From the NCBI RefSeq assembly GCF_022045235.1, contig NW_027266302.1, forward strand, positions 620,001 to 684,000: DNA of 64,000 nucleotides, written 5' to 3'. A program made the translations under genes and the position numbers. The notes beneath the pieces were generated by a model. That model had not been told where the DNA came from. It did not search any database and saw only the letters and a list, made by a program, of their open reading frames with translations. This DNA is from Haliotis cracherodii (Eukaryota). Positions 1-64,000 of the stretch are shown in pieces (the first letter of the stretch is position 1; every line of letters begins with the position of its first letter).

Positions 1-25
1 GAAGAGAGAGTCATGAATACGTGGA

Positions 26-181
26 GTGAGTGAGTATTGTTTTACGCCGCTTTTAGCAATATTCCAGCAATATCACGGCTGGGGACACCAGAAATGGGCT
101 TCACACATTGTACCCATGTCGGGAATCGAACCCGGGTGTTCGGCGTGACGAGCCACTAGGCACTAGGCTACCCGACTGCCC
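26..181 (-). mobile_element. tRNA-derived SINE family A
   Basis: A/B boxes (GTAGCCTAGTG..., GGTTCGATTCC) and (ACTC)n tail. Flanked by CATGAAT[A/G]CGTGGA duplication (12-25, 182-195). Confidence 0.85.
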
Positions 182-204
182 CATGAATGCGTGGAAACAA
201 TCAA

Positions 205-990
205 GGCAAGAAACAGAGGAGATAAAGGAAACAGAAGGCAGAAACGGATCTCCAGAAACAGAAAGAGATCGAAACAGATGGCAGAAACGGATATACAGTA
301 ACAGAAAGAGATCGAAACAGAAGACAGAAACGCATCTACAGAAACAGTAAGAGATCGAAACAGAAGGCAGAAACGGATACACAGAAACAGAAAGAGATCG
401 AAACAGAAGACAGAAACGCATCTACAGAAACAGTAAGAGATCGAAACAGAAGGTAGAAACGGATCTACAGAAACAGAAAGAGGTCGAAACAGAAGGCAGA
501 AACGGATACACAGAAACAGAAAGAGATCGAAACAGAAGGCAGAAACGGATATACACATGTACAGTAACAGAAAGAGATCGTAACAGAAGGCAGAATCGGA
601 TACACAGAAACAGAAAGAGGTCGAAACAGAAGGTAGAAACGGATACACAGAAACAGAAAGAGGTCGAAACAGAAGGTAGAAACGGATACACAGAAACAGA
701 AAGAGGTCGAAACAGAAGGTAGAAACGGATACACAGAAACAGAAAGAGGTCGAAACAGAAGACAGAAACGTATCACCAGAAACAGAAAGAGATCGAAACA
801 GAAGGCAGAAACAGATCTACAGAAACAGAAAGAGATCGAAACAGAAGACAGAAACGGATCTACAGAAACAGAAAGAGATCGAAACAGAAGGCAGAAACGG
901 ATCTACAGAAACAGAAAGAGATCGAAACAGAAGACAGAAACGGATCTAAAGAAACAGAAGGCAGAAACGGATCTACAGAAACAGAAGGCG
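205..990. repeat. Minisatellite, ~43-bp purine-rich unit
   Basis: Unit ACAGAAACAGAAAGAGATCGAAACAGAAGGCAGAAACGGATCT repeated about 17 times. Source of the spurious ORFs at 101-776. Confidence 0.95.
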
Positions 991-1959
991 TTCACGTTAC
1001 CATGAGACCACATGCACTGACATTGAGCATAACTGACAACAAATCCTTGCACTGACATGGATCACAGCTGAGAATATAGACATGTACTTCTATTGATGAT
1101 AGTTGACAATGTACACTTGTAACCGACACTTATAGCTGACGATATGGACCTGACATGGATCATAGCTGACAATATAGTCATGAACCGACAACATAGCCCT
1201 GTAGGCAATATATACCAGCATAAGGAACAAATTATGTATTACTGTTAGGTGCGGCGAAAACCACATTCACTCCCTAATTCAAACATGAACACAGTTTCAG
1301 TGATCTCCAGAGTGTAGAATGCACGTGATACTCCATTTTTGGCATGATTCAAAGACAACCAAGCGGAACCCAGCGGACTCAGTGACTCGTTACTACAACA
1401 CATAAAAGCTAGACAAGTGAATGTAAATTTTGCTTATCATTTGAATTATTCAATTACCCTAAGTAGGTCTTCACAAAAAACACATTTTAACCTTGATAGC
1501 ACACAGAGATCCCTGAAGGACTGAACTAAACGCCCTTTTCATGACACTGTCTTTTTCTTCTTGCACTATTTCAACTCTAAACTCTAAACTAAAATCGAAG
1601 ATTTAACGAACCACAGAAGGGTCCAGAGGGATATGCCAGCTAAAGACAGAGATCAACTGAAGATGAACTATAGATTATCAGATGTACCAGTATCTCTCTG
1701 TATTCAATACAGACCTTGTGTGTTTCCCCAAGGAGGGGAAGAATGGCTTTACATTTTTTTGCCAAAAACATTGGGGAATTATGGGAATCATCAAGGCATA
1801 TCTTCTCATCTTTATGGCATTGGCAAATGGAAATGATATATCATATCTGCGGAAGAGTAGGCGATAAGGTCTTAATGGGTTTGAAGGGTTGGTGTGATGA
1901 GATGGTGGCACACAAAATTCCAAATTCGAAATGTGCATACTGTAGCCAGCGTCACTTAT

Positions 1960-2260
1960 ATCGGGTAAAACCACCTCTGTTAGCCAGACATTCATGGATT
2001 GTTCCACTCATCATTGAGAGTGGTGGGAGGATTTTGACGTTGACAAACACGTCTGCCAATGACGTCCCAGACGTGTTCAATGGGGAAGGGTCAGAACTGA
2101 GTGCTGGCCATGGCTGGCGGGATATGGGGCACAAACTCGATTCCTTCGACCATGGAAGTCGAGAATGAAGCTCGATTCGTCAGAAAACATGACATAAGCC
2201 CAACGCCCATTATCCCTGTGCTGATTCAAATGACGCCCAGTAAGCAGTGGGATAACATGC
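1960..2260 (-). pseudogene. Tc1-family transposase remnant, internally deleted
   Basis: Translations WAYVMFSDESSFILDFHGRRNRV and WPALSSDPSP/IEHVWDVIGRRV (frameshifted) match Tc1 DD34E blocks. Confidence 0.7.
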
Positions 2261-2269
2261 CATGTGTGC

Positions 2270-2398
2270 CATCCCCTTAATGCCAAGCGCCAGGCAGGGT
2301 AAGAAGGAGTACCATCTTTTAACGTATGTTGGTATGACACTGCCGGGGATCGAACCCACGACCTTCCGTTCTCCGGACAGACGCTCTATCCACTAGAC
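2270..2398 (-). mobile_element. 5' part of tRNA-derived SINE family C
   Basis: Reverse complement matches the head and central domain of the copy at 3231-3589. Confidence 0.7.
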
Positions 2399-3049
2399 AA
2401 TGACCCTCAATGACAGATTAACTATAGCAATATAAAAGAATGGGATGTTCTTTAACGTCTTTTGAGTAGTATACTTGGCAGATGGGCAGATAACAGGATT
2501 ACACAATTTGAACATCTGATCCACATCGTATAGTCCGCCATCAGGATACGTTGGGTAGTGATGACCTGACCCAGAATGTCCCCACGAACGGGTGACACAA
2601 ACCCGCCTTAAACACTTAAACCATGCATGCGTGTTCTAGGATCTCCTACTATATATGTTTCAATAATAATCCAAACGAGCATCTCCCCCGTGACTTGTTT
2701 TCAAAGTCATGGTGATATGGATCTGTTTGTACATAATGTACATGGTCTAAGGTCACCATACGTACGACCAGCGCAACAATACACTTCTGAGGCTTGCCGT
2801 TTGAAAAGCGTTATGACATGGAGCGGAGTGGGTGGCTACATCAGACAGAAATTGTGGTATTTATTAATGTAAGTCGGGTACAATTTCTAAGCCCATTTCT
2901 AGTGTCCCCCGTCGTGATATTGCTTGAATATTGCTAAAAGCGGTGTAAAACCATACTCACTCTATTTAGAAATCACTGAAACCAGTGAAACCTGAGATAC
3001 CGCCTGATCGGTTTCATATTAACATCTATGCATAACGACTCCGTTACAC

Positions 3050-3700
3050 ACCAAAAACTATGCAAAAGACTGTACGACAAGAGGGGTGATTCAACTTTTA
3101 AATAGTCAACTGTCCCTTAATGTCAAGCAATATTCAAGGAACTCCAGCCTTTTGGGTCTACATTTTAACATCTTTTGATGTACAAGATTTCAAACAGCTG
3201 TTACATTCGATAATGCTCTTTCTACGAAGAGACCACCTCCGTGGTCTAGTGGTATAGAGCGTCCGCCCGGAGAGCGGAAGGTCCCGTGTTCGATCCCCGA
3301 CCGCGCCATACCAAAAGACGTTAAAAGATGGTACTTGTTGTTACCCTGTCTGGCGCTCGGCATTAAGGGGCTAAAACAAGGACTGGTCGGCTCGGAGTCA
3401 GTATACTGTGTCTAAGTGGGGTATTCATGTTAAACTGCGGCATGGTATCCCAGTGAGCTAGCACTATAAATTGGCATCAGTCCGGACTAGTACAAGCAGC
3501 CACACAAACACACAAACACGTACATGCACGTCGCCATATAAGTGCAATAATCTTAGACCGACGTTAAACCCCATTTCACTCCACTTCACCTTTCTACGAA
3601 GATTTCAAAGAGCGTCACACCACTTGTTTGATAAGCTTAGAACATTCAGTAAAGTAAAAAATTCAAAACGTTGGATGACATGTCCAGATTTAATATATTA
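3050..3700 (+). mobile_element. Penelope-like retroelement RT remnant, interrupted by a SINE
   Basis: CTGTACGACAAGAGGGGTGAT...ATAGTCAACTGTCCCTTAATGTCAAGCAATATT...CCAGCCTTTTGGGTCTAC reads as a frameshifted LYDKRxDF.F.IVN.P..SSNI...PA..VY, typical of Penelope-like RT C-termini. Confidence 0.6.
3231..3589 (+). mobile_element. Full-length tRNA-derived SINE family C (Meta-domain-like body)
   Basis: A box TGGTCTAGTGG, B box GTTCGATCC, 13-bp TSD CTTTCTACGAAGA (3218-3230, 3590-3602). Partial copies at ~21585-21845, ~48110-48180 and ~58400-58555. Confidence 0.85.
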
Positions 3701-4199
3701 GTGATATTAGATATTAGATATTAGTGACAAAAGTGATACCCGATGCAATTCTCTATTTTGACTTGTACCATATATTCCCGTATTGTTTCAGGTGAACAAT
3801 TGACTTGAATTGCATGTGTTTGTGATGGTTGCCACCAATGGGCAGAATACGCTCCCTTTTACACCTGGTATCATCACTATTTGAGAGTGAATTATAAGCA
3901 CATGGTTATGATATGGTTGGAGTCGTAAAATAGACTCTGCTTTCAGTAGATATTTCGTATGACTGTGGAAAGCATTTTTTCGCTTTCATTAATTTTTCTT
4001 AAGTTTTTAATAATGCGACGTATGCTCGTCGACGATTATTTACATGCTGCCGTTATTTAGCTGTAATATTGCGGATGGTCAGCAATAAAAAACAGCAGGA
4101 CACACTCGAATATTTTTAATTTTTTTAATGATTACCAGTGACATGAGTAAATTTTACATCACAAATAGTTTTACATTACGTCAGCGCTGCCATAAACGT

Positions 4200-4410
4200 G
4201 TGAAATAGAGGAAAGCCCGAAGAGATGCAGGTCTCAGACGTTTACCACTTCGGTGTAACCAACGAGCTCGGGTATGGTGCTGACAAACTTAGAAACATAA
4301 TCGGGCGAACCGGGATTCGAACCCACAATCAAAGGTTTCTGGCGTGCCCAAGGGACGCAACTCTGCACAGGAAATCGCAGGGACTTTGACGACTTGGCTA
4401 CCCGTTCCTC
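4200..4410 (-). mobile_element. tRNA-derived SINE family D
   Basis: GGTAGCCAAGTCG...GGGTTCGAATCCC head followed by a TTTGTCAGCACCATACCC...CACCGAAGTGGTAAAC body. Related copies at ~9640-9770, ~13200-13372, ~39960-40050 and ~42660-42860. Confidence 0.7.
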
Positions 4411-5282
4411 TGTGTTTGGTATGCAGTTATCAATAGGCATGTTTTGAAATATTCAGTTTCATTCAAATATGTTAATAGCCAAAGGAACTACATCCACTGA
4501 ACACTCAGATAAAAAACAGACCCCACTGGTATGAGATAGAGTGAATACATCGTAGATGCAAAGACAGACAGGAACCAGTCTTTATTATGGATCAGTACTC
4601 ACACTGATCTTTCACCGGTTTAGTGGCTCCATCATATACTCTTATGAAAAGTAGGGGATCATGAAATATAAATGTTAATACCAAGTACCAGATCAAAGGT
4701 AGGTGTTGACAAACAAGGTCTTATTCAAGGAGGTTTATGTCTGTAAATTATAACGCCAATACACATCCCATAGTTTGTATGTACCTCTCCTATGTAGGAT
4801 GTCATTCCTGATCTTGACACTTTCCAGGAAGGTCGTATAATCTCTGTGGACTATTATTTCTGTCAGTCTTATTGATTCTGCTCAGCATACAGTTACCATT
4901 TACTTGATTTCATTCATTGTATGAACTAGCGATGCGGCGTCTGCAACGGGCTATTGGCACGCTGGAAACTGGCAGATGTCATACCTTCATTGTTTCACAA
5001 ACTGTGATTAGCAGACTATGGAATAGGTAACAACAAACCCAAAATGTTGACGATCAACCCTGTTAGTGTTTAGGATCGACTGATTCGAAACCAGGCTCCT
5101 CGAATAAAACTGAAACAGCGAATCAAACTGCTACTAGAGTACGATGTTTTGGTCAGACACGGGTCTACAGGCAGCTCATCTCCATGTTCTGCAGCCACGT
5201 GTTGTGCCGCCCCTTCCAAATCGTCAACAGACGTAAACGGTGTACACAACGTCGAAACTGGGGTAATCGTCGCTGGTCACGT

Positions 5283-5498
5283 GTTAACGCCGCACTCAGC
5301 AATATTCCAGCTTTATGACGGCGGTCTGCAAATAAGCGAGTCTGGACCAGACAATCCAGTCATTGACATCATGAGCATCGATCCACACAATTGGGATATG
5401 ATAACATGCATCAACTGAGCCTGACCACCCGATCCCGTTAGTCGCCTTTTACGGCAAGCATAGGTTGCTAAAGATCTACCCCGGATCTTCACAAGTCC
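5283..5498 (-). mobile_element. SINE-like retroposon family B
   Basis: Reverse complement of the family B consensus (GTGAAGATCC...AAGGCGACTAACGGGATCGGGTGGTCAGG...GCTGGAATATTGCTGAGTGCGGCGTTAA). Confidence 0.85.
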
Positions 5499-6079
5499 TT
5501 CCCCTCATTGAACATGTATGGGACATGATAGGGAAAGAGTGTGTTAATTAACGTCATAGGCCGCCAACCATGTTGGCGGCAGAACATGGCCATGCACTGC
5601 ATGAGGAGAATAACAGACTGGTGTGAACCAATGCTCTCACAACCAACTATTGGTTTGGCAGCTCAAGATTGGACCACTCTTCCAGGCTGCAGTGATGTAG
5701 CTGTTATATTATTAATGGTTTCAGAAAGCATCATTCACACACTGACAACTATTTTAGTGGGTCTAAGCTAAATACATGAGATTTTTATAATGAAAACAAA
5801 ATATCAATATCATAAAAATGTTTATAATAATCAAGTATCTTAAAGTCACATGCAATATGTTTCTGTTATATACATCTGACAACAAACCATCCTCAAACAC
5901 TTCAAACACAAGGCAATCAAACTTCAAAATCACAGAAACTTTTTATCTAAGTGTTTAGACATATCGAAAAGGAGTGCTGAAGGCAAATTCTCCGACTACT
6001 TAAACCTTGATAAATCTCGAATGTTCATACACACAGGGAGTAAACCCCGTAACTAATTTATAAACAGGTAATATATATA

Positions 6080-6423
6080 CCGTATTCGACGTAATAAGCG
6101 CCCAGGGCGCTCTCAAAATTAGAAATAGGGGGCGCTTATTAGAATATTATATTAGTGAAAAAAACAGAGTTGAAAGATAAATTTCGTGGTTTCTGCTCAT
6201 AGCCTGAAGTGTTTATGTACGACAGATATATTTTTCCAGAATTTAATTGCCCATAATTAAGGGTGCATATAACAAACGAGTGTGTATTATACGAGAATAA
6301 ATAAGTATTGTGTACATTTATCAATCGGAAGGGGTGCTAATTAGGATTGTTCCCTGGCCAATATATTAGCAAATGTCGCTGTGGGCGCTTATTATAGCAG
6401 GGCGCTTATTACGTCGAATACGG
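6080..6423. mobile_element. MITE, Tc1/mariner-pogo superfamily
   Basis: Perfect 24-bp TIR CCGTATTCGACGTAATAAGCGCCC with TA TSD. Lies ~380 nt downstream of the HDAC8 stop codon. Confidence 0.9.
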
Positions 6424-6803
6424 TAATCTCCCTTTAACTTCTGATTTGAAACATCACAATTCATTGAGCACAATAGCTTAACACGAAAACAAAACACAAC
6501 ACCTCAAAGTTCTGACTATTTCAGTCTACTCGTGTTTGTGTACATGTATCTGACATCAGTTCCACACTGAGATTCTGTATATGGGAGAGGCAGCAATTGT
6601 TTTTTACTCCATCAGCACCACTGTGAACCTCCCCTGCCGTGAAGACAGTATTCAAATGATGAATGGTGTGAGGCTGCCTGAAGATGTGGCAGTAGGTAGT
6701 AGCAGTCTCCCTTCAAAGAGATGTCATATGACCCACACTAAGGCACAGGAGACAATCCAGGAAACGTTCATCACATCATGGTCCTTCTATGGATTCATGT
6801 TTT

Positions 6804-9800
6804 TCAACTTGTGATGAGATTCAAATTCTCTGCAATAAAAATAAGTTGCCAGACATTAAAAAAACTGCAAGTGCATGTTAAGTGGCGTTTATTAGATTGA
6901 CTACTGTATACGAGTAGTGTGGTGTTTATTAGATTGACTATTGTACATGAATAGTGTGTTTATTAGATTGACTACTGTACATGAATAGTGTGATGTTTAT
7001 TAGATTGACTACTGTACACAAGTAGTGTGATGTTTATTAGATTGACTACTGTATACAAGTAGTGTGATGGTTATTAGATTGACTACTGTACATGAATAGT
7101 GTGTTTATAAGATTGACTACTGTACATGAGTAGTGTGCTGTTTATTAGATTGAGTACTGTACATGAGTAGATTTGTTAAATCGGGTTGGAGATGATATTC
7201 CCTTGTTAGATCTGTTTCTCATAGGTTTTCAAGTTTCTTTTAAAAGTACCCTATTGCTGAATCTCTTACATACTAGAGGCAATGAAAAAGAGACAAATTT
7301 AGGGCAATGACACCAGAAAAGGTCCATCTTACTGACCCATGACCTGTCTGTAGACCTTGGACAGGTAGTCACGAGAGTTATGGTCACTCCTGTTGCCCAC
7401 GGATACGCTCAGGTCATAGTCAGGGCCATACTTCATGAAGAACTGCAAAGACAGTCACATATTTCACAAGGGTAAGGCAAGACTTACAAGACTTTTATAA
7501 GAGCCTTAGAGATGCAGCCTGGTACAGCATGAGTCAGAGACAACTCTTTTTCATCACAGTCACCATAAATACCAACTATATAATAATGATCAGTTCATGT
7601 ATAATAACTGACGGGTATGGAACAAGGGAGGCTACTCCTGCTAACCCTGCATGATCATGTAACACCACACGGCAAGGTTTCACATGAACTACAATGCATG
7701 CCGGAGCAAATTCCCGACAAAAACAACTCTCTTAACTGTTCATTGTATTCATAGTTTGAAGAACAAGAATGTCTGTAGATTAAGGGTGTTTACATGTAAC
7801 CAGGGTAACCAGAGACTGTAAATACTAGAATTGTGAATCAAGAAGCAAGTGAGATACCTTGTGGTCAGGAACGTCTTGAGGCAGTTTCTTCCCAACAGCC
7901 AGGGAGGTGAGGAACGCCCAGCACTTGGCGGTGTTCACATGGTTATAGCCCCCTGTGGACATCAGTGGGAGGCAAAGGATGAGGCGATGTTCACACACAA
8001 CAACGATTCCAAACTAAGTGCTCTTGGAGGGAAATTGGGAAAATCGTTCAAAATTTGGATTCTTTTTCAGAAGTATTGTAACATTGAATTGTAACACTAG
8101 ATTCAATGTAATAATGTTACACTAAGCAATAAAGCCTCTTTCTCTATTTTGGCGTTCTGTTATCAGTGAAATACAAGTCTACAAAGATAACATTTGTTAT
8201 AACTTTAACATATGAATTGGGAAATGTTGAATTCAAATTTGGGAATTTCCACTGACACTTGCTGCAGACTTTGGGCTAAGGATTGGCCTCTAAGCAGCTC
8301 TAGATAAATCCTTGTACACAGAACAAAAGCAATCAGTTTTCAGACACACTCCACGGCACTACTTGGGTACGTAAGTTTCACAATGCAGGGATGGAAGCTG
8401 ATGCCAACCGTCAGAGGACGAGTCCACAATGGACATGGGTGAGAGCAGGGTCTTCCGCTGGTCTCGGCTATATTCCACCAATATCACATCTTCACATTGG
8501 GAATTGAAACCAAGTTTACCTGCTAGGCTACCCCTATAGCACTTTTCAGGGTGACCCACTTGAATATTCCCATAAAACCCTGTGTCATAGTACTTACCTC
8601 CCCCTAAAAGCAGTAATGGAATCTTCCAGCTTTGCAGGGTATACACGCATCTCCCCAGCCCAAGGGGTGTGAGGTTGAATGACTCCATGGGGTCCCCAGC
8701 GATGCCATCTGCCCCACACTGACACACAACAGCCTCAGGTCGGAACTTCTCCTTCACCCTTGTCATTACTCTGAAACAATGTCAAACCCTTCTCAGAATA
8801 TGCATAAATCTTGAGACGGTTAATATTAAAGTGAGCTGAGTAATTTGTCAACAATAGGTAATTAGACCTGTAACAAGCTGGCAATGTAATATTCCATAGC
8901 AGGGGCACACCAACAAAGGATCTGTCACACATTGTACCCATATGGGCCAACCAAACTCGTCTCTGGCACAACAATGCTACAAGTAGGCTATCCCATTGCC
9001 CATGTCTACAGCTTGACACAACAAGTTACCTGTTAAAGAGTGCAGAGAATTCTGTGTCCTTGACCCCGTCCAGCAGGGGAACATTGACCGAGTAGTACTT
9101 GCCTTTACAGACGCCGACATCACTGAGGGAGCCGGTACCTGACAGGACACCACACAGAGTTCATGCTATGTCTTCAGGAACATCCTCGCTTTGTGACATC
9201 TTCAGACATGTGACAATCTCATGCATCAATTACGTCAAACCGGACTACCGGTAATTTGTGAACATGCTCAAGGTATCAGCAGTACAGCACATGCTTGCTT
9301 TGTAACAAAATTTGGATGTTTGAAAAAAATATAAAAGTTCATAAATAGTGGTATACAGTGATCCCTCGCTACAACGCTACCTTCGAGGTCCAAATAATTG
9401 ATGAGCGTTATAGATGATCAGCGGTTTAACGAAGGTTGAGTGGTAGGTGGTAGATGACCAATAAAAACAGTACATGCTCTGCTTACCTAACACGATCTAC
9501 GTTGCACATTTCAGAGTTTAAAAAAAGATTAGAATAGAAGTTATTTATGATTCATGGTGTAAAAAAAGATTTATCGAGTATAATATGCGCTTTAAAAATA
9601 CCCAACACATCGTATCTCTTCAGGTGAATAAGCAGATAGATCTATAACAAACTTGGTCAAATAACATAAAGTCTTAAGTGGCATGCCTGAGACCACAAAC
9701 ACAGGTTTGGTACAGACAAACCAAGAATCAGAACAAGGGTGAAGTTGAGATTCAAACCCATGATCATGTGATACTAGCATGGAAAGCAATGTAACTCCAC

Positions 9801-12800
9801 ACAGTGGATTGTGGTGTCACGGATGACTGGGCCATCTGGGCCACCAAGTGTGTCCTGAAGTGGAATATTTACCATATTATATTTCCTCACATGCATCACT
9901 TACCATGCACGGCCTATAAACTCACCCGGGAAGAAGCCAGACAAGTATTTATGGAATGACACGGTGAGGACCTTGGAGGTTGTACAGAAGGCATCTTCCA
10001 CCCCTAGGGACACACAGACAAACAGTGTCATATGTCAAACAGTGTCACATGGTAAACAGTGTTATATGACAAACTGTGTTATATACCAAACTGTAGTATA
10101 AGTCAAACCATGTCATATGCCAAACAGTGTCCCATGTCAAACAGTGCTATATGCCAAACAGTGTCACATGTCAAACAGTGTCCCTGTCGAACAGTGTTGC
10201 ATGTCACACAGTGTCACAAGTCAGTATATCATGTCAAACAGTGTTGCATGTCATTGTCCAATGTTAAACAGTGTCATATGTCAAACAGTGTTGCATGTCA
10301 TTGTCCAATGTAAAACAGCGTCATATGTCAGTGTCCCATGTCAAACAGTATCATTTGTCAGTGTCCCATGTCAAACAGTGTCATATGTCAGTGTCCCATG
10401 TCAAACAGTGTCATACGTCAGTGTCCCATATCAAACAGTATCATTTGTCAGTGTCTCATGTCAAACAGTACCCTTTGTCAGTGTCCCATGTCAAACAGTA
10501 TCATGTCAGTGACCCATGTCAAACAGTATCATATGTCAATGTCCCATGTCTAACAGTGTCCCGTGTCAAACATTATCATGTCAGTGTCCTTTGTCAAACA
10601 GTATCATTTGTCTGTGTCCCATGTCAAACAGTGCCCCATGTCAAACAGTATCATGTCAGTATCCCATGTCAAACAGTATTATATGTCAGTGTCCCACGTT
10701 AATCAGTGTCATGAGTCAAACAATGTCACATGTTAAACATTGTCACAATTCAAATAGAGGTACAAGTCAAGTCAAACAGTCAGAAGTCAAACGGTCATAT
10801 GTAAAACAGTATTTCACAGCATGTCAGCTAGATCATGTAAAGTGGGAGGAATACCCAAGTGATGCATGGCTGCAGATGTTTATCACAATGGAAAACCAAA
10901 GAGCATTCATATAGTGAAGGCAGACCAACGACCATAACTGGGCAACATTCGGGAATTTGTACTACTGGCTTGCATCAAGTAATCCTGGCATGGCTTAGCA
11001 AACTCAGGGAGATGAACTGCTGAGGGAATTGGGGTGCCTCAGAGGCTCAGACCATGCTCCCTTCTTTCAGAGGCCAACATCCTGACCCTTAGCTTCAGCT
11101 ACTGAGTGTAGAAATAAATGTGGAACTGTTTGCCTGTGTTATCTGGAATTGATGTGCATCTTATTTTCATTTCAGGCCTATCTACACCCTCTGCTCCCTG
11201 TAGACAACCATGACGATATGGTGCACCCACACCTACCGTCGCCATGGTGAAGGTCAATGTCAACATACAGCACTCGGTCAAAGCGCTGTCTCAGTTTCAG
11301 GATGCCAAGGACGATGTCGTTGATGTAACAGAACCCCGAGGCGCTGTCTCTGTAGAAGACACATCAAGATAAAAATTCACTTGCTATCAGTAACTACACA
11401 CTGCAATCTTAATCTCTTTGTGCATACAGGCTTTGTCCTAACCTTCATCCAATCATGATTGGGCAACCTGTTTGTTGTTTCTGTGAATCTCTGTGCAAAT
11501 GGACTCTCCACCATATAACTCTGTCCTGGCAAAAGCTACTTAGATACATGTAAAAACAATCTGATCATACATAGACTGAAGCTAACAGAAGCTTTATCAA
11601 AGTCAGAAGGAATGTGTGCATAGTCAGAAGGAAATGCTACCAATAACATTAGTGACTTGTAGTGTAACCATTGAGTGTTATTGTAATTGTCAATTTTAAA
11701 CAACATAACCACAGATCTGGGTAGTCTTGTGGGTCCCCAGGTCCTACTCAGTACCCACCCGACCTGAGTACCCAAGTTTTCCCTATCACACCACAAATGG
11801 GATCAACTGCACAATCAATAATGATAGTTTCCCTTATTCTAAATAATGCAAGCCTAATATCCCATTTCATATTGTACACAAGGCTCACCTAAATTCAAAG
11901 ACTTATAAGATTTGATGAAAACCAAACAGATTAATTAATTGTAGACAGGTCATTCTCAGTAACAGTCTCTCATTTCATCCAACACAAGTACAGTACACTC
12001 AGTGTTGTTGATTCAGATAAATGTGTCTTTAAGATTCCAGTATTGCTCAGGGCACTGACGGTTCTTCTGTACATGGGGCGGTCGGGTAGCCTAGTGGTTA
12101 AAGCATTCGCTAGTCACGCCGAAGACCTGGGTTCGATTCCCGACATGGGTACAATGTGTGAAGCCCATTTCTGGTGTCCCCCGCCATGATATTGCTAGAA
12201 TATTGCTAAAAGCGGCGTAAAAACCATACTCACTCACTCACTCAATCTTCTGTACGCACCTCTTGGCATGATGCCATCCCCCACACCAGTTCATGGCAAT
12301 GTCACAAGATCCATCAACCAACAGCTCCGCAGCACGGATGGTTGCCCCAGCAACCAGCACAGCATACTCATACACCCCGACATGGACAGGGCAATCATAT
12401 GCTACAATGTACAATCATATCCTGAAATTATGACAAGATATAAGAACACTGAAACACAATCGTGGCGTATTCATTACATCATATTGGACTCGAAACATAC
12501 ACATCAGTAGAATAAGTATGTAAGTACTTCCCGTGACCCTGGACCCGTGAAGATCCAGGGTAAAATAGGTCTTCAGCAACCCATGCTTGCAACTATGCTT
12601 GTCGTAGGAGACAAGTTATGGGATCGGGTGGTCAGGCTCGCTGACTTGGTTGATGCAGCATGTCATCGATCCCAATTGCGTGGATCGATGCTCATGATAT
12701 TAATCACTGGATTGTCTGGTCCAGACTTGATTAGTTACAGACCGCCGTCATATAGCTGGAATATTGCTGAGTGCTTCGTTAAACAAAAACCAACCAACTA

Positions 12801-15732
12801 TGACACTCTATACTAAATAATCTAAGACTAAACAATTGATGAATATCTATGTCAAGTGCCTAAATCATGCTCACAGATAGTTAATACAACCAATTGCAGC
12901 TGTAGAAACTAAAATATTTAGTCCAGTAGTCATATAATGATAACATATAGCTAAACCCTTAAAATGGCAAATTTTTACTAGTCCTTATGATACCATAACT
13001 GTTGACAGCATGGCAAGGACTACAGGACTAGTGCCAATTTCTAATGCTGCATTGCAATAAAATGCTGCATCTCATTAAATAGCCATTTGAAACAGAGCAA
13101 TGTATAAATAAATAATATCCTAACCTGCTTTCTCAGAGAGGGCCTAAATTTCAGGAGGCCCAGTTTTCTAAACAGGCGTAATTTGCTGCAGTAATGATCA
13201 TGGGTTCGAATCCTGGTCAACCCTCATTATGTTTCTAGGTTTGTCAGTGCCATACCCATGGTCTTGTTTCACCAAAGTGGTAAACTTCTAAGACCTGTAA
13301 GGGTTTTCCTCCCACATCAAGCTGGCACACCATGTGACATACTGTTCAATGCGACATTAAACCAAACTCACTTCTAAATATAAATTCAGTAGAGCAATAT
13401 CAACCCCATACTTATTGATTTATGGATGATACTAAACATAATCTTGTCAAAACGATAAACAAACAACAAATTATGTGTTCCAGTGCAAGCGTTCTTATTT
13501 CAAACCTACACTTATTAGTAGTTATTGTGTTATTATTCAAAACATTTTAACACAAATAGTTAAGATGCATTTACAAAACAAGAGAGTGAACAACACAGTG
13601 CTATATAAAGTTAAGAAAAGATATTCCCACTGACTGAGGCCGAACTGTTCTGCCTCTTGGTCATATTTCTCTTCATCCTCTTGGTCACTGATCTTTTCCA
13701 GGAACTCTATATATTCCGATGAGTGGAACTGAAGCAGTTCCGATGCAGTTGCCTCCCTTGGTGGTATCACTCTGAAGAAAAAAAGCATTCATTAGTGATT
13801 GTAAAGGAATGATCTCTTGCTGACCATACAGTTGTTTGACTTGGCAAGGACTATATGTTTAAACAACTCACTTCATGTACTTGACAAGGCCATACGCTTC
13901 TATCAAGCTGTGAACCATGCTTGCCTGAAAGGAAAAAATGGAAACTGTCAAAGAATATTATAACTTAAAGCTTAAAAAAAATAAAAGAATAGGTTCTCAG
14001 GCAATGACTTTTAAGAATATAGTGCGGGCGGGCGATGTTTTTTTAATGTTTTTTTTGTTTGTTTGGTTTTTTTCTTGGGGGTGGGGGTAGGGGTGGGGGG
14101 GGTTAGGGGGCCACCATGACAATAACCAAGATGCGCAGTAAAGCAGTGTGCATGTAAAGGGAAGTAAGTAAATGTGTGCCATATTGGATCACATTGTTTT
14201 TAAGTGTTAGGATTTATTTTTTTTAAATGGAAATAAAAATGAAACATGTGATGATGCAGGCGGTGCCTGAGAACCAAGACTATATTTTTTTTAGCTTAAT
14301 ACATGTCAGTCAGGGGTGGTAACAAACGTGCCTGGAGTTCCCTACCAAAGTCGTGCTTATAATGAGTCTGATACATGTATTACTTAATGTAACTGCTATT
14401 GCACTATACCATATCATGGAAACCTAAGTCTACAGTCTTCATGTTGTAGTTTCCTGATTAGTTGCTAAATATTGAAGGTATTGTTACGTGCATAAAATTA
14501 ATATTGCATTTAATACTATATACATGTGCAAAATTTATTAAATTGAGAGGTCAAAATGAAGTCTGATTTACCCTCAGTTCCACTCTGGGCATCTTGTCAC
14601 AGATGTTGACATAGGTCTCACTGTAAACATAGCCTACTCTGGACTGCACGCTTGACCGTGGAGTCTGTACAGTGCGGACTGGTACAGCACTCGCGCTGCC
14701 ATTACTGGCACAGTCTTTCCCTGGGATGGAGCTGTCAGGTTTTGGAACTTCCTCATTCCTAGCTTGCAGTACCCTCTTCCTCTTGTGCAGGGGAGTCAGT
14801 GGTTGGCTGTGTTCATCACAGTCCATGATGTCGTAAACATCAACATTGTTGGCAACAACCTGTGGCTTTGATTTGTCCTGGTCTGAATATAGTTTATCAC
14901 TGTCTGTTACTTCAAGTACGTTGGATGTCCGATTGACTAGGCTCCCACCTTCACAGTCATCCATATTATTGTCATCTACCTGAACTCTTAGAGTACTGGC
15001 ATGGTTTTGCTGCTCTTGGCACTTGCTATGAACAAAGTCAATTCTATTATGTCTCATTGTTGGAAATTCAGGGTTGTTCTCATCATTACCTACATTGTTA
15101 ACATCAAACGAAGACTTCAATGGATGTGATATTTCTGATTTTACATCATTTCCCCTGCCTTCAGTGGTGGCAGTAATCTCATAACCACTACCTTGTCCCT
15201 GTCTCAATACATGTTTGTCAGGTAAAATACTACAGTTCCCTTTAACATCAGTCAAAGACGCTGGACTTGTTTGACTAGATATATCAGATACTATGTCACA
15301 GAGTCTGCGCTTCTTTAAAGGGTGTTCTGTTGCATCTGGATTTTCATTTACTGATGGATTTTGTTCTCTTGGGGCCGTGTCATGCTTATAGTTTCTGTGC
15401 AATTCAACAGAATTCTGAGAATCATCATTATCAATGTCATAAATGTCTCTAATGTTACTTCCTTGTGCTGGTATAGGGGATGCTACCTCATCAGCATTGA
15501 ACACTGTCTTAGCCATGTTTGGGAAATAATAATTTTTAGTACTACATTCTTCTCTTTTTCCCTCATCTTCTGGTGCAGTTCCATTAACCTTTTCGGCCAC
15601 GATAAATGCATTAATTTCACATTTTGAATCTAGCCATAGTGAGTTTTGAGTTTCAGCATCAGGTGTTATCTCTTTAGTTGATTGTTCCTGTTTCATGGTG
15701 GACAAATGATCACCACCATACTCTGCTGACAT
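6804..15732 (-). CDS. HDAC8: Histone deacetylase 8 (class I HDAC) with long N-terminal extension, 730 aa, 11 coding exons
   Basis: Exons: 15732-14572, 13924-13872, 13771-13635, 12401-12260, 11349-11237, 10003-9926, 9138-9030, 8770-8598, 7952-7858, 7442-7337, 6829-6804 (TGA). All GT-AG, phases consistent, 2193 nt total. Motifs [82 protein letters not shown] are HDAC8-type. Catalytic His-His, Zn ligands and Tyr are intact. Confidence 0.95.
6886..7170. repeat. Minisatellite, ~32-37-bp unit, in last HDAC8 intron
   Basis: GTTTATTAGATTGACTACTGTACATGAATAGTGTGAT, about 8 copies. Confidence 0.9.
10015..10810. repeat. Minisatellite (17/30-bp TGTCAAACAGTGTCA-type units) in HDAC8 intron
   Basis: Direct visual periodicity. 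Source of the Cys/Val-rich spurious ORFs. Confidence 0.9.
12075..12245 (+). mobile_element. tRNA-derived SINE family A, full length
   Basis: GGGGCGGTCGGGTAGCCTAGTGGTTAAAGC...GGTTCGATTCCC...(ACTC)n with 10-bp TSD TCTTCTGTAC (12063-12072, 12246-12255). Confidence 0.9.
12542..12798 (+). mobile_element. SINE-like retroposon family B, near full length
   Basis: Shares body and 3' tail with copies at 5283, 22420, 29575, 37826, 43500, 53860, 58886 and 60049. Confidence 0.85.
12897..13049. mobile_element. hAT-like MITE (CAG...CTG ends)
   Basis: Same family as 40736-40891 and ~48998-49152. Ends CAGCTGTAGAAA / TTTCTAATGCTG. Confidence 0.65.
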
Positions 15733-15852
15733 TTTTTTTGTAAATTTTCATAGCAGAAATCTGAAACATGCAAAAGTATAATGAAGACTGTTCATTTGTG
15801 ATTGGTGAAATTGATAGGCTACAGAATAGCAGAGAGGGCGCCACTGTCCAAC

Positions 15853-16360
15853 CTATTCCCAAACTGCCTCAATGAATTTGTATTTCCCGCCAGACAAATT
15901 CACATTCTCGTAATTCTGTTTACTGGCGACGTAAACGTCCCAAATGAAAACTTCAACCATCGCACTACGCAATGGCAACTCTGATCGCGGCCAAACATCT
16001 ACATTACTTTTGGTTAAGTCTTTGGACAGGAGTGACCATTTAAGAAGCCCAATCGTGTTTGTTTTGTTTTCATCTGAGATGTGGGTTATAACGAAACTTG
16101 ACATTTAGAAAATCCGAAATATGAATATCTCTATTATAACAGAATCAGCTAAATAATGTATGATTATTGTCACATATAACGATCGTTAATTAAACGGTGT
16201 CTGTAATTTGTTTCTTTGTGTATTTCTAATTCAATATGGGTGTTTTGTTTGAAACGACAAATGCCTTGTTTTACATTCGTAAAAGATTCTTCTCAGTTTT
16301 TATATGCTACCTCCGACGCCAAAGAGTTACTTAGAACACATTCTACTTCCGGTAAAGAAG
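15853..16360. promoter_or_regulatory. Probable bidirectional promoter / first exons of HDAC8 (-) and the zinc finger-transposase gene (+)
   Basis: Minus-strand donor at 15852-15851 (AG|GTTGGA) upstream of the HDAC8 acceptor at 15761. ETS-like ACTTCCGG near 16345 followed by a donor-like G|GTAAAG. Locally CpG-enriched. TSS positions are inferred. Confidence 0.45.
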
Positions 16361-18354
16361 AAATATATTGACGATTAATTTGATCATTGTAAGATGAATT
16401 GCGACTTTTTGTAAACATTGCATGTGATTAGAAGATAGATAATTACTTCTACTGTGCAGTTCAATTAGTATTTGCACCAAACAGGAATGATATTTCAGTC
16501 TATTGTGATGTCCCCAGTTTGTCATTATTGAAAATAGAACCACTGTGTCCTCAGATGGTCCTTATTTCGATCATAATCTTCTGAAAACTTATGAAGAAAG
16601 GAAAGATCCAGTGCGATTTTTGTCGAAATACACAAGTATAGAATACTTGCGTACTGGATATAATAAAAATAACGGGTGGTTATTGTCTTGTTCAATTTTC
16701 ACCATAGCATTTCCCCTTGCTTGACAACAGTAGCCTAAGGATCTATACCGAATCGTCGCCTTTACAGTAAATAACGAAGTTGTTATCCATAAATGGTGTC
16801 TACTTTAGACTGAAATTAGTTTTGAAAATTTGAACTGTAGTATGTCTTATGCGTACGCAGAGACCATATATGGTCTCTGTGCGTATGTCAGGTTTACTAA
16901 CCCACAGATGTATGTCCTATGACACTGTCAATTTGTATTTCCTGATTTTCAAATTAATCATTCAGTAGGAGACACCCAACAAATGTATTGCAGAATAATG
17001 TATAATTTCAAGTGTGAAATCTGATCTGTACCCATGGTATCAGTGAGTTCTTTACAGCGACATCACTGTTTATACTTATCAGCTGCACCACCTTGTACAA
17101 TTGTTGTGAGATGAGTCCGCTGTTTCAATCTTGTTTCTGTTAAATGTATTTTTGGTTAGTGTGAGTTTGAGTCCATTCTGTAATCACTGGAAACAGAATT
17201 GATGCCTAATATTATATTTTAATATTATATTCTGTTGTCTAGAGTGCATACATTGTCAATATGTCACAGGTTTTGTATACCGGTATACACCATTTTCCTT
17301 CACAAGTGAATACATACAGGCCAATTTGCAGTATAGTTGCTAATTGTAACCAACAAATCTAGCCATCGCTTGGTTCTAACAAAAGGAAAACCAGCGATCA
17401 AGTGCTTAAACCAATTAGCACTCTGATTACCAATTAGCACTCCGATTACATCTCACAATTGTCTAGTCCAGATAGACCGCCGTCATATAGCTGGAATATT
17501 GCTGAGTGCTGCGTTAACCAACAACCAGCCAACAACAACATCTCACAAACTGCAATATCTCCTGTGCAACATGTGCAATAACCTTGAGGCCTTCGGTTCT
17601 ATTACTCTAATAGTGCTTCAGTGTCACTGATTGTGAGGCAATGGTAGGGTTGGCACAAAGTTCATGTGCAGAGTGAGGCTCATTTGAGGTTCATAGTCAA
17701 ACTGTATATTCACATGTGATGGAGGAAAGTTAGTTAGGGCTGGCTTGAAAAGATTGATAATCAGAATTATTGTCAATGGGAAGAAATGTCAGCAATGTGA
17801 AATTGTGTCATCGATAATAACTTACATAAACTATTGTGATGAAATAAAGTTTAACTTTACCGAAACAGACTTTTTATTGTCAGTCATGTCAATTTCCGAA
17901 GAGGGAAAGCAACTGTTTCTGTTATATCTTACATGTCCGCAAAGTAATCTGTGCTTAAATGTGCCACCACTCACCAGTGGCTTGAAATATGTTGATTTCT
18001 TTCGTACTTTTTTGCATATCTGCTCAATATTATTTCTGCGATATTTATCAATATTAAGTTAACGATTATCAATCTCTGTGATGTATATCGTTAGCCAGCC
18101 CTCAAAGTAGTGCATACAAATGCTTAAAGTATTGAAGATGGAGTGCACACTAACATTATCCATTTCATGTTGTGTTCGACCTGGGTTTGAACCTATTTGA
18201 TATTATTTCAGATGTGACAACTAAAATCAAGCTACTCAAGACAGGAAACTTATACACAAGATACAGCAGCTACAACATCACACAGTATCTTAAGATGATA
18301 TTGAGGTTCCTCTGATGTAATCATTAAGGTGAATCAGAGGTCACGACAATAGCC

Positions 18355-20794
18355 ATGTCTTCTTTAACCTCTCCAAAGTCCTCCAGAAAGAGGATTAAAA
18401 AACGACCTCCTGTAAAATTAACTGTGAAGATCCCCAGTCCTGAGAAAAAGAGAAAGAAAATGAAAAGTGAATCTCTGGATTTTGATGATCATGATTACAC
18501 ATGTACGGTGTGTGACTTTTGTTCCAAGTCATTTGGAGATGGGGCCAAGTTGTTGAGTCATATGAGGAAGAGTCACCGCCAGGGATCACACATCTGTATG
18601 TGTCATGGCAAGCTGTTCAAGACTCGCAGAAGCATGCAAAGCCACGAAGAGAAGATGCAGGTGAAATATTTTTTACATTACATGTAGTTTTGAAACATTC
18701 TGTGACATGCTTTTTTCAATGTTAAAACTTATAGCCATAAGCCCTATGGTTCAAAATGAAATGTTTGTTTTCAAACTGTTGCCAAGAAAATTAGGAGGCA
18801 AAGACACAGCTTTCCTACGGACTTTTGGTATAATTCGCATCGTCATCATGTTGAGCCAATCTTAGATATCTGGCTTACTAATTATTAAACAAGATTAAGA
18901 TTAGTAGACAAGTCTTTGTTGTAGTGTAACCCACATTGTGTGTTTTCAGGACGGTACAATGGGTCAGAGAAAGAACTATCGGAAATACACACAAGAAGCC
19001 CTGCTCAATGCCTACAATGCTGTGAAAGAAGGGAAAATGTCTACAAGAAAAGCAGCAAAGAAGTTCAGCATCCCTTTCACCACCCTCCTTGACAGAGTTG
19101 CCGGTCGGTTTGAAGTCAACACATATATGGCTACCTCAGGGCCAAGGCCTCTCATAAGCCGGGATGACGAACAGAAGCTGTGTCTTCATGTGCAGTTCAT
19201 GGCTGCAATCGGCTACACATACCTCCGAACTACTGTCACACAGCTAGCAACAGAACTTGCAACCTTCAAATGTGTCCTTGATGAAGGCAAGTCTTTGTCG
19301 GACAACTGGTACAGAAAGTTTGTCAATCGATGGCCTGAACTGTCCAAGAAGCCCAAAGGAGCCAGTGCTGTGTCTCCAGCAAGCACAGAAGTTGTGAAGA
19401 AGTATTACCAAGAGTATGTTCAAACACTGACCACACATGGTATTGAAGGTAAACCTGAGAACATCTATTGTTTAACTGTATACGAACTGAACATCCAGAA
19501 GTATGACCAGAATCAAGGAAAGAAGAAGTGTTCTGGCAATAAAGTTTCTGATATGGTGTCCATCATCTTGTGTAGTAATGCTGCTGGGTCGTCCATTGCT
19601 CCTTTCTTTGTATTCAGTGGTGGTGCTTACAGTGACAAGCTCATGGAGGGATCTCTGCCAAACTCACAAGCCCGCGTGTCACCTTCTGGGGTGATGGATA
19701 GCTCAATGTTCAAGGACTACTTCAAGAACCATCTTCTGAAGCTGCTCAAGGCAGACATGGATGTGAAGGAAGGGCCTGTGTTGGTGACATACAACGGCCA
19801 CCTGATACACTTTGAAATAGAGCGTATTGAATGGGCAAGGAAGCATGGAGTCTTACTGTTTGCACTGCCACCAGTCACAGACCATCTCAAGAGCTCACTG
19901 GATTCAGAAATGAAGGATATGTTCCACCAGCTGTTCAAGCAAGAGGCCAAGAAGTACCAGAAGAAACATTTTGGAGATCCACTTACAAAGTATAATGTCT
20001 GGAGCGTTGTCAGGAAGGTGTTTCCCCAAGTCTTCACAAAAAGGATCCTGATCCGGTTCTTCAAGAACGCTGGCATCTATCCTGTTGTTCCTGAACTTGT
20101 GGACCCGGAAGTGACCTATGCAGATGTCGAAGATCTGGACGAGTCTGTGTATGATGATCTGGAGAGCACTGAAGCCTTCCTTCAAGTTCGGCTTCCATTT
20201 CCCAATGTAGCAAACAGAGTTCTCTTGAGGAGAAATGGGTTGCCACTTCAAACCTCAAACAAGATGCTTGAGAGGTTTGGTCAGCCTTCAAAGAAGGATG
20301 AGAAGGCCCCTTTAAAGTTGGCCACCACGGAACATTCTTATGTACATGGAGTGGTGTTGAGCCAGGCAGAGAACGAGACTGATGATACCGTGGCAGTGAA
20401 GCCAATCATTGATGTGCCTCATTCTAGTGGGCCCCTCTTTGCACCTGATCCAGCCACAAAAGGGGTTAAAATAGAAGACACAGACACTGTGGAACATGTG
20501 ATCAGCGAGGTCACCACCGCCAGTCACGTGGGTGTCGAGGACCCTGTCCTTGTTATAGAGACACAGGTCGTGTCGTCAGTGGTGGAGGTGGGAACCACTG
20601 AACTCATCCCTGTTATCGACCTTGCAGGAGGCGCTGACGTAGGTGAAAGTCAAGTGCAAGAGTTCACAGTGAGGACCTCGAGTCAAGAACCTGGGTCAGA
20701 AACGGACCCTGATCAGCCAGCAAGCTTACCTCGCTATGCTTATGTTGTAGATCCGGCCACAAAGATCAAATACAAAATAATGTTTACTAAATAG
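18355..20794 (+). CDS. C2H2 zinc finger + HTH-psq + CENP-B HTH + degenerate DDE_1 protein (probable domesticated pogo/Tigger-family transposase), 716 aa
   Basis: join(18355..18660,18950..20794), phase-0 intron (CAG|GTGAAA ... TTTCAG|GAC). CDFCSKSFGDGAKLLSHMRKSH is a C2H2 finger. RKYTQEALLNAYNAVKEGKMSTRKAAKKFSIPFTTLLDRV is a psq HTH. DEQKLCLHVQFMAAIGY...WYRKFVNRWPEL is a CENP-B HTH. CSNAAGSSIAPFFVF, SPSGVM, VTYNGHLIH and LFALPP match pogo DDE_1 blocks. No TIRs seen. Upstream acceptor at 18211 implies a non-coding first exon. Confidence 0.85.
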
Positions 20795-21848
20795 CTGAAC
20801 AGCATCATTAACTCTTGGGTGAAACTCATCTAAATCCTGTTTATCCCAACAGCTGATTCTGTGAAAAATGTGAGTTGGATGATTATCCTTATATTTTTGG
20901 TATTACTGGTTTGATCTGTTCTCATGAAAAGTGACACCTTTATCCCAAAAGTAAACTCACTGTAACCCTTAAAACATCACAACATTAGTGCCGTGTACTT
21001 TTGTGTGTGCTGGAGGTTCCACTGGTCTGTTAAGGCTGGATGTATGTGGACTGGGATGGACATTCAGCTCGCCGTGTCCCTTGTACTCTTATCATCAGCT
21101 TGCATCAAATTCACTTGTATTAAGATAAATAACATTACATAATCTTGGGTTTGTAGTTGTCTTTTCTCTTGTTTTATTTCAGTACACATGACCTTTCGTT
21201 ATGTATTCAGTGGTTTATTAGAGTGGAGAAATGTGAACTTCACGTTCACACACTTCCAGTGGAGGGACTGCTCAAAGATTGCAACCAACTGTCATAATGT
21301 AGAGGTTGTTTGTCAAAGTTAGACTTAATCTTAGCTCTTACCAATTGGGGATGGGGTAGTCATGGGTGTCCCAGTAAACTAAAATGTCTCAGGTGATGCA
21401 ATTCGCCATACTGAGTTGTGTCCCTTTGGTGAGCCAGAATCTGATTTTGTCAGGGTGAATCCCAGATTGCGATACTGATTGGCCCCAATTATATGTATTG
21501 GTTTGTCAGCACCATAGACATGATGGAGTAGGGATCTTTACATGCTACCTACCTAGGCAATGGAACCAAGGTCTCCAGTCTCACGCATTTGATCCCCGGC
21601 TGCGTCATACCAAAAGGCGTTAAAAGATGTTTTTTGTTGTTACCCTGCATGGTGCTTGGCATTAAGGGCCTAAAACATGGACTGGCCAGCCTGGTGCCTA
21701 AGTTGGGTAGTCATGTTAAACTGTGGAATGGTATCTCAGTAGTCTATCACTATAAAATCGGCATTAGTCCAGACTAGTACAAGCAGCCACACAAACATGC
21801 ATGCACATTGCTATATAAGTGCAATAATCTTGGAGGCAACGTTAAATC

Positions 21849-22222
21849 AGAACAGGAAATAGTCACTGGGGGCTAAGTCTGGGCTGTACTGAAGGATTGA
21901 AGTTGTATTTGTTGACGTTCATCAGCTGATGAAGACAGTGCCTCATGTGAGCAAATTCCATGATGACTATTTCCTGTTCTGGCAAATGAAATCTGCCCTA
22001 CGTGGAAGACGCTTCCAGGATGACGAGGACATAAAGGCTGCCACAGAGGCATGGTTAGAGGGCCAATCTGCGGATTTCTATAAAAGTGGTATTAAAAGCT
22101 TGAAGGGCAAATGGAATAAGTATATTGAGGTGAATGGAGATTATATTGAAAAATAATAGTGCTTAAGATATTCTGCTACTTGGTCTCATATTGAAGTTGC
22201 AAAACTTATTGAACGCCCCTCG
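21849..22222 (+). pseudogene. mariner (DD34D) transposase C-terminal remnant with right TIR
   Basis: DYFLFWQMKSALRGRRFQDDEDIK...GIKSLKGKWNKYIEVNGDYIEK*. End AAAACTTATTGAACGCCCCTCG+TA. YSPDLAPSDYF is present in inverted orientation at 21857-21889. Confidence 0.85.
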
Positions 22223-22419
22223 TACCACCAGCACAGGTTGCTGCGGATGAATTCTAACACAGAATAAGCTGCAATCCAGTGATCACATAAAAAAATTGGG
22301 CCAACTCTTCAGCACCTGTTGATACCATGTAGTAAGATGTCCATCACCAAGAGTCAGCAACACTTTTATCAGTGTCTGGATGGACTGTCACACCATCTCA
22401 ACTGGTAAAAAGCTACTAT

Positions 22420-22622
22420 CCTTGTCGTAAGATGCGACTAAAGGGGTCGGGTGGTTAGACTAACTGACTTGGTTGATGCATATCATCATCTCCTAATGGC
22501 GTTGATGGATGCTCATGATGTCAATCACGGGATTGTCTGGTCCAGACTTGATTATTTACAGGCAGCCGTCATACAGCTGGAATATTGCTGAGTGCGGTGT
22601 TTAAACAACAACCAACCAACAA
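22420..22622 (+). mobile_element. SINE-like retroposon family B, 5'-truncated
   Basis: CTTGTCGTAAGATGCGACTAA...GCTGGAATATTGCTGAGTGCGG...(AACC)n. Confidence 0.8.
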
Positions 22623-25600
22623 ACCTTGATTTATCCCCTTAATGCCGAGCCACAGGCAGAGAAACAAGTACTCATAAACCATTCAATATTTCTTCTTGAA
22701 ACTTGGAATACACATAAGGCATGCACAGTGCCTTTTGCTGTTCAGGAATTGTTTAAAATTTTATGATTTGCCTTGCCAATGCAGCAATTTGTACATACCT
22801 GGTAGGTTCAAATGATGGTAGGGTCCATTTCTAAAGCATAACTCATCAATGGCTAAATATGACCTTGTGAAACTTTGTATCAGGCAAGTGCTGAACTGGT
22901 GAATTTTGCCATTCAGGAGTTTGACAAAAAAAATTTTTTATTGCATTTCCAAGGCAACAAGTTGGAATTTGTTCAGAGTACAACTAGAATATGTTCAGTG
23001 TGTCTTGATGAAACCTTGTATTCACATCACACCTCACACACCATATAACGTACGTATTCACAGCAACCTGTATTTGTTAACAGGCCAAGACCGTATGTTT
23101 GTTTGTTGTTTAACTCCACACACAGCAATACTCAAGCCATATGATGGCAGCCTTTAAGTAATCAAGTCTGGACTAGATAATTCTGTGATTCTTATTTATG
23201 ATCAATGATCCATGCCATCAGGGTGCAACGACATGCTATCAACCAGTGGCTGAGCCTCTTGCTACCTCTTAGTGAGGACCAGTTCTAATTTGGTGTGGCT
23301 GGTGCAGAGCATTCATGATGCACAAAAACAACAATACAGTCTCTATCATCTTTTGGTTTTATTCATAGGACTGAGCAAAATAATGACCCACATAAAGTGA
23401 ACATATTGTATGTAGGTATAACAATTTCCTTTTAGGTGGACTTTCTTAAAGTAATCTTCCCCATACAAAGAATACATTTTCAAGAGGCAAATCTATGAAA
23501 ATCTTGAAAAACTGAAATTTAATCCTCATTATGCTTGCAATCAAACCTCCCTACCACCCCCCTTTCACTCACTCACACATAACACAGGGCATACATTCTT
23601 TAAAATTATTCAATATTTACATCAATTTGTAAACACATTCTAAAAAACATTGAATGTACAATCAAGGTTATTAAATATAGTGCACAAATACCCTGAAGCA
23701 CTGAATTATCTTTTAAAATTGACAATGTATTGAAACACATTTCATCGAACTAATAAAAATTTGCCTGCAAGATACAATTCAAAGACTTCACAAAATGAAA
23801 TACCAATCTGATAAATCAATATCCTTTGTGACAATTCAATTGTAGTCTATATCTTTCATATCAAATGTGCCAAAAAGTGCTTGGTCACAAGCTAGAATAA
23901 ATATTGTTTTGAAATAAACACATCTCAGTAACTCCTCCGACTAACAATGCTGACAACTTTTCTGATAACCTTTATCCCTCCGTTATTTGTAATACACCGC
24001 ATGCTTAACAATTTCACATTGATCAAGGTGTATGAATTATTTGCATTTAAACATAATGTTCCAATGGATTACATCGTTTTCACTGATGGCGATATCCCAA
24101 ATATACCTTGTAACCTCAGATTATCATACATCGATTGCTTGATGTTTCTATGTAAATTGTCTCACACAAACACAACATACCAGCTCTGTTCAGTGACAGC
24201 CAAGATCATTTGCTCAAAACCTAAAATGGCAATTAATCTCAGAATCCAAAGTCAAATACCTTGGCTTCCCAGTAAACATCACAGGGCCTAAGAATCACAC
24301 ACACACCAAGAGCTGCAGTCCTTCGAATTTGAACTTAGCTTCAAACAAATTCTGCTATGTTCAAACACTTTCCTTCGCAGTTCATTTGATATTGACTGAA
24401 AAATGAAAGTAATATGACTCCCTTTATCCAAGACGTGTATTGTAATCATAATCTCTCTCAAACAGCATTGTCTCTGTACAAGGATCACACCTCTCAACAA
24501 GCAGATTGTATCGAGATCATTTTTACACTCAAGCACACAACTGAGAGCATTTTCCAACTCCCATGTACACTTTCTCTACAAACACACTTTATTGAGAGTA
24601 TTTCCATTCACCCAACACAAAGTATTCTGAATCAGCTGGCATAAAGCATCTATCACTCATTGTGTGCCAGAGCAATAGCTCCAAATTGCTTGTGTTTCAT
24701 TGTGATGGTGCCAGCCTTAAAACAGCATAGAAGAGAAACCACAACCAGTCAACGACCATTCTGAAATAATGTCCCCCATGTTTGTCAAAAGCAAAAACAT
24801 TATTCCAGATCTGAAATGGTTCCTTTCTCATGAAGAAGTGATACATACTGACACACACAAACAGGAAGGGCATTCAGTCGTGTCGCGGAAGCTGCTCCAC
24901 TCTACATTCCCATCAGTTGCACACCCTGCCTGCTAGATACCAAACCACAAAGAAACATTGTCATAGGATCAACGACATTATTTTCTCATTGCAGATTACA
25001 CCTTCATGCTGTACCTTGACACACAGTCCCTTTAACAACAGTCCAATGTGTACACAGTTGATTTGCAACCATCCTTTGAGACTTAAAATGTTTAGAGAAA
25101 GTTTGCTATTGTTACAGTGGAAGACAAGAAGAATGGATTGGCACATTGTGCCTATTACTTTCCAAATTGAACCCTGGTATTCAGTTATTTTCACATGATA
25201 CCCACCACCTGAAGATTGAAGGAAATCCTGCCCAACAAGTGCAAGGGCAGCAAAATTCAAGCCACTACATAAGGCAACTTCAGTTCTACTGTACTTGAGT
25301 ATATACAGATCAGGTCAGTGCTAGGTTTGGTGGTGAACCAGGTTTAGAAAACAAATGTAATCAAGTGACCACACAAGTCTCCATGGTAATGTGTAGGCAA
25401 ACAGGGCAGTGGGGTCAGTGGGCAGTCAGCTGTACAAGGGTGGAACTGAAAGGTCACAATATCCATAACCATACCTGATTCACAATACAGTATGTATTGC
25501 TATACAACATAGACGTTTGGTGTGACAGAGTATGTTTTCTGCTGTATCAGCTGTTTTGTGGATACCTTGATTAGGATTCATATTTCCTACTTTTGTACAC

Positions 25601-28089
25601 AGATCTGCCAGGTTTTGTTCTAGCAGGGGTATGATGGTAACCCGTGTTGTTTACTTACTTGAGTATTATTTATTGCCTGTACTGAAAGATTTGCCACATG
25701 TACAGTAACAACATATTCCACAAGCCAGAAGTAAACAGGTTCGGCAGACATGGACAACATGCCTGACGTAAAGATCTTTTGCTTCTGATTATTAGAAAAT
25801 CCAACAGAAGATTTACATAAAACCTTATTCACCGTAATCACCCTGGGCACTTAGAAAAATGACAAACGGTGGTGCTCATCAAAACCATACAGAAGTAAAA
25901 ATTGTTTTCAGAGATTGCAAGGCAGTGAGAAAACCTAGTTCAAACGTTCATGAAACTATGATACGTCAGTAATATACAAGGCAATTATACACCCCCTCTG
26001 AACTGCTGTTTTCTGCAACCACATCTGTAATATACACAATATGGACTGTCATGTAAATATGTTTTTTAAGGGGTGCTCATTAAGATCCATTACAGATTGG
26101 ACAGAAGTTATTCAGGGGGTGCTGAAAGGAGCTTAACACGGCAGATAGGGTTTGTGACACAAACTTTGTGTCCTATTTCATCCCAAATGGTAGCGAAGTC
26201 ATCTTGACTACAGAATCCTATGCATGACATCCTGTGACAGTGAACTTGATTCCTCTTATATAGAACATGCAATCAGTCTTGCTCATGGCTCATGCAGAGT
26301 TGTGGTCTTTTAAAACTGGCTTTCCAAAGAAAAAGAGATCAGTTGCATTTTATAAAGACAGGGAGAGTTCTTGATGGCATACACGATGCCGTATGTGCAG
26401 GTTGATGCTGACAAACACATTGTCCAGGGTGTCATTTCCCATACTTTTGAAAATTTCAGTAAACCAAGATTTATTCCTGTTACAAATGTTACTTTCAACC
26501 ATTTCAATTGCTTTCAAAATAGACACTCTTCCAGTTTCACAAACAACTTAATCTTCTGTTTAATCAATGAACCATCAATTATGTCATAAGCTCATTGATA
26601 TGCATTAGTGATATAAACTCTCCCTGACCAGTGTGTCTTTCGAAGTCAACATCCCACATTATGATACACTGGACAAGACAAGTACACACACATACACAGA
26701 GTACACACACGCACACACATACAGCATAATACCAAGTAAATGCAGACTGGACATTCATGAAGAATGACAATATCATGTAAGCTTTGAAAAAGAAACCAAG
26801 GCAAAATGAATACATTCGAGACAAAGTTTATATGCAAAAGCATTAAAATTCTCAATGTCAGAGCTGTAACATCTTATCATCAGTGTGGGCTCCCATGCTG
26901 CCACTGAGTTGATGGCTGATAAAAGTTATATAATTGAATGATACCACTTGATCCTTCACAACCATCCACAAAATGAAAACTTGACCTCTCATCTTGTCAC
27001 ACAGGATGCAAGTACTTCTGATGTTCTATACTTGTAGAGGCTCATCCTGAACTGGGCTTTGTTCCATTAAATGAACTTAGCACTATGGCAGTCCAAACGC
27101 TATGCCTAACCATGAAAGGGATGATAGTCGTAGCCTTATAATCACTCAAAAACAGTGCCACGAAGGGAAAGACTTGGAACTTTCTGGATAGGAGAAACTG
27201 TTCACAAATAACTGATCGACGCTGGATTGTTTCAAGTCTGCAATATCATATGTACACAATATCTTTGTTGTTTAACAATGAACTGAAATTGTGAAGCTCT
27301 TAACCATGACCAGAGTAGAACTACGTCCTTTCATTACCCTGTGCAACCAAACAGGCTGAGGTGTCTTATAACGGATAGCCTACACCCAAGCTTTGCATGA
27401 GGGTGAGAAGAACAATATTGACCAAGGGTAATCATCACTAACAAAAGGGTGACAAAGGTGTTTTAGATGGTTGAAATTAAGCATAAAAACCAAGGAGTCC
27501 TTGTCATAACCCTAATGTTAAAAGCCATACACCAAGGGGTCCGTACATTCCAGTACTACAAACGTACAAACCTTGAGGACCACCCTGGATTGGGAACACC
27601 GGTGTTTCAGCTTCACCTGTCTATGGCTGTGTTACCTAAAAGACTACGTCAGGGGACTGCAGTTTCCTATTGAGGTATCTTAATTAGTTCACCTTGTGCA
27701 TATTGGGACAAATGCTGTATAACTGTATATGTCAAAGTTGCAACTATTCAAAATCAAATTTGGCAAACGTAGATGCATAGTGAAACATTGTATGAACCGG
27801 TCATGCAAGTGTTTCTGCAAGATGACACACTAAATATCCAGACAACAAGTACATCACCACATTGACTAGGAGTATTCTTGCCCTATTTCAATTTGAAAAT
27901 TTGAATTCATTTTTCATAACTCCAAAAACATTTCTTGTACAGACTCACACCCCTTACAAAGGAGCAACCATTAGAATGTCATGCACAAATGAACACAGTT
28001 GAAAAGCAAAGCTTGAATTGTTTTTCAAGGTGGCATTAAAATCACATTATTTGAATATTTTAACCTCTCTGAGATATGGTTTAACACAG

Positions 28090-28765
28090 ACCCCAAGGAC
28101 ATAGAATTGATAAACCATGGACATATCTTTGATACAACATGGACATATCTTTGAAAAACCATGGACATATCATTGATACAAAAAAGACATATCTTTGATA
28201 CACCATGGACATATCTCTGATATACCATAGACATATCTTTGATAAACCATGGACATATCTTTGAAAAACCATGGACATATCATTGATACAACAAAGACAT
28301 ATCTTTGATACACCATGGACATATCTCTGATATACCATAGACATATCTTTGATAAACCATGGACATATCATTGAAAAACCATGGACATATCATTGATACA
28401 ACAAAGACATATCTTTGATATACAATGGACATATCTTTGATGCACCATGGACATATCTTTGATATACCATGGACATATCTTTGATACACCATGAAAATAC
28501 CTTTGATATATCATGAAAATATCTTTGATGCACCACACATATCTTTGATTCATCACAGACATATCTTTGACACACCATGGGCATATCTCTGATACACCAT
28601 GAACATGTTTAACACAACAAAGACATATCCTTGACATACACAGAAATATATTTGATACTCCATGGACATATCCTTGATAGGCCACACAGGCTTATCTTTG
28701 ATAACCACATATCTTTGATAGACCAGTCACAAATCTTTAATGTACCACAGACATATCTTTGATTC
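28090..28765. repeat. Minisatellite, ~21-22-bp unit, just downstream of the AMBRA1 stop (putative 3' UTR)
   Basis: CCATGGACATATCTTTGATA(CA), about 30 copies. Confidence 0.92.
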
Positions 28766-28835
28766 GGCAATGTCATACTGTAAATGGGTATGATAAAGGA
28801 AATGTGGTAACTACAAAATAATTGCTACAAAAATA

Positions 28836-31800
28836 TTATTCATTTTCATCTTCTGAGGGTTCACTGTTTGCTCCATCAGTCTGTGTGCCGGCCGTGCGGC
28901 GTATCCCACGGGTGAGAGTCTGAGTGGCAATGCTGCTGGTGCGAGACTGTGGAAGACCCAACATAGACATGAGATTCATTCGTATTGATGTCCCCTCACG
29001 ACCTGATCCACTGTTGTTATTGTCAGAGTTTTCTGGAAACTCCTCAGAGGCTCGAAGTGTTGCCTTCTTCACTCTGAAAAGAAACATAGTGATTCTGTTC
29101 TTTTAAATGTGCATCCCATTGATAGAATCTTGTTCGTATAGACTGATAATGAGATCTTTTTTAACAGATTAGAGCCAAATGGGACACGGCTGGGATTCCC
29201 TTCTATAATAAGCAAGCAGGCCTCAAAGTGTTAGCTGAAAGTTACGCATGTATCAATAACAAGCTTGTTTCCTGAGAGGAATTTTCCTCATGTCTAGATA
29301 ACAACTCTTTATAAAAAGATGAGGTCTTCAAAAGGCTAACTATTCATAATTAATTGTTTCGAACACCTGACTCAATATCAGTTGATATAATGACAAGCAT
29401 TTGGAACAACTGAACAATTCTATTCTTGGACCTCTACTGGAGAGCAATCTGTTCTACCCATCTGATTGTATAGTTACACTATCAGATCTACTCTTCAATC
29501 TGCACAGCCTTGTGTCATCTCAGGACAAAAAAGACCTACATTTGCCTTTATAGCCTTGCTTTGGTTTTGGTTTGTTTGTTTGTTTAACGCCGCACTCAGC
29601 AATATTCCAGCTATATGACGGCGGTCTGTAAATGATCGTATCTAGACCAGACAATCCAGTGATTGAAGTCATAAGCATTGATCTACGCAATTGGGATATG
29701 ATGCCTTGCACCAAACAAGTCAGTGAGTCTGACCACCCAATCCCGTTAGTCGCCTCTTACGACAGGCATGAGTTGCTTTATAGCCGTGCAGTCTCATCTA
29801 CGCATACAATGATTCTGAGGTAGCCCACCTCTAGCTTGACAGCCTACACTTACCCGTGTCTACAGATATGCAGGTCTCCCCTGTTGGTGCCATACACCAA
29901 GCCTTCCCCTACCCCACGTAGCCATCGGGCCGAGTTCACGCTCACATGTGTACGGATGTCCATGTCACATGGGTGAAATACGTCACTGACATGCTGAAAT
30001 ATTTAGAAAGAAAAAACTGTCAACGCCAGAGAATAACCAGTTTCAATTATCTGACAAAACAGCCTCCATTGGAAATAAAAGGTACAATAACAGTGAATAT
30101 TATATTAAAGAATCCTTGAAAATCAGTGATTATACCAAGTGGTCGTGTCATTGACATACACAGTACATTACCGTACATATGAACGCAGATAAGCCATAAA
30201 GATCGTGGAGTTTATGAAGTAGGATAAACTTTAAAAATTCAATTGAAAACTTATGATCGGAAATAGTAACATGTATAATTTTTTTTGATAATGACAACAT
30301 TAGCTCATAATAATAACTTTATTGATCATTTATAACAATAATGGCTGTAGTTGTGGCAACTTCCAAACTTTCGGGAATTTGTAATATATCGGACCGTCAT
30401 TCAGGCGATGTTTCTCACAGATCACGATCTGAAAAATACCATCATGAAAGTGTATCCCGTGGATAAGCCGACCCCTTTGTACAAAATCTTTTTTTCTGAT
30501 CCTCAAAATTTGGCTTATCTGCGGACATATACAAAGTGAAATATTGGGCAGTATAACCACAATAAAAGGATAATTGGTGCAATTCACTGAGAGTAATAAT
30601 TTCTGCTTCATGCTGACTGGCTTACTCATGCCGATTGCTTGAAAGGCAGCCCATAGCAACATGAAATAATATCAAAACATTATTGCAAAGGATTAAAGAT
30701 GATGTCCTTCACTCTTATGAATAGACTGACTGACCAGATGTCTCCACTAATCGTGAAACCCACATTTTTCTTCATTTCTCAGAACAAAAGACCTTGAGTA
30801 ATATTCATAAAGCAAAATGTACTCCCAACTTAGAACTATTGATAATCTGTCAGTCACTCAGCCAGGCTTAGGACAACAAAAGTAATTCACTCAAGACAAA
30901 TAATCTGTAATTCCTCCTGGCTAGTAGGTTATCCCTGACAGGCTGACACATACAGTATGATAAATGTACACTATGATATGTAACTAACATGATGAAATAA
31001 CCAGGATGACATGCTGAAAAACACTGCATGACAAGAAAACAGCGTTAGCTGCGTTATCACTATCCCCCACTATGGGGCACACAGAACTTTGTTTGTTCAC
31101 ATAGTAGTTAATATAAACTATAAAAAATCCTATAAAGCCTTAAAAAGAGGTAGCCACTTACCCGGTAGGCTGCTCTATGTCATCACAAAAATGTATTAAA
31201 TGTAAAATTAATACACACCAAAGACCCCTTCTTTGGAAAAAATAACTCAGTCTTGATAAGTATCTCTTAGATAAGATGCAAAAACTTTCATTCAAGTAAC
31301 TTGAGTAGTCTGTGAAAACTTGTCTGACAAAATTTGTCCCCTTTGAGAAGCGGACAGACAGACTCCATTCCAATATAATGTCCCTGACAAACTATACAGC
31401 ATCACATGTCTGTATCAACCCTTCCATGTACTGTACATCAGTAGCACTCTTACCCTCATTGAGTTCTCCCCGGCACTCTTCTTATCAAGTTTATACACCT
31501 GGGCAACCAGCTGAAACAGACCATAACACTGTAGTTAGACAAAAAAACAGGCCCTCAATGCATATAACATACCTACATGTTACTTTAGCATTAATTAAGG
31601 CATACTATAGAATGCTCGATTTATATCATAAGTATCATATTTCCATTCAAGAGTTACAGTGTTCCCTTGCAATTGCACCCTTCAATACAGGCGCAAACTC
31701 AGTTGTAGCTCGCAGTAACCATGGTAACACATGGCTCCCAAAATTATGTACATTGTAACACAGGAAATACCAGTAAACAAACCCGAACTGAAGTGAGTGA

Positions 31801-34800
31801 GTATGGTTTTACGCAGCTTTTAGCAATATTCCAGCAATATCACAGGGAGGGACACAAGAAATGGGCTTCACACATTGTAACCCATGTCGGGAATCGAACC
31901 ATGGTTGCAGTTATAGTAGTATATCTACATAATTATGCTAAACGATACGTTGCTGTACCCTACCTGGTTAGATGTGAACACCCAGGAAAGTCTCTTGGCA
32001 GCGAGTCCCACCATCACACACTGGTTCCGTGGAGACATGCTCACAGATATAGCATTGGGCCCTGGAACCATTAAAAACATGTCACCAATTGCATCATATC
32101 TTTATGGTTTGGGATATTTGCAGGAAGAGTCTGCAAGGGAATGGTGAACTTCAAGTGTTTTCAAACACATTTGTAAGTTTGGATTGTATTCAGAATTAGG
32201 TAGCTTACAAATAAAAACAGCTGTATCACAGATTAAGTAAGCAAAAAAATTCATGAAACATTAACAGTAAAGCAGGTAACAGCTGATGATTGGACTTTCA
32301 AAGTGCAATCTAGATCCATTGTGACTACAGGATCCCCATCCACTGATAGAGGACCAGAGCCAGTACTTTATCAGGATATAAACATTCTGTCGTGAGGACA
32401 TAGGGGCAAAGTGAAGCAAAGCCCTTTGTCCTTCTGACAGTACAGTTTTATCCCGATAAAGTACAGTCTATCTTAGAGCACTGGTAAATTCTTGAGCTCC
32501 ACGAACTATACACTGTCAATCACACAAACTCCACCATTCACATTTCAAGCAGATTGCACGATTTCATATAAACTATACGTTTCGTGCAGTCAAGTGTTTT
32601 TTGTTTAAGGCTTGGCATGCTGAAATGTACACGTTTCACAAAGCACGAGAATTTCATGTCTCTATAACCTGTATACCTGACAGAGCTTCATTAGCATATC
32701 AATGTACTCCACCTGATCAACACAGTGACCACCCATTGGACAAAAGTATTTGCCTCTGTTTTAACCCCTCTTTCTATTAGCATCATGGGTACCTATCCTC
32801 TTGAATCTCAACAGGTTCCCAAGTTCATGAAATGGCATTATTCAAGGTAACAATGGATGCATTCTAAAGTATGAGAGAAATACTAAGCTACATGAACATG
32901 TTATAGATGTCTTCGTCTGAGGTGTTTTCACCCTTGATCAACTGACAGGTAAATCTCACTCACCAAAACTTTTAGTAAAAAGACATTGAGCAAAGGAGTC
33001 TGGATGCAGTGAGAAGACAGCCAGGATGTTGTCATCAGGGAAACCACGGTGGCTGGGGACGAAGGTTGCAAGGAAGGTTGCATCCTGAGATATATCACAA
33101 CTGGCATCATTATGGAGCTTGCAGTGAGGCACCACGATGTTGGCTTTTGCTGAAGAAAAAATGATAGACATCAGTGGAAATGTCATGCCAAAAAATCACA
33201 AAGTGAATGCTCATGAAGTCTTAAATATCCAAATACCAGTATATTCCAATAATATCAGCAAAATCAAGATGTTCACTATACAGGTGTTATCTATGAACAC
33301 ATTATGAGGAGTCACTGGAATGTCTACTGTCTACGGTGTTTATGGGAGAGTATATGTCAGCTTCATACCAATGTGACTCACTCTTACTTTCTCAATTGAT
33401 ATTTCAAGTAACGTAAGTGATATCAAGATTTTCCTTTTTTAAGCAGTAAGTATGAATGAAGGAGAGTCAAAAGAATGTCTACTGTATGGCTGACATAATG
33501 TCTATGGAGGAGACGTGTACTCACACTGACTTATGTCCGGGATCTCACACTTGGTGAAGTCCCAACGCTGTATGCGATGTGTCTGAGGGATGATGTTACT
33601 TGCCACTGCAGGCTCCCCTGTTCCCATAAAAGCTCCTGAAATGTTCATTCCATGTCCTATGAATTATGAAATACAAAATCAATGACATACAATGAATACC
33701 ACTGAAATAGAATCTAGTGGAAAAGATGGTGAAAATAATGTACAGTTAAACATTGTTAACACAGAATTATCTAGACAATCATAAATATCAAGAATCAGAA
33801 ATGTTTTGGAGTGCAGGCAGAGTGTTAACAATGATTCTACCGAGACCATAAGTTTTCGTCATCGGAAACAATATAATATTGACATAATCAATTGTGAGTC
33901 AACAAAGATTCACTGGTGTTATTTTTTCAAAATGTCATATATCACTTCATTTACAAAGAGAGTAAAGTTGGAAATATATACAAAATAAGATACCCTACAA
34001 GCAGAACCTCATTTAATGGCATCAATAGAAAGTGAATATATTATTATATTCAAAGTTAGTGCATTTGAAGAGCAGGAAGAGTCTTCCAATTATACCACAG
34101 CATGCCAGCTTGTGAGAGGAAAGCTCAAAGTATGAAGAAAGGTTGTAGACATTTATCCTTTAGATGAACACATGACTTTTCGAAAAATTAGCAGGCTTTT
34201 GGGCTCCTTGAGATCAGCTCCTGTGGTATTTGAATCTAAGGATGCCCAATTCTTTTAACATTAGTATTAAGTAAAGTACTCTTTGACTGTCATGCTTAAT
34301 TTCAAACACAGCATGGGCATTGCACCAACCATAGCACAGGGATTGAACTCACAGCCGGCTGAGGCAAACATGTTCCTTAGAGCTTTAGGAAAGTGCAACT
34401 AGTGTATTGTATTACACACCTGCTATAGCTCTGTTGATGGCAGCATGAAGGGCATCATTTGGCCTGTTGAGGGTGTCGTCCAGGATGCTGACAGAGTAGT
34501 GAGGGTGTAGGTGGCGCTGCTGTAGGGCATGCCAGCTCCGGTCTTCCTGGTAGGCATCCTCTCGTGATGGAGTCACACGGACACTGCATAGAGTGAGTGA
34601 GTTGGATTTTATGCCACTTTTAACAATATTCCAGCAATATCACATCAGGGCACTTCAGAAATGGGCTTCACACATTGCACCCATGTGGGGAATTGAACCC
34701 AGGCCTTCAGTGTGACGAGCGAATGCTTCAACCACACCACCCAACACTGCATAGACAATAATCAAGTTAGTTCAAACTAATTTTACCTTTGTGCAATTTA

Positions 34801-37800
34801 TATATGAACATCAGTTGTTGTAACCTGTGAGTGGCCCACTGCAAGTTGCATTACTGGGAACCCATTAGACAAACTATCAGTGTTTTAATTTAGGAACTGC
34901 TATTGTAGTAAAGTTACCTTGAAACACTTGGGGGTGGTAGTGGAGGTTGAGTGACAGTAGACTGTTGGCTGTCTCCTCTCAGAAACATCTCTAGAAGGTG
35001 GGTATTTTGACCACTTCCTCGAACTACACAAACATACACAAATCATTCAATGTCTACAATCATCCTTGTTCCAAGGAATATAGCAGATTTTAAGCACTTA
35101 ACTTTCTGAATTTTTTACCAAGGGCAGGTAACTCTGACCTGCAATCCCCTGACAGTACAAACTGCACTTCACACATCATCACATGATTGCAGGTCAATCT
35201 ATACTAAAAGGAACTTTTTTGTGGCCGTAACATTTGGCCCTGAATCTATGATTAATGACTTCAAGATATAAACAAAGAGATATTTTAACTTAATATAGCA
35301 TACATATTTCTCCGACCTACTGACCTGGTGTTGAGTTGCTATAGGCAGAAGGTGTGTGAGAGAAATCTCCCTGATCCCGTGGCCTTGTGATGGTGATGAG
35401 AGGAACATGCTGCGAAGCTTGCCCTGATGTCACTGTCGGTGCCACAGACTCCACACCTTCAGGAGAAGACTGGTTGGAGATTCGACCTCGAAGGTTGAGA
35501 ATCCTCTCCCGATCTTGATGTAAAGCTCGCAGTCTTTCTGTGAACCTCTCCCGCAAAGCAGTGATCCTACGATCCAGTTCTGTCACTTGTCTTTCTAACC
35601 TTATTGTAAGGGAGGTTAAATCTTCCCGTCGAGAACCATCGGTAGGAAGATCTTGAGTGATTCTGGAAAGAACACTTGAAGTGGTGTGAGACGGGTTGTT
35701 GTTTTGATCACTATCTTCCAATACATTTCCAATATCACTATGTCCTGCAGCTTCACCAGCTGACTCCGCCCCAGCTGCCGGCTCAGTCTCCTCCACCAAG
35801 CCTTCCACACTCTCCATCACCGAGTCCTGCTCAGCCATAGCTTCATCCTCATCACGTGGCGAATCCTCAATGCCTGCCCGATTAACCGGGCGCCGAGCAT
35901 CTTCACTGAGACCAATTACATCTGTGCCCTGGTCAGAGCACTCTGGAAGCTCCATAGTTCCGCTGGTCTGACTAGTGCCATCTGTGGTGAGGGTCCTCTC
36001 CTGGCTGCGGGAACTGGAGTTACGAGAAGACTGAGAAGTTTGATCGGCAGTGGATTCGGATGAATTGCGATTTTGTTGAAACATCATCATATTAAGGAGC
36101 CTACTAGTGGAGGCCACGCTGGGCCGACTTCTGGGGATAACAAGTCCCGTTGAAGTGGGCACGGGGGTTGGCAAGGACCAGGTTGTCTGATGACCTGTTG
36201 TAGAAGAACTGCTAGTTGTTACTGGCTGGCTGTTGTTGTTCACTATGCTGGGGTTCAGTGTTCTACATATTGCACAAGGGGGATGGGAAGAAGAGTAGGA
36301 GGAAGGGGTTGTGTTTGTCTCAGTCATTCGGCTTGTGCGAGGGACTTCACGGAACGCACTGCCGGTAGGTCTTGAGCGAAGTCGGTTTAAAGAAGACACA
36401 TAAGGGGAAGACACAATACTATTAGGTCCTGAGACTGGTCTTAAGGAGCTTGAAGATAAGTGTTCAAATCTTAGACCAGATCTCAGATTAGCACCAAAAC
36501 TCAATGTTCGAGGGCCAGCTCCAGATGTAGGGGGATTGGAATCTGAACTACCACTCCTTCTCAGATTCATCCAGTTACTACCACCAGAGCTTCTAATAGA
36601 GTTCACAGACATGGCACTGCTGCCCCGCGAGTATTCATTGGGAAATAATGGAGGACGTAGAGCACTAGCACTAGTAGTAGGTCGCACTAACAGGGGCCGT
36701 TGAGCACCAACTTCAGCCATCTCAGACAGCTGTGGAGGAGTTGTTGCCCCTGGTGTTCCTGATCGCAAGTCCATGTCCTCCTCTTCAACAGAGGGCCATA
36801 CTCTGGGCGGCGGACTCCACGTCCCAGGCTGTAGACTGTGCAGTGTTGTGAACCTCCGCAGCTCGTGAAGGGGATACGGGTTGTTTCTTCTTCTACTGGA
36901 AATGCTGGATACGATGTCCCGAGCGTGCCTGGTGGTTTCTGTGATAGAGGAGGCATAGTTTCCTGCCCGCCGGAGTCTCTGCTCAACCTGTGAGGAATAG
37001 TGCCTCCCAAGTAGGGAGTTGCTCTCTGTGGAAGAAGAAGTCTGGCTCCCATCGGAGTTTTCAACTTCCATGCTGCCATCTGGAATGACATAAAGAAATC
37101 CATTGTTTCTATAGTGTATCAAAACAATGCAATGTATCCTCCAGGTATTTCTTTCTCCAAGCAGAAGCTACACTTCTACTTCTCACACTTTATAAGAACA
37201 GTTTGAAAGAGCGTAATGGATATTATACACACCAAAAGATGTCAAAGTACATTCAAACATTGTGTTACTTGTTTACCTTCATCCCCCCTGTTGGCATTAC
37301 GTAGCCTTTCCTGCTGGTAGTCATGGAAACGCTGAATAACCTGCTGATACCGCCTCCTGTTGGCATATTGCTGAAGTCTGTTTGGATGTGGACCATTTGT
37401 TTCACTGCAGAACAAGTTTCACCATTAATAGTTCATACTGTTTCTTGAAATCATTTTCTAAAACATAATAAAACTGTCTTAAACCAAAAATCAAATAGTT
37501 TCCAATTATAAATCTAGAAACATGTCATTCAGCAATCAAAAAAAAATACACTATCAGGATATGAGAGTGAGTGAGTGAATATGGTTTTACGCCTTTTTTA
37601 GCTATATTCCAGCAATGTCATGGCGGGGGACACCAGAAATGGGCTTCACACATTGTACCCATGTGGGGAATCGAACCCGGGCGAACGTTCAACCACTAGG
37701 TTACCCCACCGCCCCTATCAGGATATGATGATGCTATTCCATCTTTGGCACATGCAGTCATGGAGATCCCTCATTACATCTAAATGCAACAATTGTTGGG

Positions 37801-40800
37801 CTATGTTCAACTATGGAAGTAACAATAGGTCTTCAGCAACCCATGCTTACCATAAAAGATGACTATGCTTGTCGTAAGAGGCGACTAATGGGATTGGGTG
37901 GTCAGGCTCACTGACTTGGTTGATGCATGTCATCATATCCCAATTGTGTGGATCAATGCTCATGACATCAATCACTGGACTGTCTGGTTCAGACTGGATT
38001 ATTTACAGACCACCGTCATATAGCTGGAATACTGCTGAGTGCGGCGTTGCACAACAAACAAACAAACAATCATCTTAGCCCCATGATCGCATTGTGGAAC
38101 GAGACCCTGAACCCCATTTTTGTCCAAAGACTAAATGGGTACTGGGTGCTTACAAGGTGAGATACAGTGATTGTTTATTGGTCGATACATATTTACAGGC
38201 TGACATGAGATAGCTGTAACATGGCTGACCGCAGCATACAAGAGTTACCCCTCCCTACAGTCTTACTTGATGTGCAGGACATTGGCTGGCTCCTCTCGGT
38301 GCACGGTGGTGTTGTTTGCAATGCCTGTATACAGGTAGTGTCCAAGGGGATCAAACCGAAGCCATCTGCAAACACAAGTAGTCAATAAGCTTAGGCAAGG
38401 ATCATGGTGTATATTAAGTTAAAAACATGAAACGAGGTATTGCAATGTGTGAACTGATATTTCTAACTGTCTACCATATTTCATGATAAGCACCTTGCTC
38501 CAATATGAAAACAAGGCTGCAGCCTTAGTTATTTTCATATATTGAAGTATTCAGAAGCCTACAAGGGAGTGCGTAGGTTCAAGCTCGGGCCTCTTATGCA
38601 CACTGAGGTATATTTAGCACCTGTTCTTGTTTTCTAACTTTTCCACTGATTCACAGTAATACATCAGATTTAGATTTTAATGGACAATGTACAGCATTCA
38701 ACAAAACCAATGTCAGCAAGATTGCTATATCTAAGCAAATGGTGACTTGACCTGTTGATTTAAAGAACTCGTTTGGGCCATTTACTGTTTAGACATTTGG
38801 TGTGCAATTGAAAATTTTATTTAAAAATAACATTCTTTATCCATCAACTTTCTCTTAAAGTACATGTCATTCTCCTTTAGTTAACTAAAAGGCAGATTAA
38901 ACTAACCGACTACCATACTAATGTGACCTTCATTACACCCACCTTATTCTTTCAAATTCATAGTTTGTCCTGGAGAATGCGAACGGCTCCGGTTGGCTCC
39001 AGTCCCAGAAGTACACAGTGTTGCCAGTAGCAAACACCAGCACATGGTCCATGGGGTGGAATGCTAGAGAGGCTATCACCCCATTGGTTGGAGAATGCCA
39101 GACCTCACTGCCCCCTCCCTGAAACACAACACACACACTGGTCAGCAGTGACATTTGGTGAATTCAAATTAAACTACTCAAAAGAAGTTGAGAACACCCA
39201 ATTCTTTCATATTATGAGGCTATAGAAAATCGGTCATAGATATCTCATTATAGTTTCTAATGGTCAAAAGAGGTTTGTTTCACAGTACAAAACACCACAC
39301 CAAGGCCTTTGCTACAATACAATCATAACTCCCAACTCCCATAACTCCTTAATGTAACCTAAATGGTATAAACTGTGCTGGGCCACTGCTTTGCTGAAAG
39401 GATATTTCAGGATCAAAATGATTTTGTTTCTTTCCAAGGGTGAATAACATCAAACTCATGGTACATGTAAACAGTTTTTCAAATCATCTGCCTTGGTTTG
39501 TTTTCTATACTTACATGCAGGTCCCAGATTCGGACCTCTCCCCCCAGACAGCCTGACGCCAGAATCTCATTGGAAGAGGGGTGGAAGGCTACACACCAGG
39601 GTGTCCTGGGATGGCCGGTGAGCACATGGGTACACTTCCCAGATGTGATGTCTGTCACACGCACAGTGTGGTCACCGTGAGTAGATGCCACTTTGGTGCT
39701 GAAACAAAACAGAAACTTTATCACACACCTGATTACACTCTGCTGAACCTGACCTTGTTCCTTGAGGTTTTCTGCTTTATGTTTCAATCTAGTGTCTCCC
39801 TGAATTATAAATTTGTATCATATGTCTTACAGACAGCTTGACTTTCATCCTGAATTTTAAACAATGTACATATTAACACAGAAATATTAAATAAACTGTG
39901 TTTAACATGATGCACTATGAGCTAAAGTTATGTCTGCTTAGTGTGACAGAAATGCCCAAGTCATTTGTGTGTACCACTTTGGTGAAACCCATGAGCTGAC
40001 ACACCAAGAATAATAGATAGGTGAATCAGGGATTGGAACCCACATCTGGGAATCAGCATCATATCATAATTATGATGATATAGGTAATCTGTAGTCACCT
40101 GTTCATGATAAGATATCAAGACTAGCATTTCCACCTGATCCAGGTGAGTCTGACCACCTAAACCAATTGAATTGTCTACTTCGCCCAGCAACAGACTTAT
40201 TAAAGCTATTGATAGACAGGTTCAACAAGCTTTTAACTCTAATAGTAATTCTCTTTTAGTTTTCCTAACTGAAACATGTTTTTGTATTACACATTTGCAT
40301 AAGAGATCCAGTGTGAGTATTGTGCCTTTACATTATGCCGCTGACCACAGATGTATATCACATAGACACACAGTATATGTTCAACATCACAACCAACATA
40401 TTTCCAGTTCAAGCTCTACACAGGATGAATCACAAGCATCTTAACTTTTCCTGCATTGAATTTCAGATTTAGTCTTAATCCTGCACACAGGATGCACCAT
40501 TCTTCCATCAACAAAACCTTGCAAAATACACACCAATCAGGACCAGAGTTGGAAACTATTAGGGAACTTGAGGTGTCATCAAGTGTTATTTGAATCTACA
40601 GGTCATCTAAATTACTTACTGTTTAACATTAAAGTTATGACAAGGACCCATTGACATGCATGCTTAATTTCTTCTCCTGTATGACCCTTCAGTTCAAGTA
40701 TCAACTCCACCATTAGAAATACCTCTCATTCTATTCAGGGTTAGAAACTAACAGTTTTCGGCCACTAGTCCTTATAATGATAACATATAGCAAAGCCCTT

Positions 40801-43800
40801 AAAAAGGGCAAATTTCTACTAGTCCTTATGATACCTTTACCATTGGGCACTTTGGCAAGGACTATAGGACTAGTGCCAATTTCTAACGCTGCTATTGTAT
40901 GTGTTATACAGTAAACTACGGTTATAACGAACACAAAGGGACCACTAATTTTGGTTCGTTATAACCGTAGTTCGCTATAAGCATATATACAGCTTATATA
41001 CAACAAATGGCCGTGACTAAAAAATAAGTTCCTTATATCAGTCCGTTCCTTATAAGCGTGTTCGTTATAACCGTAGTTTACTGTATAATACTTCCTCTTG
41101 ACAAGATTGTGTGCAGAAATATTTTTATACAGTTATCAGGGATATACTCCATTAAAACTCTGCACTTAATTACCATCAGATAACATTGATAATTGATCCT
41201 GAAAACTGCTTACGGGGTATCTACAAATACATGAAAAATGTCAAAAACCCAATAGCATAACCTGATAACACTGTGTTATTATCCAATGTATCCTTTTCAA
41301 CTTGCGTACCTATATTTCATTAGATATTTATTTACTGAAGGAATGCAGGCATCACACATACATGAACTGTAGTCTACTGCTGTGAATAATGCAAAAACTA
41401 GGCATTATATTCCGTTATGATTAATTGAATATCTATATATATATATTACTCATAAGTCATTAAGGGTAGAATAATTTCACATATTCATTTCAACATCTCG
41501 AGCATCCTCATCCTCAATTGGGTCAACTGAAGGCATATGATGTCACACTCATTGTTGTGAAAAATATGATATGATAACATCCATTGTCCACAATGTCAGT
41601 TTGTTTACAGTTCGTCATCTGAACAATTGGCTGCTTTCAGTAATGTTTGTCTGTTGGGTTTACATTTCATAATTTTTTACTTCATTTTGTCTCCTAAAAT
41701 GTTATTGAGTAATACATGGAACAACCAATGCTTGAATGATTGCTGTAAGTCCCTCGCCATGGCTCAGGATTATCACCATTCATACAATTGAAACAGATAA
41801 TCAGTAATTCCTCATAGCTCGTTGGTTATTCTGAGTATGTCACAGTTGTAAGTATATATGACATGTAACACTGGGGCAGCACATGAACAGATGCAAACAA
41901 GAAGTCGCCTGAAACAGCATATAAGCAGAATTATTAAACAAAGGTCTCCGGATGGGTGTAAAAATTCCCAATAAACTGGACCCCAGGGCGTATGACACCC
42001 CCTCTGGATCCAGTGCTTAAACATAGTTAAAACACAATGTTAAAAGTTTCAGGGTTCACCTCATTAAATTTTTATTATACCGGCAGCAAAAATCAAGCCC
42101 CCCCTCCCTCCTCCAATTTCAAACACTGCTTATGTCATTTCTCCCATCTTTTACTGCATGACACCATTAACTTTATTAACATCATCACCGTTATTGGATG
42201 TTGGGCAGGCTTGTCTTACTTTTCACACGGTCATGACAAATCAAAAGCAGATAACATATCTCTCTCCAATTCCTCCTGGCTTAATCAGTGTTAATGACAC
42301 AGACAGACAAATTATCCCAATCTCGTCTTAATGTCTCCCGATTTCACCCAGAAGGATCAACAGGTCCTTGCCCCCAACTATCACAATGCTACAGTGAATA
42401 GGAATAGAGGTCATACCAGATGTCAGCCTCTCAATACGACACCTCAAAGCTGTCACTGTATCATTTGAATCCTTAAATTAAATCTTGTCACCCCAATATT
42501 ACATTTCGGTAGGATAGGATCAGTTTCACAAAATTCTACAGATAATGCTCAGTTGGATAGAAGTTCTTTTGATAAAATCTTCACATTTCTTATTAACCAT
42601 GTATATGTTACCATGGTTACACAACTACTGATATGCTGAGTTTCTCGAGCATACAGCAATAGTGAAGGAGGAAGCTTAACGCCACTTATAACAGTATTCC
42701 AGTTATATCCCAGCGTATCAGCATGATGTGGGAGGAAAGCAGGATGCAGGTCTGAGACATTTACAACTTTGGTGAAACCCACAAGCAAGAGTATGGTACT
42801 GACAAACCATGACCCATTATCAGGAAGAACTCAGATTCGAACTCACATTGATAGGTTTCTGATATTCCGAAGACATCAATAGTGTCAACAGTGAAAATAA
42901 AGACAATACCGGTCAATGTAAGCCATAACTGTTCTCAAGGCATCATTTTCAGAAGAGTTTAGGGTTGATGTATGGACTTATATCAGCTATGCTTACAAGA
43001 ATAAAAGAATTTGTTTTAGACCCTGGCATTTTACTTGTGGCAAATATGTGTACTGCAAAAGCTATTTCAATGTAATGACAAGGAAAACTTTCCTGACATT
43101 TAAGCAATATTTTGGGGCACAAACTGGTATGATAAACAAGTCAACATGATACAATATTTCTTCTTATATGTGTCAACCCTGACTGTGCAATACTCAGCTG
43201 AAGAGGTTACAAAGGAGAACCAAGCCTGTATTCATACAGGTGTGTGACCAGTTACTGCTGAGTACACACAACAATGCCTGGACAGTCTCTCACACCCTGG
43301 ACATGTCCCCCATCAAAAGCTTGACCTGACCTCTGACCCACTGCTTGGACAGGGAAGGCCATCTGTTGCTAAGCCCCCCTCAACATCCTGTTATAATGAT
43401 GCTTACAGTAATCAGTATGGTTGTACACAGCTTGAAGCAACATTCCAGTCACATCACGACAAGGGACACCAAGAATGGATCTCACACATTGTTTTGTTAG
43501 TTTGTTTGTTGTTTAAAGCCACACTCAGCAATATTTCTGCTCTATGACGGCGATCTGTAAATAATTGACTCTGGACCAAACAATCCAGTGATGGACATCA
43601 AGAGCATTGATCTACACAAATGGGATACGATGACATGCATCAACCAACTAAGTTAGTCGCTAGCTGCCTCTTACATAAAGTCAAGTATGGGTTGCCGAAG
43701 ACCAATTCTAACACAGATCTTCACAGGTCACTTGTACATGTACCGTGATAGTATGTGGCACCTTTAATTATGCATTACAATTTACACATACTGTGTACCT

Positions 43801-46800
43801 GTATATTTAAACATGCTAAATAGCAGAGAACCGAATATGCATAATTTCATGAATGAACTATTGCTGGGATGCTACCCTAAATATGCTCAAACAAGTTTCT
43901 CAATGGTTAAGCTACAAAACTGACTGACGAAACAGAGTGTTAACTATGCCAAACATTCCTACATGTAGTGGAGTGTAACATAATATAGAGTAGCACAGAG
44001 ACATGGTAGGTGTAAGGATTGCTACAGTGACTGTACAGGGATTAATCCAGTCCACACAGCAATGTGGTGGTAGTTAACCATGATACAACATATAGGTATG
44101 TTTGCACTTAACAATGAGCCAAGTGCCCCCCATCCCTGCTGCCATCAATTAATCAATATGACTACTACACTGTAAGTATAGGCCTGAGGCTACTTCTCGG
44201 ACAGATACAACTGACAAGTTCACTGTGACATAGGTCAATGACCTAGGATCCTTCAACATAGGACACTCACCTATAGTTATTTTCAGATAAGTATTATCAT
44301 GTTAATCTCCAGTGTTTCTTTCAAATCTATATTGGTGTTGTTATCTACATGTCTTATGAGTCAAATGTTTTCCATTTGGAAAGTCCCAAGATAAAATGAT
44401 TTACCCTTAATATTGAATAGTCAATTGTCTGAACTGAAACTGCAATACTCAGCCTACCTTTATCATTTTTATAATAATTTACAAAATTAAAAAGCAACAC
44501 TTACAGTGAAATATTTTCAAATTTGTTTTCAATGACCCCAGTAATGTTTGTCTTAAATTGCTGTTTAAATGTCAAATAATGCCTTTATAAGGTATAAGGA
44601 AGAAGTAAACTGGGTTTTGGCTTAATCAGTTATATTATTGTTTAACTCAAGAATACAGAAACAAAATAAACAAAAACTGAAATTGCTAGTTTCATCATCA
44701 ATACTGCAATCATGACAAAACATGATCCTACACAATGTGTATTAATCCCCATTATCAGAATCCCGGCCATATCATGCCATGTATTGATTCTGCAATTCCC
44801 AGCTGTCCATAATACCCTGTATCTCATGTAATAGACAGAAGCACCATGGCTTGTGTTGTTGACCCTGTCACACATGCTGCCACAGTGATGATGAAACCAC
44901 TACTAAGTGGACAATAAAAAAAATAATTCTTAAAATGCTGCTATAGGTGACTTTTTTGTCTCCATCCAAGTGCTTGACACAAAGTACAAACACAATACCT
45001 GCAACTGCTTGATTAGCCCATTATGGAAATGCTTGTATTGTTTTCATTGGTCAATCACTCAACAAAAAAACAATATTGTGTGTTGGCACCATTTAAGATT
45101 TTGTTGCCCCTTCGCATGTTCTTGTGTTGTGATCCTCCATTCAAGCTGACAACACTGATACATTTCCAAGCTCCTCTTTTGTGCATTATTCACTGCGGTA
45201 CTGAGTTCATGTAAAAGGTGCCTGTATTCGATCAGTAAAGAAATACCACACATAAGCTGAAATGGCCACATGTAATGGGTAATTACATTAAGTTATGATG
45301 CTGTTAATGTTATACGATTGGATTTCTTCCCTTTTTTCATATTTGTATCCAAGCAACTCAAAATTAAGTGGGTTTTCGTGACTAATTTTGGAATCTTACG
45401 AAGTCACGCAGCTGATAATGACTGTAACAGTTGCACAGGGGAGGGGTTTGCATTGATTACAATAGACCATAAAACCTATACGAATCTAAATGTGTCGTGC
45501 AATGGAATATTCCTTCATGTCTTCATGAAAACATTTGTACACCGTGATCATGAAGATTTCTGGCAATACTGCAGAACACACAAGTCAACATGCGAATGAT
45601 GGTATCTAGTAATGGCTGAAATACTTCATCATCCCTCTCTTCATCTTGATGATATGCTGGACAAGCGCACTGATCCACCTCAATCTGAAGGTGGGAGGTT
45701 TGCTTTCAATATCCCTTGGACTCCATTTCCCCGTTCAAAGATAAATTGGACAAAATAAATGGTTCTAACTTAATGCTTACAGAAATCCCACAAAAAATCT
45801 ACTTTAACTACATAACACTGAATTAAAAAGCAATATGGCAAATTGTCAGTCATAGGAACACTAAATCATTTTCAAAAAAAAGAAAAACTATTTCAAACAT
45901 GATAAAGGTCATCATCACATTTAGTTTCACCTTATTTTTCCTAAACCAGAATGATCACTTTATACATTTTATTAACTCCTTCGTCTCGCCAGGACATACT
46001 GAACAATCCCCATGCTTCACCATTAGTATGATTACACGACAACCGGAATTCTTTCCCAGTGAAGAAAACTCCTATCTTGCTTCAATGCTTGCTAGGTTAT
46101 TAAGAGGCATTAACCCACAGGCTCCTAATCAACCCAAACAACTCTTAATTTGTGCAAAGGCTAGACATGGAACAGCGTGTGTTAGACAGAGAGTTGTGCA
46201 TAGCCTCAGGCTGATGACAGCTAACCGTCAGAGGAGGCTGACCGCTGACCACCACCGAGAGGACTGGCCTTGATCGTGTTAAAGTGACCGAGCCACAATA
46301 GAATTTCTATGAAAGCAGAAAAGGCAGAAGTTCACAGAACCACAATACCTGAATGCATGAACTTTTCAAATCCTGTGGGAAAATGTCATTATTTTTCGTG
46401 GAAAATTTAGTGATCAGATTCATTCTTTATATAAAAAGACAAAACTCCCACTTCTAGGTGAAAAACAGATGTTAAAAACATGACCACAAAAATGATAGAA
46501 CTTCATTTTGATATATCAGCACACGTATATAGCATCACACTACTTGTTTATCATATGATAAATATTCCACAGACTGGATAGAATATAATCACTGCTAATG
46601 ATATTCTGACAAGAATATGTGATACACAGAGATTCAAACATCATCATTAGCATATCCATATCTGGTTCAGAAGCTGATAACAGTGAACAGTAACACATCG
46701 AAAGTTTGACACTTGCGTCGTGCTTATCAAAATCCTTACATCACATCACTACTGTTTGATATGAAAAAAATTAACATCATGATCTCATGCCAATATCATG

Positions 46801-48721
46801 TCTATGACAACACATAGTCTGCCTTTCAGAAACACTAAACCAGGCAATAGTCATGATGATAATGTTAAGGCATTTACTTGATCATGTTTATCAATCAGTG
46901 GACTTTGCAACACAGTGTCATGCTTGGTTGACTGAGCGCAGTTTTTCAACTTCAATCATGATCAAAGAAAGGGCTTCGCACAACGTACCAAAGTTAGGAC
47001 TCAAAATTGGATCTTTCCGATATAGCACACAAACTCTTGCTACAACCACTGCGGCAGATTTGACAAACAATAAATATCTAAAATAACTCTCATTTGGCTA
47101 GGTATGAACAATGTCAAACTTAAACTATGGTAAGTCTATGGTAAGTCTATGTTAAGTATAAGAGTTATGATCATCATAACGCTACAATCGCTTAGCGGAA
47201 CAGGCCCTGGGTTTGATTTGGTCTTCCAACATCCATCACTGTCTGTAAGAGATGAGTAATTTGGACTGATTACATGTCACTATGCCCTGGGCCCCGTTCC
47301 ACAAAGTGATCTTAGCGCTAAGATGATCGTAACTCCCATACTATAACACAGGCTTACCACAATCATAGCACTAAGATCACTTTGTGGAACGGGCCCCTGG
47401 TGATATAGAATCATTTGTTCATGTTTTCTGACTTTATAGTTTCCATGGGCCAATCTAAATCTTCATCTCCAGGTCACACACTGTAACCATACAATGCTAT
47501 AATTCTGGATTGACACTAAACTTACAGGTGACAGACCACCAAATTCTCTAAGAAGTATGTAGAGAAACTAGAACTTACCCATCCGGACTGAAGTCCATAA
47601 GGAAAGTAGCTCGAGGTAATCCTGAGAGCTCACAAGCCTGGAAACAAAGGGAAATTAATTGATTTTCTTTAGGTTTCAAGGTCTATTCTTTCCTTATAAC
47701 ATATCTTAAAATGAAGATACTAGTTACTATAGGTATGCCTAGGGGTTCCTTGATTCAAATACTGTAGGAGCAAACATCAAGGAGCACAGGACCCCTCTTA
47801 TTTTCAAACACCGAAATTGGATGTAAAAATATATTCAACTCTGAAACTCGTTTTCCTGAGCTTAATGATTATATATATCTTATTTTAATTATTCAACAAG
47901 TGCCACTGGCCATAAAAAAATAGTTCACATAACTGTCAAAACAGAAGCTACAAAACTGTCTTTCAAATCAGGAATTCAATACAGGGATAGAAGTTTTGGA
48001 ATCCCTAATCTATTAATGATTGTAGTTTATCTTAAATTTGAGTAGTTTTCTTTGACCTTTACCCTTATTTCAAACTGGCACAGAAATCAATCCCTCTAAG
48101 ACATATGGTGAGGTGAAATGGGGTTTAAAGTCGCGTCCAAGATTATTGCACTTATATAGCGATGTGCATGTACGTGTGTCTCTATGACATAAACAAGAGG
48201 CATTTCTAGTCAATATAGACAACACAAACATCACTGCCTAAACAGCGATAAAACACAGGCAACACACTGACAACACACAGAAAAGACAGACCTCACACAG
48301 GCAAATACCAGCACCATAGAGACAACACATTGGCAACACACAACAGACAGAAAAGACAGACCTCACACAGGCACCATACCAGCACCATACAGACAACACA
48401 TTGGCAACACACAGGCAACACTGACAACACACAGAAAAGACAGACCTCACACAGGCACCATACCAGCACCATACAGACAACACATTGGCAACGCACAGGA
48501 AACACACAACAGACAGGCCATAACACAGGCAACACACAAGATAACACACAGACTATATATACCTGGTTCTTGGTGAGAGTAGATGTCCGGTCTTCCACCA
48601 GCGTCCCAAGGTTTTCACCCCCACTGGCTTTAGACTTCCTCTTGGAACATCCATGCTCCCGGCTTTGTAGAAACTGGATGACATTCATGTTTCCTTCACC
48701 TGGACCAAAACAGCAGTCCAT
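28836..48721 (-). CDS. AMBRA1: AMBRA1 (DCAF3), split WD40 protein, 1219 aa, 15 coding exons
   Basis: Exons: 48721-48563, 47637-47579, 39698-39515, 39118-38943, 38365-38267, 37404-37277, 37079-35325, 35023-34918, 34583-34420, 33635-33525, 33149-32964, 32061-31964, 31510-31454, 29993-29854, 29073-28836. Phases consistent, 3660 nt. Motifs: ASTHGDH, GHPRTPWCVAFHP, ASGCLGGEVRIWDLH, IASLAFHP, FWDWS, RFDPLGHYL, HRIQRWDFTK, HNDASCDIS, GPNAISVSMSP, GLVYGTNRGDL, and two C-terminal TQT motifs. Exact start ATG is less certain. Confidence 0.93.
29570..29776 (-). mobile_element. SINE-like retroposon family B
   Basis: Reverse complement of the family B body and tail. Confidence 0.85.
31793..31900 (-). mobile_element. 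SINE family A, 5'-truncated
   Basis: GTGAGTGAGTATGGTTTTACGC...GGGAATCGAACC. Confidence 0.8.
32363..32465. repeat. Fold-back element (small MITE-like inverted repeat)
   Basis: GTACTTTATCAGGATA...TATCCCGATAAAGTAC with inner arms CTGTCGTGAGGACATAGGGGC / GCCCTTTGTCCTTCTGACAG. Confidence 0.6.
34593..34743 (-). mobile_element. SINE family A inserted at an AMBRA1 splice acceptor
   Basis: 12-bp TSD ACACTGCATAGA at 34581-34592 and 34744-34755. Confidence 0.9.
37565..37714 (-). mobile_element. SINE family A
   Basis: 14-bp TSD CTATCAGGATATGA (37551-37564, 37715-37728). Confidence 0.9.
37824..38070 (+). mobile_element. SINE-like retroposon family B
   Basis: GGTCTTCAGCAACCCATGC...GTCGTAAGAGGCGACTAA...(AAAC)n. 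Confidence 0.85.
40736..40891. mobile_element. hAT-like MITE with 5-bp TSD
   Basis: TIR CAGGGTTAGAAA / TTTCTAACGCTG with CTATT on both flanks. Confidence 0.75.
40909..41083. mobile_element. Tigger/pogo-like MITE
   Basis: Perfect 26-bp TIR CAGTAAACTACGGTTATAACGAACAC with TA TSD. Confidence 0.9.
43498..43729 (-). mobile_element. SINE-like retroposon family B
   Basis: Head GACCTGTGAAGATC...GGTCTTCGGCAACCCAT on the minus strand, plus the shared tail. Confidence 0.8.
47290..47396. mobile_element. PIF/Harbinger-like MITE
   Basis: ~30-bp imperfect TIR GGCCCCGTTCCACAAAGTGATCTTAGCGCTA with CTG on both flanks. Confidence 0.75.
48240..48552. repeat. CA-rich tandem repeat (70-84-bp units) at start of AMBRA1 first coding intron
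   Basis: AAAAGACAGACCTCACACAGGCACCATACCAGCACC... about 3 copies. Confidence 0.85.
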
Positions 48722-51700
48722 TTTACAAAGCTTTTCGAAAAACTCCACCAATATTGCAGTAGGACCACGAGGAAAAGACTACACATTATACCATGTGGGG
48801 AATAAGCTCCAAGTCTAGGTATGAATGGCGTCTGCCATAAAGTTATTGAGACATGGGAACACGCCATGAACTGATATTTGTCTGTGCGTCATGATTCCCA
48901 TATGTGACTCCAAGTTTAACAAGTTCAATTTCACATTTTCAATTTTACAGCACAGCAGTCGATGATTTTAGACTCTAGTCTGAAGCCCTGAGTCTACCAG
49001 CAGTAGAAAATAGCATTTTTAGTCCAATAGTCCATATAATGATAACAGTTAAAAAAAAACTTAAAAAGGGCACATTTCTACTAGTCCTTATGATACCTTA
49101 ACTATTGGACAATTGGCAAGGACTACAGGACTAGTGCCAATTTCTAACGCTGCCTCGTAATATTCACTCACTCACTCAGGTTTAGCAATATAAGCTTCGG
49201 AGCTGCTAATTCTAGAACACATGCCAAGAGTAAAAAATACTGAAAATAATGCACAAAATACAAGTTTGGGTGAGTAGGATCAAAAGTATTTGGCACAGAC
49301 AGGGAGTTAATAAGATCAGTCAGGGTTTTACTTTTTTTCTGAGTTCATTCTCTACATTAGCGAGTACTGGAAGCACATTTGTGTGTCGCATAAAACCCTG
49401 ATCAGTGCCAGAGTGAATGATCATACAATTGGTCAAAAATGCTGCTGCCATTGCCATGACTGTACATATGATCACAGTAAACTTGGTTCCATCTCTTCAC
49501 ACAAATGTCAACACTGCAATAGTATCTTAAGTATAAATAGACATGACACTTCACTAATATACCAACATTACTTTAGTTGTGTTATGTAACTATTTCTTAA
49601 TGCGAATTAAACCAATCGCAATATATTTATGATTGATGTGAGAGCTCCAGTTATCACTTGGTCCAGTTCTAATACTACTGAGTGCTTTAGTGGCCCAGTC
49701 GCCAAAGGCATTCCAATTTGCTATTCTGAGTTGCACCCCTAAGCCATTACAAAATCCTATGAAACATGATCATGGCTTCAATACCTGATTTCTCCTGATT
49801 GTGATTCCTGGGATGTTACCCCTGGGATGTTACCCCATGATAAACATCCAGGACTTGGGGCTTTCTTTTTAGCTGACACGCAATGACATAACTGAAGCAC
49901 TATTTCAGTTACTACTTAGGTAACAAGACTTATAAGTTACATCCACGTGTACATACCTCACTCCAACTGTGCATATAGTCGTAGGAGGGCAGTTCCCGCT
50001 GCACCCGATGGTACAAACAGCGACAGACACAGGAGATTCATGGACAGCCTATGTTCTGTCTACCAGTCCCAACATCATGTAGACCAGTATATTCGGAAAT
50101 CAATCAACAATGGTAAACAGAGTTTTGATTAATTCCTCATGACGGGCCAACAAGTCCATATAATCACATCCTCATTCTGACGACTCATCTCCCCTCTTCT
50201 CCCACAGTCTGTGAAAAAATTTAATTTAGGTTTAATACAAGGCACATCAGAGTATCACAGGTAGGTACAGAAGTTCACCTTTATTCAAGGATATATAATT
50301 GGAGGGGTGGGGAGGTGCAAAACTAGTTATTTCGCATATAATGCTACCATACATTGGGATACAACTTTTTATAGAAGGCAGGTTTGTTAATTTTTGGCTT
50401 ATAAGTACACTTTGTGCTACCTTCCTTAAATGACCTATTGTTTTGATTTCAATGTTGACAAAAGCTACCGACTACTGACTTTTGTTCCACAATTTTACTT
50501 TTCTGATTTATATCATTTCAGGCATTGTGAATCATATTAACAGTAACACTAATAACAATCCAAAAGGATAGTGATACTAGATATTGGTAGTAATTAGACC
50601 GACTGGATAGGGAGTTGATGTCTTTTCACAGACAAGTTTTACTCCAAGCATGTTATCTTGTTAATGGTCTGATTTTGGTATAAACATGATATATGGCATA
50701 GATTTGAATAGTCAAACAATGAAAACAGCAATTCAATGCACTATATTACTTCACCAGAATCAATTAATATCAGATTCATTGCAAACAGTGTAAATGACCA
50801 TTCTCATTATACAATCATGAAACAAATGAAAAGCAAATTTCAAAACATCTTTATCATTTGGGTATGCTTTGAATATCCAGCATTCATGTGAAAAAAGTGC
50901 CTTGTACTTGTAGCATGAACTGCTGAACATGGTATGGGTCAGCTATGGTTGTTGTTCAAGACGGCTGTACGTGAATCTGTGACTGATAACTTCTTACAAA
51001 ACATGAAAATAACTTTTCCTGAAAACTGTCTACAAATTGAGCATATGGTGATGCTGACTGGAATGTTTAATTTCATTTACATGTGCAAATTGATAATGTA
51101 CAAGCTAACATTTCGATACGAGTACACATGAGAAGGGCTGTTGTTTTTCACTAATATGAGCTGCTGAGACTGCCATCTTATATATTTCAAAATACAAACA
51201 GTGAAGAACCATAAATTAAGCTCACACTGACATCATGTCAAGTTGAGCATGTTCAGCTTAAAATACATTGATGTAGAAGTAAATCCAGGAGGTTAAGAGC
51301 CAAACTGGATATGTCATAACATCAACATATTCAAAATTCCAATGTCTACTTCAGGTTATAAAGCAATGGTTATGGCCGAAAAACAAAAATAAAAATAATG
51401 TGAACTCAAAACATCAGAGTTGAAACATTTTGATTCAGCATGATAGTCAGTACTTCATAAGAAATGAAAACTCACTTTACCAGTTTCCACTGAACATGTT
51501 GAACAAAACAATACAGTATGCATGGTATGGGCAAGTTCAGGATCATCAGGGCTAGTTAATGTTTCTACTTGCTCCTGTTACCAGCCCACATGGCTGCTGT
51601 TGCGTTCATGTTAATTTCTAGCACTGCAGGGTCTTGTAATCACGGTAATGGGGTGAACCTCAGGATGTTTCATTACCACCATGAGCCTGTACATAAAGTT

Positions 51701-52807
51701 GTAAGTCCAAAATATCCTTAAACTACTCATAGCTTTGTTCAGTAAGCATGCTGAGTGGATGATCACAAGTAATATGTACTATGCACTTGGGAGTGTGCTC
51801 AAAAGCCCCACATGCTACATGACAAACAAAGCTATACACACGAAAATATGCAGCCTGAACATGGCTGCATTATATTAGCTACAATTTAGTGTCACTACAT
51901 GGACAATAAGTAGCTGAGCTTACCATTCTCATTGACCCCAACAGAATTTTACTATACACAGGCTTCAGACTAGTTGCTAAACTTGCAGACTATGTCCTTG
52001 GCATTTGAAGGTGAATCCTCAGCTTCATTGTTTGCGATCATGTAATTGTCATATCTTTCAAACATGTCAAAGGTTAGCGACTTCAAAGGTTCCACATCTT
52101 GTGACATGGCTCCAACAGTAAGTATTAAACTGGAAAATCCAATACCAAGGAGCCTTGTCTGTGACTGCTACTTCAGAAGCTATAGAAACAGGAGTGTGCA
52201 TCCCAGTTGAAAGCCTATTGTCAGCATATATCAGGTTCTATTGATTATTCCGACAGTGTTACTACTTCTGCTTCTGCAAAAAGTCTATTACTAATGGACT
52301 TGTCTCTTTTTATTACTTACTAGTCTCAGTACACAGTCTGAAAGAGTATAAATTGTTGATCATTTTTCTCCTTGCCTAATATTATCTTTTTCTTCAGTAA
52401 TCATTTGACAGGCAACGTGAGATATGTACATGTCAATTGAAAATGCAAGTTAGCATGGCACAAGCTTAAAAGCTTACTCCCATAAAATACAATCAGAGAC
52501 TAAAAAATAAAATAAACAGTTCTCCAAAAGTACTATCCCAAAGTAAAGATCTCTTGTCCAACTGACAATGTACAACAACTACTTTGTAGCCCAACTCTTA
52601 GGCAAGACGAATGGATGGGTTTTTTTCATAAAGGTTAATATAATCTGATTAGAATGATGTACAATTCTGTTGACAATGACCATGTTGATATGTCAAGGGA
52701 ATTCTAAACTGACTAACCACTTAGAGCTATGGAAGTAGAACACACTAAAACACACAATATCAATACAGCTCATTCTGTAGGTATGACTGATTCTAAACAT
52801 TGGGTAA

Positions 52808-52928
52808 AACCAAAAGTGATGTACATCACGATAGCAGTCGGCAACTCTAGTCGTCACTTCACCAAAACCGAAAGTGATGTACATCACGATAGCAGTCGGC
52901 AACTCTAGTCATCACTTCACCAAAACCA
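52808..52928. repeat. Tandem duplication of ~60 bp containing palindrome GTGATGTACATCAC
   Basis: Two near-identical units. Confidence 0.85.
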
Positions 52929-53054
52929 AAGAGTAAAATCAAATGCATTTTGGTCAACATGGTCCAAACAGCCGTAGCAAATATATGCTTTTGTATACAG
53001 AGAGAACACACCGAGACATTGAGTGAATTTTGTGTCACACCACAGTCATCAGTC

Positions 53055-53305
53055 CACCTGTGGTTGACAGTAATATCAACAAACCTGTGCTTGATAGTAT
53101 GATAAACAAACATGTGCTTGACATAATGATCAACCAACCTGTGATTGACAGCAAGATCCATAAACCTGTGTTTGACAGCATGATCAACCAACATGAGCTT
53201 GACAGAATGATCAACAAACCTGTGATCGACAGCAAGATCAACAAACCTGTGATTGACAGCAAGATCAACCAACCTATAACTGACAGCATAATGAACAAAC
53301 CTGCA
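53055..53305. repeat. Minisatellite, 27-bp unit
   Basis: AACCTGTGATTGACAGCAAGATCAACA, about 9 copies. Confidence 0.88.
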
Positions 53306-54475
53306 TTTGCCTCAAGATATATCCCTGTGTTGTGTCATTCAAACCTAACTCAAAACAAAGCTTCGTATAGTGGCAAATTCGGCTCAGAATCCAGGGTATT
53401 TATGACAACTGAATGAATAATCAATAATGCACACTATTTTTGATAATTTATGATGTAGATGTCATTACTTGGTTACTGTCCAACATGTCCAATGGAAGAT
53501 GGCAAATTCATAAAGACACTTAAAATAATATTCATCCTACTCCATGTAAAATAAATGTAAATTGTAATACCAGAGTTCATAAAATGCCTTTTACATAAGA
53601 AAAGAAATGTGCATGAACACATGACATTAACTGATAATAAGAACTGGCTGTGACATTTCTTTTTGCCTATTTTGTAACTAAATGTCAAAAATCACACTGA
53701 ACATTAAGTTAACAAAGGAATGAAATGTCAATGACTGGACACATGCCTGTACAGAATTCTTAGTCATACCTGCTACCCATTGAACTGTAACAAGACAACT
53801 GACTAGTATCATGCATTTTATTCATCACATATCATAATCATGGTCATAAGATGTGACATGTTTTGTTGTTTGTTGTTAAAGGCACTCAGCATTGCAATAT
53901 TTCATTTCCAGCTATATGATGGGTGGCTTGTAAATATTCGCCTCTGGACCAAACAGCCCAGTGACTGATATCATGGTTGATCAACACACCCAGGTACATT
54001 GACACACTATCAACTAAGTCATGGAGACTGACCATCCGATCTATTTGGTCACCTCTTACAACCACGTAGACCTATGCTAACCGGGAATCTCCATGGGCGC
54101 TACATTATTTTGATCGGGTGGGGTCTGTGACATGGCTGAGCTGACTGTGACATTCAACAACATTTATTCACTGACATGCCTCTCAACAAGATGTGATCAA
54201 AGATGATGAATTACTTGAGTCATGTAATCAACAGATGCTTAACAACAACAAAAATCAGCAGACAAATATGTCCAGCATTATTTCATTTTCTCCAGACATC
54301 TGTATACGAAAAGTAAATATGAATTTCCTGACGTATCCAGGAAACATGGAACTTAACGCAGACATCAGTTGATTCACTTCGGTTTGAAGGGTTAACGCTA
54401 ACAAACAGTTTAGTTATCAAATGGCATTGTTCAGGTACATACAAAGAAAGATGCATATTGACGTTGATAACTCAC

Positions 54476-57246
54476 CTGAGTTTGGCGCATGATTTTCTAA
54501 CGGTGTACTTCCTGCATCTGTTGTCGTTCTCTGATTAACCAGACAAGATCAACACTAGGCCTCGTCACACGGAGATGAAGCAGAGGTCTGCAGGTTCGAG
54601 ACAGAATATTGCACACTAAATATCTCATTAAGTGCACACACAAAAGTTTAATTTTTGCGCTTATGGCAATGTACGAGTTGTGCAAATTCGATTCCCGTCA
54701 AATATCCCGTAGATTAGTCAACATAACTTGAATCATTTGTGAATATATTTCAACGCGATGCAAGGTTTGCACTTTTGACCCCGAACTCCGCCATTGTGAA
54801 AGAACCCGTATGAAATATTTTCATTACGACTACTTTACACTTCAATCAAAGACACTGTTCTGATGTGATCTCGAGCACAATATGAAGCACTGCGAATTGA
54901 GTCTATCAACTGCTGATGTATCCCCCTATGGCCGTCAACAGAAACTCTATTAGGATGCACAATATTAATGTTTCTTATGACTTAATAAAATGGCTGTCCT
55001 GTTTATTCAACAGTTTTGATATGTTTTACAATACTGAGGACAGATTGTGAATATAACATAATTACCAAGGAAATCCGCGTTCAGGCTTATCCAACCAATA
55101 CTGAAAACATTGCCTTCAATATTCCAAGAACAAGAGACTATAGTCCGTTTGTCTGTCTCCTGGATCCTAGAGAATATATATTTTAAAATATAATCCCTCT
55201 CAAGTCTAGAATGAATTGGCAAGTCTAGATTGCCTCAGCTCAGAAATTAGCATTGCTCTGGGTTCCATTTGATTTTACTTTTTCTTCTTCTTTTTTTTAA
55301 AAAATGTATTTTGTAGATATATCTTTAAACAAGAGAACTTGATTTCTTGGATTCAATGTTAGTGTTATGGTCCGTGCTCAAGTGCCCATTTGCAGTTTAG
55401 GCCAAGACGGTGTAGTGTGTAGATTGTGGGAAAGTGAGGCATTTTCTCGGTGTATGGGGTAAAGTTTTGCTGTTATATTGAGCTTTCCGATTTAAGATAG
55501 CAGAACAATAGTAGGGTTTGAATGACTTCAATCCAACTTGCTGTGACTGCCAATGATGCTATAGCTTCCCATTGAGTATGGATATGTATAATGATAAATT
55601 TAAAAATACTGATTATAGATAAGTCATCGTACACCTATAATATGCATCAATCCCCGAAACACATTATTTTCCCACCCACCCACCCAGCCCTTTCTGTAAT
55701 GCTTCTGCTCTAAATGAAGCAAGTCTAGATTTTCTACAAGATTCAGTTTCTCCCATTTTACTTGGGCTCAGTTTCAATTTAAATGGAGTTGTTTGTTTCC
55801 ATCAAAATATATATTTTCAGAGACTAAAGCGTTAGTCCAACGGCCTTGGACGTTGTTCATAATGTCACCCACTGGTCGATGCTTAACAGGCCCCTGTGAT
55901 ACAGTTAGGAGTATTGCTGAGTGCGGCGATTCCAGATTTGCAACGGGGGCTGTGTTGATTTCGTATCTAAGAAATAGTACTTACCCGATTTCTTTTGATT
56001 TCACATAGTAACAGAAAAATGCACATACAGGTGATGGTCGCATATGTGAAAATATATAAATATATTGTTTATTGACATTGTAAATCAAACAAAATAGCAC
56101 AATGCACTGTAGACTAACATTTAGTCTCTGAAATCTTATATTACACAATATCCTTCTTGATTCTAAATTATTATTATTTTTAAATCCCTATGCTGATTTC
56201 TATGTGGAATACAGCTAGCTTGAGCTGGCTAGACTTGCTTTTGTATGCATTTCTAGATTATTATTTTTTCATAAAATAAATATGTTCCACGGTCATGGTG
56301 CAGGTCTAAATGCACTGATGCTCTCCTGGTATTTATAGTGAGCTCAAATTACCTCAATGTCAAGCTGAAACTGTATTTAAGACAATATTCAAGTGTGAAC
56401 AACTGTGAATAACTGTGGAAGACAAGACAATGACGATGTAAATAAATCATCTATTCTACAACATAACATAATAATGCATGTATATAAAGCATATATATCA
56501 CTACATAAATCCCTCTTATCGTTATTGAAAATAAAGGTGCCGTTATCGCCCGCCAATAGCAACCGTCTTCGCCAAATGAGGTGCCGTTTTTGCCCAAGAC
56601 ATCGGTGACGTTTTGCTGAGGTGTCGTTTTAGCCTGCACCCACTTAGGGAAAATGTGGCGGTTAATTGGACAGAATGGGTGATTGTTGTGAATATCTATT
56701 GAGAAATGTACCCCATGCGTTGTTCTTGTGATATTTGTATTTGTTCGTTCTTTATAAGAACTCCTGAGTGACGTTAATCGCGTTATGGACGTTATTAGGA
56801 TGTCCATGTTTCTCCACATTTGACGTTTTTGCGTGTGTTGTATCGGGAGAGATATCACAATATGCATGTGGTAGAATTGCAAATCCTGTTCGAAAAGTTT
56901 TCGAAGTAGACGTGTTAAAACATGAAACGGTGCGCTGCAGAGGAAGGCTTGGGTTGATGATAGGTAGCAGCTTTTACTTCTAGAATCATAAGATCCATTT
57001 TTTTGGCACCACAGTTGCCATTTTCTTGCAACGTCCTAGTCCCGAAGTAGATTTAATACACTTGTTACACGATAGATAACAAACGCATGCTCATTTGCTG
57101 TATAAATTAAAGAGCCTATAGTTCCTCAAGAAGACTGCTTCGGCCGATTGGAAGAACGAGTAATAGCTTCCCTGTTTTACGGATTCTTCGGGTAGGAGGT
57201 TGTAAACGACAAAATCTAAAAAGACTTTGTCATGCTTTAGGTTGAG
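54476..57246. promoter_or_regulatory. Divergent promoter region between AMBRA1 (-) and DHX33 (+) with putative non-coding first exons
   Basis: Minus-strand donor CAG|GTGAGT at 54475, plus-strand donor GAG|GTAGGT at 57247. CpG-enriched patches at ~54500-54800 and ~56540-57350, with ETS (ACTTCC) and YY1-like (AATGGCG) motifs. Confidence 0.4.
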
Positions 57247-58885
57247 GTAGGTGCATACTATCGACAGACGGTTTCACAAATGTATATGGAAGTAAATATG
57301 TTGTATGGAAAGTCGTATGTTTACCAATATGGCGTTAACGTGAACACGTGCGTTTGTTTTGGAACAGTTCATGGGGTGTAAACTACTTAGGGTAACGTGT
57401 TATTCATTCATCAATAATGATAAGCCTCAGCATAATACACACTTCAAACGATAAACTGTCGAGAGTCAGACCGGCAATGTTAGAAAAGACATTTTGACAG
57501 GGACAGATTTATTCCGCAGATATCAATATCAATATCCGCAGAAACAATCGCACGAACTAGTCACAAAACAGTCCTCCAATATGGATGCATGTGTTGTTTT
57601 GCGATATGTGGTAATATAAATTCATGAGCTCCTCGTTTTTGTTCCAAACGGCTAAACCCAAAACACCTGCCGGGAGTGGGATGTGTACGATAATATTTCT
57701 ATTTGCTTGCCATTGCATATCTCGTAATATCTCTGTGAATATTCTAATATGCTAAACATTTTCTCGTTTCTCGTGAGATAGGTATATGCGTCTGAGATAG
57801 AATATTGTCAAAAGCGTCATTTATTGCCAAATGTCACCAACTGTCAGTTATATATAATGTTTTTGTAGTATACATGCAGCTTATATAATGTATAGTTTTG
57901 ACAGCCGATAAAGATTCATAAGCTGATATTCCTAAACAATTGCTCTGCATGTATTTGTGAATGTCATGTTGATATTTTTCGCTGAAGGGGACGTTTTCAG
58001 CATGAGTTCTACAGATATGTACCCCAGGTACATATACATATCTGTATACAGAAATGTACTCTCGCCAAAATCGGAATACCGAAAGATACGCGGCACCCAA
58101 ACGAGGGACGAGTCCATATTCCTCAACCTGAAACCGGTTCGTGATGTAGTTCTGGTTCGCCTGGATGACCCCGTGTTTAGCGGAATGTTAGAGTAAAGTA
58201 CATGTATACGTCACTGTGTATGCTCGATTTTTATATGGCACGCTGGAATACATGTCATAAAACAGTATGACAGTCCTGACCCATTTATGGAAAGGAAATA
58301 CCAAGAGAAAAATATACAACATGTTCCGCCAACTTGAATTTTACCAGGGTACATATCTGTAGTACCCATGCCATCAACGACCTCTTCAGCACGGAGTCTG
58401 TATACTGTGTCTGAGTGGGGTGTTCATGTTAAACTGTATCTCAGTGGGCTAGCACTACAAAATCATTATTAGTCGGGACTAGGACAAACAGACACACACA
58501 CATGCATGCACGTTACTATATAAGTGCACTAATCTTGGATGCGATTTTAAACCCTCGCCACCAATAGCTATTATATGACCATAAGTTATGCTGTGATCGT
58601 GCAGAACTGAATATCTTTATATATTATGAGATTGCAGCCTGCGACTTCAGCCACTTGTCCAAAGTCTATAAAAATTCTGTTCAATCTTGTAAACTCAGTA
58701 ATATCAGTCCATATAATAACAATGACTTCTGAAAAAAATGATGCTAAGAACCATGTTCAGGCTTGTAGTCTAGGAGTCTAGGATTGTATTATTACTAATA
58801 TGCTATATGCCATATCAAATATTGTTTCAATTTCATTTATATGCCATATCAAATATTGTTTCAATTTCATTTACTTCTTCAAGTG

Positions 58886-59111
58886 GCGACTATGCTTGCC
58901 GTAAAAGGCGATTATGCTTGTTGTAAGAGGCGACTAACGGGATCGGGTGGTCAGGCTTGCTGACATGGTTGATGCATGTCATCGTATCCCAATTGTGTGG
59001 ATCGTGTCAATCACTGGATTGTCTGGTCCAGACTCGATTATTTACAGACCGCCATCATAAAGCTGGAATATTGCTGAGTGTGGCATGAAACAACAAACAA
59101 ACAAACAAAAC
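58886..59111 (+). mobile_element. SINE-like retroposon family B, 5'-truncated, with TSD
   Basis: 13-bp TSD ACTTCTTCAAGTG (58873-58885, 59112-59124), consistent with LINE-mediated retroposition. Confidence 0.9.
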
Positions 59112-59954
59112 ACTTCTTCAAGTGTGTGAAAAAGAACTGGAATACCAGTATATTGCAAAATGGCTGTCAGCAATACACATATCGCAATACAAACTTTGTG
59201 TACTGATATTTTCCAATACATTTTCCAAAGAATTTATATATAATTATGTAAATTATTTCTACTATCTTGAGACATTTGAATGGACTGGGTTCCTATCTAA
59301 CAGAGCAAGCTTCATGCTGTTAAATAAAGTTCCATATTGATGATGTACTAAGTAGTTATCCATACTGTCAAGACCTATTTCGAAATCTGTAGCCTGGATT
59401 ATTGAGTAAAGCATTACCATTTGAATAGTACAAATCTATATAATTTGGGCCCCAATATGTATTGCAATATGTATCGCAATACAGCTCTCTGCATTGTGAC
59501 ATATTGCAATATGATTTATGTGCCAATACGCTAACCCTATCTTCAAGTTTATATATCAGAAGCAATAATACATCTTGATACCTCTGTTGGATAGAGAGGA
59601 TGATGGTTCATGCTTGTATTTTCATCAGATGACTTGGGTAACGTTACATTGGGATTTCTAAACGATTGATAGATTATACTTATACAGGGGGTAGCCCAGT
59701 CGTTTGAGGTTCCACAATTTGCTTCCCACAGTTGAGACTTGTAGGTGTTCCAGAATCTTATTATCTTGATTAGATTTACTAAATGTTTTGATATTTATGA
59801 ATTACAATATATTATAAGAATGTCTGGCTGATGTTAGATGTGGAGCCACTGGTCATCATGGCCAGTAAGATAACATGTATTTTTAAAATTCTGAATGTCT
59901 GCCCAGCACTAGCTGATATTTACTTTTATTTTCAGGTAAGATCTTCACAGAAGC

Positions 59955-62712
59955 ATGAGGATGATGGATGAACAGCCGCCAAGCAAAAGGCGAAAGTTTA
60001 ACTGTAAATATATATTTGTTTAAATGACTAAAATAATCATTACTTTCTGACCCCATGAAGACCTGGGTTATATTATAATTGGCCTTCTGCAATCCATGCT
60101 TGTCATAAGAGTCGATTAACAGGATCACATAGTCAGTCCTTGGTTGATGCATGTCACAGCGTCCCAATTGTGTCAATCGATGCTCACGATGTCAACCACT
60201 GGATTGTCTGGCCCTGACATCAAGGTCTAAGCAGTCTTCACAATGTGCTGTGCACTGTTGTGTGTTGCATTGATCAGCTAGTTGTAGGCTTGTAGCCAAG
60301 ATTCATCCCATGGAGATGCAGTAGTCAACCTGAAGCATGTAAGTCAAGGAGTCCCAGTCATCATCCTAATGTTAGAAGATAAAGAATTAAGGGGTCCCAG
60401 AGCTCCAGATAAGCTTTTGGTGTTGTGGGTATTTTACCCATGCATTTTAAAATCATTGGGTATCAGTAATTCAATCTGGGTATTCAAATTTCTGTTTCCC
60501 ACTAGTTTTTACACATGTGGGAATTTAAGTTAAATATTTACAAACACTATTCATCTAGTCCCTGTAAACTGGTGTCGTGTGGGTTCGAGAGCTTTATAGG
60601 ACTAAAAAATACCACGATACTTCCACAAGAAAGTGTGATGGCAAATGATCATGATGTAACTGTCATCGTGGAGTTTGGCAAGGTTGACGGAATGCCAGTT
60701 TATAATTTCAAAATAAGTTGCTGATTTGCTAATCGAATACGCAGGGTTACTTCACAATATTTTGATGATACGCACAAGTTTTATTTTTGTAGCGTATCTG
60801 TAATGATCGTTGGGTATTTGATACACTTGGATTTTATTTTACTGCCTTATTCTGCATTTCTGATGTGTATTTTACGCAGATACGCAGGTTATCTGGAGCT
60901 CTGGGTCCTGAGATAAAAAATACTGTAACAGAAAACCTCAAGGACCCAGGACCTTCCCCTTATTCCTCAAACACTGAAGATGGATAAAATATGATGCCTT
61001 GTTTCACAAAGCAATGTTTGTGCCAGAATGATCTACGACAATAACACTAAGCTCGGCTCTCGTCATGTGGGCTTTTGTGAAGGTCTCGCACATTTGATGG
61101 TCACTGAGCAGTAAAAGCTTTTGAAATGGCGGAGCATGTGGTGTTCATCATTATTCTGCTGTCCTCCTGTCTCTCAGTGAATGTTTGCTTTTTCCAGACA
61201 GTAACTTAGACAAAATAGTTGTACCAATACAATCATTGTACATGTCATTGTCATGTAACAAATGTTATATTTGGGATAACACTTTCTTAGTAAAGTACAG
61301 ATTCTCGCACTTTTTTTGGGTTGAGTCCCGCCCGGGATTCGAACTCACACTTGCCAGAGTGAGGCACCTAATTGCCAGCACACAATGTCAGCGATCTAAC
61401 CCACTCAGCCACCGAGGCTTCCACAAAAATGGAAATCCGACAACTGGTAGTCTAGATCACGTACTTTTAGTACCCCTCTGACAAGTGTAAATTGGCACGG
61501 CTCCCAATGCCATTTAGAAAGTGGTCAAATGTAACAAATGTTATATTTGGGATAACACTTTCTTAGTAAAGTACAGTGATATCCCAAATATAACACTTTT
61601 TACATTTGACCACTTTCTAATGGCATTGTGTATTCATGTCATGGTCATATTGAAAACAAATTGTTGAGCTACAGTGTCATCATTTCACATGACCAAAATT
61701 AAGCCTGGCCACTGTCCATAACTTTTGTCATTACTTGTTCTTATTGTGCCTGCTATTTTTATTTTTAGCAGATATACTAATGATGACCTACATATTCTTT
61801 TTCATTGACAGTTACAAGTGTCCAGTTTAAAGACAGGGACAAATACAAAGTGAACAAACTGCGAGAAGAGAGAAAGAAGCTCCCCATCTTTCCTGCACGC
61901 TCCCGTCTTGTACAGGAAGTGAGGAAACATGACAGTGTCATCGTCATCGGGGAAACTGGAAGTGGAAAAACAACACAAATACCTCAGGTACTAGATGGTT
62001 TTCAACTTAACATTTTTAATCTACTAGTCCCTACAATGATAACATAAGCGAAACCCTTAAAAATGGCAACTTTCCACAAGTAACTTTCAACTGGTGTTGT
62101 GATGCAATACACGATACGATGCACATCTATATCTATAATATGGTCATGATGCGATACACAATGCGATACATGTCTCAATAGTACAGTCATCTAGCGATGC
62201 ACTGTATAATAATTACCTCAGTACTAAGGTTGTGAAGCGATACACGATATACATATCTCACTAGTAAGACTGCAATGTGATGCAGGATACGTGTGGTAAA
62301 TTGTTACACATCACAAGTCTGATGTACACAAATAGAACCAAAAAGATACATTCATTAGATTCTTATAAATTATACTACTCGCCAAAAAGCCCTGCGAAAA
62401 TAGAAACATATAGAGAAGTATGGATGTTAAGAAGAGATGTTTCCAATGTGTACCAATTAACGACAAAACTAACAGTTAGCCAATTCTTACCACAGTTTCT
62501 TTATTCGTATCATGTTATGCTGCACAGGATTTCCAAACTTTACACCCTGATCCTGCACTTAACTCTTACGACAAGTGAGACTTACTATACAGAGATCTTA
62601 ATATCAATGACTGCTTTGTCTGGTATTTCAATTAATTGAAGGATATATTTGATGTTTGCAGTATCTGCTCGAGTGTGGTGTACACCATGGCAAGCTCATT
62701 GCAGTTACACAG
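59955..62712 (+). CDS. DHX33: DEAH-box RNA helicase DHX33, first three coding exons (gene continues beyond window)
   Basis: join(59955..60003,61812..61987,62662..62712) gives MRMMDEQPPSKRRKFN-FTSVQ...RKKLPIFPARSRLVQEVRKHDSVIVIGETGSGKTTQIPQ-YLLECGVHHGKLIAVTQ. Walker A GETGSGKTTQ is present. The short N-terminus with PPxKR and LPIFxAR fits DHX33 best among DEAH paralogues. Confidence 0.8.
60398..60903. mobile_element. hAT-like MITE with apparent 5-bp TSD
   Basis: 15-bp TIR CAGAGCTCCAGATAA with GGTCC on both flanks. Confidence 0.8.
61253..61628 (-). mobile_element. tRNA-like sequence between 48-bp direct repeats, followed by an inverted repeat
   Basis: Direct repeats 61253-61300 and 61529-61576. 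tRNA-like segment ~61323-61420 (TGGCTGAGTGG A box, GTTCGAATCC B box). Inverted arms 61505-61559 / 61575-61628. Confidence 0.6.
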
Positions 62713-62715
62713 GTA

Positions 62716-64000
62716 GGTGTTCTATAGTGTAGTGTAGTGTAGTGTAGTGTAGTGTAGTGTAGTGTAGTGTAGTGTAGTGTAGTGTAGTGTAGTGTAGTGT
62801 AGTGTAGTGTAGTGTAGTGTTCTATAGTGTAGTGTAGGTGTAGTGTTCTATAATGAGTGTTATTTAGTGTTCTATAGTGTAGTGTAGGTGTAGTGTTCTA
62901 TAGTGTAGTGTTCTATAGTGTAGTGTAGTGTTCTATAGTGTAGTGTAGTGTTCTATAGTGTAGTGTAGTGTAGTGTTTTATAGTGTAGTGTAGTGTAGTG
63001 TAGTGTAGTGTTCTATAGTGTAGTGTAGTGTTCTATAGTGTAGTGTAGTGTTCGATAGTGTAGTGTTCTATTGTGTAGTGTAGTGTTATATAGTGTAGTG
63101 TTGTGTAGTGTAGAGTAGTGTTCTATAGTGTAGTGTAGTGTTCTATAGTGTAGTGTAGTGTTCTATAGTGTAGTGTAGTGTTCGATAGTGTAGTGTTCTA
63201 TAGTGTAGTGTAGTGTAGTGTTATATAGTGTAGTGTAGTGTAGTGTTCTATAGTGTAGTGTAGTGTTCTATAGTGTAGTGTTCGATAGTGTAGTGTTCTA
63301 TAGTGTAGTGTAGTGTTATATAGTGTAGTGTAGTGTTCTATAGTATGGTGTAGTGTAGTGTTCTATAGTGTAGTGTAGTGTAGTGTTCTATAGTGTAGTG
63401 TAGTGTTCTATAGTGTTGTGTAGTGTTCTATAGTGTAGTATAGTGAAGAGTTCTATAGTGGAGTGGAGTGTAGTGTTGTGTAGTGTTCTATAGTGTAGTG
63501 TAGTGTTCTATAGTGTAGTGTAGTGTTCGATGGTGTAGTGTTCTATAGTGTAGTGTAGTGTTCTATAGTGTAGTGTAGTGTTCGATAGTGTAGTGTTCTA
63601 TAGTGTAGTGTAGTGTTCTATAGTGTAGTGTAGTGTTCGATAGTGTAGTGTTCTATAGTGTAGTGTTCTATAGTGTAGTGTAGTGTAGTGAAGAGTTCTA
63701 TAGTGTAGTGTAGTGTAGTGTTCTATAGTGTAGTGTAGTGTTCTGTAGTGTAGTTTAGTGAAGAGTTCTATAGTGGAGTGGAGTGTAGTGTTGTGTAGTG
63801 TTCTATAGTGTAGTGTAGTGTTCTATAGTGTAGTGTAGTGTTCGATGGTGTAGTGTTCTATAGTGTAGTGTAGTGTTCTATAGTGTAGTGTAGTGTTCGA
63901 TAGTGTAGTGTTCTATAGTGTAGTGTAGTGTTCTATAGTGTAGTGTAGTGTTCTATAGTATGGTGTAGTGTAGTGTTCTATAGTGTAATGTAGTGTTCTA
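62716..64000. repeat. (TAGTG)n microsatellite with TTCTA variants in DHX33 intron
   Basis: About 1.3 kb of pentamer repeat running off the end of the window. Confidence 0.98.

Follow-up and report, generated by a model that had tools for sequence, protein, structure and literature searches.

A single-copy zinc-finger–pogo transposase fusion gene conserved in abalones, with a candidate HCF-1-binding motif

The window analysed here, a stretch of 64 kb of Haliotis cracherodii DNA, contains a gene in which an exon coding for a basic region and a zinc-finger pair is spliced in phase to a pogo transposase that has lost most of its catalytic triad. We read it as a conserved, single-copy, spliced fusion that is likely to act as a DNA-binding regulator and likely to recruit HCF-1, and give this joint reading a probability of roughly 0.6. 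That the gene is a domesticated fusion is virtually certain. That its product acts as a sequence-specific DNA-binding regulator is a strong expectation from its predicted domains, while recruitment of HCF-1 through the tetrapeptide EHSY, a candidate motif in the C-terminal tail, has about an even chance.

The start codon lies at position 18355 of the plus strand, and the coding part of the exon (18355–18660; 306 nt, 102 codons) ends in CAG/GT at 18660/18661, in phase 0. The intron that follows (18661–18949, 289 nt) has its acceptor, TTTTCAG/GAC at 18949/18950, in frame with a pogo transposase ORF of 614 codons (18950–20794, stop codon 20792–20794), giving a joined product of 716 aa. The RefSeq protein of H. 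cracherodii, also of 716 aa, matched the long ORF at 100% and was identical in the first 102 residues. The 289-base GT..AG junction was present in contigs of all six RNA-like sequencing runs (organisms A–C, five studies), the label RNA being a guess, with no run holding the stretch on record as RNA. The label is supported by runs X1 and X4, which left intronic stretches such as 16907–17308 uncovered. The two DNA-like runs, which were larger and came from organism D, both read through the intron, and the junction was found in neither. A first-pass annotation, made from the sequence alone, had proposed a long intact ORF joined through an in-phase intron to a zinc-finger exon, and had named 18660/18950 as the junction to check; the spliced contigs confirm this arrangement. 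It had missed a non-coding first exon, which ends at 16388 and is joined to 18212. Contigs from X5 and X13 had loose ends before 18212 that matched window sequence up to 16388, and those of X4 and X12 carried 65 and 53 extra letters at the 5′ side. The first exon starts about 400 bp from a divergent histone deacetylase gene. The features of the gene are collected in Table 1.

Table 1. Features of the fusion gene (window positions) and of three degenerate relatives elsewhere in the genome
Feature	Position	Strand	Evidence
Non-coding first exon, start approximate, GT donor at 16389	16324..16388	+	Loose contig ends, extra 5′ letters
Exon 2: 5′-UTR (18212–18354) and 102 codons (basic region, zinc-finger pair)	18212..18660	+	Contig pieces starting at 18212, joined to 18950
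Lys/Arg-rich basic stretch, aa 11–37, predicted nuclear localisation signal; includes LTVKIP	18385..18465	+	Sequence
C2H2 zinc finger C53-x2-C56-x12-H69-x4-H74	18511..18576	+	Pfam zf-C2H2_4, E 8e-5, below curated cut-off
Atypical second finger C81-x-C83-H84...H97, split by the splice donor	18595..18645	+	Sequence; invariant among orthologues
GT-AG phase-0 intron, 289 nt	18661..18949	+	Contig junctions
HTH_psq DNA-binding domain	18989..19111	+	Pfam PF05225, E 2e-10
Second helix-turn-helix, Tc5/CENP-B type, predicted	19160..19330	+	Three confident helices in AlphaFold2 model
DDE_1 RNase H-like domain; triad T (19475), N (19793), D (19901), spacing N-35-D	19463..20110	+	Pfam, alignment, model
EHSY, aa 563–566, (D/E)HxY match at end of conserved tail island	20330..20341	+	Sequence
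Acidic, faster-evolving tail, conserved 26-aa terminus, stop codon	20408..20794	+	Identity to H. asinina
L011, degenerate relative; triad S-D-N; DHSY	G000:C12:68959559-68960662		
L016, degenerate relative; triad D-D-T; PHD-like finger kept	C67:47384454-47385587		
L029, degenerate relative; triad D-N-T	C1:24644231-24645364		

Several features of the surroundings were recorded. Exon 2 opens with ATG-TGA (18212–18217), a minimal upstream start-stop frame, and the sequence ACTTCCGG at 16346–16353, near the first exon, is presumably an ETS-like site. The divergent neighbour (13639–15734, minus strand) is a class I histone deacetylase gene (Pfam Hist_deacetyl), which we take to be HDAC8-like; it stands head-to-head with the fusion gene and has an unusually long acidic N-terminal exon of ∼390 codons, and its best PDB matches were to HDAC2. 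Downstream of the fusion gene, 21848–22156 holds an 87-codon fragment and an 18-nt perfect inverted repeat; the fragment, which had no Pfam match, we take to resemble the C-terminus of a mariner transposase. Head-to-head placement of genes is a published route to domestication (PMC2777200).

Pfam analysis of the protein recognised HTH_psq (E 2e-10) and, just over the cut-off, DDE_1 (E 3e-5). Among the domains expected beforehand, these two were found and a zf-C2H2_4 finger matched below the cut-off; HTH_Tnp_Tc5, matched by Pfam in relatives, gave no match at E≤1 in this protein. The three catalytic motifs read IYCLTVYE (from 19463), VTYNGHLIH (19784) and SSLD (19892). In an alignment with intact relatives found in this genome (YNVDEKG, YDGHRSH, LQPMDV; general pattern N-x-D-E-x-G, D-G-H-x-S-H, Q-P-x-D), the triad is T278-N384-D420 in place of D-D-D, in agreement with the earlier claim that the third Asp alone remains. 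Counted from the sequence, 35 residues separate N384 and D420, and the relatives are of the DD35D type. An AlphaFold2 model built from 104 aligned sequences reached a mean pLDDT of 89 (a single-sequence fold only 37), and its best matches among solved folds were Mos1 and the SETMAR transposase domain. The RNase H fold is thus retained in the model, and the capacity to bind metal has very likely been lost, judging by the DDE mechanism. The tail is moderately acidic, with 8–9 D/E against 2–3 K/R per 50 residues (ORF residues 451–600), as had been described. No TIR-like pair brackets the gene in 16000–23500 among the 25 longest of 26 pairs, again as noted before, so that both marks of an active pogo transposase, the DDD triad and the TIRs, are missing.

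A protein search of the genome returned 110 matches, only one of which exceeded 35% identity over the full query, namely the locus itself; the next full-length match was 33–35% identical. A DNA search with the gene found itself and one 58-nt match to the flank. The single copy that had been predicted is therefore what the genome holds. Clustering at 90% protein identity gave five members, including sequences from H. cracherodii, H. rufescens, H. asinina and H. rubra, all five sharing the T-N-D triad. The same fusion is present in the RefSeq models of H. cracherodii (716 aa), H. rufescens (716 aa) and H. asinina (705 aa). In the H. rubra model the N-terminal fusion is likewise present; its reading frame shifts near aa 455 and it stops short of EHSY, which may reflect an assembly error or a real loss. 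Outside Haliotis, two word-based searches (proteins of 337–1075 and 393–1253 aa) retrieved no orthologue. In an HMMER search, none of the best 150 of 5144 matches aligned to the finger region, and the best non-orthologues among them were 25–38% identical over the transposase part.

Conservation is strongest in the predicted DNA-binding part. Relative to H. asinina, the finger region (aa 48–102) was identical at 55 of 55 positions, as it was in all three RefSeq orthologues, and the HTH_psq region (aa 103–160) at 58 of 58, a total of 113 of 113; the linker and DDE domain were 93% identical, aa 546–690 of the tail 74% and aa 691–716 85%. Among the 30 coding differences listed (from 40 of 203 and 40 of 69 rows, with alleles and species differences mixed), 18 were synonymous and 12 replacements, a ratio of ∼0.19, and within aa 48–486 ten were synonymous and none a replacement (P 2e-7 under neutrality). 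One further core replacement, outside these lists, occurs in the protein of H. rufescens. The pattern supports purifying selection, in line with the expectation of orthologues evolving well below neutrality, here in four Haliotis species.

The combination of HTH_psq and DD35D is the mark of Fot and Fot-like pogo elements; Passer gave rise to POGZ and POGK, whereas CENP-B, JRK and TIGD trace back to pogoR or Tigger (PMC7386202). By these domain diagnostics the donor is assigned to the HTH_psq/DD35D Fot-like lineage. It follows from the HTH_psq lineage that the origin is independent of POGZ, POGK, CENP-B, JRK and TIGD, as had been surmised.

Relatives in the same genome start with a short ATG exon (MLRVKLPN, MLRVKIHN or MEIRK; 5–8 codons in active relatives), followed by a phase-0 intron with its acceptor just upstream of the HTH. 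By a nearest-AG rule, the nearest acceptor was in phase 0 at nine of ten related loci, 15–51 nt upstream of the aligned start, and the tenth has a phase-0 acceptor at −33; the ten loci are not all independent, since L002 and L005 belong to one wider family. The acceptor of the fusion gene occupies the position matching that of the transposons' own acceptor and, judged by position and phase, appears to have been supplied by the transposon. Vertebrate fusions show the same tendency: in 8 of 9 cases the splice site captured was an acceptor lying shortly before the transposase ORF (bioRxiv 2020.05.07.082677).

The finger exon is likely of host origin. Its donor gene was not found in our searches, including one of the Atlas, which returned generic finger clusters only. 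As regards origin alone, the exon might instead represent the first exon of the transposon itself, into which a finger pair was inserted; we consider this improbable. LTVKIP (aa 22–27) does resemble the L002 first exon MLRVKLPN and the starts of proteins P0023 and P0017, but a pattern of this kind was present in four of 64 N-termini (two of them orthologues) against 1.1 expected. Moreover, Pfam found no C2H2 finger in 33 related proteins, the fetched flanks of 29 related loci held no credible finger, the finger exon is preceded by an acceptor of its own and by a separate non-coding exon, and the dead paralogues L011 and L016 retain short first exons. Under the preferred reading, capture of a host exon, an HTH_psq/DD35D Fot-like element would have landed beside the promoter of the histone deacetylase gene, the exon coding for the basic stretch and finger pair would have captured the element's phase-0 acceptor, and the TIRs, catalysis and a C-terminal PHD finger would have been lost.

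An array of finger-pair frames was observed on contig C67 (G000:C67 ∼23.28–24.27 Mb, loci L058–L082, L104 and L111, with a few more near 25.92–25.95 Mb). It comprises no fewer than 150 short open frames (1462 candidates, of which 150 were scored, all on C67), each coding for a C2H2 finger and a C-x-C-G...H-x3-C finger and reaching a stop 5–41 residues later. The frames lie in blocks on alternating strands, with 98 in 200 kb, and at least two further frames encode CENP-B-type HTH domains. The odd C-x-C second finger is common to the array and to the exon studied here, and the array was considered as its source. Specific descent was not supported by profile score: against a profile of 98 C67 exons the finger exon scored 30.4 bits, within the range of 22 ordinary C2H2 pairs (12.7–40.8) and lower than the profile's own members, whose scores (63–99) are self-inflated. 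By analogy, the array looks like a very large set of alternative last exons of the kind seen at Drosophila mod(mdg4) or lola, loci at which trans-splicing occurs. No BTB exon was found near it among the scored matches, nor was a common 5′ part. The array may be more interesting than the fusion gene itself.

Three other degenerate HTH_psq pogo loci with an intact frame were found in the genome (L011, L016 and L029; Table 1), without close DNA relatives among 30 loci compared. Conserved orthologues of L011 and L016 occur in further Haliotis species, and both genes retain a short first exon, so that among these genes the finger exon is particular to the fusion; the two offer a natural comparison for it. 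A PHD pattern was present in 22 of 46 intact relatives, and in the fusion protein the acidic tail stands in its place. The HTH_psq pogo element L054 (G000:C11:1574500-1580500) is 4.3 kb long and has 27-nt TIRs, an intact DDD triad and a C-terminal PHD-like finger; it has ∼12 near-identical copies and was therefore probably active recently. Another protein, P0021, is predicted to fuse a BTB domain to an HTH_psq-DDE_1 transposase with an intact triad, and its sister is a protein of Mytilus californianus that has several isoforms.

The consensus for HCF-1 binding is (D/E)HxY, i.e. Asp/Glu-His-X-Tyr (PMC13631171). EHSY was found in four of the five cluster members and is absent from the truncated H. 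rubra model. Identity to H. asinina was 12–15 of 15 residues in windows up to EHSY and 6 of 15 right after it. The probability of such a four-residue motif arising in this tail by chance alone is 2%. L011 has DHSY within 21 residues invariant in three species; the dead paralogues L016 and L029 lack (D/E)HxY. The motif was then counted in tails from 158 aligned cores, less three orthologue duplicates and less 80 of the 155 remaining rows (triad gaps, tails <80 aa). Among degenerate relatives 6 of 29 carried it, and among intact ones 2 of 46 (Fisher one-sided 0.034), where the degenerate class takes in third-position D-to-E cases and the copy numbers of non-abalone members lie outside the data. 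Shuffling gave an expectation of 0.63 for the degenerate class, and none of 300 shuffles reached six; without the two proteins that had prompted the count, four occurrences in 27 remained against 0.59 expected (P 0.003). Nine rearranged control motifs occurred 0–1 times in the degenerate class. Among intact relatives, one of the nine was seen 4 times where 0.58 was expected, three of those occurrences sharing a homologous position by common descent. In a quickly built tree of 45 selected rows, the eight motif-bearing rows, which include proteins from Solemya velum and Sinanodonta woodiana, are scattered and require six changes, at least three of them forced by well-supported branches.

The abalone genome encodes HCF-1. 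Possession of a canonical motif is no guarantee of HCF-1 binding, as THAP5 illustrates (PMC13631171). A predicted complex of the abalone HCF-1 Kelch domain (P0224, aa 1–362) with tail residues 548–582, run without alignments or folded controls and with a tool unproven on peptides, scored 0.12 and 0.23 (mark 0.34), values that weigh neither way. A second match, DHDY at aa 45–48, lies directly beside the first finger and is probably fortuitous. In the mechanism we propose, the two helix-turn-helix domains, aided by the finger, would read DNA, the dead RNase H fold would serve as a dimerisation scaffold, and the tail would bring in HCF-1 chromatin complexes through EHSY. Should the motif work, a dead transposase could acquire a regulatory function by a simple means, the gain of four residues. 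Molluscs are not known to use KRAB domains. More tentatively, and with somewhat less than even odds, molluscs may repeatedly have turned Fot-like pogo transposases into transcription factors, with loss of catalysis and independent gain of the HCF-1 motif, the present gene being one case that also captured a finger exon via the transposon's acceptor.

Other functions were weighed. The protein might restrain related transposons, by occupying the TIRs of HTH_psq pogo elements or by poisoning their oligomers as a dead subunit. The whole catalytic fold has been kept, at 93% identity to H. asinina, and related families are young, one 696-aa ORF family having 12 matches of near-identical score and others having copies 90–98% alike. 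However, the protein is only 24–35% identical to full-length resident relatives, whose TIRs differ by family, and near-invariant DNA-binding domains would be more readily explained by fixed host targets than by elements with rapid turnover; we judge restraint unlikely. The first-pass annotation had suggested specific targets for the protein, the TIRs of two MITEs in the window. Both are real inverted-repeat elements, with arms of 26 nt (6080–6423, about 6078–6425) and 34 nt (40909–41083), but neither is supported as a target. The first had 4669 first-look candidates genome-wide (40 scored), and its TIR flanks the 3.2-kb elements L146 and L147. The L146 transposase is of the BrkDBD (Passer) type and gave no significant BLASTP match to the fusion protein (best E 0.07); L146 is likely the autonomous partner of this abundant MITE, whose TIR thus belongs to an unrelated Brinker-type element, and the MITE was rejected. 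TIRs like those of 40909–41083 occur at loci from CENP-B_N or DDE_1 searches, a link weakened by the fact that these are partly nested MITE insertions. This MITE is disfavoured, the closest HTH_psq relatives carrying other TIRs. The TIR of one family of relatives (L009) had no match within the window.

Slightly less probable still is a structural role in chromatin like that of CENP-B or Abp1, with binding to a satellite or heterochromatin box rather than to promoters. The plan is the same, paired HTH domains with a dead DDE domain and an acidic tail, and pogo elements have recurrently been domesticated into centromere proteins (PMC4231638). Against this, the protein has HTH_psq rather than CENP-B_N, the Pfam dimerisation domain matched nothing in it, and the (D/E)HxY motif points to promoter co-regulators. 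Lastly, a decaying transposon copy merged with a neighbouring exon by gene-prediction error is scarcely credible, for although the source family has many decayed copies in the genome and the H. rubra model is truncated, the junction in independent runs, the open frame, the single copy and the strong synonymous excess refute it.

The findings, an in-frame spliced transposase exon in a single-copy gene without TIRs whose orthologues show signs of purifying selection, are those expected of a host-transposase fusion. In the vertebrate fusions KRABINER, SETMAR and PGBD3-CSB (bioRxiv 10.1101/2020.05.07.082677), as here, the transposase occupies its own exon, was captured via an acceptor just upstream of the ORF and is expressed as a fusion transcript only. 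The abalone gene differs in being molluscan and in adding a basic region and a C2H2 pair, where the vertebrate genes add KRAB or SET. With POGZ and POGK it has in common N-terminal zinc fingers, a pogo transposase and an acidic tail, and POGZ was its best match by language-model features (0.92). POGZ, however, is Passer-derived, with 7–9 fingers, HTH_Tnp_Tc5 only, DD35D and 1200–1410 aa (PMC7386202), whereas the abalone protein has HTH_psq, two fingers, T-N-D and 716 aa. Orthology with POGZ was rejected on domains, finger count and triad, and the resemblance is convergent. HTH_psq and the 35-residue spacing are shared with Fot and Fot-like elements (PMC7386202), including oyster Fot1-like elements (PMC7325037), from which the gene differs by its single copy, the absence of TIRs and the loss of two triad residues. 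THAP proteins (PMC13631171) also join a transposon-related DNA-binding domain to a C-terminal (D/E)HxY; their fold is unrelated (P-element lineage), and HCF-1 binding has been shown for them, whereas here it is a prediction from the motif.

Our literature search found no published account of the gene, as had been anticipated; the supplementary tables of PMC7386202 and PMC10027918, outside that search, could list such genes. The closest molluscan counterparts are pogo-derived HTH-Psq and CENPB transcription factors, lineage-specific DNA-binding proteins like the one described here, for which PMC10027918 describes no C2H2 fusion or HCF-1 motif in the passages concerned; its main text makes no mention of Haliotis. 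Because pogo-derived HTH-Psq factors have been catalogued in other molluscs (PMC10027918), the class itself is already known, and the gene is a real, apparently undescribed mollusc member of it. Transposase capture has been documented mostly in vertebrates, with KRAB as the usual effector, and the abalone gene is a supported invertebrate case, with a zinc-finger-plus-pogo layout that is independent of POGZ and comes from a pogo lineage outside the three behind 12 vertebrate genes.
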